A stretch of DNA of 64,000 nucleotides. Source: Candidatus Cloacimonadales bacterium. Lineage in GTDB: Bacteria; Cloacimonadota; Cloacimonadia; Cloacimonadales; JAFGVF01. Below the pieces are notes generated by a model. The model searched no databases, was not told the DNA's origin, and saw nothing but the letters and a program-made list of their open reading frames with translations. Numbering within the stretch: position 1 is the stretch's first letter; every line of letters starts with the position of its first letter. A program made the position numbers and the translations under genes. The stretch spans positions 1,472,001-1,536,000 of the forward strand of contig CAXXJV010000001.1 of NCBI GenBank assembly GCA_963663475.2. Reading direction: 5' to 3'. Of this stretch, positions 1 through 64,000 are shown in pieces.

Positions 1-336
1 TAAGACCTTAAGTTGATCAATAACTATTTTGTTAAGTAATAGAAGTCTTTCCTGAGCAGGAATATTTTCTTCAATATATATGACATTAGCATTAGAACCA
101 GCTTGGTTTCTAAAGGTGTCGAATTCGACCCCTTTAAAACTAGGATTATGTAATTTCTCCCATAAACCCAAAAACTCAATTGTATTTTTACTCCTTAGCC
201 AGTTTTTTACAACATCTTTAGGTTCATCTGGATTTTTATATCTTGCAATATCTGTTAATGATATGTAACTATTATTATCAAGACCCTTAATTTTAACCTC
301 AATATTAAATACTTCTATAACCTTTGTTTTAGCCAA
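1..336 (-). CDS. KilA-N domain DNA-binding protein, internally deleted; 3' end runs off the window
   Basis: Not in the ORF track. TTG start at 336, preceded by GGGGGAG just after the helicase stop. Open to position 1: MAKTKVIEVFNIEVKIKGLDNNSYISLTDIARYKNPDEPKDVVKNWLRSKNTIEFLGLWEKLHNPSFKGVEFDTFRNQAGSNA|NVIYIEENIPAQERLLLLNKIVIDQLKVL. YISLTDIA..NWLR..TIEFLGLWE is the KilA-N signature. Confidence 0.8.
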   Translation of the reverse strand, partial: MAKTKVIEVFNIEVKIKGLDNNSYISLTDIARYKNPDEPKDVVKNWLRSKNTIEFLGLWEKLHNPSFKGVEFDTFRNQAGSNANVIYIEENIPAQERLLLLNKIVIDQLKVL

Positions 337-347
337 ATCTCCCCCTA

Positions 348-3300
348 TTAAAACTCTTCTGCTAAGATTAGTCTTTCCTTACCATCATTAACACTAGTGG
401 ATTTTTTTATAATTCTCTCAAGATATTGATGAGGTACTTCTTCTTTGAATTCTTCTATGTCATCTTTAAGTGTTTTTTTATCAAAAGCTCTAATCAATTT
501 AGCAAATCTATCTGGTAAGCCATCAAGAGATTCTAAAACTACTAATAAGTCATCTAAATAGTCCTTATCTTCATTAAGCATTGATTTGATAACTTTTAAT
601 TTGTCAATAGCTTGTCTTCTTCCTTTATCACTTGCTAATTCACTCTTCTTAATAAAGAGTTTTTCTTTAATTTTCTGATAGATATTATCAAAATTATTTG
701 TTACAGATAAGCTTGATTCTTCAACTTCAGCCTCAAAGAGTTGAAAAGCATCTTTAACACTTAAAGAGACTACTTCCTTACCATCTGATGAGAATTTAAA
801 GGTGTATTCATCACCTTTACTTCCAAAGACAATCACTCCACTGCTTTTACTTGCTGATCTTCTTATTCTTGTTCTATGAGGTATTTCTTTAGACTTTTCT
901 ATGACCTCTGGATTAGTAAGCTTGAGTTTATTATAGAAATCTAAATATTCTGCATCCCAAGATACTTGTTCCTGATTGGCAAACTCTTTTTCATATTGTT
1001 TTGCATAAAAGGACTCAAGTGTTTCATCAGGAGTAAGGATTTTTGTATCACTTCCTAAAATTGCTTGAATAACAGCTAATTTTAAGGTTGAAATTTGCTT
1101 AGTTCTTACATGCTGAGCTCCAATGTCAGTGGGGAAGTAGTTATAGATATATAGTTTTTCAAAGACTTTCTTATCTATTCTGTTAATTCGTCCTACTCTT
1201 TGAATCACTCTTGTAGGATTATAAGGAATATCATAGTTGAAAATAGTACCTGCTCTATGGAGATTATAACCTTCAGATATAGAATCAGTAGCTACCAAGA
1301 TATCGAAGTCATTTTTTTGTGCATTCTTGTAACTGGCATCAAAGTTTTCTTTAATAATTTCTTTGTTATTCTTACTAGCTTCACTACCAGAGTATTTGAA
1401 TATTCTAAACTCATCTTTTAAGCTTTTATAGAGATATTGGGCTGTATCATTGAATTCAGTGAAAATAACTATTTTCCTATTTGGTTCACTGGCTAACTGA
1501 TTCTTGATTATCTCTTTGAAATGGTCAAGCTTGGGGTCTGTTTTGACCTTTTTCCACTCTTCTTGAATGGATTTCAAGAGGTCTATATCACTTCTCAAGT
1601 CTCTTGCAAAACTAACTTTTATTTCATTGGCTTCAATAATCATTAACCCTTTTTCATAGTATTTTTGCAGTTGACCCTCAAAAGTGAAATTAAATAATTC
1701 TTCCGATATATCATCACCCATATCATCCATGAGAGAATCTACATCAGGTAGTTTACCCTTTTTATAAATGGGGACTTTATGAAGTCTATCATGCCAATCT
1801 AGGATTAACTCAAAAGATTTAATCATATTCTCTAAAGAATTCATAAAGGCTTGGAAAGAACTTTCAAAACGTCTGACTAATAAATGCTTCATAAATTTAG
1901 CAATATTCATTTGAGATTTTCTAAAGAGGTTTATATCTCCAAACTCTTTAGTGATCTTCTCTTTATATTTATCATAATCTTTTAAATAAGATACTGGTTT
2001 ATACCTTGCACCCTCTAATCCCTTGCCTTTATCTTCTGTAGAGATTATTTTCAAGGTTTTAAGATAAAGTTCACTAAGACTACCCAGATTATATTCTTGC
2101 ACAATTGGGTCATGAACCTGTGAGTAAGAAATATTTTGATGGTCTAAATCTAGGCGATACTTTTCAATCTTTTCTAAATCAATTCTACTCCTTCTAATTA
2201 AAACAGGGGATAGTATATCTCTGATCTTATCAGAAAGTTCATTAATGCGTCTTTTTAATTCAACCTCATTAATAGAACTATCTTTCTGTTTTTTTTGGAT
2301 ATTTTTATATTCAATAATTAGGCTTTTAAACTGTAATGCTAAGTTATCAACTGTTTGAATTGTTGTCTTCGAGGGAAGTTGAAACAATTTAATCATAGAA
2401 AAGATGTCTTGAGGTCTGTTATTAAAAGGTGTTGCTGTAAGTAGTATAACCTTATTCCCTTGGCAAAGCTGATGAAGCATTCCGTAGTCTCGAGTCATTT
2501 CATTTCTATACTTGTGGGCTTCATCGATTATGATTAGTTTCTCTTCAGTAAAGTCGTTATCTTTCAAAGCATCTTCAATTTTTCCACTACTATATACTTT
2601 TGCTCTAAAATCGAACTCATACCAATAATCATTCCATTGTTCCACCAGATGAGGAGGGGCAATGATAACTGCTTTTCTTCTTAGATTATAGGCAATTGCT
2701 GAAGCTATAATACTTTTTCCTAAACCTACAACATCAGAGATAATTACTCCATTGTGTTTTTTGATTATGTCTAATCCTCTATGTAAAGCATCTGTTTGAT
2801 ATTCTAAATCAAAGTATGCTTCATCAGTAATCTGTGAGGGAAGTTTTATGTTATTATCTTTCTTAAGTGAAAAGTATTCATCTAAGACTCTGACATACAT
2901 AATGAATGGTTTTGGTAACTTTTCAAACCAAATCTTTTCAACTACACTTTCCAAAAAGTCAGCCAGGTTATTTTTACTTACTATATCAATTCCTGTTTCC
3001 CATAGCTCATCAAATAGTTTTTTCCCTTGATTATATGTTTTATCTCTAAAAATTGTATTGATTTCACCTTGGCCGTAGAGTCCTGATCTAGTTAGATTAC
3101 TAGAACCAGTTATCATTGTTCCAGGGAAACTTCCACCTTGATTATGTTCAGGTATCGCTTGGAAAAGATAGAGCTTCGAGTGATTTGGTTTTAGTGTTTT
3201 CCTAATCTCAAGACTTCCATTTTTTATTTTTTCTATAAATAGTTTGAATGATCTCTGCTTGTCTTCAGAATCAAAGAAATCACTATCATTGAAGAATTTA

Positions 3301-3572
3301 ACAAAATTCTCATTATATTCTCTTCTTATTTGGCTTTTAGATTTTTCAATATTTTCCACAAGCTCGAACTCTCTAAATTTGTTGAGAATGTTCTTTTCAA
3401 TGTCAAGACCTACAAGTATTTTTATCTCTTTATCTATGATCTCATCAGAAATTTCACTAAAACCAGAATAATAAAAATATCCTACTAAAACAAATAGCTT
3501 GTCTGTTGAAGGTAATATTTTACATATTTCATCACCAAGTTTTTGTTCATGATTTGTAATTAAATCAGCCAT
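348..3572 (-). CDS. PLD-family nuclease domain fused to SF2/SNF2-like helicase (restriction/defence-associated)
   Basis: N-terminal VGYFY, HSKLY and GSSNLT (PLD-like HxK motif). Walker A DVVGLGKS, DEAH, LLTATP, C-terminal SEGYNL and QRVGRINR. Start moved to ATG 3572 (GGAG RBS); the track start is 3611. Confidence 0.85.
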   Translation of the reverse strand: MADLITNHEQKLGDEICKILPSTDKLFVLVGYFYYSGFSEISDEIIDKEIKILVGLDIEKNILNKFREFELVENIEKSKSQIRREYNENFVKFFNDSDFFDSEDKQRSFKLFIEKIKNGSLEIRKTLKPNHSKLYLFQAIPEHNQGGSFPGTMITGSSNLTRSGLYGQGEINTIFRDKTYNQGKKLFDELWETGIDIVSKNNLADFLESVVEKIWFEKLPKPFIMYVRVLDEYFSLKKDNNIKLPSQITDEAYFDLEYQTDALHRGLDIIKKHNGVIISDVVGLGKSIIASAIAYNLRRKAVIIAPPHLVEQWNDYWYEFDFRAKVYSSGKIEDALKDNDFTEEKLIIIDEAHKYRNEMTRDYGMLHQLCQGNKVILLTATPFNNRPQDIFSMIKLFQLPSKTTIQTVDNLALQFKSLIIEYKNIQKKQKDSSINEVELKRRINELSDKIRDILSPVLIRRSRIDLEKIEKYRLDLDHQNISYSQVHDPIVQEYNLGSLSELYLKTLKIISTEDKGKGLEGARYKPVSYLKDYDKYKEKITKEFGDINLFRKSQMNIAKFMKHLLVRRFESSFQAFMNSLENMIKSFELILDWHDRLHKVPIYKKGKLPDVDSLMDDMGDDISEELFNFTFEGQLQKYYEKGLMIIEANEIKVSFARDLRSDIDLLKSIQEEWKKVKTDPKLDHFKEIIKNQLASEPNRKIVIFTEFNDTAQYLYKSLKDEFRIFKYSGSEASKNNKEIIKENFDASYKNAQKNDFDILVATDSISEGYNLHRAGTIFNYDIPYNPTRVIQRVGRINRIDKKVFEKLYIYNYFPTDIGAQHVRTKQISTLKLAVIQAILGSDTKILTPDETLESFYAKQYEKEFANQEQVSWDAEYLDFYNKLKLTNPEVIEKSKEIPHRTRIRRSASKSSGVIVFGSKGDEYTFKFSSDGKEVVSLSVKDAFQLFEAEVEESSLSVTNNFDNIYQKIKEKLFIKKSELASDKGRRQAIDKLKVIKSMLNEDKDYLDDLLVVLESLDGLPDRFAKLIRAFDKKTLKDDIEEFKEEVPHQYLERIIKKSTSVNDGKERLILAEEF

Positions 3573-3697
3573 GCACACTCCAAGTAATAAGTTTAGTGTC
3601 ATATAATACAAGTATTAAAAATTAATCAAGAAAAAAAATAGCTAAAAATTATTCTACTAAAAATAAAAGTCACCTTGTATCTACCTATTCGTCGGTA

Positions 3698-3729
3698 GTC
3701 CCTTGCCTAGGGCTGAGGAAGTCTGGTCT
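3698..3729 (+). repeat. Dispersed repeat module Y (copy 1; copy 2 at 44708-44739)
   Basis: gtcccttgcctagggctgaggaagtctggtct vs gtcccttacctaggcttgaggaagaccggtct, 27/32 identical; GC-rich in an AT-rich background. Confidence 0.75.
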
Positions 3730-3751
3730 CTAAAATAAGATAAAAAAGTTA

Positions 3752-3775
3752 TTGACAGATTGACGTATTTGTCAA
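3752..3775 (+). promoter_or_regulatory. ars operon -35 box and putative ArsR operator
   Basis: TTGACA at 3752-3757, then the inverted repeat TTGAC-gtattt-GTCAA (3760-3775), directly upstream of arsR. Confidence 0.5.
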
Positions 3776-3801
3776 ACTTGAAATCAAAAGGAGATTTTAC
3801 T

Positions 3802-4134
3802 ATGGGATATTCAAAAGAAAAGTATGAGATGTTAGCAGATATCTTAAAGGCTGCTGCTCATCCAGTTAGACTTTATATTTTAGAGACTTTAGCTGAGCGT
3901 AAGCTTTGTGTAAAGGAGTTTGCTGATGAATTAGGTTTTGATATATCAACAATATCAAAACACTTAACACAGATGAAGAAGAGTGGATTAATTTATGATT
4001 ATCGGGAAGGTAATTGTGTTTATTATAATATCAGATGCGATTGTGTTGCTCGGTTTTTAGCTGCTTCTAAAGATATTTTAATTACTAATTTGGAGAGAGA
4101 TAGACAGTTAATGACTAGGTTGGAGGACAAATGA
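3802..4134 (+). CDS. arsR: ArsR/SmtB family transcriptional repressor
   Basis: LKAAAHPVRL..LCVKE..STISKHL HTH pattern; ATG 3802 with AAAGGAG RBS; heads the ars cluster. Confidence 0.85.
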   Translation: MGYSKEKYEMLADILKAAAHPVRLYILETLAERKLCVKEFADELGFDISTISKHLTQMKKSGLIYDYREGNCVYYNIRCDCVARFLAASKDILITNLERDRQLMTRLEDK

Positions 4135-5426
4135 CCTGGAAAAAAGAGATAAAGATTTTATTGTTAATGATTGCTGTATTTTTAGTTTCCTTTAATTTAC
4201 CAGTTGATTCAGCACGTTTTCAAAACGCAGTAATGGAGTCTTTTCATCTCCTTAAGGAGTATGCTCAACTTCATGTTATATTATGCTTATTACCAGCTCT
4301 TTTTATAGCAGGTGCAATTGGTGTATTTATATCACAAAATGCAGTTATGAAATACTTGGGAGCCAAAGCTAAACGGGTAGTCGCATATTCAGTTGCTGCT
4401 GTTTCTGGTTCAATTTTAGCAGTTTGTTCCTGTACTATTCTCCCTCTCTTTAGTGGTATTTACAAACGAGGTGCAGGCTTAGGACCAGCAACAGCATTTT
4501 TATATTCTGGGCCAGCTATTAATATTTTGGCTATTATTCTCACAGCAAGAATTTTAGGCCTGGAGATGGGTATTGCTAGAGCAGTAGGGGCAATAGTTTT
4601 TAGTATAGTTATAGGTCTGCTTATGGGTTTTATTTTCCGCAAGGAAGAGAAGGCAAAAGCAGATATTCAAATGCAGATGCCAGATGTTGAAGCAGATAGG
4701 CCTTTATGGCATAATATGATTTTCTTTGGTTCAATGATTATGATTTTAGTATTTGCAAACTGGGCAAAACCAGCTGTTGAGTCAGGACTTTGGTATGCTA
4801 TCTATAATGTAAAATGGATTGTAACTTCAATCTTTGCTATTGCTTTAGGAGTTATTCTAGTAAGTTTATATGAAATGAAGGTTTGGAAAATGGGTCTAGT
4901 AGCCTTAGCAGTGGTAATTGCAGGTTTCTTAACTTCATGGCAACCTTTAATCCCTTTTGTTGTAGGAATTATCGGTTTATCTTATTTTACTAGTAAAGAT
5001 GAAGATGAGGCTGGAGAGTGGTTTGAATCCACTTGGGAGTTTGCCAAGCAAATTTTACCCTTGCTTTTCTTTGGTGTATTAGTTGCTGGCTTACTTTTAG
5101 CTAGACCAGGTCAAGAAGGTTTAATTCCTTCAGAATGGATTTCAAGCTTAGTAGGAGGAAACTCTGTATTTGCCAATTTCTTTGCCTCTATTGTGGGTGC
5201 CTTTATGTATTTCGCAACTCTGACAGAAGTCCCAATTATTCAAGGATTAATGGGAAATGGAATGGGAAAAGGTCCTGCTTTAGCACTCTTACTAGCTGGT
5301 CCAGCCTTATCACTACCTAATATGCTTGTGATAAGAAGTGTGATGGGAACCAAAAAGACCCTTGTTTTTGTCTCATTGGTAGTAGTTATGGCTACAATAT
5401 CTGGTTTGATCTTTGGGAAAATTTAG
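4131..5426 (+). CDS. ArsP/DUF318-family permease
   Basis: Polytopic membrane protein with VCSCTILP and MYFATLTEVPI motifs, in ars context. Confidence 0.85.
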   Translation: MTWKKEIKILLLMIAVFLVSFNLPVDSARFQNAVMESFHLLKEYAQLHVILCLLPALFIAGAIGVFISQNAVMKYLGAKAKRVVAYSVAAVSGSILAVCSCTILPLFSGIYKRGAGLGPATAFLYSGPAINILAIILTARILGLEMGIARAVGAIVFSIVIGLLMGFIFRKEEKAKADIQMQMPDVEADRPLWHNMIFFGSMIMILVFANWAKPAVESGLWYAIYNVKWIVTSIFAIALGVILVSLYEMKVWKMGLVALAVVIAGFLTSWQPLIPFVVGIIGLSYFTSKDEDEAGEWFESTWEFAKQILPLLFFGVLVAGLLLARPGQEGLIPSEWISSLVGGNSVFANFFASIVGAFMYFATLTEVPIIQGLMGNGMGKGPALALLLAGPALSLPNMLVIRSVMGTKKTLVFVSLVVVMATISGLIFGKI

Positions 5427-5456
5427 AAAGTATAAACATAAAAAAAAGGAGAAAGG

Positions 5457-5690
5457 ATGATTATTAAAGTATTAGGCACAGGTTGTGCTAAGTGTAAGAA
5501 ACTAGAAGAAGAAGCTAGGAAAGCAGTTGCTGAATCAGGAATTGAAGCTAGTGTGGAAAAGGTTACAGATTTGAATGATATTATGGCTTATAACGTGATG
5601 ATGACTCCTGCCTTGGTAATTGATGAAAAGGTGGTTTCAGCGGGAAGAGTCTTATCTGCCAAGAAAATTATAGCATTTTTACAAGGATAA
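5457..5690 (+). CDS. Small redox-active disulfide protein (TM0996/MTH895 thioredoxin-like)
   Basis: IKVLGTGCAKC and VMMTPALVID motifs. Confidence 0.9.
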   Translation: MIIKVLGTGCAKCKKLEEEARKAVAESGIEASVEKVTDLNDIMAYNVMMTPALVIDEKVVSAGRVLSAKKIIAFLQG

Positions 5691-5700
5691 GAGGGATTAT

Positions 5701-6087
5701 ATGAAAAAAGTACTCTTTCTCTGCACAGGTAACTCATGTCGTAGTCAAATGGCTCAGGGATTTATGCAAGAGTATGCAGGGTATGAAGCTTTTTCTGCTG
5801 GAACAAAACCAGCAGAAAGAGTTAATCCCAAGGCAATAATAGTTATGCAAGAGCTGGGAATAGATATTTCAACCCATAGACCAAAGTTAGTTGATGAGTA
5901 TTTGGATCAAGAATTTGATTATGTAATAACAGTCTGTGATTCAGCTAAAGAGTCTTGCCCAGTATTCACTGGTAAAGTAAAGAATCGACTACATATAAGT
6001 TTCCAAGATCCAGATGGATATGATTTAGATAAATTTAGAGAAGTACGCGATTTAATTGCTGAGGCTATTAAAAACTTAGCTAAATAA
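5701..6087 (+). CDS. arsC: Arsenate reductase, thioredoxin-coupled LMW-PTP type
   Basis: CTGNSCRSQMA P-loop; VITVC..ESCP resolving cysteines. Confidence 0.9.
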   Translation: MKKVLFLCTGNSCRSQMAQGFMQEYAGYEAFSAGTKPAERVNPKAIIVMQELGIDISTHRPKLVDEYLDQEFDYVITVCDSAKESCPVFTGKVKNRLHISFQDPDGYDLDKFREVRDLIAEAIKNLAK

Positions 6088-6096
6088 GGAGATAAA

Positions 6097-7200
6097 ATGA
6101 GCCAAATGTGCCAGGTAAGTCAGAAAAAGTTTGAGGGGCAAGAATTAAATATTTTTGAGAAATATTTAACTTTCTGGGTTTTTCTCTGTATAGGAATAGG
6201 GATAACTTTAGGGAAAGTGATTCCTGCAGTTGCAATAACTTTAGATTCATGGTCAGTATATCAAATATCACTACCAATAGCTATCTGTCTTTTCTTTATG
6301 ATGTACCCAATCATGGTTAAAATAGATTTTGGGCAAGTCATAAAGGCTGGTAAGACACCCAAGCCTGTTATTCTTACTTTATTGATAAACTGGCTAATTA
6401 AACCTTTTACTATGTTTTTTATTGCAAGTTTCTTTTTAACCCTTTTCCATAAGTATGGTTTTATATTCGGAAGAGAGATTTTGAAGAATGGACAAGAAGT
6501 TGACCTGTATAGAAGTTATATTTCGGGAGCTATACTCTTAGGAATTGCTCCCTGTACTGCAATGGTCTTAGTTTGGTCTTGGTTAGCTAAAGGTAACATG
6601 GGGCATACCCTAATTATGGTAGCAATAAATTCATTAACTATGCTTGTTTTATATGCTCCTTTAGGTGGATACTTGCTTGGTGAAAACCAAATGCCGATAC
6701 CCTGGCAGACAATTGTTTTATCAGTTTTGATTTATGTTGCTCTTCCTTTAGTGTCAGGTTATTTTTCCCGCAAATGGATTATTAATCATAAAGGTAGAGA
6801 ATTTTTTGAAAGAAAATTTGTTCCAAAACTAGGCAGAGTTTCAATTATTGCCTTGTTAACCACACTGATTCTTCTATTTTCATTTAAAGGAGAAGTGATT
6901 ATAAAACAACCTCTTACAATTATTTGGATTGCTATTCCACTTTTTATTCAGACTATACTTATTTTTGTAATTGGCTACATTTTAGCTAAAGTTTTTAAAC
7001 TGTCTTATGATAATGCAGCCCCAGTTGCAATGATTGGGGCCTCAAATCATTTTGAAGTAGCAATAGCAACTTCAACAATGCTCTTTGGTCTATCCTCTGG
7101 GGCTTCTCTTGCTACTGTGGTAGGTGTGTTAATCGAAGTACCAGTAATGCTCTTGCTAGTAAAAGTTTGCTTGAAAACAAAATTCCTTTTTAATAAATAA
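6097..7200 (+). CDS. acr3: Acr3-family arsenite efflux transporter
   Basis: [29 protein letters not shown] and [10 protein letters not shown] motifs. Confidence 0.92.
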
Positions 7201-7223
7201 GGCTATAAGCCTGTAAATTTTTA

Positions 7224-7267
7224 AGGATAAGCTATTGGGGAAGGTGGATTGACTGTTGAACATTCTC
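7224..7267 (+). repeat. Dispersed repeat module Z (copy 1; copy 2 at 44892-44935)
   Basis: aggataagctattggggaaggtggattgactgttgaacattctc vs aggataaactattgggaagaatggcttgctggttgaacagtctc, 34/44 identical without gaps. Confidence 0.7.
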
Positions 7268-7358
7268 TTAAAGCCAAAGTTATGGTCAAATTAATAAGTT
7301 CTTGACTTATTTTCCCTTGTCAAAAATCTAAAACAGTAATCTAAATAACTAATTCAAT

Positions 7359-7407
7359 TATCCCAGATAGTGTTATTCACAAAGATCTATTGCATTGTTT
7401 GGGATTA
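7359..7407. mobile_element. MITE family A, minimal copy (ends only) in the lon leader
   Basis: tatcccagatagtg...tattcacaaagatctattgcattgtttgggatta; both segments match the family A terminal inverted repeats. Confidence 0.65.
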
Positions 7408-7424
7408 TACTAAGGAGAATGTTA

Positions 7425-9776
7425 ATGGCGACAAAATCCAAGAAAGATAAAATTATATTAAATGTTATTCCTTTGAGAAAAATGATTCAAGTACCAAAGG
7501 TTGTTGTGCCTATCTTAATAGGTCGTAAGCAGACTTTAGAAGCAGCTAATGATGCTATAGCAAACAACCAACCAATCCTTTGTATTCCTCAAAAGAATGA
7601 TGAAGAGTTTCAAGAATATCCAACTTCCAGAGATATGTATCGTTATGGTACAATGTCTATGATATCCCAAGAATTTAAATTACCCGATGGTAACTTAAGA
7701 CTTCTCTGTGAAGGAATTGAGATGGTTAAAGTGAAAAGATTTTTTCAAACTGGAAAATATCTCAGAGCAGAAGTTGAAATCATAGAAAAAACCCTTGAGC
7801 TAGAAGACCAAGATGTTATTGAAGCCTACCTTAGAAATCTTAAAACTTCTTTTAAAAACTATGTAAAACTAAATAATAGAATTCCTGATGAGCTGATTCA
7901 AGCTGTTGATATGATTGATGATAAAGATGAAATATTCTATTTTTGCCTGAATTACGTAGATTTAAATACAAGGACTAAACAAGCAGTTTTTCAACATTTA
8001 GACTTCTTAAAAGGACTGAAGAGTCTTATTCTTTATATTAACAAAGAAGCTGAGATTATTAGACTTGAAAAAGGTATTGAAAATGAGGTAAGGGCTTCAT
8101 TAAGTAAAATCCAAAAAGAGTATTTTCTTAATGAACAACTCAAACAGATTCATAAAGAGCTTGGTATTGGTGAGGATAGTGATTCTGATTTAGTAAGCTT
8201 AAAGAAGAGAATCGCTGAAACAGCTCTTACAAAAGAAGCTAGAGAAAAAGTGGAAGAAGAGTTTAAAAAACTAAGTAGAATTAATCCACAATCTCAAGAA
8301 CATACTGTTTTATTAAACTATATCACCTGGGTTTTAGATCTTCCCTGGGAAGAAAATACAAGCGTGGCTACTGATATTGAAAAATCAGAAAAGATTCTAA
8401 ATCAAGATCATTATGGACTCAAAGATGTGAAAGAGAGAATCTTAGAATATATTTCTGTAATGCAGATTAGTCAGGGTGTCAAAGGCCAAATTATCTGTTT
8501 TGCAGGCCCTCCAGGTGTAGGTAAAACATCACTTGGAAAATCAATTGCAGCCTCACTAGGTAGAGATTTTGTTAGAATATCTCTGGGTGGTGTCCGAGAT
8601 GAAGCAGAAATACGTGGTCATCGAAGAACCTATGTGGGTGCAATCCCAGGAATAATCATGAACTCTATGAAGAAAGCTAAATCAACTAACCCTCTTATTA
8701 TGATGGATGAAATTGATAAGCTTAGCTCAGATTTTAGAGGAGATCCAGCTTCTGCCTTATTAGAAGTTCTTGATCCTGAACAGAATTCTCATTTCAGAGA
8801 CCATTATATTGATATTGAATATGATCTCTCAAAAGTTGTCTTTATAACTACTGCTAATGATATTCATACCATTCCAAGACCCCTCTTAGATAGGATGGAA
8901 CTTATTGAACTTCCTGGTTATACAGAATATGAAAAGGTTAATATTGCTAAGAATCACCTTATTCCTAGACAGATGGAAGAACACTCTCTAACAAAACTAA
9001 TTAAAGTTAAATTTACTGATGAAATTATTCACTATATAATTAAATATTATACTCGTGAATCAGGGGTGAGAAACTTAGAAAGAACTATTGCTAAGGTTCT
9101 GAGAAAGATAATTAAAGACCACCTTAAAGGGAAAATTAAAAAAAGTATTACTCTTAATACAAAACATATACATGATTATCTAGGTGTTGAAAAATACTCT
9201 CATTCTGAAACAAATAAAGAGAGTCGGGTTGGGGTTGTTAATGGCTTAGCATGGACTGCTGTTGGTGGTGAGACAATGACTATTGAAGTTGTTAAATTAC
9301 CTGGTGAGGGTAAGATTAGTTTGACTGGTCAGCTGGGGGATGTGATGAAAGAATCTGCCCAGGCAGCTATCTCTTTCGCTAGACTTCATGCCCAAGAATA
9401 TGGAATTCCGCAAGACTTCTATAAAAACTATGATATCCATCTCCATATCCCGGAAGGCGCTGTCCCTAAAGATGGTCCTTCTGCTGGCGTTACTATGGCA
9501 ACCGCTATTATCTCTATTTTGAGTGATATGCCAGTTAGACATGATATTGCAATGACAGGAGAAATTACCCTCTCAGGTGCTGTATTAGCTATCGGTGGCC
9601 TTCCTGAAAAGCTTATCGCTGCCAAAAGAGAAGGAATCTTTGATATTCTGATTCCTCAAAAAAACGCCAAAGATTTAGAAGAGATTTCTGATGAGATTAA
9701 AAGTGGTTTGAACATTAAAAGTGTTTCAACTATTTCTGAAGTTTTAGATTTTGCCCTTATTAAAGATAAAAAATAA
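7425..9776 (+). CDS. lon: ATP-dependent Lon protease
   Basis: Walker A GPPGVGKTS, DEAEIRGHRRTY, catalytic PKDGPSAG; ATG 7425 with AAGGAG RBS. Confidence 0.97.
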   Translation: MATKSKKDKIILNVIPLRKMIQVPKVVVPILIGRKQTLEAANDAIANNQPILCIPQKNDEEFQEYPTSRDMYRYGTMSMISQEFKLPDGNLRLLCEGIEMVKVKRFFQTGKYLRAEVEIIEKTLELEDQDVIEAYLRNLKTSFKNYVKLNNRIPDELIQAVDMIDDKDEIFYFCLNYVDLNTRTKQAVFQHLDFLKGLKSLILYINKEAEIIRLEKGIENEVRASLSKIQKEYFLNEQLKQIHKELGIGEDSDSDLVSLKKRIAETALTKEAREKVEEEFKKLSRINPQSQEHTVLLNYITWVLDLPWEENTSVATDIEKSEKILNQDHYGLKDVKERILEYISVMQISQGVKGQIICFAGPPGVGKTSLGKSIAASLGRDFVRISLGGVRDEAEIRGHRRTYVGAIPGIIMNSMKKAKSTNPLIMMDEIDKLSSDFRGDPASALLEVLDPEQNSHFRDHYIDIEYDLSKVVFITTANDIHTIPRPLLDRMELIELPGYTEYEKVNIAKNHLIPRQMEEHSLTKLIKVKFTDEIIHYIIKYYTRESGVRNLERTIAKVLRKIIKDHLKGKIKKSITLNTKHIHDYLGVEKYSHSETNKESRVGVVNGLAWTAVGGETMTIEVVKLPGEGKISLTGQLGDVMKESAQAAISFARLHAQEYGIPQDFYKNYDIHLHIPEGAVPKDGPSAGVTMATAIISILSDMPVRHDIAMTGEITLSGAVLAIGGLPEKLIAAKREGIFDILIPQKNAKDLEEISDEIKSGLNIKSVSTISEVLDFALIKDKK

Positions 9777-9777
9777 A

Positions 9778-10005
9778 ATGAAGTTTAAAATAATTGAAAG
9801 AAATATCCTAGTAGATGAAACTGTTGAACTGATAATTCAGATCGATTCTAAAGACCAAATTATCTTCTGTTTCATCCTAGAAGCCTGGGAGGGGGTCTTT
9901 AATTATACTACTATTGATAAGAAAAATTCACTTATCAACGTTAGAATTGCTGGAGATTTTACTAAAGAAGCTGATGAATTAATAAATTATTTGCAAAATT
10001 ATTAG
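9778..10005 (+). CDS. DUF4911-like small protein
   Basis: FILEAWEG..YTTID pattern; ATG 9778 immediately after the lon stop. Confidence 0.6.
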   Translation: MKFKIIERNILVDETVELIIQIDSKDQIIFCFILEAWEGVFNYTTIDKKNSLINVRIAGDFTKEADELINYLQNY

Positions 10006-10126
10006 TTTGCTATCTTTCGTATTTATAGTGAGATATAAATCTCTATGAAAAATAATATAAGAAATATTAAAAAAGTGTCTTGACAGATTATAGGCATTTT
10101 ACAAATATGATTTCACATATTCGAAA

Positions 10127-10208
<82 letters not shown>

Positions 10209-10227
10209 CTTATGTAGCGATTATGAT

Positions 10228-10303
10228 GGGCGTATAGCTCAGTTGGGAGAGCTCTTGCCTTACAAGCAAGCGGTCGGGGGTTCAAGTCCCTCTGCGCCCA
10301 CCA
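10228..10303 (+). tRNA. tRNA-Val(TAC)
   Basis: GGGCGTA/TGCGCCC acceptor stem, cttgc-ctTACaa-gcaag anticodon arm, encoded CCA. Confidence 0.97.
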
Positions 10304-10340
10304 TCATTTTCAAACCGATTAATAAAATTTCTTATACATC

Positions 10341-10416
10341 GGGCGTATAGCTCAGTTGGGAGAGCTCTTGCCTTACAAGCAAGCGGTCGGGGGTTCAAGT
10401 CCCTCTGCGCCCACCA
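10341..10416 (+). tRNA. tRNA-Val(TAC), identical second copy
   Basis: Identical to 10228-10303. Confidence 0.97.
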
Positions 10417-10427
10417 TCATCTTACCC

Positions 10428-10453
10428 AAGCCAACCTTGTTGGCTTTCTTTTT
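10428..10453 (+). terminator. Intrinsic terminator after the second tRNA-Val
   Basis: AAGCCAAC-ctt-GTTGGCTT followed by a T-rich tract. Confidence 0.7.
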
Positions 10454-10489
10454 AAGTACTTATTGCCATTAAGTACTTCATTTTTAGGA

Positions 10490-10568
<79 letters not shown>

Positions 10569-10833
10569 AAAATACCACTTATAACAATAAAAACTAAGCT
10601 TTTTTTTATCATTCTAAAAGTGACAGCAAGGTTGCCACTTTGCAAAAGCGTTTTTATCTCTCTATATTAAGGGTTATGGGATTCCAACCCGCTGTTACTC
10701 AGGTCAAAAAATAGACTTGAACTTAGCTGATACTCTCCATCTTAAGTTTGAATGCTAATCACAAATGTCTATTGCACTATCTGGGTTAAATGTATGATGA
10801 AATCAAGAAATTCTCATTATGTTTGCTTCATTT

Positions 10834-11050
10834 CAGGCTGTTGACAAACCCCTAAACATAAAATATGATAAAAAAACTTATTCTATATGCAAAAAAACAA
10901 GTGATTTGTAAAGTCGCTATATCTTTATCCAAACTCTTCACTGCAATGTATTTAAATACTATTTTGTTCGAGTTTGAGTAAATCAATTAGCGATCTCTTT
11001 TTGGAAAAAGAGACCAAAAACTCCAAGAAGCTGACTTTGTCAACACTCTG
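10834..11050. mobile_element. MITE family B: 217 bp, 15-bp TIRs, 5-bp target-site duplication
   Basis: Left end CAGGCTGTTGACAAA (10834-10848) and right end TTTGTCAACACTCTG (11036-11050) are 13/15 complementary. CATTT lies directly outside both ends (10829-10833, 11051-11055). No ORF. Confidence 0.85.
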
Positions 11051-11114
11051 CATTTAGATATTTCTAACATTTCTTACAAATAATAAATTGACGATTTGAC
11101 CAAGGAAATTATTT

Positions 11115-11263
11115 AAGTACTAAGTTTTGGAACTTCATACCAAAGTATGTAAAATGAGGATTCAAAACTCTCATGATGGATGAAGATTTAAAAACAGTTT
11201 CTCCTGTATGAGATGATTTACTTCCAGCCAAAGTATGCAATTAGGAAGTAATACACAAGTACT
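11115..11263 (+). ncRNA. Candidate structured cis-regulatory RNA in the amt 5' leader
   Basis: Two hairpins with an identical CAAAGTAT loop (11141-11148, 11229-11236), an intervening TCTCAT/ATGAGA stem and a possible closing AGTACT/AGTACT helix. Lies downstream of TTGACG (11088). Confidence 0.5.
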
Positions 11264-11337
11264 ATGAGATTATTGTTGCATTTATTTATTTATAAAGGTC
11301 TGAAATCCTGAGTGAGTAAATTAATGGAGGAACTGAA

Positions 11338-12540
11338 ATGTTCTCAGATGGCTCAACCGGATTTATGCTGGTTGCAACAAGTTTAGTTATGCTTATGACC
11401 CCTGGATTAGCCTTTTTTTATGGTGGTCTAGCTTCTAAACGAAATATTCTTGGTATAATGATTCAAAGTTTTGTATCATTAGGTGTAACAACAATTCTCT
11501 GGTATGCTTTCGGGTATTCCCTTTGTTTTAGTGGCTCAGGTCCCATTATTGGAAATTTCGATAAGAGTTTCCTCTTAGGAATTAATCTTCTAACTCCCTT
11601 TGGAGATGGTGCAATTCCTGAATTTGTTTTCTTTTCCTATCAAATGATGTTTGCTATTATTACCCCAGCCCTAATTACTGGTGCCTTTACTGGTAGGGTT
11701 TCCTTTAAAGCTTATCTTCTATTTTTGGTAGTTTGGCAAATTTTTGTTTATTACCCATTTGTCCATATGATTTGGGGTGGAGGAATCCTTGCTGAGTGGG
11801 GAGTTAGAGATTTCGCAGGAGGTATTGTAGTTCATGTTACAGCTGGTTTTGCAGCTCTTGCTTCTGTTATTTTTGTTGGTGAAAGGAAAAACAGAAACTC
11901 TAAACCTAACAGTATTCCCTTAGTTGCTATCGGAACAGGTCTTCTTTGGTTCGGCTGGTATGGTTTCAATGCTGGAAGTGAACTTAGGGTTGACCATATT
12001 ACAGCTCAAGCCTTTGTAAATACTGATATTGCTGCATCTTTTGCTACAATTACCTGGTTAATTATTGAGTGGACTCTTAAAAAGAAACCAAAATTTGTAG
12101 GACTTATGACAGGGGCTGTTGCTGGACTAGCAACAATAACTCCTGCTGCTGGTTTTGTGCCAGCTTGGGCTGCTGCAATAATTGGTATCTTAGCTGGTAT
12201 TGGTTGTTATATGGCAGTAGCATTAAAGAATAAACTCAAATGGGATGATGCTCTAGATGTTTGGGGTGTTCATGGTATGGGTGGATTTATTGGAACTGTA
12301 TTTCTTGGAGTTTTTGCAAGTTCAAGTCTTAATCCAGCTGGAGCTGATGGCTTATTAAAGGGGAACTCTACTTTCTTCTTCAAACAATTAATTACTGCAA
12401 GTGGAGCTGCTATTTATGCTTTCTTTTTTACTTATGCAATGCTGTGGATTATCAATAAGATAACAATTGTCAGAGTTTGCGAGGAACATGAAGGTCAAGG
12501 ATTAGATAGATCTCTCCACGATGAAGATGCATACGCATAG
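11338..12540 (+). CDS. amt: Ammonium transporter (Amt family)
   Basis: MTPGLAFFYGG, DFAGGIVVH, WFGWYGFNAGS and DDALDVWGVHG motifs; twin His retained; GGAGG RBS. Confidence 0.95.
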   Translation: MFSDGSTGFMLVATSLVMLMTPGLAFFYGGLASKRNILGIMIQSFVSLGVTTILWYAFGYSLCFSGSGPIIGNFDKSFLLGINLLTPFGDGAIPEFVFFSYQMMFAIITPALITGAFTGRVSFKAYLLFLVVWQIFVYYPFVHMIWGGGILAEWGVRDFAGGIVVHVTAGFAALASVIFVGERKNRNSKPNSIPLVAIGTGLLWFGWYGFNAGSELRVDHITAQAFVNTDIAASFATITWLIIEWTLKKKPKFVGLMTGAVAGLATITPAAGFVPAWAAAIIGILAGIGCYMAVALKNKLKWDDALDVWGVHGMGGFIGTVFLGVFASSSLNPAGADGLLKGNSTFFFKQLITASGAAIYAFFFTYAMLWIINKITIVRVCEEHEGQGLDRSLHDEDAYA

Positions 12541-12571
12541 TAAATAGAATTTAACTTTTACAAAAAAAAAT

Positions 12572-12601
12572 AACAAGAGACTGGCATACCAGTCTCTTGT
12601 T
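12572..12601. terminator. Bidirectional terminator between convergent amt and oxidoreductase genes
   Basis: AACAAGAGACTGG-cata-CCAGTCTCTTGTT, 13-bp perfect stem with A-rich and T-rich flanks. Confidence 0.8.
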
Positions 12602-12613
12602 TGTTTCTAGTTG

Positions 12614-12809
12614 AACCTAAATAGTGCAGTAGCCCTTTGTGAATAGTAGAATATTCTTTTGCAAAAGCAAGATCCATAATTTCTCCGAATATATAAATTA
12701 TATTAGTCAAAATTCTGTAAGCTATTTTGCTATAATAATCAGCACTCTTCACCTGTGATACGTAGCTTTAGCGAAGTATTACTAAAGCTCTACAACATCA
12801 TCTAGGATA
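12614..12809. mobile_element. MITE family A, full copy with a nested 28-bp hairpin
   Basis: Colinear with 59929-60096, plus extra gtgatacgtagctttagcgaagtattac at 12755-12782. The right end overlaps the stop codon of 12802..13377. Confidence 0.85.
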
Positions 12810-13377
12810 AAAATCTCTTTTTCACTTTATCCAAAAACTTAATCCTTCCCCTTTCTTTTCCTTTAGTGATGAAATCCTTATTCATCCACTTAATATTTTT
12901 CATTCCCACACTTTTTAGAGTTGCTTTGAAAGTTCTAGAAATTGGTCTACCAAAGCCAAACCTTAATAAGAATGTTGGCATTTCTGAAGTAGTTATGATT
13001 GTTGTTGATCTAATATTTGTTAATTTACCTATGAGGCCTAACTTACCATATTCATAGGCGTAACTTTTGAGCATAACTTTATCTATAAAGCCTTTTAAGA
13101 TTGCAGGCATACCGAACCACCAGATGGGGAAGATAAAGACTATTTGGTCAGACTCTTTTAATAGAACTTGGTATTTCTCTATTAACTTATCACTTGTTTT
13201 ACCCTTTGAAAACAAGGCTAAGTCATTTTCTTGCATAACTGGATTAAATCCATCTTTATTTAGATCAATAACTTCATAATCTTTCTTTCTAACTTTTAAT
13301 GAATCTTTAACAACATCTAATACTGCTTTATTAAAGCTTCCATGCCAAGGATGAGCAAATACTATACATGTTTTCAT
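12802..13377 (-). CDS. NAD(P)H-dependent oxidoreductase (flavodoxin_2/MdaB-KefF family)
   Basis: FAHPWHGSFN and FPIWWFGMPAILKGFIDKV motifs. Confidence 0.9.
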   Translation of the reverse strand: MKTCIVFAHPWHGSFNKAVLDVVKDSLKVRKKDYEVIDLNKDGFNPVMQENDLALFSKGKTSDKLIEKYQVLLKESDQIVFIFPIWWFGMPAILKGFIDKVMLKSYAYEYGKLGLIGKLTNIRSTTIITTSEMPTFLLRFGFGRPISRTFKATLKSVGMKNIKWMNKDFITKGKERGRIKFLDKVKKRFLS

Positions 13378-13516
13378 AGTTTCTCCTTTGAAAATATAAT
13401 AATATGTTTTATCAACCTAGCTAATATTATTTGTGCAAAAAAGCATTCTCTGGGAAAAATTAATTATGGATAGTCATTTCTTAAAATCCAATAAGCCCTA
13501 AATGGTACAAAGACTG

Positions 13517-14176
13517 CTAATAAATACCTACATCTTCTCTTACACCAAAAGATTTTCTAGCTTGATATAGTTTTTCAACTTCTTCTTGATCCATAGTTTG
13601 ATAGGAGTCAAGTTGCTTTAAGTTGAAGAATATTTTAGAAAAATGTTCCACTGTTTCCATTCGGTAATAGGCTGTTTCCACATCACTTCCCAGAGTAAGA
13701 ACCCCATGTTTCTCTAATAAAAAAGCCTCATGATTATGGACATATTTCTTGATGTTATTAGGAAGTTTGTCAGTCCCAGGTGTGCCATACTCAACTAAGG
13801 GAATTTTACCGATAGAGACTATGACTTCAACTAAGATAGGTTGGTCAAGAGGAATTCCTGCTACTGCTAATGATGTAGCATACACAGGATGAGCATGAAA
13901 AATACCCTTTACATCAGGTCTTTCTTGATATACCATGATGTGCATTCTTATTTCAGAAGAAGCTCTTCCCTTACCTTCAATAATATTTCCTTGCATATCA
14001 CAGAGGAGAATATCATCATAGGTTAAATAGCCTTTGGATTTACCTGAAGCAGTGATTAAAAACTTATCCTTACTAATTCTTATACTAATATTTCCATCGT
14101 TAGAAGCAACAAAACTTCTATTATATGCCCGTTTACCTAATTCAATTATTCTATCTTTTTCTTCTTTGTAATTCAT
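13517..14176 (-). CDS. Class II aldolase/adducin family protein (FucA-like)
   Basis: DGNIS, SSEIRMH, HAHP and KHGV zinc ligands; ATG 14176 with GGAGGA RBS. Confidence 0.9.
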   Translation of the reverse strand: MNYKEEKDRIIELGKRAYNRSFVASNDGNISIRISKDKFLITASGKSKGYLTYDDILLCDMQGNIIEGKGRASSEIRMHIMVYQERPDVKGIFHAHPVYATSLAVAGIPLDQPILVEVIVSIGKIPLVEYGTPGTDKLPNNIKKYVHNHEAFLLEKHGVLTLGSDVETAYYRMETVEHFSKIFFNLKQLDSYQTMDQEEVEKLYQARKSFGVREDVGIY

Positions 14177-14332
14177 TAAATCCTCCAAATAATGATAATG
14201 CTAGTGGTGTTTTTTTTGTCAACATAGGATGAATAAAATTTCAAGATTTTCTGGAATTGAAAGCATCATTGCTCTCAGAAGCTAAACTCAGAGATGCTTA
14301 GTATGGGATCAATTAATAACAAATTTAACGTA

Positions 14333-14417
14333 TTCATCGATAAAAAATTCTTAAACGTCGAATAGTATAAGCAATACATCTACTAAAGTTGAAATCAAAA
14401 CATACTTCAATTATATT
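14333..14417 (+). promoter_or_regulatory. Putative LytTR-binding direct repeats and sigma70 promoter of the exporter operon
   Basis: TTCATCGA (14333), AACGTCGA (14354) and TACATCTA (14375) at an exact 21-bp period, then TTGAAA(14389)-17 bp-TATATT(14412). Confidence 0.6.
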
Positions 14418-14447
14418 GTTTTAGAAATAGAAAAGAAGGAAAAAGTT

Positions 14448-15782
14448 ATGAAAAGTTATCTAAAGGGAAGTTTACTCATTTTGCTGATGTTATTAATTAG
14501 GTATCCAGTATTAGAAGCTCAAACAACAGAATATTCTCTTGAACAGTGCATTGCCTATGCCTGGGAAAACAATACAGATATTTCCCGAGCCAATAATTCA
14601 AGAGATAGTAAAGAATCTATTCTAGAACAATCAAAAGCTGCTTTGTTACCAAACCTATCTTTAGGTTTAAGTCAAGATTTCAGTTCTTCAAAAAATTATT
14701 CAACAAGTGAAGAAACATGGAATAGTGAGAAGCATTCTGGCACAAGTTTATCTCTAAGTTCAAGTGTAACCTTGTTTAATGGGGCAAAACTTATAAACAC
14801 AATCCGTCAAAACAAAAGTGATTTATCAGCTACAGAGTATGAAATCCAAACTAGGAAGGAGTTGCTAAGTTTGGAAGTCCTTACAGCTTACATCAATGTG
14901 CTATTAGCTAACGAACAATATTTGAATAGGGAAACACAACTATATTCTACAGAAGAGCAATTAGCATTAGCAGAGGCACGAAAGTTAGCAGGAGTATTAT
15001 CAAATTCAGATTATATGAACATAAAATCTGAATATGCCTCTGATAAAGCTGCTTTGGTTTCTGCACAAAGTGCAAAACGAATTAGTCTTGTCTCTTTGAT
15101 GCAGATATTGAATATGCCAATTGAGGATTCTCTATCTATTGTAGAACCTGATTTAGAGACACTTATAGATGAAAATCAAATTACTAATGCTGATAAAATT
15201 TATAAAATTGCTTTAGAGATTCTTCCTGAAGTTAAAACATCAGACTTGAATCTTGAAAGTGCTGAGCTAGGCATCAAAATAGCCAAAGCAGATGCATTAC
15301 CAACGGTTTCACTCAGAGGAGCTTTAGCTACTAACTATTCTGATGCTTTGTCAGAAATTAATTTTGGTCAACAGTTCTCAAATAAGATAAGTCAATCTGT
15401 TAGTCTAGCAGTCTCTCTCCCAATTTTCCAGAACAAGAAAGTAAAAAATCAAGTTACTCAAGCTACTCTACAGGTAAAAGAATCTCAGTTATCTTTAATT
15501 GATACAAAAAATAACCTACGTAAAAGTATAGAACAAACTTGTACAGATTCTGAAATAGCTAAAATGTCCTATCAAGCAGCCCAAGAACAATATTGGGCAG
15601 CCCAAGAAGCTTACCGTCTTGCTGGAGAAATGTTCTCTCAAGGCCTTATTAATTCTGTTGATTTTCAATTTTCCAAAAACACTTACATAAATGCAAAAAA
15701 TGACTTAACCCAAAGCAAATACAATGTCCTCCTTCAGAATAAAATTATCAATTATTTCTGTGGACTTTCAATTCTATTTTAA
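14448..15782 (+). CDS. TolC-family outer membrane efflux protein
   Basis: Signal peptide, SLEQCIAYA start, two OEP repeats (LLPNLSL / ALPTVSL..SLPIF). Confidence 0.9.
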   Translation: MKSYLKGSLLILLMLLIRYPVLEAQTTEYSLEQCIAYAWENNTDISRANNSRDSKESILEQSKAALLPNLSLGLSQDFSSSKNYSTSEETWNSEKHSGTSLSLSSSVTLFNGAKLINTIRQNKSDLSATEYEIQTRKELLSLEVLTAYINVLLANEQYLNRETQLYSTEEQLALAEARKLAGVLSNSDYMNIKSEYASDKAALVSAQSAKRISLVSLMQILNMPIEDSLSIVEPDLETLIDENQITNADKIYKIALEILPEVKTSDLNLESAELGIKIAKADALPTVSLRGALATNYSDALSEINFGQQFSNKISQSVSLAVSLPIFQNKKVKNQVTQATLQVKESQLSLIDTKNNLRKSIEQTCTDSEIAKMSYQAAQEQYWAAQEAYRLAGEMFSQGLINSVDFQFSKNTYINAKNDLTQSKYNVLLQNKIINYFCGLSILF

Positions 15783-15794
15783 AAAGGAAAAATC

Positions 15795-17090
15795 ATGAAA
15801 AAGTCAAAAAATGTCAAAACAATTATTATCATACTAGTTCTTCCCCTTATTATTGCTAGTTTAATAGTCTATTATATCATTGATAAAAAGGGTGGAGAAT
15901 ACGTTTTTGAAACAACTAAAGTAACTAAAGCTAACATCAGCAATACTATAACAGCTACTGGAACTCTAGGTGCTACAAATACTGTTGTAGTAGGGACTCA
16001 AGTTTCAGGAGTTATAAAGAAACTCTATGTTGATTTCAATTCGGTAGTTGAAAAAGGAGACTTGATAGCTGAACTAGATAAGTCAACTTTGCAGTATAGT
16101 TTAGAGAATGCTGAAGCTGAAGTTTCAAATGCCCAAGCTGAATTTGATTATCAACAATCTAGTTTTCAAAGGATGCAGGAATTGTATGCTCAAAATCTTC
16201 TCTCGGAAAGTGATTATGATTTAGCAACATTTAACTACAAGAAGAGTCAAGCTTCCCTTAAATCTTCAAAAGCAAATTTGAAGAGAGCTGAACAGAATTT
16301 AGCTTATGCCACAATCTATTCACCAATTAGTGGTATCGTACAAAATTGTGCAGTGGAAGAAGGACAGACTGTTACTTCTAGTATGAGCACACCTGAGTTA
16401 TTTACTATTGTTAATGACCTTACTACAATGCAAGTTGAAGCTAATATTGATGAAGCTGATATCGGACAGGTAAAAAAGGGACAAAGAGTTGAGTTTACAG
16501 TTGATGCGTTTCCAGATCGAACCTTCGAGGGTGAAATATCAGAAGTTCGTCTCCAACCAACTGAAGCATCAAATGTAATAACTTACCCTGTAATCATTAT
16601 GGTGGAAAACCCTGACTTAGAACTAAGGCCAGGATTAACTGCAAGTATAGTAACTTATGTTGAAGAAGCTTCTGATGTTTTAGTGGTATCATCAAAAGCC
16701 AAAAGTTTTACTCCAGACCAAGAAGTTTTACGAATGTATATGGAATCGCTTAGGACAGAAGAAGAAGAAGAAGTGGTAAATGGTAAATCAAGCAATAATT
16801 CTAAAAAGCTAGAAAATCGTCCACAAGCACCTAGGAAGTTAGATGAGTCCCAGGCTATGGTATGGGTCAAAGATGGCAATAAAATCTACCCAACCCTAGT
16901 TGAAACGGGTATTAATGATGGTTCAAAAATTGAAATAATCACAGGTCTTACTGAGAATACAGAAGTTATTACTTCATTTTCCTACACTAATTCAGGGAAT
17001 ATCTCAAAAAACAAAGAAGATGATGAACAGAAAAGCCCATTTGTTCAATCAGGACAAAGAGGTCCTGGTGGTGGCAGACCTAGGCCATAA
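15795..17090 (+). CDS. MacA-like periplasmic adaptor (membrane fusion protein)
   Basis: N-terminal TM; VGTQVSG, IYSPISG and NIDEADIGQV motifs. Confidence 0.92.
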   Translation: MKKSKNVKTIIIILVLPLIIASLIVYYIIDKKGGEYVFETTKVTKANISNTITATGTLGATNTVVVGTQVSGVIKKLYVDFNSVVEKGDLIAELDKSTLQYSLENAEAEVSNAQAEFDYQQSSFQRMQELYAQNLLSESDYDLATFNYKKSQASLKSSKANLKRAEQNLAYATIYSPISGIVQNCAVEEGQTVTSSMSTPELFTIVNDLTTMQVEANIDEADIGQVKKGQRVEFTVDAFPDRTFEGEISEVRLQPTEASNVITYPVIIMVENPDLELRPGLTASIVTYVEEASDVLVVSSKAKSFTPDQEVLRMYMESLRTEEEEEVVNGKSSNNSKKLENRPQAPRKLDESQAMVWVKDGNKIYPTLVETGINDGSKIEIITGLTENTEVITSFSYTNSGNISKNKEDDEQKSPFVQSGQRGPGGGRPRP

Positions 17091-17117
17091 ATATAAATAA
17101 GAATTCAAAGGAGAATT

Positions 17118-18020
17118 ATGATGAAAAATATAATAATGGTGCTCATAATAATTAGTATAGCAATTATACCTCAATTACTTACAGGCCAAACTAACAAAGG
17201 GCGTAGGCCAGAAAGACCTGAAAGAACTCAAGAAAAATTAACTGCTTACCAAATCAAAGTGGTAAAGGCTATCCTTTCTAAATATGATAAACAGGCATTA
17301 ACTTCAGAAGATGCAATAGCAATTCAAGATGAAATTCGTAAAGCAGGTTTAGAATTAGGTCCAGAAACTGATAAAGTTATTGATGATGGAGGTTTTGATG
17401 CTAAAAAGCTTAGAGATTTAGCTTCACCTCCCAAAAGGGCTGTAAAAGATGAAGTAAATTTGCAGAATACGAGACTGGATAATTCAAGAAATAATCGAAA
17501 TAGAGCAGAAAATATTCCTATCACTAAAATTTCTCCGACAAACTTGGATGTATTTCGGATTAGTAGTCCTGCTGTAGATAAAAACAATTTGCTTGCTAGT
17601 GAATTTACCAGGGATGGTAAAGGTGTATCAATGCCTTTGGAATGGGAAAATGCACCTAAAGATACTAAGTACTTTGCGTTGAATGTATGGCACCAACCTA
17701 ATCCTTCTAACGAGTCTATTGTAAAATCATATTGGGTTCTTTATGATATTCCTGTAGGCATAAGTTCACTTCCTAAAAATGTACAAAACATTGGTCTTGT
17801 TGGCTACAATGATAAGAATAGCCAAGATTATGATCCGATGAAATCTAAAGGACCTGGACTTAAACTTTATAATATAACACTATATGCGCTATCAGAAAAA
17901 CCAGTATTCACATCAGATAAGGTTCATAGAAAAGAACTACTAGAAGCTATAGAAGATATCACTATAGAAGAATGCACATTGCAGTATCTTTATGAGAGAA
18001 AGCAAAACAAGGCAAGATAA
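17118..18020 (+). CDS. Exported YbhB/YbcL (PEBP) family protein with N-terminal helical extension
   Basis: Signal peptide. C-terminal half has FTRDGKGVSMPLEW..YWVLYDIP..GPGLKLYNITLYALS, typical of bacterial PEBP. Confidence 0.75.
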   Translation: MMKNIIMVLIIISIAIIPQLLTGQTNKGRRPERPERTQEKLTAYQIKVVKAILSKYDKQALTSEDAIAIQDEIRKAGLELGPETDKVIDDGGFDAKKLRDLASPPKRAVKDEVNLQNTRLDNSRNNRNRAENIPITKISPTNLDVFRISSPAVDKNNLLASEFTRDGKGVSMPLEWENAPKDTKYFALNVWHQPNPSNESIVKSYWVLYDIPVGISSLPKNVQNIGLVGYNDKNSQDYDPMKSKGPGLKLYNITLYALSEKPVFTSDKVHRKELLEAIEDITIEECTLQYLYERKQNKAR

Positions 18021-18049
18021 TCTATCTGTAAAGGCTAAAAGAGGAATTA

Positions 18050-18814
18050 ATGAATAATCAAGAAATTATAAAAATAATAGATTTACATAAGAACTATATT
18101 GTTGGTAATCAAACAATAAGGGCTTTAGATGGAATCAATCTAACAGTCAATAAAGGTGATTTCGTTGCTATCATGGGCTCAAGCGGTTCTGGTAAATCAA
18201 CACTACTTAATATATTGGGATGTTTAGATTTACCATCTTCAGGAGATTACCTTCTTGATGGTTTAAATGTAAAAAGTCTAAATAAAAATAAATTAGCTGA
18301 AATAAGAAATCAAAAACTTGGCTTTGTTTTTCAATCTTATAATCTCTTACCTAGAACAACAGCTATAGAAAATGTTGAGCTACCCCTACTTTATAACCCT
18401 TCAATAAGTAATGCTGAACGAAAAGATAGAGCAGAGCAAGCATTAATATCAGTAGGACTTAAAGAGAGAATGCAACATTTGTCTAATCAAATGTCAGGTG
18501 GTCAACAACAAAGAGTAGCTATAGCTAGATCGATGGTTTCTAATCCTGTGGTTATATTTGCTGATGAAGCTACAGGTAATCTTGATACTAAAACTTCCTA
18601 CGAGATTATGGATCTATTCCAAGAATTAAATAGGAATGGTATGACAATTTGCTTTGTAACTCACGAAACTGACATTGCTGCTTTTACTAAACGTAATGTA
18701 GTTTTTCTCGATGGTAAAATAGTGGAGGATAAAATTAATAAAAAGGTTCAAAATGTAACAGATGCTTTGAACAGAACATTAGCAAATCAACCTAATTCCG
18801 AAACAGGACTATAA
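18050..18814 (+). CDS. MacB/LolD-type ABC ATP-binding protein
   Basis: GSSGSGKST, MSGGQQQRVAIAR and ADEATGNLD motifs. Confidence 0.95.
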   Translation: MNNQEIIKIIDLHKNYIVGNQTIRALDGINLTVNKGDFVAIMGSSGSGKSTLLNILGCLDLPSSGDYLLDGLNVKSLNKNKLAEIRNQKLGFVFQSYNLLPRTTAIENVELPLLYNPSISNAERKDRAEQALISVGLKERMQHLSNQMSGGQQQRVAIARSMVSNPVVIFADEATGNLDTKTSYEIMDLFQELNRNGMTICFVTHETDIAAFTKRNVVFLDGKIVEDKINKKVQNVTDALNRTLANQPNSETGL

Positions 18815-18815
18815 A

Positions 18816-20033
18816 ATGAAATTTATGAACATAATAAAAATTGCCCTAACGGCAATTAAACGGAACAAAATGCGTTCTTTTTTAACTATTCTGGGTATTG
18901 TAATTGGTGTAGCTGCCGTAATTGCCATGCTTGCAATTGGTTATGGCTCTAATAATAGTATTCGCGAAACTATATCTTCCATGGGAACAAACTTAATAAA
19001 CATCAGGCCTCTAAGCCCCAATTCTGGTGGAGTTAGGAGAAGCAGTTCAGCCTCTCAAACTTTGAAAGTCGCTGATGTTACTTATTTACAGAATAACAGC
19101 AAATTACTAGATGCTGTCTCCCCTGAGCTAAATGGCAATGGTCAAATAATCTATGGGTCTAATAACTGGCCTACGGATATTTACAGTGGAAATGAAGATT
19201 ATCTCTATATTAAAAAGTATGAAGTTGCAACTGGAAGAGTTTACACAGAAAAAGAGATAAAATTAGCAGCAAAAGTCTGTTTAGTAGGACAAACAGTTAT
19301 TGACAATGTTTTCGGCGATGAAGATCCTTTAGGAAAAGTAATTAGATTTAATAAAATACCTTTTACTGTCATAGGAACTCTAACAGAAAAAGGGAATAAC
19401 ACTTTTGGACAAGATCAAGATGATATGATCCTTGCCCCTTATACAACAGTAATGAAAAGAATATATAGACAAACATTTTTAAGAGCCATTGTTTTATCTG
19501 CTAAATCTGAAGATGCCATAGATACAACTAGCGCTGAAGTTACATCACTATTACGAATATCCCATAAGTTAAAAGATACTGAAGAGGATGATTTCGAATT
19601 AAAAACACAGGAAGAGTTAATTAGCAACTTTTCATCTGTTTCAGAAATGATGCTAGTTCTTTTAGGTTCAATAGCGGCAATTTCTTTGGTTGTTGGTGGT
19701 ATTGGAATTATGAACGTGATGTATATGTCAGTTACAGAACGTACAAGAGAAATAGGTTTAAGGATGGCTCTTGGTGGCAAAAGCAAAGACATCTTAAAAC
19801 AGTTCTTATTTGAAGCTTTACTACTAAGTATTCTCGGTGGTATAATTGGTATTTTAGTCGGTATTTTCTCTTCCTCTATTGTAGAACATTTGCTAGGATG
19901 GCCTGTGCTAGTAACTACTAATTCAATACTGCTTTCTTTCTTGTTCTGTACTTTTATCGGAGTATTTTTTGGCTGGTATCCGGCTCGGAAAGCTTCATCT
20001 CTTAATCCCATCGATGCTTTAAGACATGAATAA
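18816..20033 (+). CDS. MacB/FtsX-type ABC permease
   Basis: RSFLTILGIVIGV, GGIGIMN..VTERTREIGLRMALG and GWYPARKAS.LNPIDALR motifs. Confidence 0.95.
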   Translation: MKFMNIIKIALTAIKRNKMRSFLTILGIVIGVAAVIAMLAIGYGSNNSIRETISSMGTNLINIRPLSPNSGGVRRSSSASQTLKVADVTYLQNNSKLLDAVSPELNGNGQIIYGSNNWPTDIYSGNEDYLYIKKYEVATGRVYTEKEIKLAAKVCLVGQTVIDNVFGDEDPLGKVIRFNKIPFTVIGTLTEKGNNTFGQDQDDMILAPYTTVMKRIYRQTFLRAIVLSAKSEDAIDTTSAEVTSLLRISHKLKDTEEDDFELKTQEELISNFSSVSEMMLVLLGSIAAISLVVGGIGIMNVMYMSVTERTREIGLRMALGGKSKDILKQFLFEALLLSILGGIIGILVGIFSSSIVEHLLGWPVLVTTNSILLSFLFCTFIGVFFGWYPARKASSLNPIDALRHE

Positions 20034-20052
20034 AATATTGAGCTATCATTAA

Positions 20053-20101
20053 AGCCAATAATGCACTATTCAATAAAGTTCTACTACACTATCTGGGCTT
20101 A
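20053..20101. mobile_element. MITE family A, minimal copy
   Basis: ccaataatgca joined to ttcaataaagttctactacactatctgggctta (left and right termini). Confidence 0.7.
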
Positions 20102-20161
20102 TGCACTAGGATAATAATTTATCTTGACTTGGATTTAACTGTTTACTTAAATTATTATATA

Positions 20162-20324
20162 TACCCAAATAATGCATTAGAACTTGAAAAATAGCACTAT
20201 ATTATTTGCAAGGATAAGTTCCATAATCTCAACTGAAATATATATTATTCAGCTTTCGATTCTGTAACTTATTTTGCTGAAAGAATCTGCATTCTCTTCG
20301 TAAGATTAATGCATCTCAGGGATA
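20162..20324. mobile_element. MITE family A, diverged full copy in the histidine-kinase leader
   Basis: tacccaaataatgcattag..atagcactatatt..ttccataat..ttctgtaa..attttgctgaaagaatctgca..gggata, colinear with 59929-60096. Confidence 0.8.
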
Positions 20325-20344
20325 ATTTTAAGGGAAGGAATATT

Positions 20345-21427
20345 ATGAAACTAAACAGAGACTGGGCCATTTCACTTATACCTCACTTTATCGGGTTAAT
20401 TTTTATAGCGATGATACCAATGTTTATTTTTGATGCTTCTGATATCAAAATTAAATTTTGGACTTATAGATTCTATTATCAATTGTTCTTCTTTATTATT
20501 GCTTTTTATGGTAATTACTTATTGATTGTTCCATGGTTTTTCTTTTCAAAGAAAAGAATTAGATTTTTTTTAGCTTTATTATTGTTCTCGTTTGGCTTGC
20601 TTAGTGTTTCACAAATTGTTTCCAAGAAAATGAACTTTTATAACCGTCCTGTGAGAATTGAAAGAGATTCCAGACTTCCTCAAAGTGAAGAAAGAACTAA
20701 TAATTTTTTAGGACTTCATCCTAGGGCTCTTGATGATACCTTCTTTTTGATACTAGTTTTTGGATTTAGTACTGGAATGAGTATCTTGCAAAAAAAGAGA
20801 AAAGATGATCAAGACAGAGAAAAATTAGAAAAAACAAATATAGAAAATGAGCTAGTGATTTTAAAGAATCAAATTAATCCTCATTTTTTTTTCAACTCTT
20901 TGAATAATATTTATGCTTTAATTGATATTGATGGAGAACGAGCTCAAAAATCTATAGAAACACTATCAATATTAATGCGTTATATAATTTATGAATCAAA
21001 TAGTGAAAGAGTAGATATAAAAAAAGAATTTGATTTCTCTAGAAGTTATATTGCCTTAATGAAGCAACGACTTACTTCCAAAGTTAAGCTAACTGTAGAT
21101 ATTAGTGAAGAATTTCCAGATGCTCAAATTCCTCCCCTCTTGTTTATTGCTTTTATAGAAAATTCTTTTAAACATGGTGTTAGTTACAGAGACTCGTCTT
21201 TTATAGATATAAAGCTAAACATAATTGGTAGAACTATAGTCTTCCATTGTATAAATAGTATTCCTACTTCTAATGATAGTCAAAAAACTAAGCAGGGTGG
21301 ATTTGGAATAGCAAATATTAAGAAAAGGCTAGGAATTCTCTACGGAGCTAGAGCTCAATTGACCCTTAATAATAGTGATAACAAATTTGAAGTTAAACTT
21401 AAAATCCCAATTGAGGAAATCTCATGA
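20345..21427 (+). CDS. LytS/YehU-type sensor histidine kinase
   Basis: N-terminal TMs; LKNQINPHFFFNSLNNIY H-box, FIENSFKHG, GGFGIANIKKRL; ATG 20345 with RBS. Confidence 0.92.
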   Translation: MKLNRDWAISLIPHFIGLIFIAMIPMFIFDASDIKIKFWTYRFYYQLFFFIIAFYGNYLLIVPWFFFSKKRIRFFLALLLFSFGLLSVSQIVSKKMNFYNRPVRIERDSRLPQSEERTNNFLGLHPRALDDTFFLILVFGFSTGMSILQKKRKDDQDREKLEKTNIENELVILKNQINPHFFFNSLNNIYALIDIDGERAQKSIETLSILMRYIIYESNSERVDIKKEFDFSRSYIALMKQRLTSKVKLTVDISEEFPDAQIPPLLFIAFIENSFKHGVSYRDSSFIDIKLNIIGRTIVFHCINSIPTSNDSQKTKQGGFGIANIKKRLGILYGARAQLTLNNSDNKFEVKLKIPIEEIS

Positions 21428-22167
21428 ATACTTTAAATAAAATAACTTGCATTGCAATTGATGATGAGCCCCTAGCCTTAGGGTTGATTGTCAGCTACAT
21501 TATTAAAACTCCTATCCTAGAACTTAAAGGACAATTTGATAATCCTATTGATGCTATGGAATTTATCGAACATAATCCTGTGCAATTGCTTTTCTTAGAT
21601 ATTCAGATGCCCGACTTCACAGGAATAAACTTTGCTAAAGTTTTGGAATCTTCTGTCAAAGTAATCTTTACTACTGCCTATGAAAAGTTCGCTGTGGATG
21701 GATTTAAGGTTGATGCTCTTGATTATCTTCTAAAACCAATTTCTTATGATGTCTTCTTAAAATCTGCTAACCGAGCTAAGCAATACTTTCATCTATTAAA
21801 TGGTAGTCAGGACAATCTAGAAGACTCTCATCTAAGATCAAACAATGACTTTCTCTTTGTAAAAGCAGACTCTCAACTAAAACGTATTGAATATAAGAAT
21901 ATTCTCTATTTCGAAGGACTTAAAGATTATATTAAACTCTATTTAAATAATTCAAAGAGCCCTATAGTCTTCCATGCTACTTTAAAAGCTGTTGAAGAAA
22001 AATTACCTACTGGCAATTTTATGAGGACCCATAGATCTTATATAGTTAATCTCGAAAATATTAGAACTATTGAACGTTATCGGATTATCTTTGGCGATAA
22101 GTTTATTCCTATAAGTGAGAAATATAAAGATGCTTTTGATGTATTTGTAAAAAAGAAATTTCTTTAA
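21424..22167 (+). CDS. LytTR-family response regulator
   Basis: IDDEPLA, FLDIQMP, DYLLKP receiver; GLKDYIK and FMRTHRSYIVN LytTR domain. Confidence 0.95.
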   Translation: MNTLNKITCIAIDDEPLALGLIVSYIIKTPILELKGQFDNPIDAMEFIEHNPVQLLFLDIQMPDFTGINFAKVLESSVKVIFTTAYEKFAVDGFKVDALDYLLKPISYDVFLKSANRAKQYFHLLNGSQDNLEDSHLRSNNDFLFVKADSQLKRIEYKNILYFEGLKDYIKLYLNNSKSPIVFHATLKAVEEKLPTGNFMRTHRSYIVNLENIRTIERYRIIFGDKFIPISEKYKDAFDVFVKKKFL

Positions 22168-22179
22168 CATATTACTTTG

Positions 22180-22346
22180 AATCCAATAATGCAGTTGACC
22201 TTTGGGCATAGTACTACATAATTTCTCCGAATATATTTATTACATGCTTACTTTATGAAATCATCCCCTTTATCTCATTAAAGAAGGAGATTTTGCTAGA
22301 ATAATCTGTACTCTTCAATAAAGTTCTACTAGGCTGTCTGGGATTA
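22180..22346. mobile_element. MITE family A copy (partly deleted left arm, alternative interior)
   Basis: aatccaataatgcagttgacctttg..cataatttctccgaatatat..[interior]..attttgctagaataatctgtactcttcaataaagttctact..tctgggatta. Confidence 0.85.
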
Positions 22347-22432
22347 ACAATATAAGTCAGAATTTCCATAAGTTAGAAATTACTCCAAAGTTGGAACAAA
22401 AATTGAATAAGAAAAAGTGAATAAAATATTAT

Positions 22433-22621
22433 TAACCCAAAAAATGCAGTAGGTCTTTGAGAATAGCACTATATTCTTTTGCAAAAGTAACTTACATAAT
22501 TCTTCCGAATATATATTATATGGGTTGTATGGATGCACCCCATGTGTCCCCCTCAAAGAAGGGGATTTTGCTAAAAGAATCTGCACTCTTCTCTGAAGCT
22601 CTACTGCACCATTTGGGATTA
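22433..22621. mobile_element. MITE family A full copy, ending 15 bp before the sugar-ABC start codon
   Basis: TA-acccaaaaaatgcagtaggtctttgagaatagcactatattcttttgcaaaa ... ttttgctaaaagaatctgcactcttctctgaagctctactgcaccatttgggat-TA; long imperfect TIRs. Confidence 0.88.
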
Positions 22622-22636
22622 ACAAAATGAGGTGCA

Positions 22637-25099
22637 ATGAAGTATTTAAAGCCTATAATTTTTATCATTTGTTTATTAAATATTGTTTCTTTACTGTTTG
22701 GAGATATTGCAAAAAAACAAGATCCTATTGTTTTAAAAGTATTTGAGTTACCTGATCCACGTAAAACAGATGCTTATACCAAATCTAATATAGCTGTTAT
22801 TGAGGCTTTTAAAGAAAAATACCCCTATATTGAGTTGCGTTCTTTTTCTGGGATTCAAATTGAGGGTATGGATTTAGATTCAGGTCCTTTAATGGCAATT
22901 GCTGGAGGGGTAGCTCCAGACATTATGTATGTAAACTTCAGACAAAGTGATACTTATATTCAAAACAATTTCTTATATCCCTTAGATGAATTTATTGAGA
23001 AAGAAGATCCTGAGTTATTAGATTTAAGGGTTGAAAAACCAGTTTGGCAGGTTATTCAGAGAAAGAAGAAAGGTGATAATAAAGAAAAAGTCTGGATGTT
23101 ACCTTATGAAACTTTAGTCAGAATTTTGATGTACCGTAAGGATGTTTTCAAAAGGGCAGGATTAGATCCCAAACAAGCACCCAAGAATTGGCAAGAATTC
23201 AAGGAATATGCCAAGATTCTTAGTGATCCTGCTAATGGTAACTATGGTATAATCTTATCTAGTGGTCCTCAGGCTGCTTATGATTGGCTACCTTTCTTAT
23301 GGGCTGCTGGTGGTGATGCAGTTGAGTATGATGAAGGTAAAGAAGTCTGGCAAGCTAGCTTTGCTAGTCAAGCTGGTCTTACTGCTATGGAGTTTTATCT
23401 TGATCTAACTACTGAAGAGTGGATTGACAGCAATGGCAATAAACAGTATGGTTATGCAATTCGAGAGGGTGATTGGGGTTATATGTGGAAAGATGGTAAG
23501 ATTGGTATGCGGATGGACTATCTTTCTCAGCAGAATATGGCTGGTGAATATGATCCTAATCTCTATGGTTTTGCTCCAAGTCCTGCAGGTCCTTCTGGTA
23601 AGGGAGGAAGTGAAATAAACTGTCGAATGATGGGTATCTTCTCTGAAGCAGGAATTAGTAACAATGCTGGTTTAGGTGATAGAGACCCTGAGAGAGTGAG
23701 AGATGCTGCTTGGAAATATATAAAGTTTTATGATAGTGAAGAAGCTAGAAAGATACGCTTAAAGGTCATGATTGAAAATGGCTATGGCAAGATGCAGAAT
23801 CCAGTATTTCTTAAAAGATATGGTTATGAAGAGTATTTGAAATATGCTCCAGAGGGCTGGCTGGAAACTTTTCAGACTGCTATGCGAGAAGGGAAGCCTG
23901 AACCTTATGGAGATAACTGTCAAAAGGTTTATGAATTTATGACATATCCCTTAGATGAATTGATAAAACTAGACTTAAAAGGCAATTTAGGGAGTAATCA
24001 AGCAGGTAGATCTTCTAAGATTATGTCTGTTTTACAAGCGGCCCAGGAGAGAACAAACCAAGAAATGATAGGTTCTCTTCCTGAAGATGTAAAGATAAAG
24101 CGAGAAAGAATAGCAGGCGTAATTGCTACTTTTATCTTGCTGATTTTTGCCTTCACCCTGTGGAAAGTCTGGAAGATCTTAAGTCCTGAGACCAAGGTTA
24201 AAGGAAAGAAAAACAATAAATACTTATTTTACATTATTATTCTCTTAGCACCAGCAGTTTTGAGTATTCTGCTGTGGAAGTATATTCCTATGATCACAGG
24301 TTCTTTGATGGCAGTTCAAGATTTTAAACTTGTAGGGGATAGTCCTTTTATTGGTTTCGGTAACCTAGCAGAAGTCCTGTTTGATTCAACCTGGTGGGCA
24401 TCAGTGGGGCGAACTCTATATTTTATGGCTTTAAGTTTAGGCTTAGGCTTTTTCCCGCCTATTATCTTAGCTATTCTTCTCCAGGAAGTATCTCGTGGTA
24501 AATTAATCTATCGAATTATCTACTATCTGCCTGCAGTTATTTCAGGAGTAATAGTTATTTATTTGTGGAAATTATTATATTCACCTGGTGATAATGGTGT
24601 TCTTAATCAGCTTTTAATGGCGGTTGGCTTACCAAAGAGTATGTGGATTAGGGATGAATCATTAGCTATGTTATGTGTAGTTTTACCAGGTATTTGGGCT
24701 GGAATGGGACCAGGTTCTCTGATCTATTTAGCAGCCTTAAAAAATATACCCAACGATATGTATGAAGCTGCTGATATTGATGGTGCTGGCTTTTTTGCTA
24801 AGGTAAGACATATTGTTTTACCAAGTTTAAAAGGACTTATCATCATCCAATTTATCGCTGCTTTTATTGTAGCAGCCCAGTCAAGTGACTTTATTTTAAT
24901 TATGACTTTTGGTGGACCTAATGAAGCTACTCGGGTAGCTGATTTACTTATTTTTGAAAAAGCTTATCTATATTTAAAGTTTGGTTTAGCAACAACCATG
25001 GCTTGGATGCTATCTTTACTTATGATGGGCTTTACCATTCTGCAAATTAAATATATCTCTAAGATGGAATTCAGAACAGGAAAGGGAGGAGAAAAATGA
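22637..25099 (+). CDS. Carbohydrate ABC transporter: solute-binding domain fused to a MalF-type permease
   Basis: Signal peptide, family-1 SBP domain (IAGGVAPDIMY, PKNWQEF), then TM helices with FIGFGNL, YYLPAVISG and EAA loop MYEAADIDGA. Confidence 0.88.
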   Translation: MKYLKPIIFIICLLNIVSLLFGDIAKKQDPIVLKVFELPDPRKTDAYTKSNIAVIEAFKEKYPYIELRSFSGIQIEGMDLDSGPLMAIAGGVAPDIMYVNFRQSDTYIQNNFLYPLDEFIEKEDPELLDLRVEKPVWQVIQRKKKGDNKEKVWMLPYETLVRILMYRKDVFKRAGLDPKQAPKNWQEFKEYAKILSDPANGNYGIILSSGPQAAYDWLPFLWAAGGDAVEYDEGKEVWQASFASQAGLTAMEFYLDLTTEEWIDSNGNKQYGYAIREGDWGYMWKDGKIGMRMDYLSQQNMAGEYDPNLYGFAPSPAGPSGKGGSEINCRMMGIFSEAGISNNAGLGDRDPERVRDAAWKYIKFYDSEEARKIRLKVMIENGYGKMQNPVFLKRYGYEEYLKYAPEGWLETFQTAMREGKPEPYGDNCQKVYEFMTYPLDELIKLDLKGNLGSNQAGRSSKIMSVLQAAQERTNQEMIGSLPEDVKIKRERIAGVIATFILLIFAFTLWKVWKILSPETKVKGKKNNKYLFYIIILLAPAVLSILLWKYIPMITGSLMAVQDFKLVGDSPFIGFGNLAEVLFDSTWWASVGRTLYFMALSLGLGFFPPIILAILLQEVSRGKLIYRIIYYLPAVISGVIVIYLWKLLYSPGDNGVLNQLLMAVGLPKSMWIRDESLAMLCVVLPGIWAGMGPGSLIYLAALKNIPNDMYEAADIDGAGFFAKVRHIVLPSLKGLIIIQFIAAFIVAAQSSDFILIMTFGGPNEATRVADLLIFEKAYLYLKFGLATTMAWMLSLLMMGFTILQIKYISKMEFRTGKGGEK

Positions 25100-26964
25100 G
25101 TATAATTGGTAAAGTTGGTAGAAATTCAAAGCGGACAAGACTTCTAAACTTTTCTATTCATTTTGTTCTCATCTTAGGTGCAATTACAATGATCTATCCT
25201 TTCTTGCTAATGATATCCTTCTCTTTTAAAAGTAACGTTGATTCCTCATCTCTAGACCTTATTCCTGCCTTTGTCTATCAAGATGAAGCTCTTTATCAGA
25301 AGTATATTGAAAGTAGATACAATGAAGAGTCTTCTAGGCTAATGGACAATTATCCTGGCTCTTGGATTTCTTTTTCTGAAGTAACCTTACCAGATAATCC
25401 TAATGAAAAAATTTACCAAGAATGGCTTGATTTTCTCCAAACAAACCAAGTAAATCCCTATGAATATTATGTAGCAGAACACTATGGAAGAGGTATTTAT
25501 CCTTACGCCCAAAGGATATTTAGGAAAGAACTCAGAAAAGAAAATAATAATTCCTTAATCGAGTTTAATAAAAAGTATCATACAGGAGCTCAATCTTGGG
25601 AAGAGATAGTGGTTGAAGAGAAAGATATCTATCGGAGAAATTTTGTTTCTTCTACTCAAGGTTATTTAGGAAGATTTAGAAAATTCAAAGTTAATACCCC
25701 TCAGTGGATGAGATATTATGTAAATCCTGAAGGGACTTTCATTAATACAGAGCTTATTCCTAAATATGGCGATGATATTGCTGATTTTAACCAAGCAAAC
25801 TCAACAAATTATCAAGCTTGGTCTGATATTAAAATACCTTCCCAAGTACCTGAAATTGGTAACCCCCTCAGGGATGAATGGATCCACTATACTAAAAAAG
25901 TTATTAATATTAGACATCTCCAAATAAAAGCTGAAGCTCAAAGTGATTTTCAAGCTATGCTTAAAGATAAGTATGATAATATTGCGACTCTTAACAAGAC
26001 TTGGAAAAGTAACTTTAAAGATTTTTCAGTAATCACTATCCCAGACCCTCTACCTGATTCTGGTGCTTTAGTTGAAGATCTTGCTCATTTTATTCAAAAT
26101 ATTGCCCTAGCTGAAGATATTTTTTTAAGATCTATAACAGAGGATTTTCGTTCTCATTTACGAGAAAAATACAAGAGTATAAGTAATCTAAATAATAGTC
26201 TTAATACAAATTATGAAACTTTTGGTGCTATTACATTTCCAATCAATGAGATAGATTACTTTACTTTTTCAGATAGAAAAGCAGAAATTAAAAAAGAATT
26301 TCTTTGGAGAAATTATGCAATGGCCTTAGACCAAATGCTATCTGATACAGGTTCCTTGCAAAATACTGGAATCTATGTCTTGCTATCTATTTTTCTTGCA
26401 ATAACCGTAAATCCATTAGCCGCTTATGCTTTAAGTAGATTTAAACCTCGCTTTTCTTATCAAATTATTCTTCTCTTCATGCTTACTATGGCTTTCCCAG
26501 CTATGGTTATGGGTATTCCTAACTTTCTAATGCTAAAAAATTTGAGTCTGTTAAACACCTTCTGGGCCCTAGTTTTACCTGCTGCTGCCGATGGCTACTT
26601 TATATTCCTTCTTAAAGGTTTCTTTGATAGCCTACCAAGAGAATTATATGAATCTGCCAGTCTAGATGGAGCTGGAGAATTTAGACTCTTCTGGCAGTTT
26701 ACTCTTTATTTGAGCAAACCTATTCTAGCTGTTATTGCCTTAGGTGCTTTTAATGCTGCTTACCGAAACTTTCTCTTTGCTTTCTTAGTCTGCCAAGACC
26801 AATCTATGTGGACTCTTATGGTCCATATTTATGAGTTGATGCAAAGAGCTTCTTCTGGTGTTGGTTATGCTGCCTTAGTGATTGCTGCTATGCCAACATT
26901 AGGAGTATTTATTTTCTTCCAAAGAATTATTATTGAAGGTATTGTCATACCTATGGAGAAATAG
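25096..26964 (+). CDS. MalG-type carbohydrate ABC permease with a large repeat-containing periplasmic insert
   Basis: N-terminal TM (MIYPFLLM), ~350-aa soluble insert, then WRNY..AAYALSRF..LYESASLDGA..FFQRIIIEGI. Confidence 0.85.
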   Translation: MSIIGKVGRNSKRTRLLNFSIHFVLILGAITMIYPFLLMISFSFKSNVDSSSLDLIPAFVYQDEALYQKYIESRYNEESSRLMDNYPGSWISFSEVTLPDNPNEKIYQEWLDFLQTNQVNPYEYYVAEHYGRGIYPYAQRIFRKELRKENNNSLIEFNKKYHTGAQSWEEIVVEEKDIYRRNFVSSTQGYLGRFRKFKVNTPQWMRYYVNPEGTFINTELIPKYGDDIADFNQANSTNYQAWSDIKIPSQVPEIGNPLRDEWIHYTKKVINIRHLQIKAEAQSDFQAMLKDKYDNIATLNKTWKSNFKDFSVITIPDPLPDSGALVEDLAHFIQNIALAEDIFLRSITEDFRSHLREKYKSISNLNNSLNTNYETFGAITFPINEIDYFTFSDRKAEIKKEFLWRNYAMALDQMLSDTGSLQNTGIYVLLSIFLAITVNPLAAYALSRFKPRFSYQIILLFMLTMAFPAMVMGIPNFLMLKNLSLLNTFWALVLPAAADGYFIFLLKGFFDSLPRELYESASLDGAGEFRLFWQFTLYLSKPILAVIALGAFNAAYRNFLFAFLVCQDQSMWTLMVHIYELMQRASSGVGYAALVIAAMPTLGVFIFFQRIIIEGIVIPMEK

Positions 26965-27063
26965 TCATACTGGCAACGTCTGCGTCTTTGCAGGCAACAA
27001 TCAAAGGTGATTGCTTATAAAGATACTTACAAACAAAGAAATAAAATAATAAAGGAATAGATT

Positions 27064-30000
27064 ATGGTCAATGAAAAGATTTATAAAGAGAGAATCCAAC
27101 ATTGGATAAAAAGAGTTGGAGATGCTGTGTATAGTCAGCCTCAGAAATTAAAAGCTCAATACATTTATAATCCCAAAGAACCAATTGCATATGATAAAAT
27201 AAATGAATATTCATGGAAAGAAATCAAAGTTGGAGATAAATGGGCAGATTTATGGGGATGTGGATGGTTTAAGTTTACTGGGAAAGTTCCTTCCATAATG
27301 AAGGGGGCTTATGTGGGTGCTTGGCTTGATGTTGATGGAGAAGCTTGTCTTTTTAAAAATGGTATTCCTTACCAAGGTCTGACTAATAAAATAGACTGGA
27401 ATTTGCAAGCAGGAAAGTATTTTGTTCCTCTTTTCCCAAACTCTCAAGGTAATGAAGAGATTGATTTATTAGTAGAAACTGGGGCTAATGGACTATTTGG
27501 GGAAGATAAGAAAGAGTATAAACTCCAGCGAGCTGATATTGTTGTCTTTGACCCACAGGCTTTTAACCTATGGATGGATATAAGAACTTTATTCTCTCTT
27601 TGGCAAGGCTTACTTGATAATAGCCCACGGAGGAAGAGGATTCTCTTTGGATTAAATCAAGCTTGTAATATTTGGGATGATGGTCGAAATAAGGATAAAT
27701 GTCTTAAAATCACTAAAGAATTACTTGCCTTGCCTGCTAATGCTTCAGCTTTAACAGCTTGGTCCATAGGTCATGCCCATATAGATGTAGCTTGGCTATG
27801 GCCAATTAGAGAAACTAGAAGGAAATGTGGTAGAACTTTCTCAACAGCTCTAAGATTCTTGGATGAATACCCTGAATATATCTTTGGTGCTTCCCAAGCT
27901 CAGTTATATCAATATGTTAAGGAAGACTATCCTCAATTATACCAAGAAATTAAAAACAAAGTTAAAGAAGGTAAATGGGAGTGTCAAGGAGGAACTTGGG
28001 TAGAAATGGACACTAATATCCCATCTGGAGAGTCCCTCATTAGGCAGTGCATTTATGGTAGAAGCTTCTTTGCAGAAGAATTTTCTAAAGTTATTGATTA
28101 CTTATGGTTACCAGATTGTTTTGGCTATACTGCTTCTCTACCTCAAATTCTCAAAAAATGTAAAGTTGATACTTTCATCTCTCAGAAATTATCCTGGAAT
28201 GATACTAATACTTTCCCTCACCATACCTATAGGTGGCAAGGTATAGACGGCTCAGAAGTCTTGTGTCACTTCTTACCAACTAACGATTATAACTTCAGTA
28301 ATTTACCACAAAGCTTTATTGAAAGTGAAAGGAGATTTGCCCAAGCAGATATTTCAGATGATTTCTTAAATCTCTATGGGATTGGAGATGGGGGAGGGGG
28401 ACCTTCTAAAGAACATATTGAGCTAGGACTAAGACAGCAGAATTTAGAGGGAAGTCCTAAGGTTAAATTTGCCCAAGCAAAGGACTTTATTAAGGAGATT
28501 AGGAAACTTGATAAAGAAAGCTTACCAGTTTGGTATGGAGAACTATATTTCGAATTACATCGTGGAACTTATACCACCCAATCTTTGATGAAAAAGTATA
28601 ACAGAAAGCTAGAACAAAAGATGCAAATGGTTGAATTTTTGAGTGTATTAGTTGGGCAGAATACTAATAGCTATTTACAAGGAATTTGGAAAGATATCCT
28701 GCTTAATCAATTCCATGATATTATCCCTGGCTCTTCTATTGGTTGGGTCTATGAAGATGCCCATGCTTTATCTCAAAAGAATTTAGACAAACTTGATTTA
28801 GTAGAGCAAAACTTGACATCACAGATCTTAAGAATCCAGACTTCTGTAAATCATCTCCTTATCTTCAATAGTCTTAGTCATGCTAGAAAAGAAGTAATTG
28901 AATTTGCTTGTCCCAAGGCCTATAAAGTCTTTGCAGATGACAAGCTAATAGAATCCCAACATCAGAATGGAAAAATATTTTTCCAAGCTACTATTCCACC
29001 TCTTGGTTATCAAGTTTTTACACTTCAAGAAACTGAGGATAATAATCTTCTTCTTTTACCAAAAAATGATAAGCTGGAAAATTCACTTTTGAGAGTCGAA
29101 TTTGATGATAAAGGAGCCATAATATCTATTTGGGATAAGCAAGAGGAGAAAGAGTGGTTAAAGTCTCCTGCAAATGCCCTTAAGTTATGGGAAGATTTGC
29201 CAAATAACTGGGGTGCTTGGGATATTAATCACTTCTATAGGGAAACTAAAGCCCAAGAAGCAAGTCTTTTAGAACGTAAGATGATAACTGATAACAAGTT
29301 TAAACAAACTATTTATCAAAGACTAAGTATTGGAAATTCTGAGATAAAACAGCTTATTTCCTTATCTAAAGATTCTACTTTAATTGAGATTGAAAACTGG
29401 GTTGATTGGAATGAAAAACATAAAATGTTACGAGTAGCTGCAAGTCCAAATTTAAATATGCCTATTGTAAAGTCAGAAATTCAATTCGGTCTAGTTGAAA
29501 GGCCAACTCACAAGAACACATCTTGGGATTGGGCAAAATTTGAAGTGTTAGCCCACACATTTATTGATATGTCTGATAATAAACATGGCTTCGCTATCCT
29601 TAATGATTGTAAGTATGGTCACTCTGTACAAGATAATAGTATGGAGATTAATCTCTTGAGAAGTCCTGCAGATGTTCATAAAGAAGCTGACTTAGGACAG
29701 CATACTTTCACCTTTGCTTACTACCCTCATAATAATAGCTTAGCTGATAGTGATGTGATTCAACAAGCTCATTCTCTGAATCAAAAACTCTACCTCTTAG
29801 AAACTGATGTAATTCCTCAGGCTAGTCAAAAATCTCTTTTTAAAATAGATAATCAAGCTCTTATTGCTCAGACCGTTAAGTACTCGGAATCAGGTAATGA
29901 TATTATTGTAAGATGCTATGAAGCTCAAGGCTCAAGTCAAAAGTGCAAACTTGAATTAAACGATAACTATTCTTCAGCCTATCTATGTAATATGCTAGAA

Positions 30001-30099
30001 GATGAGGAAGAGAAATTAAGTATTGAGAATAAATCACTCAAACTTTCTTTTACTCCTTTTGAAATTAAGACTATCAAACTTATCAAAAACGAGGATTAA
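27064..30099 (+). CDS. GH38 alpha-mannosidase (cytoplasmic)
   Basis: GHAHIDVAWLWP, nucleophile WLPDCFG, GDGGGGP, ELYFELHRGTYT and QFHDIIPGS motifs; no signal peptide. Confidence 0.95.
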   Translation: MVNEKIYKERIQHWIKRVGDAVYSQPQKLKAQYIYNPKEPIAYDKINEYSWKEIKVGDKWADLWGCGWFKFTGKVPSIMKGAYVGAWLDVDGEACLFKNGIPYQGLTNKIDWNLQAGKYFVPLFPNSQGNEEIDLLVETGANGLFGEDKKEYKLQRADIVVFDPQAFNLWMDIRTLFSLWQGLLDNSPRRKRILFGLNQACNIWDDGRNKDKCLKITKELLALPANASALTAWSIGHAHIDVAWLWPIRETRRKCGRTFSTALRFLDEYPEYIFGASQAQLYQYVKEDYPQLYQEIKNKVKEGKWECQGGTWVEMDTNIPSGESLIRQCIYGRSFFAEEFSKVIDYLWLPDCFGYTASLPQILKKCKVDTFISQKLSWNDTNTFPHHTYRWQGIDGSEVLCHFLPTNDYNFSNLPQSFIESERRFAQADISDDFLNLYGIGDGGGGPSKEHIELGLRQQNLEGSPKVKFAQAKDFIKEIRKLDKESLPVWYGELYFELHRGTYTTQSLMKKYNRKLEQKMQMVEFLSVLVGQNTNSYLQGIWKDILLNQFHDIIPGSSIGWVYEDAHALSQKNLDKLDLVEQNLTSQILRIQTSVNHLLIFNSLSHARKEVIEFACPKAYKVFADDKLIESQHQNGKIFFQATIPPLGYQVFTLQETEDNNLLLLPKNDKLENSLLRVEFDDKGAIISIWDKQEEKEWLKSPANALKLWEDLPNNWGAWDINHFYRETKAQEASLLERKMITDNKFKQTIYQRLSIGNSEIKQLISLSKDSTLIEIENWVDWNEKHKMLRVAASPNLNMPIVKSEIQFGLVERPTHKNTSWDWAKFEVLAHTFIDMSDNKHGFAILNDCKYGHSVQDNSMEINLLRSPADVHKEADLGQHTFTFAYYPHNNSLADSDVIQQAHSLNQKLYLLETDVIPQASQKSLFKIDNQALIAQTVKYSESGNDIIVRCYEAQGSSQKCKLELNDNYSSAYLCNMLEDEEEKLSIENKSLKLSFTPFEIKTIKLIKNED

Positions 30100-30103
30100 T
30101 TAA

Positions 30104-32530
30104 ATGAAACAATATAGGTCCTTAATTCCATATCCTCAAAAACTGCAAGCTAAAGGGGAAAACTTCTTTTATTTTTCTAAAACAGCTATTGATGTTAAAA
30201 ATTCTGAACTAAAAGAACTAATTGAAAAAGAAGTAAGTCAGACTCCTCTTGCTAACTTGCAAGCACAAGTAACAAGCATTGATCTAGTTAATGATAATAG
30301 CTTAGTTAGTGATGAAGCATATATATTGAAAATAGCTCAAAATCAGATTATTTTCCATATCAAAAGTGAAAAAGGACTCTTTTATGGCTTGCAAACTCTC
30401 AAACAGTTAATTCGCTTTAACCATAATAAATTATACCCACTAGAAATTCAAGATTATCCTGCCTTTGAATGGCGGGGCTTACATCTAGATGTAGCTAGAC
30501 ATTTCTTCTCAATTACTGAAATCTATAGTCTTCTAGATAGAATGGCCGAGCTTAAACTAAACAGATTTCATTGGCATCTAAGTGATGATCAAGGGTGGAG
30601 AATAGAATCAAAACTATATCCTAAACTGCATGAGCAAGCTTCAATTAGGATTCAATCAGATAATAGTATTTATCAAGCCTATTATAAACAAGCAGAAATA
30701 AAGGATGTAATTGCTTATGCCCAATCGAAAATGATAATGGTAATTCCGGAAATAGACTTGCCAGGTCACACACAAGCAATAATATCTGCTTATCCTGATT
30801 TATCTTGTCACAAAAAGCACCTTCCTGTCTGGAACCAATGGGGTGTATCTGAAAATATTCTTTGTGTTTCAGATGTAAAGACACTTGCTTTTCTAGATTC
30901 TTTATTAAGTGAGATTATTCCTCTTTTCCCAGCTCCTTACTTTCACATTGGGGGAGATGAATGTCCTACTCGCCAATGGGAAAATTGCCCTAAGTGCCAA
31001 GCTAAACTTAAGGAAATTAATGCTAAATCATTTAGGTCCTTGCAAGGAGACTTTAATCAACACTTAGCTAGCATACTTCAGAAACACGATAAAATCATGA
31101 TAGGATGGGATGAAATAGCTGATGCTAAAGCTCCTGCAGGATCTATTTTAATGGGCTGGCGAGGTGATGGAAAAGAAGCTGTTAGGAAAGCGAATGAACA
31201 AGACTTAAAGTATATTTTGACTCCTAATCATCCGCTATATTTCGATTGGAAACAATCTGCTCAACCTCAAGAAGAAGGAGCCTTTGGTATTTCCTCACTT
31301 GCAGATGTTTATAATTATGATTATGCTAGCTTGAAGTCTGCTAAGATGTTAGGTATGCAGGGGAATATTTGGACTGAGAGAATTAACAGTCTTGCAAAAC
31401 TACAATATATGGCTTTTCCCAGAACAATTGCTTTAGCTGAAAGTTGCTGGACATCTAAGGAGAATAAAGACTATAATAGATTCCTGCTTTATCTAAAAAG
31501 ATTTTTAGCCTATTATGTGGAACTTAAACAGAATTATGCAAGTTATGAAATTGACAAGACTAGTAAATTTGAAAAAAAACAAATCATTTGCAGAGATAAT
31601 TTAGTATCTGACTTACCAGAGTTGAATGATGTATCTTCTATTTTCAATCCAGGAGCTATCAAGCTTAATGATATGTTTTATTTACTTTTGAGAGTGCAAA
31701 ATAGAGGAAGAGAAACTTTCTTAGTTAAAGCTCAAAGCTCTGATGGAATCAACTTTACTCTTGATGATAAACCTCTTACTATTCTAGGAATGGAGTCTAT
31801 AACTCAAGATATCAAACATATTTACGACCCCCGTATTACCCACATAGATGATATTTTGTATCTTGTCACTGCTGTAGATACAAGTCAGGCTTGTTATTTG
31901 GGCTTATTTACTAGCAAAGATTTAGAAAGCCTAGAATGGCATGGATTTATTTCTGAGCATGATAATAGAAATGGAGTAATCTTTCCAGAAAAGATTAAAG
32001 GACGTTATGCTCGTTTAGAACGACCTAATAAAGCTAGTCTAACAAATGGAACAAAAACAGGTTCTGCTATCTATATATCATATTCTGATGATTTACTTAA
32101 GTGGGATAGCCATGAAATTCTTATGCAAGGGAATCCCCATTATTGGGATGAGTTAATTGGTTCTGGACCAGTTCCTCTCAAGACTCGTCATGGCTGGTTG
32201 CATATTTATCATGGTGTTGCTACTCATTTCGCTTCCAGCAATATCTATCAAGCAGGTTTTTCCTTTCTAGATATTGCTAATCCAGCTAAGGTGATTTTTC
32301 GTTCTAAATATAATTTCTTAGAACCCAGAGAATATTACGAATGTTCAGGACAAGTTCCTAATGTCGTTTTTCCTACAGGGATTATTGCCCTTGAATATGA
32401 TGAAGAAGGCTATGTTAAAGATGATAGTGACCTCTATCTCTATTATGGCTGTGCTGATACTTCTGTCGGCCTTCTTAAAACAAATATGTCTTACTTTATT
32501 GAAAAGATGTTAATTGAAAAAGGAGTTTAA
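30104..32530 (+). CDS. GH20 beta-hexosaminidase fused to a GH130 mannoside phosphorylase/hydrolase
   Basis: GH20: RGLHLDVARHF, PEIDLPGH, HIGGDE, GWDEI. GH130 from about aa 485: IFNPGA, YDPRIT, DNRNGVIFPEKI, HIYHGV, GQVPNVVFP, YYGCADT. Confidence 0.9.
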   Translation: MKQYRSLIPYPQKLQAKGENFFYFSKTAIDVKNSELKELIEKEVSQTPLANLQAQVTSIDLVNDNSLVSDEAYILKIAQNQIIFHIKSEKGLFYGLQTLKQLIRFNHNKLYPLEIQDYPAFEWRGLHLDVARHFFSITEIYSLLDRMAELKLNRFHWHLSDDQGWRIESKLYPKLHEQASIRIQSDNSIYQAYYKQAEIKDVIAYAQSKMIMVIPEIDLPGHTQAIISAYPDLSCHKKHLPVWNQWGVSENILCVSDVKTLAFLDSLLSEIIPLFPAPYFHIGGDECPTRQWENCPKCQAKLKEINAKSFRSLQGDFNQHLASILQKHDKIMIGWDEIADAKAPAGSILMGWRGDGKEAVRKANEQDLKYILTPNHPLYFDWKQSAQPQEEGAFGISSLADVYNYDYASLKSAKMLGMQGNIWTERINSLAKLQYMAFPRTIALAESCWTSKENKDYNRFLLYLKRFLAYYVELKQNYASYEIDKTSKFEKKQIICRDNLVSDLPELNDVSSIFNPGAIKLNDMFYLLLRVQNRGRETFLVKAQSSDGINFTLDDKPLTILGMESITQDIKHIYDPRITHIDDILYLVTAVDTSQACYLGLFTSKDLESLEWHGFISEHDNRNGVIFPEKIKGRYARLERPNKASLTNGTKTGSAIYISYSDDLLKWDSHEILMQGNPHYWDELIGSGPVPLKTRHGWLHIYHGVATHFASSNIYQAGFSFLDIANPAKVIFRSKYNFLEPREYYECSGQVPNVVFPTGIIALEYDEEGYVKDDSDLYLYYGCADTSVGLLKTNMSYFIEKMLIEKGV

Positions 32531-32532
32531 TA

Positions 32533-33642
32533 ATGAAGAAATACTTACTACTTATTCTTAGCTTATCTACTTTATTGTCTGTGTCTGCTGAAAGAAAATT
32601 TCCCATACCTATGATTGATGATATTCCTCTTAATTATGTCTGCTATAAAAGTCCAGATAAACTTATTATAGATGGTAAATTAGATGATGAAGCTTGGCTT
32701 AAAGCTCAGTGGACAGAAGATTTTGTTGATATTCAAGGTTCTCTACGACCAGACCCCCCTTTTGTTACTAAGGCTAAGATGCTGTGGGATGATGATTTCT
32801 TCTATATTGCTGCTTATTTAGAAGAAAAAGACCTTTGGGCATCGATAACTAAAAGAGATGAGGTAATCTTTTGGGATAATGATTTTGAAGTCTTTATTGA
32901 CCCTGATGGTGATAGCCATGATTATTATGAACTTGAACTTAATGCTTTTAATACAGTTTGGGATTTATTAGTTATTAAACCTTATAGAGATAGAGGACAA
33001 GTAGCTTTCAATAGTTGGGATATAAAAGGCTTGAAAAGTGCAGTTAGTCTTCAGGGAAGCCTTAATGACCCTTCTGACAAGGATGAATACTGGTCAGTAG
33101 AAATAGCTATTCCTTGGCAATCACTTGCTGAAGCTGCCCATAAAGAAACTCCTCCGCTTGATAATGATATCTGGAAGGTTAATTTCTCTAGAGTTCATTG
33201 GCAATTAGAAAAAACTGACACTGGCTACATAAAGAAGATTAATCCTGAAACAGGAAGGCATTATCCAGAAATGAATATTGTTTGGTCTCCCCAAGGCCTC
33301 ATTGCCATGCATTATCCAGAAATGTGGGGTAATGTCATGTTTAGCCACCAAGAAGTAGGTAAGGGTAAAGTAGATTTTATACCCGATGATTTACAAGCTG
33401 AAAAAAGCTATTTAAGACAAGTTTATTATCATCAAAAAGAGTATTTTCTCCAGAATGGAGTCTATGCAAATGAGTTATCACTATTGAAACTAAAAGAGCC
33501 TAATTTCAAGGATTATCAGAAGAAATTACAAGTCTATACTTCTCCTAATACCTTTCATTTGATTCTAAAAAGTAAGAATGCTAAAACTGATTTGCATATC
33601 TTCCAAGATGGTAGATTGTTGGAGAAAATTGATTTTCATTAG
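32533..33642 (+). CDS. Exported carbohydrate-binding family 9-like protein
   Basis: Signal peptide; IIDGKLDDEAW, MLWDDDFFYIA, DNDFEVFIDPDGD and WSVEIAIPW motifs. Confidence 0.85.
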   Translation: MKKYLLLILSLSTLLSVSAERKFPIPMIDDIPLNYVCYKSPDKLIIDGKLDDEAWLKAQWTEDFVDIQGSLRPDPPFVTKAKMLWDDDFFYIAAYLEEKDLWASITKRDEVIFWDNDFEVFIDPDGDSHDYYELELNAFNTVWDLLVIKPYRDRGQVAFNSWDIKGLKSAVSLQGSLNDPSDKDEYWSVEIAIPWQSLAEAAHKETPPLDNDIWKVNFSRVHWQLEKTDTGYIKKINPETGRHYPEMNIVWSPQGLIAMHYPEMWGNVMFSHQEVGKGKVDFIPDDLQAEKSYLRQVYYHQKEYFLQNGVYANELSLLKLKEPNFKDYQKKLQVYTSPNTFHLILKSKNAKTDLHIFQDGRLLEKIDFH

Positions 33643-33677
33643 ATTTAACCTAATCTCTACTGAACCATTGGCGATAA

Positions 33678-33710
33678 AGAAAAGCTCCGAAAGGGGCTCG
33701 GAGCTTTTCT
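33678..33710. terminator. Terminator hairpin between convergent genes (paralogous hairpin at 36136-36166)
   Basis: AGAAAAGCTCCGA-aaggggc-TCGGAGCTTTTCT, 13-bp stem. Confidence 0.8.
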
Positions 33711-33735
33711 AGCATTTGGATTTGCTTTTATTGGA

Positions 33736-36060
33736 CTATTTCATAAGGATCATTTTGTTGCTTTTACTGTAATCATCAGTAATTAACTTATATAGGTAGA
33801 TTCCAGATGAAACTTGATTGTTATTGTTATCTCTGCCATTCCATACAACATTTAATCTTGTGTTTGCAGTCTCAACTTGCTTGTTAAGAAGTGTCTTTAC
33901 TAACTGACCTCTCATGTTATATACTTCTAATCTTACATGTTGAGCTTGAGAGATTGAATAAGAAATAGTAGTTTCAGGGTTGAAAGGATTTGGATAGTTT
34001 CCGTAAAGTTCTGTTCCCAGGATAACATCATTTATATCATGGTCTTCTTCATCTGATATTTTGATAGTAACAGGACCGAACATCTGGCTTGTGCCATCAA
34101 AATCAGTAGATTGTAGCCAGTAGTTATAAGTGGTATTCATCTCAACTTCATCATCAAGATACGAATAAAAAGAACCCATAGCTTGGTTAGAAGCAGTTAT
34201 CATTGTAGCTGTAACTCTTAATGCATCATCTTGATTCTCATTCTCTGATCTATAAATATTATAGCCTAGGAGATTTGATTCAGAAGCTGTTTCCCAAGAG
34301 ATTTGTGCAAAATTATCTGCTGTTGCAATAGCATTGAAGGATGAGAGCTCAACAGGGAGGGTAAAATCTTCTCCATCGTTCATAAATATGAAAACTTCGC
34401 TATCTTTAGCAGTAAAATCAACACCTTGGAAAGTAAATGTTCTATCAACATCAGTTTCTGCTATGAAAGCTGGATCAGCTGTATGCCATGCTCCACCATA
34501 ATAGATTCTTGCATACCAAGAACCAGCCGGAGCAGTAACTTGCACATCAATATCATTATCATAACCAGTTAAACCTATTACTTTTTTATTACCTAAATTT
34601 TCATAATTTGGTAATGAAGTAATTATTGGATTATTAGCATTTATATTATGATTATAATAAAGATTTACATTTGGTTGTATTGTTACACCATCTATTATAG
34701 TTCCTTCATTTTCAGGGAAATCTGGTAAGTTTTCTATTTTCATATTATCAATACAAACTGAACCACGAGATCTACCTAATGTTACACCCCTGATTATGAT
34801 ATATTTTGCTGTACCGAGACCTACTCCATATTGTGATAAATCAAAAGAATAATTATACCAACCAACTGATGCTTCAACAGGAGCTAGATTATACTGAAGT
34901 TTTACTGTGCCTACTAAGGTAGCATTTTCTATAGAGCTAGTATTATTAACATATACAGATACTAAATCATTATATGCACTACCACCAATCCTATATACCC
35001 ATAATGAAAGAGAATAATTCAAACCTGGAAACATGATTGGATTAGTTATCAAATCTGCAGTATAATTAGCCGACATTTGATCTCTTCTTATAATTGCCAT
35101 TCCACTGCCTTCATGTGGTGTCGCTCCATTGTTTGATGTTGCGGATATATTCCAATTACCCCACACAGAGACAGGATTAGCTGTCCAACCCTCAGGAAAT
35201 TGGTCATCGAAATTTGCTACTATAGGGAATTCAACATTACCAGAACTAAAGAGATTTGCTGTTAAACCTGCATCATAATTTAATGAAGCATCACATGCCC
35301 AAGCTTTATAAAAATACTGGGTAGATTCTGAAACATTTTCATGGAGAAATTGACCAGCATTTCCAAAATAAATAATTTCTGCAGAACCTAACATATCGCC
35401 AGCTGTATAAGTACTACCATTAAGAGGTTGAGTAAAATCATCTACAGAATTTGTAGCTATTAGAACATTACCAGGTGTGTTATTGTTGACCCAACTCAAT
35501 GAGATTTCTCCGATATCTTCATTTTGGGCACTAAATTCTACAAAATCAAACTCATCTGAATAATGAACTGTTACCTTGAAAGTATTGTTAACTACATATG
35601 AATAACCAGGAAGATTAGGATTCTGCCCACTTAAATCAAAACAGTGTAATTCAAAGTTAATATTACCACCTCCAAAGAAAGAATTAGCAAGATCTAAGCC
35701 AGTTCTTGAATAATGAATTGTTACTGGTGAATTTTGATAAGCTACCGAAGCCATTGATGATTCATAGCTTCCGTTATACCCTCCAGTACTTGTACATTTT
35801 AGATATGACCTTGGTGATGCACAATCATAAGCACCGAAAGAATGAATATCGTACTCTACATCTATTGAAGTGATTCTAGCCCCTATAGGAAGGTTAATTG
35901 TTAAGGGAAGCGCATTTTGCGAATTTGCTGGTGGTTGGGGATCTTCCATCTGATAAGTTAAAGTAACATTTCCTCCAGAGTAAGTTGCACTAGCTGAGTT
36001 TTGTCCTAAAGCAAATGTTACAAGTGATAATAAAATTAATATAAATAAAATTTTCTTCAT
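33736..36060 (-). CDS. Secreted beta-sandwich/adhesin-like protein with TLPVELSSF and FlgD-Ig/T9SS-like C-terminal domain
   Basis: Signal peptide MKKILFIL (ATG 36060, GGAG RBS); FN3-like and cleaved-adhesin-like region; C-terminus NYPNPFNPETTI..SSGIYLYKL..KMILMK. Confidence 0.8.
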   Translation of the reverse strand: MKKILFILILLSLVTFALGQNSASATYSGGNVTLTYQMEDPQPPANSQNALPLTINLPIGARITSIDVEYDIHSFGAYDCASPRSYLKCTSTGGYNGSYESSMASVAYQNSPVTIHYSRTGLDLANSFFGGGNINFELHCFDLSGQNPNLPGYSYVVNNTFKVTVHYSDEFDFVEFSAQNEDIGEISLSWVNNNTPGNVLIATNSVDDFTQPLNGSTYTAGDMLGSAEIIYFGNAGQFLHENVSESTQYFYKAWACDASLNYDAGLTANLFSSGNVEFPIVANFDDQFPEGWTANPVSVWGNWNISATSNNGATPHEGSGMAIIRRDQMSANYTADLITNPIMFPGLNYSLSLWVYRIGGSAYNDLVSVYVNNTSSIENATLVGTVKLQYNLAPVEASVGWYNYSFDLSQYGVGLGTAKYIIIRGVTLGRSRGSVCIDNMKIENLPDFPENEGTIIDGVTIQPNVNLYYNHNINANNPIITSLPNYENLGNKKVIGLTGYDNDIDVQVTAPAGSWYARIYYGGAWHTADPAFIAETDVDRTFTFQGVDFTAKDSEVFIFMNDGEDFTLPVELSSFNAIATADNFAQISWETASESNLLGYNIYRSENENQDDALRVTATMITASNQAMGSFYSYLDDEVEMNTTYNYWLQSTDFDGTSQMFGPVTIKISDEEDHDINDVILGTELYGNYPNPFNPETTISYSISQAQHVRLEVYNMRGQLVKTLLNKQVETANTRLNVVWNGRDNNNNQVSSGIYLYKLITDDYSKSNKMILMK

Positions 36061-36135
36061 AATTTTCTCCTTTTTTTTAATTTTCAAATAAAATACATAA
36101 GAAATAAATTTAGCATTAAAAACAATTAACCAGAA

Positions 36136-36166
36136 AAGAAAGCTCCGAAAGCTCGGAGCATTTCTT
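36136..36166 (-). terminator. Terminator hairpin, duplicated with the gene 3' end
   Basis: AAGAAAGCTCCGA-aagc-TCGGAGCATTTCTT. Confidence 0.65.
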
Positions 36167-36189
36167 CATTTGGATTTGCTTTTATTGGA

Positions 36190-38721
36190 CTATTTCATAA
36201 GAATCATTTTGTTGGTTTTACTGTAATCATCAGTAATTAACTTATATAGGTAGATTCCAGATGAAACTTGATTATTATTGTTATCTTTACCATTCCATAC
36301 AACATTTAATTTTGTGTTTGCAGTCTCAACTTGCTTGTTAAGTAGAGTCTTAACTAACTGACCTCTCATGTTATATACTTCTAATCTTACATGTTGAGCT
36401 TGAGAGATTGAATAAGAAATAGTAGTTTCAGGGTTGAAAGGATTTGGATAGTTGCCATAAAGCTCAGTTCTCAAAATGGCATTATCAATATCATGATCAT
36501 CTTGGTCTGAAATCTTTACAGTAACTGGACCAAACATCTGGCTTGTTCCATCAAAGTCATTTGATTGTAACCAGTAGTTATAAGTGGTATTCATTTCAAC
36601 TTCATCATCAGTATAAGAGTAGCTAGCACCCATAGCTTGATTAGATGCTGTTATCATAGTAGCAGTTACTCTTAAAGCATCTTCTTGATTCTCAGTCTCT
36701 GACCTATAAATATTATAGCCTAAAAGATTTGATTCAGAAGCTGTTTCCCAAGAGATTTGAGCAAAGTTATCAGCTGTGGCAATAGCATTGAAAGATGAGA
36801 GTTCTACTGGGAGGGTAAAGTCAGCATTATTTGTTATTACGATGTCTTTGTCTCCTTTTGAACCATCATAGTTGTAAAGAATATATAGCCTACCTTCCAT
36901 AACTATCCAGACATCCACTACTGAAGAACCGTCATACAGATCTAATTCAGTCCCACCAATATATACATGAGAAATTTCAGCTAACTCAGGATAATAGATT
37001 TGAATATTATAAAATCCTATCATATCAAAGTTATAAGTAAATGCAGCTATTGGTTGATATGCAAAACCCTCTGTTGGTAGGTTTTCTAAAATGACAGGAA
37101 CATGAGGAGTTGCATTATCTGGAATATCAATAATTATTCTCTCTATAGGGTTACTTTCATTAGGTTCTTCTGGTTGAATTCCTGCATTTGTTGTAAATAT
37201 ATATTCCTGTGGATCTGTAGTAGGATATGATTTTACATCATTTATTTTGTAATAAGGGGTAACAGTCCATCTTACTGTAGCTGAATAAGGAAGTTCTCCA
37301 CCAGGAAGACCAGTAAAGGAGAAAACTACACGAGATTCTTCATTTTCTACATTTCCAATGATAGTTTCGATTTCTGTTTCAACTTGAATAGTAACTCTAA
37401 CATCATATCCTCTAGTGTAACCAACTACTTGAGGAATAGCATCCCAAGATAGAGAAACATCTGTTGCTTCATTCCTTTGTCCGTCTGTAGGCAATATATT
37501 TAATATAACATGAGGAACTTCGATACTTTCATTAAAGGCATCTTCTAAATTAGTTAAATAAGGGAAACCATCATTGATTTCACTATTTAATGTCCAATAA
37601 TCATTTTCTCCATTAGCACTTTCATCAACAAAATCCCAATCTGAGTCTATAAAGGTAGCTAGAGTTTGTAACTCTTCAGTAGTTTTACCTGTAGCTATAG
37701 GTGAAGTTGCTACACCAGCTGTAGTAGAATTCCAGAAAGAATTTGTGCAAGTTGTAGAAGTTGCAGAGCTTGTGAAAGCTCCAACAGAGCTTTCTATATA
37801 TGTGATTGAACCAAGACTATAACAGTTATCAACAATTACTCTATTAAACTTTCCTGAAAAAGATCCAATTATTTTAGTTCCTTGTACATTTCCTGAAGCA
37901 TAGCAGTTATTTATTGTAAGACGATTTGAAGTATTGGTACCATACATATTACCTCCAAACGCTCCTACAGACTCATATCCACTTACATCTCCAGTTGCAA
38001 AACATTCACTAATAGAAGTCATTTGATAAGCATATCCAACTAAACCGCCGGAATTGGCTCCTGTATTTTGAACATCACCTGTAGCATAACTCTTGGTTAA
38101 AGTAGTGTTTGTTTTGCTATATCCAATCAGACCACCTACAGATGTTGTTCCATTTACAGAACATTCGGAAAAAGTATTTTCTACACTTGTATTAGTAACA
38201 ATATATCCAATCAGTCCACCAACATAGAGTGTTCCTGTAACAGAACCAGTAGAATAACAATTCTCAATGCTACTTGAATTTATTGCTTCTCCTACAAGGG
38301 CACCAGTACAATAAGTTCCTGTTATTTGGCAATCTTTCAATCCAAGATTTTTTATAGTAGCATTATCGCATTTTCCAAACAATGCTTGATTGCCAGAAGA
38401 CCTAGAGATAAAGAGGTTAGATATAAATTTATTGTTACCATCATATATTCCTAGAAAATTGGCAATAGGATTATAGCCTGCCCCATCATTTAAAGTGGAA
38501 GAATCAGAAGCATCGATGTTTCCAGTTTGCTGGATATAAGTTCCGGAAGCCCAATAAGAGGGATTTGAAGATAGGGTAACCAGGTCAGCAAAATCTTCTA
38601 CTAAATAAGGGTTGTCTGAAGTTCCATTTCCACTAAGACCAGTTGGTGGAAGATATTTGTCTAAAGCAAAAAGTGACATAGATAAAACAACTAACAAAAG
38701 TGATAAGATAAGTTTTTTCAT
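36190..38721 (-). CDS. Secreted GLUG-repeat protein with TLPVELSSF and FlgD-Ig/T9SS-like C-terminal domain
   Basis: Signal peptide MKKLILSL (ATG 38721, GGAG RBS); GNGTSDNPY motif and repeated VGGLIG/SGGLVG GLUG motifs; same C-terminal 210 aa as its neighbour. Confidence 0.85.
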   Translation of the reverse strand: MKKLILSLLLVVLSMSLFALDKYLPPTGLSGNGTSDNPYLVEDFADLVTLSSNPSYWASGTYIQQTGNIDASDSSTLNDGAGYNPIANFLGIYDGNNKFISNLFISRSSGNQALFGKCDNATIKNLGLKDCQITGTYCTGALVGEAINSSSIENCYSTGSVTGTLYVGGLIGYIVTNTSVENTFSECSVNGTTSVGGLIGYSKTNTTLTKSYATGDVQNTGANSGGLVGYAYQMTSISECFATGDVSGYESVGAFGGNMYGTNTSNRLTINNCYASGNVQGTKIIGSFSGKFNRVIVDNCYSLGSITYIESSVGAFTSSATSTTCTNSFWNSTTAGVATSPIATGKTTEELQTLATFIDSDWDFVDESANGENDYWTLNSEINDGFPYLTNLEDAFNESIEVPHVILNILPTDGQRNEATDVSLSWDAIPQVVGYTRGYDVRVTIQVETEIETIIGNVENEESRVVFSFTGLPGGELPYSATVRWTVTPYYKINDVKSYPTTDPQEYIFTTNAGIQPEEPNESNPIERIIIDIPDNATPHVPVILENLPTEGFAYQPIAAFTYNFDMIGFYNIQIYYPELAEISHVYIGGTELDLYDGSSVVDVWIVMEGRLYILYNYDGSKGDKDIVITNNADFTLPVELSSFNAIATADNFAQISWETASESNLLGYNIYRSETENQEDALRVTATMITASNQAMGASYSYTDDEVEMNTTYNYWLQSNDFDGTSQMFGPVTVKISDQDDHDIDNAILRTELYGNYPNPFNPETTISYSISQAQHVRLEVYNMRGQLVKTLLNKQVETANTKLNVVWNGKDNNNNQVSSGIYLYKLITDDYSKTNKMILMK

Positions 38722-38782
38722 TTTTTCTCCTTTTCTTTTTTTTAAAATTTTTAAAAACAAAATCCTTTCACTGATATATAAT

Positions 38783-38799
38783 AGCATTATTGCTTCCAA
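38783..38799 (-). promoter_or_regulatory. Putative sigma54 (-24/-12) promoter
   Basis: Minus strand reads TTGGAAGCAATAATGCT (GG-N10-GC), about 60 bp upstream of ATG 38721. Confidence 0.5.
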
Positions 38800-38906
38800 A
38801 AATACCTCCTAAAGGCATATAGTTTGTAACTTATTGTTAGATTGGTAAATATAATAAAAAGCATATATCGCTGAAATGAATTAATTTCTCAAGAAAACTA
38901 AGTAAA

Positions 38907-38944
38907 GTGCGAAATCGCAATTCGAAATCGCACTCAGTGCGATA
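38907..38944. promoter_or_regulatory. Putative enhancer (UAS) for a sigma54 activator
   Basis: GC-rich patch gtgcgaaatcgcaattcgaaatcgcactcagtgcgata containing TGCGA-aa-TCGCA, TTCGA-aa-TCGCA and TCGCAC-tca-GTGCGA. Confidence 0.5.
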
Positions 38945-39334
38945 CCGCCATGTTGACAAATGTAAATGAATTTTTATTTATATTTTAATATTTATATTTC
39001 CATTAAAAGATATGTAATTATGAGGTTACTTCTGTTAAAGCTCCTAGACGGCTGTCTCTTTTTACTAGATTTAAGTTATATCGAATGCATTAGGGAAAAT
39101 AGCTTTGTCTAAGAACTCTCCCAAGCTTAATTAGCTCTTGATTCTATGACCATCTTAAGAGTTAAAAGGGGAAATATTAGATAGGGTGTCTATAAAATCA
39201 ATAAAATATTATTTAAAAATAAAGAATATTTTTTAATAATTCTCTCAGAAAAAGCATTAAAATTGCTTTTAGAAAGATAAATCTATCATAATAAATCCTT
39301 TATTAATGAGGTTTAAACAGATGCAAATAAATAT

Positions 39335-39380
39335 TTATCGATTTATCTTGACATAAAATATCGATATTCAAATATCGTAA
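39335..39380 (+). promoter_or_regulatory. kal operon promoter with palindromic operator
   Basis: TTGACA (39348-39353); perfect palindrome AATATCGATATT (39357-39368); related TATCG sites at 39336 and 39373. Confidence 0.5.
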
Positions 39381-39409
39381 CTATAAGAAAGATAATTACG
39401 GAGGAAAAG

Positions 39410-39811
39410 ATGGAGACATGTGTAATTAGACTTAGAATGAGTCAGGCAGATGCCCATTATGGTGGTAATTTAGTTGATGGCGCTAAAATGTTGCAACTCT
39501 TTGGAGATGTAGCTACAGAGTTGTTAATTCGTAATGATGGAGACGAAGGTCTTTTTGCAGGATATGATTCAACCCAATTCTTAGCACCAGTTTATGCAGG
39601 TGATTATATTGAGGCTTGTGGTAAGATAATTAATGTGGGTAATTCTTCACGCAGAATGGAATTTGAAGCTAGAAAAGTAATTGTTTCCAAGCCTGAGATT
39701 AGTGATTCTGCTGCAGAAATTTTAGAGGAGCCAATAGTAGTCTGCCGAGCAGTAGGTACTTGTGTTGTTCCAAAAGATAAGCAAAGATTCAAGAATAAAC
39801 AGTCTGCCTAG
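39410..39811 (+). CDS. kal: 3-aminobutyryl-CoA ammonia-lyase (hotdog fold)
   Basis: [37 protein letters not shown] is the Kal signature; precedes crotonyl-CoA genes. Confidence 0.9.
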
Positions 39812-39818
39812 GTGACCT

Positions 39819-40583
39819 ATGCAAGAAATTCTATTTGAGAAGAGTGGATATGTCGGCAAGCTTGTACTTAATAGACCTCAAGCTTTAAATGCTTTAAACA
39901 CCAGTATGCTAAGAGAATTGAATGAAATTCTTACTTCAATTGAGTCTGATAAAGACTTACGAGTACTAGTTATTAGTGGAAGTGGGCGTTCATTTGTCGC
40001 AGGTGCTGATATAAAAGAAATGCAAGCTTACGATTCACTTGAAGCAAGGGAGTATGCTGAATTAGGCTTAAAGACTATGAAGCGGATAGAAGATTTAGCG
40101 ATACCGGTTATTGCTAGTGTAAATGGTTTTGCTTTAGGTGGTGGTTGTGAATTAGCTCTTGCCTGTGAGATAAGGTACGCTTCAGAATCAGCTAAGTTTG
40201 GTCAGCCAGAGGTTGGCTTAGGTATTATACCTGGTTTTGGAGGAAGTCAAAGACTTGCCCGTTTAGTTGGCTTAGCTCAAGCAAAAGAATTAATTTATAC
40301 AGGCAAAGTAATAGACTCACAAGAAGCTTTAAGAATAGGCTTAGTAAATAGGGTCTTTAAGAATGAAGAATTAGAATCTGAAAGCATGAAGTTAGCAGAT
40401 TCAATTGCTAAACAATCAACTTCAGCAGTAAGGTATGCTAAAATTGCAATTAATAGTGGTATTGATGCAGCTTTAGCTAACTCATTTGAATATGAGAAAA
40501 ATCTATTTTCACTCTCTTTCTCTACACAAGACCAAAAAAAGGGTATGCAAGCATTTGTAGAGAAAAGGAAAGCAATATTTTAG
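39819..40583 (+). CDS. crt: Enoyl-CoA hydratase (crotonase)
   Basis: [24 protein letters not shown] and [16 protein letters not shown] motifs. Confidence 0.9.
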
Positions 40584-40591
40584 GAGAAGTA

Positions 40592-41446
40592 ATGAAGATA
40601 GGAATTATTGGTGCAGGAACAATGGGAGCAGGTATTGCTCAGGTTTTTGCTATGCAAAACCACCAAGTATTATTACAAGATATAGAAAAAACTAGCTTAG
40701 CAAGAGCCATAAAGAGTATTGAAAAGAGTTTAGATAAACTAGTTATAAAAGAAAAGATAGATGAAGCTAAGAGAAATGAAGCTCTTAATCACATAGATAC
40801 AAGTTTAGAATTAGAGGATTTCAAGCAAGTTGATATAGTCATCGAGGCAGTAGCTGAAAAGATGGAGATAAAGAAATCATTATTCAGTCAACTTGATGGA
40901 ATTTGTCATTCTGATACTATCTTTGCAACTAATACATCATCATTATCAATTACTGAGATTGCTTCAGCAACCCAGAGGCCAGATAAAGTCATAGGTATGC
41001 ATTTCTTTAATCCAGTACCATTAATGAAATTAGTGGAAATAATCAAGGGTTTAGCAACTTCATTTGAAACAGTTGAAAAAGTAAAGAATCTTACCAAAGA
41101 AATCATGAAAGAGCCTGTAGAAGTAAATGAAATGCCAGGTTTTGTAGTAAACAGAGTATTGATACCAATGATAAATGAAGCAATTGGCATTTTAGCTGAT
41201 GATGTTGCTTCTGCAGAAGATATTGATAATGCTATGAAACTAGGAGCTAATCATCCAATTGGTCCTTTGGCCTTAGCTGATTTAATAGGTAATGATGTTA
41301 ATTTAGCTATTATGGATACTCTCTATGAAGAATTTGGTGATCCAAAATATAGGCCACATCCACTATTGAAGAAGTATGTAAAAGCTGGCTTATTGGGTAG
41401 GAAAACTGGAAGAGGTTTTTACGATTATAGAAAAAAAGTAAGTTAA
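40592..41446 (+). CDS. hbd: 3-hydroxybutyryl-CoA dehydrogenase
   Basis: [22 protein letters not shown] and GANHPIGPL motifs. Confidence 0.93.
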
Positions 41447-41500
41447 TTATAAAAAGATGATAAAGTTATTGATAATAGATAAGGACATGAGGTAATAAAG

Positions 41501-42640
41501 ATGGATTTTAGTTTTGCTAAGGAATATGAAGTATGCTCAAGCATGTTCAGAGAGTTTGCTGAGAATGAAGTAAAGCCTATTGCAGAAGAAGTTGATGAAG
41601 AGGAAAGATTCCCACTTGAGACAGTGAAAAAAATGGCCAAATGTGGTATGATGGGCATTCCTATTCCTAAAGAATATGGAGGAGAAGGAGCTGATACTTT
41701 AACCTATATTATGGCTGTAGAAGAGTTATCAAAAGTGTGCGGAACAACAGGTGTAATCCTATCTGCTCATACATCTCTTTGTGCAGTTCCTATTCTTGAA
41801 TATGGCACTGAAGAACAGAAACAAAAGTACTTAATCCCCCTAGCAAAGGGAGAAAAAATTGGAGCTTTTGCCTTAACAGAAGCTAATGCTGGTACAGATG
41901 CAGCAGCTCAGCAGACTATTGCAGAAGATAAAGGTGATTATTATCTACTTAACGGAAACAAAATATTCATCACAAATGCAGGTTATGCTGATGTTTTCAT
42001 CATTATGGCAATGACTGATAAGAAAGCTGGTACTCGTGGTATTTCTGCTTTCATACTAGAAAAAGGTATGCCAGGATTCTCTGTTGGTAAGCATGAAAAA
42101 AAGATGGGAATTAGAGGTTCTTCAACAAGCGAATTAATTTTTGAAGACGTTAGAGTACCTAAAGAAAATCTACTAGGGAAAGAGGGGAAAGGCTTTGGTA
42201 TAGCTATGAAGACTCTTGATGGTGGAAGGATTGGGATTGCAGCTCAAGCTTTAGGTTTAGCACAAGGTGCTTTAAATGAAACTATTAACTACACTAAAGA
42301 AAGAAAACAGTTTGGTAGATCTATTTCTAAATTTCAGAATACCCAGTTTCAATTAGCAGATATGCACTGCAAAACTGAAGCAGCTCGTAACTTAGTTTAT
42401 AAAGCAGCTTGGAAAAAAGATCAAAAACAAGCTTATTCTTTAGATGCAGCTATGGCTAAATTATTTGCAGCAGAAGTAGCTATGGAAGTAACTACTAAAG
42501 CAGTCCAACTACATGGTGGCTATGGTTATACCAGAGAATATAGTGTTGAAAGAATGATGCGTGATGCTAAAATCACTGAGATATATGAAGGAACTTCTGA
42601 AGTTCAAAAAATGGTCATTGCAGGCTCAATTCTAAGATAA
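41501..42640 (+). CDS. bcd: Butyryl-CoA dehydrogenase
   Basis: FALTEANAGTDA, TLDGGRIG and IYEGTSEVQ motifs; followed by etfBA. Confidence 0.93.
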   Translation: MDFSFAKEYEVCSSMFREFAENEVKPIAEEVDEEERFPLETVKKMAKCGMMGIPIPKEYGGEGADTLTYIMAVEELSKVCGTTGVILSAHTSLCAVPILEYGTEEQKQKYLIPLAKGEKIGAFALTEANAGTDAAAQQTIAEDKGDYYLLNGNKIFITNAGYADVFIIMAMTDKKAGTRGISAFILEKGMPGFSVGKHEKKMGIRGSSTSELIFEDVRVPKENLLGKEGKGFGIAMKTLDGGRIGIAAQALGLAQGALNETINYTKERKQFGRSISKFQNTQFQLADMHCKTEAARNLVYKAAWKKDQKQAYSLDAAMAKLFAAEVAMEVTTKAVQLHGGYGYTREYSVERMMRDAKITEIYEGTSEVQKMVIAGSILR

Positions 42641-42652
42641 GGAGGAAGGAAA

Positions 42653-43438
42653 ATGAAAATAGTAGTTTGTATTAAACAGGTTCCTAACACTAATGAAATT
42701 AGGATTGATCCAATCAAAGGTACCTTGATTAGAGATGGAGTGGATTCTATTATGAACCCTGATGATAAAGCAGGTTTAGAAACAGCTCTTCAGCTAAAGG
42801 ATGAAAATCCCAATACTAGCATAACAGTTCTTACTATGGGACCTAATCAAGCAAAAGCTATTTTAAGAGAAGCTATTGCTATGGGGGCTGATGATGCTAT
42901 ACTCTTAACAGATAGGACTTTTGCAGGAGCCGATACCTGGGCAACCTCCCTAACCTTAGCAAATGCTATTAGGAAAATTGGTTTTGATGTAATAATCTGT
43001 GGTCGTCAGGCTATTGATGGAGATACAGCACAAGTTGGTCCTCAAATAGCTGAACATCTTAAAATTCCTCATGTTAGTTATGTTTCAAGTGTAAAAGTTC
43101 AAGATAAATTTCTTATTGTTAAGAGAGAATTTGAAGACTTCTATCAGAGAATAAAAGTGGCTACTCCTTGTCTCATTACTGCTCTATCAAGCATGAACAA
43201 ACCACGCTATATGAGAGTTGGAAGAATCTTTGATGCTTACAGAAATTTAGAGATTAAAGAAATGGGCCAGGTTGATATTAATGTTGATCCTGAAGAGTTA
43301 GGCTTGAAAGGATCACCAACCAAAGTTAGAAAAACAGAAACAAAACAAGCAAAGAAGGCTGGGCAAATTGTTGAACTTGACCCTAAGGAATCTGCAGAAA
43401 AGATAATTTCCTTACTTGCTGAAAAATATATAATTTAA
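42653..43438 (+). CDS. etfB: Electron transfer flavoprotein beta subunit
   Basis: CIKQVP, GADTWATS and GRQAIDGDTAQVGP motifs. Confidence 0.95.
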   Translation: MKIVVCIKQVPNTNEIRIDPIKGTLIRDGVDSIMNPDDKAGLETALQLKDENPNTSITVLTMGPNQAKAILREAIAMGADDAILLTDRTFAGADTWATSLTLANAIRKIGFDVIICGRQAIDGDTAQVGPQIAEHLKIPHVSYVSSVKVQDKFLIVKREFEDFYQRIKVATPCLITALSSMNKPRYMRVGRIFDAYRNLEIKEMGQVDINVDPEELGLKGSPTKVRKTETKQAKKAGQIVELDPKESAEKIISLLAEKYII

Positions 43439-43450
43439 GGAGACTGGATC

Positions 43451-44461
43451 ATGACTAATATAGAAAAAAAAGTAATGGTATTTGTAGAGACAAGAAATGA
43501 TCAGATTCAGTCTGTTGGCTTAGAATTAATTGGTAAAGCACGTGACCTTGCCGATACCCAAAACGGGCAAGTAATAGCTCTTATTCTAGGTGAAAAAATC
43601 AGTGAAAAACAAGCTAAAGATTTAATCGCTTATGGAGCAGACAGAGTTATTGTTGCTAATCATAAACTCCTAAAACTATACATGAATGAACCTTATACTC
43701 AGGTTCTTACTGATATTATGACTGATATCAAGCCTGATTCTGCCCTTTTTGGTGCTTCTACTATTGGTAGAGATTTAGCTCCTAGAGTTTCAGCTAGACT
43801 GCATACTGGTTTAACTGCTGACTGTACTGGCTTAGAAATAGATGAAGAGAGTGGTCTCCTTTTAATGACCAGACCTGCCTTTGGTGGTAATCTCTTTGCC
43901 ACTATTATTTGCCCAGACCACAAACCTCAAATGGCTTCTGTTAGACCTGGTGTTATGCAGAAAAAAGAAAAAGATGATGCTAGGCAAGGTCAAATAAATT
44001 TCCTTGATGTTGAAATTGATAATTCTGCTCTTACTTATGAGATTTTAGAAGAAGTAGCAGTTGTGAAAACAAAAAAGAATATTGAAGATGCTAATATCTT
44101 AGTTTCTGCTGGTAGAGGACTTGGTAATCCAAACAACCTAAATAAATTACATGACTTCGCTAATATTTTAGGAGCTGCTATATCTGGCTCAAGAGCTATT
44201 GTTGATGCAGGCTGGATAGATCATTCTCAACAAGTAGGCCAAACTGGTAAAACTGTCAGACCTGAAGTCTATTTTGCTCTTGGTATCTCTGGTGCAATTC
44301 AACATATCGCTGGTATGGAAGAATCAGATTTAATTATCGCAATTAACAAAAATAAAGAAGCACCAATCTTTGATGTTGCTGATTTAGGTCTTGTGGGTGA
44401 TGTTAATCAAATAATTCCTGAACTAGTTAAAGGACTCAATAATTTAAAAGCAAGTAAATAA
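43451..44461 (+). CDS. etfA: Electron transfer flavoprotein alpha subunit
   Basis: GLTADCT, RPAFGG, QVGQTGKTVRP and GISGAIQH motifs. Confidence 0.95.
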   Translation: MTNIEKKVMVFVETRNDQIQSVGLELIGKARDLADTQNGQVIALILGEKISEKQAKDLIAYGADRVIVANHKLLKLYMNEPYTQVLTDIMTDIKPDSALFGASTIGRDLAPRVSARLHTGLTADCTGLEIDEESGLLLMTRPAFGGNLFATIICPDHKPQMASVRPGVMQKKEKDDARQGQINFLDVEIDNSALTYEILEEVAVVKTKKNIEDANILVSAGRGLGNPNNLNKLHDFANILGAAISGSRAIVDAGWIDHSQQVGQTGKTVRPEVYFALGISGAIQHIAGMEESDLIIAINKNKEAPIFDVADLGLVGDVNQIIPELVKGLNNLKASK

Positions 44462-44581
44462 ATGGCATTGTGATAAAGGCAACTTATGGTTGGAAAATTT
44501 ATCATTTGAAGACTAGATCTGTCTTTTAGAATAATAAAAGACAGTTAATAACGATCCTGATACATATAACATATAACCCGT

Positions 44582-44618
44582 GGGGAAGTTCATAATATTT
44601 GAATTTCCCTATTTTTTT
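44582..44618 (+). terminator. Probable terminator of the kal-etfA operon
   Basis: GGGAAGTTCA-taatatt-TGAATTTCCC followed by a T tract. Confidence 0.65.
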
Positions 44619-44753
44619 ATATTCGGGTTTATTATTCAATCAATATGCCATACTTAAAGTCTCTTTTTAACTACCAGACTTGAACTTGAGCCTTTTTTTC
44701 GCCCAATGTCCCTTACCTAGGCTTGAGGAAGACCGGTCTTATCAATACCCTTA

Positions 44754-44834
44754 TCATCCTTAATCCTTCCTTTACAGTCTTTCGATGAAACTGGGACTTT
44801 CATCGAAAGACTGTAAAGGAAGGATTAAGGATGA
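44754..44834. repeat. Perfect 37-bp inverted repeat with 7-nt loop
   Basis: tcatccttaatccttcctttacagtctttcgatgaaa-ctgggac-tttcatcgaaagactgtaaaggaaggattaaggatga. Confidence 0.95.
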
Positions 44835-45154
44835 ATAGAGGAGAATATAGTTTTTACTCAGTATTTTTTGTGAAATAAAATAGGGTCTTTCAGGATAAAC
44901 TATTGGGAAGAATGGCTTGCTGGTTGAACAGTCTCAATGTATCATAATTTAGCTTATTCAAAATTAACTTGACAAATCATAATCATCGAGAAAGCAATAA
45001 AATAAATTCAAAAAGTGGAGTAAACTTTTGAGAATTGCAGATTCTGCACTTTACCTAAAATTAGACTCTACTACTAGGAATATAGAGAAACACTAAGTAT
45101 CAATTGCTCGAGTAAGTCACTTGAGTAAACACCAATATCACTAAAGGAGCCATT

Positions 45155-48100
45155 ATGAAATTAATTCATAAGCTTTTATACGTCAGTATTATATTTTTGA
45201 TTTTTTGTCCCACACTTTTACATTCTGCATTTTTAAGAGACATGCCTGTTAAGGTAACTCAGCCTAATGGAGAAAGCTTAAACTGCCTTGCGTCAGGCGA
45301 TGAATACCACAACTGGTTACACGATGCCAAAGGTTTTACCATAATTCAATCACCTAAAACAGGTTACTATGTTTATGCTGAAAAAGAGGGAGAAAGGCTA
45401 GTCGCAGGTAATTTAATCGCAGGAATTTCTAATCCCCAAGACAGTAACTTAGTCCCAAATTTAAATATATCACAAGCTAAATATAGGTCTCTAAGAGAAA
45501 GCAAATTTACTATGCCCGAGACAAGGGATGCTCCGACAACAGGCACTATTAATAATATTGTGATTTTTATAAGGTTCAGTGATGAAACAGAATTTAATAA
45601 GCAAATTTCTACCTATGAAGGCTGGTTTAATAGCGATACTAATTCTCAGAAAAACTATTTCCTAGAAGCATCTTATAACCAGTTGACTGTTAACACAAGT
45701 TTCTATCCTGCAGCCTCTAATGGTTATCTTGTATCTTGGCAAGATTCTCATCCAAGATCCTATTACCAGCCTTATAATTCTGTTTCAAACCCTAATGGTT
45801 ATCAAGATGATACAGAAAGTAGAGACCGTGAATTCACACTCCTAGAAAATGCTATAGCTGGAGTGCAAAATTCTATTCCGCAAAGTTTAGTTATTGATGG
45901 TGATAATGATGGCCGAGTAGATAATGTGGTTTTCACTGTAAAAGGTGATTCTGATGGCTGGTCTGATTTACTTTGGCCTCATCGTTGGGCAATCTGGGAT
46001 CGTTATGTATATCTTAATGGAAAAAGAGTTTATGACTTTAATTTTCAGTTAGAAGAATTTCTAGATTATAGTAGTGTTGGGGTTATCTGTCATGAATTTT
46101 TCCATACTCTAGGAGCTCCAGATTTATATCATTATTCTGAAAATGGCATTAGTCCAGCAGGCCAGTGGGACCTAATGGAAGCAACTACTAATCCTCCTCA
46201 ACACATGGGGGCATATATGAAGTATAAATACGGTGATTGGATAGCTTCAATACCTACTATCTCTGCTGATGGTCAATATACTTTAAATCCTCTAACATCT
46301 TCAACTAATAATTGCTTTAGAATAAACTCTCCTAACTCCAGTTCAGAATATTTCGTAGTTGAATACCGAAAACAAATGGGTACTTATGAGTCTTCATTAC
46401 CAGGTTCAGGTTTACTTATATATAGAATTAATCCTGCCTATGATGGTAATGCTGACGGCCCTCCTGATGAAGTATATATCTATAGGCCCAATGGTACTAC
46501 TAGTAATAATGGCTATATAGCTTCGGCTCATTATAGTTCAAATGTGGGTAGAAGTGCTATTAATGCTACTAGTAACCCAAGTCCATTCTTAACAGATGGC
46601 TCTGCTGGAGGACTAGTGCTTTCAGATATTGGTTCAGCAAATGCTACTATCTCTTTCGTTAAAGGTCAAGGATCAGCTCATATTACCTGGGCTCCTGATG
46701 AAATTCAGGAAACTCTTCCAGTAAATTCTTCTATTTCACAAGATATTACAATTGGAAATATAGGAAATCTTGCCTTAAATTATACCTTGTCCAAAGCAAG
46801 TAATTCTGCTAATGTTCTTACAGAAGGCTTCGAAGGAGGAAGTATGCCATCGGGTTGGAGTCAAGAAAATGTATCTGGTCAAGATGTTGATTGGCAGTTC
46901 ACTAGTGGGGGATATAGTAGTCATCCAGAATCTGCTCAGCAAGGGACCTATAATGCAAGCTTCTATCATGGCTCATCTACAGCAAGTGTGTCAAAACTAA
47001 TCACTCCCGCTATGAACTTAACAGGAGCTAATACAGCAACTTTAACTTTCTATCATACCCAAGCAATCTGGGTAAATGATCAAGATGAATTAAGACTTTA
47101 TTACAGGACTTCCTCAGCAGCTTCTTGGAATTTACTCGCTACTTATACTGATAATATTACTGACTGGACTTACAGAAGTATTGATCTTCCTAACTTATCA
47201 GCTACTTATCAAATAGCTTTTGAGGCTACAGGACAATACGGCTATGGAGTTTGCTTGGATAATATTAATGTATCTCAAGAAATTCTTGAAGATTTATCTT
47301 GGATACAAGTCGCTGGTGGTGATTCTTATTCTGATCTGATTAATCCAGAATCTAATTCCCACACTGTAAGCATTAGCCTAGATTCTCATGGACTTAGCTT
47401 TGGGGAATACCAAACCGATCTGATAATCACCAGTAACGCTAATAATAATCCTCTTGTAACAATACCTGTATTAATGAATGTTGCAGGAATTAATGAACAA
47501 AATATTTCACTTGATAAGCAAGAAGTTGATTTTGGAACAGTTACAAGTAATGAATTTGTAATGGAAACTATAAGCTTGTCTAATATTGGTGGGGAGACTC
47601 TTAGTGGAAATATAATAGCAGATAACAACTTTACCATAAGCCAAGTAAGAAATAATATTTCTAAAAATGACATTATGTCTGCTCACCGAGATTTGCGACA
47701 AACACGTAACTTTAACTTCTCTCTAAGTGAAGGAACTTCAATATCATATAATATCAGTCATTCAACCCAACAAGCAGGTTCTTTCTCAGGCTCACTAACT
47801 ATTACATCAAATGATCCTGACTCTCCTGAAATTCATGTTCCCTTAACTTTAGAGGTTAAAGATCCAGCTAATATTAGTGTTGATCCTCTTACTATTGAAG
47901 TGAATTTACAGGAAAACCAATCCAGTGAGACAAGTATCTCAATTGCTAATACAGGAGACCTAGATTTAACTTGTTCTCTAAATCTTATAGAAGGTGACAA
48001 TAGAAATTTAGATGAAATATTCTCTGCCAACTTTGATGATCATGATTTATCAGATTGGAATATAGATTATTTCTACTCAGCAGACCACACTTGGCATATT

Positions 48101-49258
48101 GCTGATGTTTATGATACTTATTCTAGTTCTTATACTCTTGATAACTCTTCATTCCTATTCATTGATAGTGATGCTGCAGGTTATAACAATATTGATGATA
48201 TTATTGAGACTCCTCTTTTCGATGTTAGCAATTATACTGAAATTGCTGTTGAATTTGACCACTATTTTAACAAGTGGACTGATGAAATTGCAGATGTTGA
48301 TTTTTGGAATGGTTCGGAATGGATTAATATCGGAAGATGGCAAGGTGAATCTATTGGTTATTGGTCTACACCAAGTCACTTCTCCTACACTATAACTAAT
48401 GAAGGATACAGCAATGTTAAGCTAAGATTTCACTACTATGATGCATATTACGAATATTACTGGGCAATAGATAATCTCGTAATATCTGGACAAGGCAATC
48501 CTGCACCACAATGGGTTACTTTACCAAGTCAGTATAATAATCTTACTATTACTCCTGATAATATTGAAGATATTACTCTCAATTTCTCTTCAGCTGAACT
48601 TGCTACTGGTCTTTACACTGCTAATCTATCTATTCAGTCTAACTCAGCTGAAAACAATAATCTAAATATCCCAATTTCTCTCAACGTTTACCAACTAGTA
48701 AATGAACCAGACTGGCAACCAGTTATCTATCCCAACAATAGTGCCACTATCTATGCTGAAATTACCCACTTGAATGACCAAATAGCAGAGGATGATATTA
48801 TTTCTGCTTGGATTGGTGATGAGTGTAGAGGACTTGGTGAGATTGTTATAGTTAATAGAAGTCAAGCCTTTACAACTCTTGTAGTGCAATCTAATGGAAA
48901 TCCCGAAAATGTCTATTTCAAACTCTATGATAGATCCGCTGATATTGTCATAACTCAATCAAATGCGACATCTGTTATTAGCGGACAAGTAGTTGGCTCA
49001 GCCCAAAACCCATTTCCTATTAATATTGGACTTATTGAGCTAATTACCCCCAATAATATAGAAGTGCAAGTAGTCAATAATGTAGCTAGCCTTAACTGGC
49101 CTAGTGTTCCTAATGCTGATTACTATGAAATATATTATTCTCAAGATTTAGAAAATTGGGCTTTAATTACTAGTGTAACTACAAGTAGCTACCAACATAG
49201 TCTCCCACCAGTTAATAATCATGCCTATTTCTATAAAATAATCGCTAAGAAAAACTAG
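45155..49258 (+). CDS. Secreted M6-family (immune inhibitor A-like) metalloprotease with adhesin/Ig domains
   Basis: Signal peptide, QPNG..GDEYH propeptide, zinc motif ICHEFFHTLGAPDLY, WDLM, EYFVVEYR; several Ig-like and cleaved-adhesin-like modules; short FN3-like tail. Confidence 0.9.
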   Translation: MKLIHKLLYVSIIFLIFCPTLLHSAFLRDMPVKVTQPNGESLNCLASGDEYHNWLHDAKGFTIIQSPKTGYYVYAEKEGERLVAGNLIAGISNPQDSNLVPNLNISQAKYRSLRESKFTMPETRDAPTTGTINNIVIFIRFSDETEFNKQISTYEGWFNSDTNSQKNYFLEASYNQLTVNTSFYPAASNGYLVSWQDSHPRSYYQPYNSVSNPNGYQDDTESRDREFTLLENAIAGVQNSIPQSLVIDGDNDGRVDNVVFTVKGDSDGWSDLLWPHRWAIWDRYVYLNGKRVYDFNFQLEEFLDYSSVGVICHEFFHTLGAPDLYHYSENGISPAGQWDLMEATTNPPQHMGAYMKYKYGDWIASIPTISADGQYTLNPLTSSTNNCFRINSPNSSSEYFVVEYRKQMGTYESSLPGSGLLIYRINPAYDGNADGPPDEVYIYRPNGTTSNNGYIASAHYSSNVGRSAINATSNPSPFLTDGSAGGLVLSDIGSANATISFVKGQGSAHITWAPDEIQETLPVNSSISQDITIGNIGNLALNYTLSKASNSANVLTEGFEGGSMPSGWSQENVSGQDVDWQFTSGGYSSHPESAQQGTYNASFYHGSSTASVSKLITPAMNLTGANTATLTFYHTQAIWVNDQDELRLYYRTSSAASWNLLATYTDNITDWTYRSIDLPNLSATYQIAFEATGQYGYGVCLDNINVSQEILEDLSWIQVAGGDSYSDLINPESNSHTVSISLDSHGLSFGEYQTDLIITSNANNNPLVTIPVLMNVAGINEQNISLDKQEVDFGTVTSNEFVMETISLSNIGGETLSGNIIADNNFTISQVRNNISKNDIMSAHRDLRQTRNFNFSLSEGTSISYNISHSTQQAGSFSGSLTITSNDPDSPEIHVPLTLEVKDPANISVDPLTIEVNLQENQSSETSISIANTGDLDLTCSLNLIEGDNRNLDEIFSANFDDHDLSDWNIDYFYSADHTWHIADVYDTYSSSYTLDNSSFLFIDSDAAGYNNIDDIIETPLFDVSNYTEIAVEFDHYFNKWTDEIADVDFWNGSEWINIGRWQGESIGYWSTPSHFSYTITNEGYSNVKLRFHYYDAYYEYYWAIDNLVISGQGNPAPQWVTLPSQYNNLTITPDNIEDITLNFSSAELATGLYTANLSIQSNSAENNNLNIPISLNVYQLVNEPDWQPVIYPNNSATIYAEITHLNDQIAEDDIISAWIGDECRGLGEIVIVNRSQAFTTLVVQSNGNPENVYFKLYDRSADIVITQSNATSVISGQVVGSAQNPFPINIGLIELITPNNIEVQVVNNVASLNWPSVPNADYYEIYYSQDLENWALITSVTTSSYQHSLPPVNNHAYFYKIIAKKN

Positions 49259-49295
49259 TTAAGAGAAAAACATTTAGAAAATCCCTGACGGGATA

Positions 49296-49405
49296 CAGAG
49301 TGTTGACAAAATCAAATTCTCTGAATCCTGGAAGGGATGTCTTTTAATAGGCAGGGTCCAAACTCTTCACTGCAATGTATTAAACTACCAAACCTGAACT
49401 TGAGC
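49296..49405. mobile_element. Remnant related to MITE family B (single TIR plus internal modules)
   Basis: CAGAGTGTTGACAAA (49296-49310) is the exact reverse complement of 11036-11050; 49357-49381 is identical to 10928-10952; 49383-49405 matches 44669-44691 at 21/23. Confidence 0.75.
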
Positions 49406-49486
49406 AGCCTTATCTACTACATGCAGAGTATCATAAATCACTGTTATGAGACTAATTTAGATATTTAATAATAGTGATTAATTATC

Positions 49487-49514
49487 TTGACTAAATTTTT
49501 TTAAAGATTATAAT
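49487..49514 (+). promoter_or_regulatory. Sigma70-type promoter
   Basis: TTGACT-16 bp-TATAAT, 30 bp upstream of ATG 49545. Confidence 0.55.
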
Positions 49515-49544
49515 TGACCTTTGAAAATAATAGAGGAGAGATTT

Positions 49545-52500
49545 ATGAAAGTAAGAAACAAGAGTAAAATACTTTTTGGATTTATGTTTATTTTATTGAC
49601 TTTGATAATTACAAGTTGTGTTATTGAAGTTTTAGAGGTTCATCAGCCTGAACTTGGTTATGTTAATAGTAAAGTGATAACAAGCCTGAGAGCTGATTTA
49701 TCCCAAAATACGGGAAGTGGCGCTTATACCTTATCAATTCTAATGCCTGAAGATTGGTCAATTGAAAATAACCAAGTGGCATATAATTTTGAAAATACTC
49801 AAGGAACATTTTACTTCACATATAATGCTAATAATGCTTCAACAATTACTAATGCTCAAGAAACTCCACCTGGCTATATCTGGTGGTCTGGTCTTTCAGA
49901 AACTCACTCTCCTAATCTAGATAAAGCTGAAGCAAATGTTGTATTTATTACTGGCTCAGTTACTACAGATTATACTCTTAGATATCATGTCGGTGATAAT
50001 TCAGATAATAACCTGTCTGAATATCAATCAGGTCCTAAAGAAATTAGCTTAGTAAGCCAACCTCAAACTGACACTCTTCTTGATGGTAGAGCTTTTCCTA
50101 CAGCTGATACTAATCCCTGGGATAAACATATTTTTGAAGTAAGCTTTTTTTCACCTAATGAAAGTATACCAACTAGTGCAGAATTATTCTTAGATGATGT
50201 TGCTTATCAATTAAACCTAGTTGCAGGTAGTGCCGATAATGGGAAATATGGAGTTGATATAGACTTCATTTCAGGAGGTCAACATGATTATTATTTCTTG
50301 TTTGATAACTCCTTAAGATACCCTACGGGAAATGATAATTTATCTTTAACTGTTAATGATATAGAAATATACTCATTACCATATACAGAAACATTCGAGA
50401 ATGATAGTCCTTCAGTAAACCACTGGACTTTAGCCGGGGACTGGGAGATTGGTCAAGCTATGGGGGATAATGGTCATCCTGAAACTACTTATGAAGGTGA
50501 TTATATTGCTGGTACAGTATTATCTGGAGATGGATTAACTACCGTAAGTACTACTAATTCTATATTTACTTCTCCTGTTTATGATGCTAGAGAAGAAGCT
50601 TCTGTATTCTTGAATTTCTATCATAACTCCCAAATTAATGAGTATTCAAATTTGACAATTAGGGTTGAACAAGTTCAAACTGGCATAAACTTTGATAAAG
50701 ATATACTATCGAGTCAATATACAAATGGATGGGAACAAAAGTCTATAAATATTAGTGATCAAGTTGCTGGTACTTTTTTTAGAGTAATCTTTCAATTCGC
50801 TACAGGCTCCCAAGCTTGCCCAGGAACAGCAATTGATAACTTTAGCATAGATATATCTGATTTCTACGATGCTGAAATGAAGTTCGCTGAAAGCATAATT
50901 GTTGCAGACAAGGGTAGTACTGAAGCTTTTATGTTCTCTTTAAAAAATATAGGTTCAGCAAATGATAACTATGATTTAGAAATTACTCCAAATCCTGAGT
51001 TTTCCTATCAATTACTAGAATATGTAGCTAATGATACTTGGACTCCTCTTAACTTTAACGATATTGAACTTACTCCTTCTCAGGAAATTACTTTAAAATT
51101 ACAAGTACAAGTTCCCCTTGATACTCAATTACAAGAGGAAGAGATTATTCTCAATCTTTCTAGTGATAATGGGATTATGAAATCACAAAATCTTACAACT
51201 AAAGTGAGACCTAATGTATTAACAAGCCAAGAATTTGGCTATGTTATGTATTCTTCTGATTATTCTGATTTAGCTCAATATGATTGGATAGATAGTTCCA
51301 ATGCAATTCTTTTATCAGAAGGAGATTTCCTTTCTAGAACAATGTTGCCTTTAGGCTTTTTCTTTGATTATTTTGACTCAGTATATGATAGCATCTATTT
51401 AACTCCTTATGGAGGTGTTTCTTTTTATAATTATGAGGATTATTCAGATGTAGAAGAAATTCCTGGCAATGATGGTGTTGACTTACTCATTGGGCTATAC
51501 TTCACAGAATTAGGTTTAACTTATGGAGGAAATGCTTATTATCAACAGACAACTGTTACAAATCAAAATGCCTTTATTCTTACTTTCGAAGATTGCTATA
51601 CTTTAGAAAATAGATTTGATAGTTTTTCTGCTCAAATGATCATCTTGGAAAATGGAGATATTAAATTCCAATATGCTAGCCTTCCAGAAGAGTATGAATT
51701 AGGTTATCCACTGGTAGGTATTGAAAATTATTCTGGTACTGATGGAATAAATTTCCAAACAAACTATAATGCATTAAAAGAAAATTATGCCCTCTTATTC
51801 TCTAGAAATTTTGTAGCTATTAATCCTCAACCTGAAAATTACTTCCCTGCTTTAGCTTCTACTGATATTTCGTGGGAAACTGTTGGAGAATTTTCAAGTA
51901 TGAAAGTCTATTTGAAAGAAAATGATAATCAGTTCAGTCAAGCAGATTTAATCTATAATGGAAGTCCAACTTCTTCAATTTCTAACAATCAGATCCCAGC
52001 TATGACAATTAATAATACTTATTACTGGAAAGTGGTGGGTATCACTCAAGAAACTTATGAATTATCTTCTCCTATATACCAATTTTCTATTGCAGGAACT
52101 TCTCAAGCTAGTGGTTATGTAACTGATAGTTATACTGGGCAAGCTCTAGAAGGTGTTTTAGTATCTATTATGGATAATCAAGGTGGGGGAGAGTTTAGAA
52201 ATTCTTCAGAATCTACCTTAACTGATGCAAATGGTTACTGGGAAATGGATCTAATGTCTAATGCTTATTACTTAGAATTTAGTAAGGATGGTTATACTTC
52301 TAATACTGGTGTATACTTGAATCTTTATGGAGATAATTCAATTGATGTTGAAATGGATAGACTTTTTGCAATTAATCCATCACCAGCTAATGATAGCTTT
52401 GATATAAGTACAAACACTGAATTAAGTTGGGATAATCCAGCAGGATATAACTATGCTAGTATAGAAATTTCAGAAAATGAAAGCATGGAAAATGCTAACC

Positions 52501-53924
52501 TTGTTTATGACGGCCCTTTGACTAATAATCTATCTTCAGTTAGTAACTTGCAAGCAGGAAGATATTACTATTGGAGAGTTAATCTTTCTATTAATGGAAA
52601 TGAAAATGTAGCACTAGGCCAAGTATGGCGTTTTAGAACTCAATTTCCTCAATCTATTCCTGTTTCAGATTATGAAGTTGACTACCCAAATTACTATATG
52701 GAAAAAGCAACAAGAATAGCTTCGGGTTATCTAATACCTGGTGGAGAATCAGGAAATAGAGAGAAACTAATGAAAGTGAATAATGAAGGACAAGTTGTTT
52801 GGCAACATCATTATGCTATGACTAATAGTGTGTTTAAGAAAGCTATTAGATTAGATAACGGTAATTATTTAATTATCCGAAATCAAGATACTGGTTATTT
52901 ATACGGTGAAGAGACTGGTCTTAGTGAAGTCAATTCTCAAGGTGCTATTGTCTGGAATCAAAGCTATAAGTATTATGAGGGTTCTTCTTATAGCAATGAA
53001 GATGTTGATGATGGCATTATAGATTCAGCTGGAAATATACTTGTTTGTGGCTCTACTGGCTTTGGTAACTGGGACTTCCTACTAACAAAAGCTGCTAATA
53101 ACGCTAACTCTGCTATGTGGCAAAGAAGATATGGCTTAGAAGATTCACAAGAGAAATGTAATAGTATTCTTGAAGCATCAGGTGGTGGCTATGTTCTTAC
53201 AGGATATAGAGCTGGTACAGAAACTTCAACAATAGGTAATACAAGAGTTTTAGTAATAAAAGTAGATAATCAAGGTAATCCAGTCTGGGAATATGAAGAA
53301 GGATTTGGCCATTCAGGAGATGGTTATTCTTCTGAAGCTTTTAAATCACTTGAACTATCCGATGGTTCTATTCTGATTGCAGGACTTGTTTATGATGAAA
53401 CTTCTCACTTTCAAGTCAATCAATCACTATTAATTAAGATATCTGCCCAAGGGGAAAAAGTGTGGCACAAAACTTACCCAATTAAACAATTTGGTAGAGC
53501 TTTAGATTTAGCAGTAGATAATGATGAAAATATATATATAACTGGTGCTCCTGATGCTATGAAACTCGATAGCCAAGGAAATATTATCTGGATTTATGAA
53601 GATGATAATGATAATATCGGCTCTTATTTCTCAAGTGTATTTGTTACAGAAGCAGGCTTTACTATTGTTGGTGATGGTAAAATTATTATATTTGGACAAA
53701 ACACTGAAAGCCCTTTATCCAAACCATTAAATCCGGAAGTAACTATTACTGATAATCAAGTTGAACTTTCTTGGGTTAATGTTGTAGGTGCTACTTCTTA
53801 TAGAATAGAATCCTCTACAAGTCCTGATGGAGATTATAGTCTTGAAGGAAACTCTCCTACAAATAGCTGGAGTGGATCTTATTCAGGGGATAGAAAATTC
53901 TATCGAGTAAGAGCTGAAAATTAA
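49545..53924 (+). CDS. Giant multidomain secreted (lipo)protein: Ig/FN3, nidogen-like, carboxypeptidase-regulatory-like and beta-propeller regions
   Basis: ATG 49545 with GAGGAG RBS; lipobox-like ITSC; GYVTDSYTGQALEGV..TDANGY module; repeated K.D..GN..W propeller blades; FN3-like tail ending FYRVRAEN. Confidence 0.75.
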   Translation: MKVRNKSKILFGFMFILLTLIITSCVIEVLEVHQPELGYVNSKVITSLRADLSQNTGSGAYTLSILMPEDWSIENNQVAYNFENTQGTFYFTYNANNASTITNAQETPPGYIWWSGLSETHSPNLDKAEANVVFITGSVTTDYTLRYHVGDNSDNNLSEYQSGPKEISLVSQPQTDTLLDGRAFPTADTNPWDKHIFEVSFFSPNESIPTSAELFLDDVAYQLNLVAGSADNGKYGVDIDFISGGQHDYYFLFDNSLRYPTGNDNLSLTVNDIEIYSLPYTETFENDSPSVNHWTLAGDWEIGQAMGDNGHPETTYEGDYIAGTVLSGDGLTTVSTTNSIFTSPVYDAREEASVFLNFYHNSQINEYSNLTIRVEQVQTGINFDKDILSSQYTNGWEQKSINISDQVAGTFFRVIFQFATGSQACPGTAIDNFSIDISDFYDAEMKFAESIIVADKGSTEAFMFSLKNIGSANDNYDLEITPNPEFSYQLLEYVANDTWTPLNFNDIELTPSQEITLKLQVQVPLDTQLQEEEIILNLSSDNGIMKSQNLTTKVRPNVLTSQEFGYVMYSSDYSDLAQYDWIDSSNAILLSEGDFLSRTMLPLGFFFDYFDSVYDSIYLTPYGGVSFYNYEDYSDVEEIPGNDGVDLLIGLYFTELGLTYGGNAYYQQTTVTNQNAFILTFEDCYTLENRFDSFSAQMIILENGDIKFQYASLPEEYELGYPLVGIENYSGTDGINFQTNYNALKENYALLFSRNFVAINPQPENYFPALASTDISWETVGEFSSMKVYLKENDNQFSQADLIYNGSPTSSISNNQIPAMTINNTYYWKVVGITQETYELSSPIYQFSIAGTSQASGYVTDSYTGQALEGVLVSIMDNQGGGEFRNSSESTLTDANGYWEMDLMSNAYYLEFSKDGYTSNTGVYLNLYGDNSIDVEMDRLFAINPSPANDSFDISTNTELSWDNPAGYNYASIEISENESMENANLVYDGPLTNNLSSVSNLQAGRYYYWRVNLSINGNENVALGQVWRFRTQFPQSIPVSDYEVDYPNYYMEKATRIASGYLIPGGESGNREKLMKVNNEGQVVWQHHYAMTNSVFKKAIRLDNGNYLIIRNQDTGYLYGEETGLSEVNSQGAIVWNQSYKYYEGSSYSNEDVDDGIIDSAGNILVCGSTGFGNWDFLLTKAANNANSAMWQRRYGLEDSQEKCNSILEASGGGYVLTGYRAGTETSTIGNTRVLVIKVDNQGNPVWEYEEGFGHSGDGYSSEAFKSLELSDGSILIAGLVYDETSHFQVNQSLLIKISAQGEKVWHKTYPIKQFGRALDLAVDNDENIYITGAPDAMKLDSQGNIIWIYEDDNDNIGSYFSSVFVTEAGFTIVGDGKIIIFGQNTESPLSKPLNPEVTITDNQVELSWVNVVGATSYRIESSTSPDGDYSLEGNSPTNSWSGSYSGDRKFYRVRAEN

Positions 53925-53946
53925 GTAATTAGACTAGAAATATATC

Positions 53947-53972
53947 CAGGACTCTTGATTTCAAGAGTCCTG
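53947..53972. terminator. Palindromic hairpin after the giant gene
   Basis: CAGGACTCTTGA-tt-TCAAGAGTCCTG; no U-tract, so a terminator role is uncertain. Confidence 0.5.
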
Positions 53973-54019
53973 TAAAATAATAATTTTATATTTGTTCGAG
54001 ATAACATACTCTTTACTAT

Positions 54020-54093
54020 TATCCCGAATAGTGCAGAAGAGCTTTGAGAATATGGTGCTATTCTCAAAGCTCTTCTGCATTATTATTAGGTTA
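54020..54093. mobile_element. MITE family A, perfect-hairpin minimal copy
   Basis: 21-bp perfect arms TGCAGAAGAGCTTTGAGAATA-tggtgc-TATTCTCAAAGCTCTTCTGCA inside tatcccgaatag...ttattaggtta. Confidence 0.8.
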
Positions 54094-54349
54094 TATAGCA
54101 TCCACTTTTTCAAAATGTCCCAGTCTTATAAGAATGGTTAAAGATAATTTCACTTTAATATTTACAAAAGCGTCCTTATAATGTGCTATAAACATACTTA
54201 TGGGTTAAATCATATTGCGTTAGATTTTTTTTGTACATAATATATTAATAAAATAATATTTGACATATTCCTATAGCTATTATATTATAGTTTTAATTAT
54301 ATAATCTAACTATTTTTGTTCAGTAAGATAAAATGTTAAGGGGGTAACT

Positions 54350-54679
54350 ATGTCGCGTTATGGTGTTTTTTTCAAGTGGATTAGTCTAGTTCTATCAATT
54401 TTGTTTTTTGTTGCTATTAATATTGATACTAAATCAATACTTGATGACGAACTAGATGTATATAAAAACATGAAAGAGAATAACCATCAAAGCCTGGAAC
54501 AAAAGGAAGCTACTGCTTATGAAGAAGTCTATGATACAAATAATGTTATGGCTAGTAAAAATAGTTCAGTTCCATTAAGTTATACTTTTGCTAAGATATT
54601 TTCGTCTTTTTTGATAATAGTTCTAGCAATAATATTAGGAATTACTGGAAGAATTTTAGCTCCGAAAAAACTTGTGTGA
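54350..54679 (+). CDS. Hypothetical two-TM membrane protein
   Basis: GGGGG RBS, upstream TTGACA-17-TATTAT (54260-54288), hydrophobic helices at both ends. Confidence 0.6.
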   Translation: MSRYGVFFKWISLVLSILFFVAINIDTKSILDDELDVYKNMKENNHQSLEQKEATAYEEVYDTNNVMASKNSSVPLSYTFAKIFSSFLIIVLAIILGITGRILAPKKLV

Positions 54680-54733
54680 AGAATTACTTCTTAATAATTA
54701 AGTAATACTAAGCTTACAATAATAGGAGAATGT

Positions 54734-55026
54734 ATGCGAAAACATGCAAATAAAACAATATGGTTTGGAGTTATCCTAATTATTCTAAGAATAATTTTTT
54801 GAATATTGAGGGACCTTCGGTATAGCGAGTTCACTAAAATCTGGGATTACCTAACATTCATAAAGTTAAAGTAGAGAAGTATCAAGAGAGTGGAAGAGCA
54901 AGTGAATTAATTGAAGATGGTTTTATTGAAGCATATCCTGCAACCACTTTTCTAACTGTTAATACTGATATACTTCTTTATAGCTCTATGTTTAACATTG
55001 CTTTTTTGCTAATTGTTATTAGTTAG
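54734..55026 (+). pseudogene. Decayed two-TM membrane protein gene
   Basis: AGGAG RBS; MRKHANKTIWFGVILIILRIIF, then a frameshift in a T6 run into LNIEGPSV*RVH*NLGLPNIHKVKVEKYQ..SMFNIAFLLIVIS*. Confidence 0.5.
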
Positions 55027-55030
55027 TTTT

Positions 55031-55080
55031 TAAACCCATATAATGCATTATACCTTTGCGAATAGTGTACCACTAGGTTA
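55031..55080. mobile_element. MITE family A, minimal degenerate copy
   Basis: taaacccatataatgcattatacctttgcgaatag matches the left TIR; cactaggtta resembles the right terminus. Confidence 0.65.
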
Positions 55081-55152
55081 AAACTTAGTAATCCAATACC
55101 GCGAAATACATAAATAATACGAAAAAAACAAATGGGATCAGGGTAATATTAA

Positions 55153-55989
55153 ATGTTAAATACTGGGATTTTAAAATATATAAAAAAGATATCACCTCAA
55201 GCTGTGGAGTTTCTGAAATCAATACAAACTGAGCAGATAAAAGTTCTGCATCTAGAACATTTTGGTATTGAAGAAGGATGTATTGTCTCTGCAACTGAGG
55301 ATGGTTTTGCTGTAATATATGTTTCACTACTCAATGATATAGCTCCTAAAAAAATTACTAATATTATTTTTCATGAGATAGCGAATTTTGAACAAGAAAA
55401 AGCAATATCTGAGATATGTTTAAATCTCTTTGGTGAGAACAGAGAGTTAATATCTTTAGCTAGAAAAAATAAGTTTAAAGTAGATTTTGAAGGTTATCAT
55501 ATGGAGTATTATTTATCTGAATTATTACATATAGAAGAGAAAGGATTTGCAATTCAACTCTATAAAAAAGAGATACTTCCTGAAGTTTGCCAACTCTTTG
55601 ATTGTGCCTATAATGAACTAAATAAAAACAATGGTTGGATTGGTAATTATTATCAAGATAATTCTGAGCAGTTTCATAAAAAAATTGAACATAAAAAATC
55701 TGCTAATGATCTGCAATTGTTTTGGTTACAGGAAAAGCTGATAGGAGCATTCATTCTTAGCGATAACTATATTAATGATTTAGTTGTCTTACCTGAATAT
55801 CAAAATAAAGGTTATGGTTCTTATATCCTCAAGTGTTGTCTCAACTTAATGAAAACAGATCATAACTTTTCGAGAGCGAGGTTAAGAGTAGCTGCTAGTA
55901 ATCTGAAAGCTTATAGATTATATCAAAAAATTGGATTTGAAACAATTGCATTTTGCTCAGAACATACTTTAGTTGTCTGTGCAAAATAA
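55153..55989 (+). CDS. GNAT-family N-acetyltransferase
   Basis: C-terminal LVVLPEYQNKGYGS and N.KAYRLYQKIGF motifs. Confidence 0.85.
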   Translation: MLNTGILKYIKKISPQAVEFLKSIQTEQIKVLHLEHFGIEEGCIVSATEDGFAVIYVSLLNDIAPKKITNIIFHEIANFEQEKAISEICLNLFGENRELISLARKNKFKVDFEGYHMEYYLSELLHIEEKGFAIQLYKKEILPEVCQLFDCAYNELNKNNGWIGNYYQDNSEQFHKKIEHKKSANDLQLFWLQEKLIGAFILSDNYINDLVVLPEYQNKGYGSYILKCCLNLMKTDHNFSRARLRVAASNLKAYRLYQKIGFETIAFCSEHTLVVCAK

Positions 55990-56041
55990 ATTATAAAAAA
56001 TATTTGGAAATAGATTAAAAAGGACTACTATATATATAAAT

Positions 56042-56056
56042 TTGGAATTATTCTAA
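56042..56056 (+). promoter_or_regulatory. Putative Per/Fur box
   Basis: 7-1-7 inverted repeat TTGGAAT-T-ATTCTAA (one mismatch), 35 bp upstream of the Fur-family gene. Confidence 0.55.
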
Positions 56057-56091
56057 TATTGTTTAATAAAGTAAGGAAATAAGAGGGGAAA

Positions 56092-56511
56092 ATGAAAGAT
56101 TATACTAAAATATTAAGAGATAAAAAAATATCTCCTTCCATTCAGAGAATCAAAATACTAGAGTTTCTCGATAAGCATAGAAGTCACCCAACAGTTGATG
56201 AAATATTTACTTCTTTGATTCCTGTGATTCCTACTTTATCCAAGATGACCATCTATAATACTTTAAAAATATTTTCTGCGAAAGGATTAATTAAATCAAT
56301 TCCTAATAGCGAAAATGTTGGCCATTATGATTATAACGTTTCACCTCATTCACATTTCAAATGTAGAAAATGCAAAAAAGTCTTTGATATTGATGTGGAT
56401 CTTGGCGTAAGTATTGGTAAGGAAATTGATGGCTACAAAATCGAAGAATATAATTTAATATTAGAAGGCACTTGTAAAGAGTGTAACGATAACGATAAAG
56501 ATAAAATATAA
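56092..56511 (+). CDS. Fur-family regulator, PerR-like
   Basis: HPTVDEI, TIYNTL, HSHFKCRKC and GTCKEC motifs; heads oxidative-stress genes. Confidence 0.88.
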   Translation: MKDYTKILRDKKISPSIQRIKILEFLDKHRSHPTVDEIFTSLIPVIPTLSKMTIYNTLKIFSAKGLIKSIPNSENVGHYDYNVSPHSHFKCRKCKKVFDIDVDLGVSIGKEIDGYKIEEYNLILEGTCKECNDNDKDKI

Positions 56512-56554
56512 TAAAAGATAAATCAAACAATTGACTTTGTTTTGAGGAGAGTGA

Positions 56555-57730
56555 ATGAAAGCTGTAAAGATTAAAGAAAATGTATATTGGGTAGGTGGTG
56601 TAGATTGGGATTTAAGAAATTTTCATGGCTACTTAACTCAAAGAGGTTCAACTTATAATTCTTATTTGATTATTGATGAAAAAATAACTCTTATTGATGG
56701 GGTCAAACATTACTTATTCCCAGAGCTTATTGAAAGAATTTCTGAAATTGTAGATCCTGCTAAGATTGATTATATCATTCATAATCATGTGGAAATGGAT
56801 CATTCAGGTTCTTTACCAAAAATGCTTGAAGTAGCAAAAAATGCCAAGATTTTTGCTTCACCCAATGGGGAAAGAGGTCTAAAGGCTCATTATGGAAATG
56901 ACCTGCAAGTAAATGTTGTAAAAACTGGGGAAACCTTAAATATAGGAAAGAGAGAACTCTGCTTTGTGCTTACTCCAATGGTCCACTGGCCAGATAATAT
57001 GGTAACATGGAGTCCGCAAGATAAGATTCTTTTCTCCAATGATGCCTTTGGTCAACATATTGCATCTTCTGTACATTTTGATGATGAGTATCCTATGAAT
57101 ACCCTCTTTGATGAAGCTCAGAAATACTATGCTAATATTGTTCTCCCTTACGGAGTTCAAGTACAAAAGGCAATGACAACTGTTAAAGAACTACAACCAG
57201 AAGTTATTGCTCCTAGTCATGGCTTAATTTGGAGAAAGCATATTCCTCAGGTTATTGCTAAGTATGATAAATGGGCATCAAATAATGCTGATGAAAGAGC
57301 TGTAATTATCTATGATACAATGTGGGGCTCTACTCAAAAACTTGCAAACGCTATTGCTAGAGGATTTGAGCATAGTGGAGTACCTTTCCAAATGTTTAAT
57401 CTCCAGTATAATCATATTTCTGATATAATGACTGAACTAGTGGAGGCTAAATATATTTGTGTCGGCTCTCCAACCTTAAATAATAATATTCTACCTACAA
57501 ATGCTTCTTTCTTAACTTACCTTAAAGGTCTAGCACCTAAAAATAGAGTAGCTTTAGCATTTGGTTCTTATGGTTGGGGAGGACAGAGTATTGGTTTAGT
57601 AAGAGAAGATTTAGAAAAGTGTAAATTCAAAATGTGGGATGATATAAAACATCAATATATTCCATCTCCAGAATATCTAGAAAAAGTGACTGAAACAATA
57701 ATGAATAACCTAAAAGAAGAGAGGAAATAA
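56555..57730 (+). CDS. fprA: Flavodiiron protein (A-type flavoprotein)
   Basis: HVEMDHSG, HWPD, SNDAFG, PSHG; flavodoxin domain YDTMWGST..FGSYGWG. Confidence 0.95.
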   Translation: MKAVKIKENVYWVGGVDWDLRNFHGYLTQRGSTYNSYLIIDEKITLIDGVKHYLFPELIERISEIVDPAKIDYIIHNHVEMDHSGSLPKMLEVAKNAKIFASPNGERGLKAHYGNDLQVNVVKTGETLNIGKRELCFVLTPMVHWPDNMVTWSPQDKILFSNDAFGQHIASSVHFDDEYPMNTLFDEAQKYYANIVLPYGVQVQKAMTTVKELQPEVIAPSHGLIWRKHIPQVIAKYDKWASNNADERAVIIYDTMWGSTQKLANAIARGFEHSGVPFQMFNLQYNHISDIMTELVEAKYICVGSPTLNNNILPTNASFLTYLKGLAPKNRVALAFGSYGWGGQSIGLVREDLEKCKFKMWDDIKHQYIPSPEYLEKVTETIMNNLKEERK

Positions 57731-57731
57731 A

Positions 57732-58247
57732 ATGATTAAGAAGAGATTAGTTGATGAAATTAATGAACAGATTAATAGAGAACTAAATTCTGAATATATA
57801 TACTTAGATATGGCAACATATTTTGAAAAAGAAGGCTTGACAGGTTTTGCTCAATTCTTCAAAATTCAAGTGCAAGAAGAAAGATTCCATGCTATGAAAT
57901 TTTACCAATACTTAGCTGATAGAGATGGAGACATTCTCTTAAAAGAATTGGCAAATCCTCATCATGAATATAAATCACCTATGGAAGTCTTTGAAAAAGC
58001 TTATGCTCATGAACAGTATATCACTAAATCTATAAATGATTTAATGGCTATTGCTATTGAAGAAAAAGACTATGCTACTGTTAGCTTACTTAACTGGTAT
58101 GTCGATGAGCAAGTTGAAGAAGAAGCTACAATGAGTGAAATAATTGATAAATTGAAACTTATAGAAGGTTCAGGTCGTGGACATGGCTTGATGATGTTAG
58201 ATAAAGAACTTGGTGCAAGAACATTTACACCACCAACTAATGCCTAA
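57732..58247 (+). CDS. ftnA: Non-heme ferritin
   Basis: EQINREL, EERFHA, HEQYIT and WYVDEQVEEE ferroxidase residues. Confidence 0.92.
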   Translation: MIKKRLVDEINEQINRELNSEYIYLDMATYFEKEGLTGFAQFFKIQVQEERFHAMKFYQYLADRDGDILLKELANPHHEYKSPMEVFEKAYAHEQYITKSINDLMAIAIEEKDYATVSLLNWYVDEQVEEEATMSEIIDKLKLIEGSGRGHGLMMLDKELGARTFTPPTNA

Positions 58248-58287
58248 AAAAAGCTTAAAGCAAAAATAAATAAGGAGAAATTATACT

Positions 58288-58428
58288 ATGGAAAAATACG
58301 AATGCTTAGCATGTGGATACATTTATGATCCAGCAGAAAACAACAACGTCGCATTTGAAGATTTACCTGAAGATTGGACATGCCCTCTTTGCGGTGTTGG
58401 CAAAGATATGTTCCAAGTAAAAGAATAA
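58288..58428 (+). CDS. Rubredoxin (46 aa, missed by the ORF track)
   Basis: [55 protein letters not shown]. Confidence 0.95.
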
Positions 58429-58437
58429 TTATAAGTT

Positions 58438-58465
58438 AGAAGGGTTGGAAACAACCCTTCTTTTT
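58438..58465 (+). terminator. Internal intrinsic terminator between the two rubredoxin genes
   Basis: AGAAGGGTTG-GAAA-CAACCCTTCT followed by TTTT. Confidence 0.75.
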
Positions 58466-58478
58466 CAAAATACCAGAA

Positions 58479-58670
58479 ATGGATAAATACGAATGCGTTG
58501 CTTGTGGTTATGTATATGACCCCAAAGAACATCATAATATCGATTTTTCACTGCTTCCTGAAACTTTTATCTGCCCTAATTGTGGTGCTCAAATAGAAAT
58601 GTTTCAAAAAGTAGTAATTTTCGATAGAGAACATGCACCATTTGAATTTAAAAAAATTAGAGGAAAATAA
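58479..58670 (+). CDS. Second rubredoxin with C-terminal extension
   Basis: CVACGYVYDP..LPETFICPNCG. Confidence 0.85.
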   Translation: MDKYECVACGYVYDPKEHHNIDFSLLPETFICPNCGAQIEMFQKVVIFDREHAPFEFKKIRGK

Positions 58671-58683
58671 CTAAAGAGGAGTA

Positions 58684-59169
58684 ATGATGCAAAATCTATC
58701 AGTTAATGAAGTTATTGAGTTTGCTTTAAATATAGAAAGAAATGGAAAGGCATTTTATGAAAGTGCTCTTGAAAGAAGTAGTTTAGAAGATAATGCTAGA
58801 GCTTTAATCACTATGCTAAGAGATGAAGAAGTAGGGCATGAAAAGTATTTTAAAACATTAAGAGATTCAGAAGATTTAGCTGAATTAGTTGATCCTGATG
58901 GTTGGGAAATGACATCTTCCTATCTAGATTCAATAATTCAAGCTCATATCTTTAATAAAGAGGGTTCATCAATCAAGTTAGCTACTGAAGCAAAAGATAC
59001 AGCTGAGATTATTAAATTTGCTATGCAATTTGAAAAAGATACTCTTCTTTATTTCCATACACTTTATGGTGAAACTAAAGATCCTAAAGCTCAGAAAGCT
59101 ATTTTTAGAATTATCAAAGAAGAAATGAAACATCTTAAGAAACTTCAAGAAATTGAAAAGGACTTTTAA
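58684..59169 (+). CDS. Rubrerythrin-like ferritin-family diiron protein
   Basis: IERNG..FY, DEEVGH, FEKDTLLYF and EEMKH motifs. Confidence 0.85.
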   Translation: MMQNLSVNEVIEFALNIERNGKAFYESALERSSLEDNARALITMLRDEEVGHEKYFKTLRDSEDLAELVDPDGWEMTSSYLDSIIQAHIFNKEGSSIKLATEAKDTAEIIKFAMQFEKDTLLYFHTLYGETKDPKAQKAIFRIIKEEMKHLKKLQEIEKDF

Positions 59170-59175
59170 TCAGAG

Positions 59176-59655
59176 ATGGCTGATTTATTTGAGATAAATA
59201 GTCCAGCTCCTACTTTCTCTCTACCAGATAGCCAGGGAAAGATTATCTCTAATGAGGATTACTTAGGTAAATGGTTAATACTTTATTTTTACCCAAAAGA
59301 TGATACACCAGGTTGTAGTCTTGAAGCAAATGATTTTTCTCGATTAGTTGGTGATTTTAAAGATTTAGGTGTTGAAATAGTGGGAGTTAGTAAAGATTCT
59401 ACTCAGTCACACTGTAACTTTATTGAAAAGCATAAACTAAAAATTAATTTGTTAAGCGACCTTGATTTACAAGTAATCAAAAGCTATAAAGCTTGGGGAA
59501 TCAAGAAGAATTATGGAAAAGAATATGAAGGTCTTATCCGATCAACATTCTTAATTAATCCCCAAGGTAAGCTAACTAAATATTGGTCTAATGTTAGAGC
59601 TAAAGGGCATGCAGATCGAGTATTAAAAGAAGTAAAAAAACTATTAGATAAGTAA
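59176..59655 (+). CDS. bcp: Peroxiredoxin BCP/PrxQ
   Basis: YFYPKDDTPGC and RSTFLI motifs. Confidence 0.92.
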   Translation: MADLFEINSPAPTFSLPDSQGKIISNEDYLGKWLILYFYPKDDTPGCSLEANDFSRLVGDFKDLGVEIVGVSKDSTQSHCNFIEKHKLKINLLSDLDLQVIKSYKAWGIKKNYGKEYEGLIRSTFLINPQGKLTKYWSNVRAKGHADRVLKEVKKLLDK

Positions 59656-59676
59656 CAAAAAACATAGGAGAAAGAT

Positions 59677-59931
59677 ATGCAAAAAGATTATATGATTATC
59701 TTAGTGAATGCTAGAAAAGAAGAAGCTGTTACTGTGCAAAAGATTTTAACTGAATGGGGATGTTTTATCAAGACACGTTTAGGACTTCATGGTGGTGTTT
59801 TAGATGATTGCTCTCAAAATGGGACCCTATTCTTAGAATTAGCTGGAGATAAAGAAAAACATGAAGAAATGGCTAGAAAATTAAATCTACTTAAAGGTGT
59901 TTCTGCTAAAATTATTGATATGCAAGTTTAA
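59677..59931 (+). CDS. Small ACT-like protein (TM1266/iron-only hydrogenase regulator-like)
   Basis: VQKILTEWGCFIKTRLGLH motif; 84 aa. Confidence 0.65.
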   Translation: MQKDYMIILVNARKEEAVTVQKILTEWGCFIKTRLGLHGGVLDDCSQNGTLFLELAGDKEKHEEMARKLNLLKGVSAKIIDMQV

Positions 59932-60096
59932 CCCAAATAATGCAGTAGACCTTTGTGAACAGCACTATATTCTTCTGCAAAAGTAACTTCCATAATTTCT
60001 CCGAATATATAAAATATATGCGTCAAAATTCTGTAAGCTATTTTGCTAGAATAATCTGCACTCTTCACTAAAGCTCTACTACACTATCTGGATTTA
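59929..60096. mobile_element. MITE family A reference copy (168 bp)
   Basis: TA-acccaaataatgcagtagacctttgtgaacagcactatattcttctgcaaaa ... ttttgctagaataatctgcactcttcactaaagctctactacactatctggatt-TA; begins in the stop codon of 59677..59931. Confidence 0.88.
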
Positions 60097-60121
60097 AATA
60101 TTTATAATTATTTACTGATAT

Positions 60122-60156
60122 AAAACCCGAGAAATATTAGTATTTCTCGGGTTTTT
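60122..60156. terminator. Bidirectional terminator
   Basis: AAAACCCGAGAAATA-ttag-TATTTCTCGGGTTTT between convergent genes. Confidence 0.85.
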
Positions 60157-60161
60157 ATAAT

Positions 60162-62417
60162 TTATTGTTTCACAACTCTGTTAAAAGTTTTATTGTCTCT
60201 TGAATAGTACATACTCCTTGGATTTTCAAATCTGAAATAATAAGTTCTATCTTTATTACCTTTAGAAATTTTAATCATATAAGTTTCATTTGATTTGTTA
60301 TATGAAAATTTTTCATAAATATAAAACTCATTGCCAGTTCTGAAATTATTTTTTTTAATTCCAAAAGTCCAAACACCACTACTAGCATCGTCCCAGTTGC
60401 CCCAGAAATATTCCGGCATAATACTTATATCAGCCTGATTCTCCTCTTGAACACTAACCTCATCAGCCAATTTCTCTAAGATATCTAACTCTTGTCTCAA
60501 GTCTTCATCATTAATTTCAGTAGCTTCTTTGGCGAAATGTAGTTTAAATTTGGAGAACTGATCTTTATAATAGTCAGAAATTTCTAATTTTTTTGATCTT
60601 CTTTCCCATCTATTATGACCATATTGAATTTGATTATTTACTTTCTTTAAGTTATTACCATATTGCCAATCATCCTGACCTTGGTTAGATTGATCTACTT
60701 TTTTGTCATTAATCCAATCATGCATTAAATTAACATAGCGAGAGAGTAAAATCGCTTTTCTAATGCCATTATCTGTACCTTTTGTAGATCTTGAGAATTG
60801 GATTTTCTCACTAACTGTTTCTGGTATTCCATTTCTATCCTTGTAAGAACAGACAAGCTCAATATCATTTCTCCAACCTATTTTATTTAGTTTTATTAAA
60901 ATAATGCCACCCTTAGTCTGACCATCAGCTGTTTCAGAAGGGAAAAGGGTATTAACTCGCATTATTTCACCACTAGCCATATCTGCTTCAGGGGAACCAT
61001 AGACCTCATCTATCTCATAGTTTTCGCTCTTGAGATGGAGGGTTAAGTCAAATACTAAAGGCGTAACCATATAATCAAATTGAGTATCCATACGTTTTTT
61101 GAATTCTTCAGCATTATGAACAGAGAAGTAATTAGCCCCAGGTGTTTTAGTGATATAGCTTATCAGCTCATTATTTAAATCTACACCCACACCGATAAAA
61201 GAAGTATAAATCTTCTTTTCTGAATTAGTCTTCATTAGACCCCAGAGGGTATTTTCATCTGTTACTTGGGTGTTTGGCATGGCATCTGTTAAAAAGATAA
61301 TTCTGTTATCATACTCTTGAGGATCATAGTTATCAAGTTTATCATAAAGTTGTGTAGCTGTCTTGATTCCAGCATACATGTTAGTACCGCCTTGAGGAGT
61401 AATTTGATTAATGTGGTTACGAATAGCTTCCATATCGGTATTACCAACAAGGTTAAGGGGCTTAGCTAAATATGAACTATTATCATAGAGGACAACAGCA
61501 AATCTATCATGATCCTTAAGGTGTTTAGTTAAGGCTATTATGCATTCTTTAGCAATTTCCATCTTAGATCTATTATCATATTCAGCTTCATCTTCTTCAG
61601 TATCTGTGTCTAATCTTGATTTTATTCTGCTTACTCTATTATAATAATATTCATTAAAGTTTGAACTCATTGAGCCAGAGATATCTAGGACTATGGTAAG
61701 ATTTAGCTTTTTACGTTGGAAAGAAGCTTGGGTGAGGTTAGAATTAAGACCTACACTTAGATAAATTTCTTTTTGTCCAGTAAGAGGATTATCACTTTTA
61801 GAAGAAGTATAGCTAGGTTCAAACAAATGCTTAGCTTCTTTTGTGATATTATTATCGAAGAAATAGTCATAGAAAAGGCCTTCATGGCTGATATCTTCTT
61901 CCAGAGGCATAAAATTATTTGCAATATTTTCTCGGAAATTATTAATATCTTTTGCTCCTCCCACAGAGAAGCCTAGACCATCACTATTATTTGCCAGGGA
62001 AGTCCTTGTGGCTGGTTCAGCAGAAAATGATTTAGAAGAACTTCCATTTGAATGCAGACTCATAATTCTTCTACTTTGAGTACGATGTCTGTTAAAATTA
62101 CCGGATCCTTGAAATATTTCATCCTCATCGTCAGTTTCTATCCCATATATCCAGTCATCTTCTACTTCAAGTGTAAGAGTATCTTCTTTTACCTCTTGTT
62201 CTTTGCTAGTTTGTGGAGATTCATTCCAAATGGGATCATTTTCTTTTAATAGAGTATCTGTAATTGCATTTGTTTCAGCTCTTGCTTCATCTTTTTCTTG
62301 AGAAAGAATTTTTAAAGAATCAGCTTGTGAAGCATCAGTATAGTTTTTGCTTTTTGTGCAGGCAAGGAGTAAGATTGCGGTAACAAGTAAGATAAGTATA
62401 AATTTTAAATTTTTCAT
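60162..62417 (-). CDS. vWA-domain lipoprotein (YfbK-like)
   Basis: Lipobox LLAC; GFSVGGAKDINNFRENI; MIDAS motif DISGS, GGTN, FLTDAMPN. Confidence 0.85.
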   Translation of the reverse strand: MKNLKFILILLVTAILLLACTKSKNYTDASQADSLKILSQEKDEARAETNAITDTLLKENDPIWNESPQTSKEQEVKEDTLTLEVEDDWIYGIETDDEDEIFQGSGNFNRHRTQSRRIMSLHSNGSSSKSFSAEPATRTSLANNSDGLGFSVGGAKDINNFRENIANNFMPLEEDISHEGLFYDYFFDNNITKEAKHLFEPSYTSSKSDNPLTGQKEIYLSVGLNSNLTQASFQRKKLNLTIVLDISGSMSSNFNEYYYNRVSRIKSRLDTDTEEDEAEYDNRSKMEIAKECIIALTKHLKDHDRFAVVLYDNSSYLAKPLNLVGNTDMEAIRNHINQITPQGGTNMYAGIKTATQLYDKLDNYDPQEYDNRIIFLTDAMPNTQVTDENTLWGLMKTNSEKKIYTSFIGVGVDLNNELISYITKTPGANYFSVHNAEEFKKRMDTQFDYMVTPLVFDLTLHLKSENYEIDEVYGSPEADMASGEIMRVNTLFPSETADGQTKGGIILIKLNKIGWRNDIELVCSYKDRNGIPETVSEKIQFSRSTKGTDNGIRKAILLSRYVNLMHDWINDKKVDQSNQGQDDWQYGNNLKKVNNQIQYGHNRWERRSKKLEISDYYKDQFSKFKLHFAKEATEINDEDLRQELDILEKLADEVSVQEENQADISIMPEYFWGNWDDASSGVWTFGIKKNNFRTGNEFYIYEKFSYNKSNETYMIKISKGNKDRTYYFRFENPRSMYYSRDNKTFNRVVKQ

Positions 62418-62438
62418 ATTAACCTCATAGTTTATATT

Positions 62439-64000
62439 TTATTCAAAAGTGTGTTCAAGTTTTATTTGATAAGTTCCAATTCTAGCTATCTGTTTATGCT
62501 CGATAATTTTTTGTACTTGTTTAATAAAGGTTTTATCATTTATTGAACCTAGTCCTCTTATAACAGCCTTGATTATCTTATCATCTTTAAAATATAAGTG
62601 AAAATATAATTTACCACTGATAGTTTTATGTAATTTATAGCTAGCGAATTCTTGATTAATTCTAGGAAGAAGTGCGTTAGCAAACCATTCTCTAATAATT
62701 AATTCTTTTTCAGTCGGGGTAATTCCTTGGTTATTATCATTATGTGAAATTGTTTTATTATCATAGGCTATCAAAAAATCTAATAGATCTATTTCTTGTT
62801 GTAAGTCTTGGTCCTTAATATCTTTTAATTCACTAGAAAAGTGAGTTTTGAAACGTTTAAAGACTTCTTTATAATATGAGTTAACTCTCAAATTTGTAGA
62901 TCTTCTTTCCCAATTATCAGAATCAGCCCTTGTTTCTACTTCTTTACCATAGAGCCAATCATCTTCTCCTAATTCTTTAATTACCAGAGTTTTACTCTCA
63001 ATCCAATTGTGCATCAAATCTACATAGCGAGATAGTAAAACAGCCTTTCTTATGCCATTATTACTTCCTTTGATTTCTTTTGAAAAGTTAATCTTCTCTG
63101 AAACAAAATCAGGAATTCCATTTCTATCTTTGTAACTACATCTTAGTTCAAGGTCAGAATCATTAGCAATTTTTTTCAATTTTATCAGGATTATACCGCC
63201 TCTTGTTTTTCCATCCTTGCTTTCAGAGGGGAAGAGGGTATTAACTTTCATAATCTCACCAGTAGCTTGATCTGCTTCAGGAGCACCAAAAATCTTTTCA
63301 ATTTCATAGTTATTACTTTTCAAATGGAGAGTTAAATCAAAGACCAAGGGAGTAACCATATAGTCAAACTGAGCATTCATTCTTTTCTTAAAATCTTGGC
63401 CACTATGAACTGAATAATAGTTAGCACCAGGAGTTTTGCTGATATAGTTAATTAAGTCATTATTTAAATCTATTCCCACTCCGATGAAAGTTGAATACAC
63501 CTTTTGCTCAGCATTATCTTTAATTTTCCACCAAATGGATTTCTTATCAGTTATGTCTGTATTTGGCATTGCATCGGTGAGGAAAATAACTCTGTTGTCA
63601 TATTCTTTGTTACTGTATTCGGGTAGCTTGTTAAATAGATTAGAAGCAGTGGCAATACCTTCATACATATTGGTACTTCCATTAGCTTCAATATTTCTAA
63701 TATGGGAACGGATTTGGTCCATATTAGTTTTACCAACTAGATTAAAAGGTTTTGCTAAGTGAGACTGATTATTAAAGAGAACAACAGCCAAACGATCATT
63801 TTCATCAAGTTGTTTGGTTAAGGCAATAATACAGTCTTTAGCTATTTCAATTTTACTTCGATTATCCCATGTTTCTTGATAATTATCGTCTTTTTTCCCA
63901 TCGTAATGATATTTATCAAATCTTTCTGTCATAGAACCTGAAATATCTAAGACAATTACTAAATTTAGATTTTTTCTTTTAAATGAACTAGCTTTTAAAT
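62439..64000 (-). CDS. Paralogous vWA-domain protein with TonB-C/AgmX-like tail; 5' end outside the window
   Basis: The frame stays open upstream of the track start 63932 (LKASSFKRKNLNLVIVLDISGSM); closely paralogous to 60162..62417 over the vWA core. Confidence 0.85.
   Translation of the reverse strand, partial: LKASSFKRKNLNLVIVLDISGSMTERFDKYHYDGKKDDNYQETWDNRSKIEIAKDCIIALTKQLDENDRLAVVLFNNQSHLAKPFNLVGKTNMDQIRSHIRNIEANGSTNMYEGIATASNLFNKLPEYSNKEYDNRVIFLTDAMPNTDITDKKSIWWKIKDNAEQKVYSTFIGVGIDLNNDLINYISKTPGANYYSVHSGQDFKKRMNAQFDYMVTPLVFDLTLHLKSNNYEIEKIFGAPEADQATGEIMKVNTLFPSESKDGKTRGGIILIKLKKIANDSDLELRCSYKDRNGIPDFVSEKINFSKEIKGSNNGIRKAVLLSRYVDLMHNWIESKTLVIKELGEDDWLYGKEVETRADSDNWERRSTNLRVNSYYKEVFKRFKTHFSSELKDIKDQDLQQEIDLLDFLIAYDNKTISHNDNNQGITPTEKELIIREWFANALLPRINQEFASYKLHKTISGKLYFHLYFKDDKIIKAVIRGLGSINDKTFIKQVQKIIEHKQIARIGTYQIKLEHTFE

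Follow-up and report, generated by a model that had tools for sequence, protein, structure and literature searches.

The amt locus and its leader

The window (the whole stretch of Cloacimonadota DNA that was analysed, 64,000 nucleotides) carries at 11338-12540, on the plus strand, an ORF encoding an ammonium transporter of 400 aa (amt; Pfam PF00909, E = 7e-113). Four tRNA genes in the order Pro-Val-Val-Pro (10127-10567) lie upstream on the same strand, and a convergent flavodoxin-like gene lies downstream, beyond a hairpin at 12572-12601 whose terminator-like character indicates that amt is probably monocistronic. No terminator-like site was detected between 11088 and 11338. Based on the ORFs and Pfam domains of the window, no nitrogen gene adjoins amt, and neither a conserved neighbour gene of amt nor a candidate hairpin-binding protein was found. 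The features of the locus are as follows.

11088..11093, plus strand: predicted -35 box TTGACG, a TTGAC box at a conserved distance, in the predicted amt promoter
11110..11116, plus strand: putative weak -10 region (TATTTA or ATTTAA), read from the sequence 16-17 nt from the -35 box
11116..11121, plus strand: AGTACT, 5' strand of a proposed junction-closing stem, pairing with 11258-11263 in the fold of this genome
11123..11169, plus strand: hairpin 1, supported by folding, three compensatory pairs in the genus and a model score of 40.1 bits; lower stem AGUUUUGG-A-CUUCAU / AUGAGG-A-UUCAAAACU; top with 3' bulge AAA, inner pairs AC/GU and loop CAAAGUAU at 11141-11148
about 11170..11212, plus strand: middle hairpin (CUCAUG...UAUGAG), supported by folding, genus-specific
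11218..11251, plus strand: hairpin 3, the second copy of the module, supported by folding and a model score of 24.7 bits; lower stem UUACUUCC / GGAAGUAA; top with inner pairs GC/GC, loop CAAAGUAU at 11229-11236 and 3' bulge AAUUA
11258..11263, plus strand: AGTACT, 3' strand of the proposed closing stem, present in sequence and fold, not conserved
11264..11325, plus strand: rest of the leader, an AU-rich hairpin followed by the conserved UGAGUAAAUUAAU just 5' of the ribosome-binding site
11326..11330, plus strand: Shine-Dalgarno (SD) sequence GGAGG, from sequence and consensus fold
11338..12540, plus strand: amt (ORF; Pfam PF00909)
12572..12601, either strand: 13-bp GC-rich hairpin 3' of amt, terminator-like on both strands

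A preliminary description of this DNA had pointed to CCAAAGTATG occurring twice in the amt leader as the loop of twin hairpins. The two copies, at 11140-11149 and 11228-11237, are the sole exact matches in 64 kb on both strands. Each is preceded by ACTTC (11132-11136 and 11220-11224), and in the fold of 11100-11345 each tops a hairpin (11123-11169 and 11218-11251), in agreement with that description. When up to one mismatch was allowed, five matches to CCAAAGTATG were found in the window against 4.81 expected, so that the 10-mer alone is unremarkable; what stands out is that a single leader has two perfect copies at a spacing of 88 nt. The minimum free energy fold of 11100-11345 consists of three hairpins closed by AGUACU/AGUACU (z = -2.82), and 1 of 200 shuffled sequences folded equally well. 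The transcription start is predicted from the promoter-like sequence (16-18-nt spacer, weak -10 region) near 11122-11124, at the foot of hairpin 1.

The middle stem and the AGTACT repeats, proposed to close a four-way junction, are indeed present and supported by the fold of this genome, but the junction itself is not conserved in the genus. Only the near-identical genomes G000 (the own genome), G004 and G006 retain the closing stem; it is missing from the best folds of G002 and G003, and in the five-genome alignment five of its six pairs are broken in one or two of the five sequences. Its 5' strand also overlaps the predicted -10 and start region. With a start at 11122-11124 the 5' AGTACT (11116-11121) would lie outside the RNA, which is a second reason against the four-way junction, and these six bases are probably promoter DNA and not part of the transcript. 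Loop-loop kissing of the two copies was considered, as GUAY is nearly self-complementary, and was rejected, as the loops change independently in G003 (CAAAGUAC and CAAAGUUU) and G002 (CAAAGUAC and CACAGUUC). A leader peptide was also rejected: a 15-codon ORF starts at 11265 in the window, but G002 and G003 have no ATG there.

Within the genus, the leader is present in four of the six other genomes at 73-98% identity; it was not found in G005, and G001 has neither the leader nor a detectable amt. The five-way alignment showed that hairpin 1 has three pairs changed on both sides and many U-A to U-G changes. The A-U versus G-C change of the inner stem, first noticed between the two copies in the window, is one of these three pairs and a true covariation, since the inner stem of hairpin 1 reads AC/GU in G000, G004 and G006 and GC/GC in G002 and G003. 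U-A to U-G changes preserve the base of the middle stem in G002 and G003, conservation is lacking in its upper part, and the middle hairpin was not found in other lineages. Hairpin 3 is kept within the genus via U-A to U-G and A-U to G-U changes. Further downstream, 11264-11325 contains blocks invariant in the five genomes and folds into an AU-rich hairpin, with covariation absent. In the consensus fold GGAAC (11329-11333, which includes the last two SD bases) pairs with codons 2-3; these pairs are all invariant, so that comparative support for them is absent.

A covarying hairpin conserved directly upstream of amt

The functional unit of the leader is the single hairpin, not the pair, and the twin form is lineage-specific. 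The whole 160-nt element was tried as one unit (model R1) and discarded as such, as among 151 genomes of the phylum it matched only the five genomes of this genus; two extra weak matches (31.3 and 23.9 bits) both lie inside ORFs and are therefore attributed to chance. A 29-nt single-hairpin covariance model (R2) was built from seven hairpins and searched against the 151 phylum genomes, 12 genomes of the own family and 62 genomes of a second family, and amt loci were additionally searched with the speed filters off. In the conserved module, an 8-nt loop CAAAGUAY is closed by a 2-bp R-C/G-Y helix, below which come a 3' bulge AAW and a lower stem of variable sequence. It was detected upstream of amt in 18 genomes, of which 17 are Cloacimonadales (seven genera in three families) and one is a metagenome-assembled genome (MAG) labelled Sphaerochaetaceae. 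The leader in the window carries the lower stem, the AAW bulge, the R-C/G-Y helix and the CAAAGUAY loop directly before amt and belongs to the amt-leader hairpin family as provisionally defined by these features.

The module is doubled in three genera including the own genus and single in the rest (about 10-11 of the 18 genomes). The two forms are distributed as follows.

Twin form: own genus (five genomes); G008, with a degenerate second copy (6-nt loop); G012 and G024, with second-copy loop CAAAGAAU
Single form: G007, G009, G011, G035, G095, G040, G139, G182 and G183; the Sphaerochaetaceae-labelled MAG (L010)

The module is specific to amt. In the window the model found only the two leader hairpins (40.1 bits at 11132-11160 and 24.7 bits at 11220-11249; nothing else at 15 bits or more), and these are also the only two R2 matches of the own genome. 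The leader is single-copy in that genome and the motif was found before amt only, which disposes of the concern that it might be a dispersed repeat. All strong R2 matches in the 151 phylum genomes precede amt, and all true module instances lie directly before it; the same motif was not found before glnA. Inspection of 21 weaker R2 matches (below 23 bits) placed 19 inside ORFs, and the candidates L107 (intergenic, 417 nt from an unrelated Reg_prop gene) and L121 (at a contig end) were rejected. Beyond the phylum, 80 metagenome amt loci of other phyla gave no R2 match at E values up to 5, and 76 genome amt loci of other phyla gave only one unconvincing match of 12.1 bits (E = 4.4). Among the matches listed for closer amt relatives in metagenomes, whose proteins show 63-73% identity, none carries the motif.

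An amt gene is present in 30 of the 151 phylum genomes and the motif in 14 of those 30. The motif is missing from the other 16, which comprise three genomes of genus g21, G060 and a 12-member clade of 64-67% identity. The amt genes of genus g21 (L142-L144), a motif-less sister clade, have a short leader of another kind, with a TTGAC box, a small covarying hairpin and then AAAAG and GGGGTGAA before the start codon.

Analysis of 24 distinct hairpins from the 18 genomes, with the core held fixed, showed that 23 form the lower stem and that one degenerate second copy fails to do so; the mean z against shuffled flanks is -2.56. In the model-fitted alignment (21 matches in 19 distinct rows, one of them a false match and two partial, and leaning by construction toward the model), 91.1% of cells pair compared with 68.4% after shuffling, with none of 500 shuffles as high, and slid partners pair in 24-39% of cells. 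Compensatory changes occur at seven of the eight pairs in the same alignment, and the covarying inner pair is G-C in 15 and A-U in four of its 19 distinct hairpins (one false match included), unpaired in none. As the hairpins are related by descent, the shuffle statistics overstate their independence. The lower stems differ wholly between lineages (CUUCAU/AUGAGG, AACUAUGC/GCAUAGUU, CAGAGAUU/AAUCUCUG, AGCAAUUGC/GCAAUUGCU and CCACAA/UUGUGG). Conservation together with covariation was thus found in the homologous leaders. G-U pairs account for 39 of 318 pairs; the strand in the sense of amt folds better in 16 of the 24 hairpins, equally well in one and worse in seven, with a mean difference of -2.5 kcal/mol. 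The structure is accordingly assigned to RNA of the amt strand.

The position of the module relative to the promoter is conserved as well. A TTGAC box lies 46-51 nt upstream of the core of the first hairpin in 17 of the 18 genomes, and the contig of the 18th ends too early to include it. The module begins about 35-40 nt after this box, and the distance from TTGAC to the core grows with stem length. The fixed distance to TTGAC places the module probably at the 5' end of the mRNA and, in the window, favours transcription starting close to 11122-11124. A promoter on the opposite strand was considered: the complement of CCAAAGTA is TACTTTGG, which resembles the Bacteroidetes -7 box TAnnTTTG, but no TTTG stands at a consistent -33. 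On reading of the sequences it was rejected, as no minus-strand gene follows and the stems covary. A block between the -35 and -10 regions, GCAAG-YAAA(A)TT, is kept in G002/G003, G008 (genus g3) and G012/G024 (genus g4); the spacer in the window (11094-11110) reads CCAAGGAAATT, and G004/G006 read ACAAGTAAATT / CCAAGTAAATT. This block may be an additional control site at the DNA level.

The phylogeny of the transporter parallels the distribution of the module. When 54 Amt proteins were placed in a maximum-likelihood tree, a single branch separated the 18 proteins with the motif from all others (support 100/99; 200 of 200 bootstrap trees). Within this clade the order departs from the genome families, with genus g2 of the own family grouping with another family, and genus g4 of the third family grouping with g3 of the own family. 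The clade cuts across genome families, indicating that the gene and its leader moved together. The Sphaerochaetaceae-labelled MAG (G195, L010) nests in the motif clade on a long branch, and the motif is present in one of the 101 genomes of its family; an extra match in that family, G237 (26.8 bits), lies inside an ORF and was rejected. The Sphaerochaetaceae-labelled occurrence reflects either a transfer or a mis-binned contig. The same MAG has the amt promoter and hairpin of L010 once more, in near-identical form, on another contig (L240; contig C80, 1-420), where they are cut by the contig end; this second copy could stem from a second amt gene or from two strains in one bin.

Possible link to translation and modes of action

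A connection between the module and the ribosome-binding site is suggested by single-hairpin relatives. RNAalifold analysis of seven single-hairpin leaders from one subclade recovered the hairpin with nine of 12 pairs compensatory, together with a long-range helix in which a conserved AACUCCCY element pairs with the SD sequence. One pair of this anti-SD:SD helix changes with the SD sequence, being U-A in leaders with GGAGG and C-G in those with GGGGG. Purines dominate the 3' arm of the hairpin (GGGGAG, GAGAGUU), and judged by eye this arm can pair with the same CU-rich element. The modelled structures suggest that the single-hairpin leaders contain four segments that might pair either 1:2 and 3:4, or 2:3. 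In the own genus, a conserved anti-SD element was not found, the structure at the ribosome site shows no covariation, and a conserved pseudoknot partner was likewise not found; any such mechanism for the window would therefore be by analogy.

We infer that the module regulates amt and regard it as a candidate new cis-regulatory RNA. The preliminary description had proposed an undescribed riboswitch or protein-binding leader; this proposal gains support from the lack of an Rfam match, the covariation and the fact that the element is not a dispersed repeat. Tentatively, at somewhat short of even confidence, we favour the module as the site for a trans-acting factor that reports nitrogen status and sets amt expression after initiation of transcription. 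Such a factor, most likely a protein, would recognise the module by contacting loop and bulge jointly and would act through translation initiation, possibly also through mRNA stability. In the single-hairpin relatives, AACUCCCY would pair with the SD sequence and the 3' arm of the hairpin would compete for AACUCCCY, so that the ribosome site would stay blocked as long as the hairpin is held closed. Protein-binding hairpins are usually built in this way, with a conserved loop and a conserved bulge at a constant distance from each other and a stem whose sequence is free, and it is by this analogy that a protein factor would rank first and a small ligand second. A small ligand could, however, equally explain the conserved loop and bulge, and the movement of gene and leader from family to family is no less compatible with a self-contained sensor than with a host protein.

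A further possibility, on the unlikely side in our estimate, is a riboswitch, in which the hairpin itself binds a small molecule or ion reporting nitrogen status (glutamine, ammonium, 2-oxoglutarate or other), with the twins as tandem aptamers. Loop and bulge are kept over three families while every stem changes, the element is found before amt only, it moved with the gene across families, perhaps even into the Sphaerochaetaceae-labelled MAG, and no P-II was found in the 30 amt-bearing genomes, so that another nitrogen sensor would be needed. Very small and tandem riboswitches do exist (preQ1-I, guanidine-II, glycine, NAD+-I). The amt module, however, offers only about 14 conserved nucleotides in a plain hairpin, with no junction or pseudoknot partner found (loop complements were sought by eye) and no terminator-type expression platform, and decay of the second copy is seen in G008, where the loop has 6 nt, and in G012, where it reads CAAAGAAU. 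The specific form of this idea, a new and very small riboswitch class with ammonium or glutamine as natural candidates, in which the hairpin would sense nitrogen status directly and gate translation of the transporter in an order whose amt-bearing members showed no P-II, and tandem copies would sharpen the response, is judged unlikely. A passive stem-loop that senses nothing and merely protects amt mRNA from 5'-end-dependent decay, or fixes its translation level, is improbable. The hairpin does begin roughly at the predicted transcription start in 17 of the 18 genomes, and 5'-terminal hairpins stabilise bacterial mRNAs; a stabiliser, however, requires a stem only, whereas the loop bases C, A, A and G and the bulge AA are near-invariant over three families, the second copy lies 88-105 nt into the leader and cannot act as a 5' cap, and the element is restricted to one gene per genome.

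Reading the conserved word RCCAAAGTAYGYAAA, just 3' of the start, as a DNA site for a repressor or activator with incidental hairpins would explain why 15-16 bp are conserved at about +12 to +27 from a conserved promoter and why the window has two direct copies. The word is not palindromic, though, its second copy is found some 100 nt inside the transcribed region, its flanks are inverted repeats that change sequence yet keep pairing, which a DNA-binding protein would not need, and G-U pairs favour folding of the sense strand in 16 of the 24 hairpins. We therefore consider a DNA operator very improbable. An antitermination target of the ANTAR type, in which an ANTAR protein would bind two hairpins, is hardly credible, despite the twin hairpins before a nitrogen gene and the A1 and G4 of the six inner loop bases AAAGUA. 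The loop is 8 nt long, and in none of the 24 hairpins can its outermost bases, C and Y (U, C or A), make a standard pair; about 10-11 of the 18 genomes have a single hairpin, the copies in the window are spaced by 88 nt with another hairpin between them, and the leader has no terminator. A search for the ANTAR domain (PF03861) gave 0/1, 0/151 for the phylum genomes and 0/5 for other genomes, and equally 0/14 for the control genomes.

Comparison with known systems also sets the element apart. ANTAR targets are hexaloops with A1 and G4, closed by a standard pair, in two adjacent hairpins, the second of which competes with an intrinsic terminator. Those of the EutV, NasR and AmiR type resemble the module as small hairpins with conserved loop bases in leaders of nitrogen genes, in an A...G pattern within the loop, and in having two copies, as in this genus. 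The module differs by its 8-nt loop, the obligatory 2-bp upper helix and 3' AAW bulge, the sufficiency of one hairpin in most lineages, the 88-nt spacing and the lack of an overlapping terminator. Guanidine-II (mini-ykkC) RNAs have ACGR tetraloops that pair with each other; they are similar in that a single leader contains two small hairpins whose conserved loops are identical, whereas the amt loops have 8 nt and do not covary between copies, single copies are common and the gene context is ammonium and not guanidine. Loop (8-nt CAAAGUAY) and spacing (88 nt) fit neither of these two classes, as had been suspected from the window alone.

Glutamine riboswitches (RF01739, RF01704) are cis-acting RNAs, often in tandem, that sense nitrogen at the RNA level before amt and other nitrogen genes. 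The module is alike in being a cis-acting RNA before amt with tandem copies; unlike their three-stem junction with a pseudoknot it is a plain hairpin, and unlike them it is confined to Cloacimonadales (with the one Sphaerochaetaceae-labelled MAG besides) and to amt alone. The iron-responsive element with its IRP and the RAT hairpins of BglG/SacY provide a functional analogy, as 5' hairpins with a conserved loop and bulge on a free stem; their sequences, organisms and pathways are unrelated to those of the module.

No Rfam 15 family matched the element. At the gathering score the window contains the four tRNAs only, and 10600-11450 gave four chance-level matches to eukaryotic or viral families at E values up to 10, far below the gathering score. 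Five further leaders searched at E values up to 1 gave one match to a microRNA model, inside a coding region. Neither RF01739 (glnA RNA) nor RF01704 (Downstream-peptide) matched the window at E values up to 10 or the five leaders at E values up to 1. A literature search of full texts, with the supplementary motif lists of riboswitch-discovery papers outside its scope, returned no description of the element.

The search for P-II and sequences around the leader

In nearly all cases an ammonium transporter has a P-II protein (GlnK) as its partner and regulator. A search of the own genome (99.2% complete, 2 contigs) for P-II (PF00543) found none. Among the 151 phylum genomes it was detected in eight, all without amt, and in none of the 30 amt-bearing genomes; the control search recovered it in 13 of 14 reference genomes. 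An Amt without GlnK is unusual. For the control of ammonium uptake in the amt-bearing genomes, where no P-II was detected, a conserved RNA that covaries, occurs before amt only and travels with the gene is a concrete candidate. Binding of a metabolite or ion would make the module a new class of riboswitch for nitrogen; binding of a protein would point to an undescribed RNA-binding nitrogen regulator. The element is a simple hairpin known from 18 genomes only. Cloacimonadota abound in anaerobic digesters, in which the ammonium load is of practical importance.

One RNA-library run contained 6% of the sampled words and yielded four short contigs, which show 85-99% likeness and appear to derive from relatives. 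Of these, two (from 11312 and 11349) reach the end of the leader and the beginning of amt, and the other two lie in the upstream repeat and within amt, respectively; the hairpins are covered by none of the four.

Several features were observed upstream of the leader. The best sigma-70-like match of the region, TTGACA-17-TATGAT with 11 of 12 bases (10841-10869, plus strand), lies upstream of a repeat and points toward amt; this candidate promoter might yield an extended amt transcript or else transcribe the repeat. The repeat itself (10909-11065, about 140-160 bp), immediately 5' of the amt promoter, is dispersed, with 16 matches of 80-94% identity on both contigs of the own genome and a depth in two runs of 4-15 times that of the flanks; it could be MITE-like or regulatory. 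Elsewhere, the contig end upstream of the G139 amt promoter (L008, 1-219) consists of 31 tandem CCTAATC units and is telomere-like. The tRNA cluster at 10127-10567 is mirrored, Pro(tgg)-Val(tac)-Val(tac)-Pro(tgg), with two copies of each tRNA that have equal Rfam scores.
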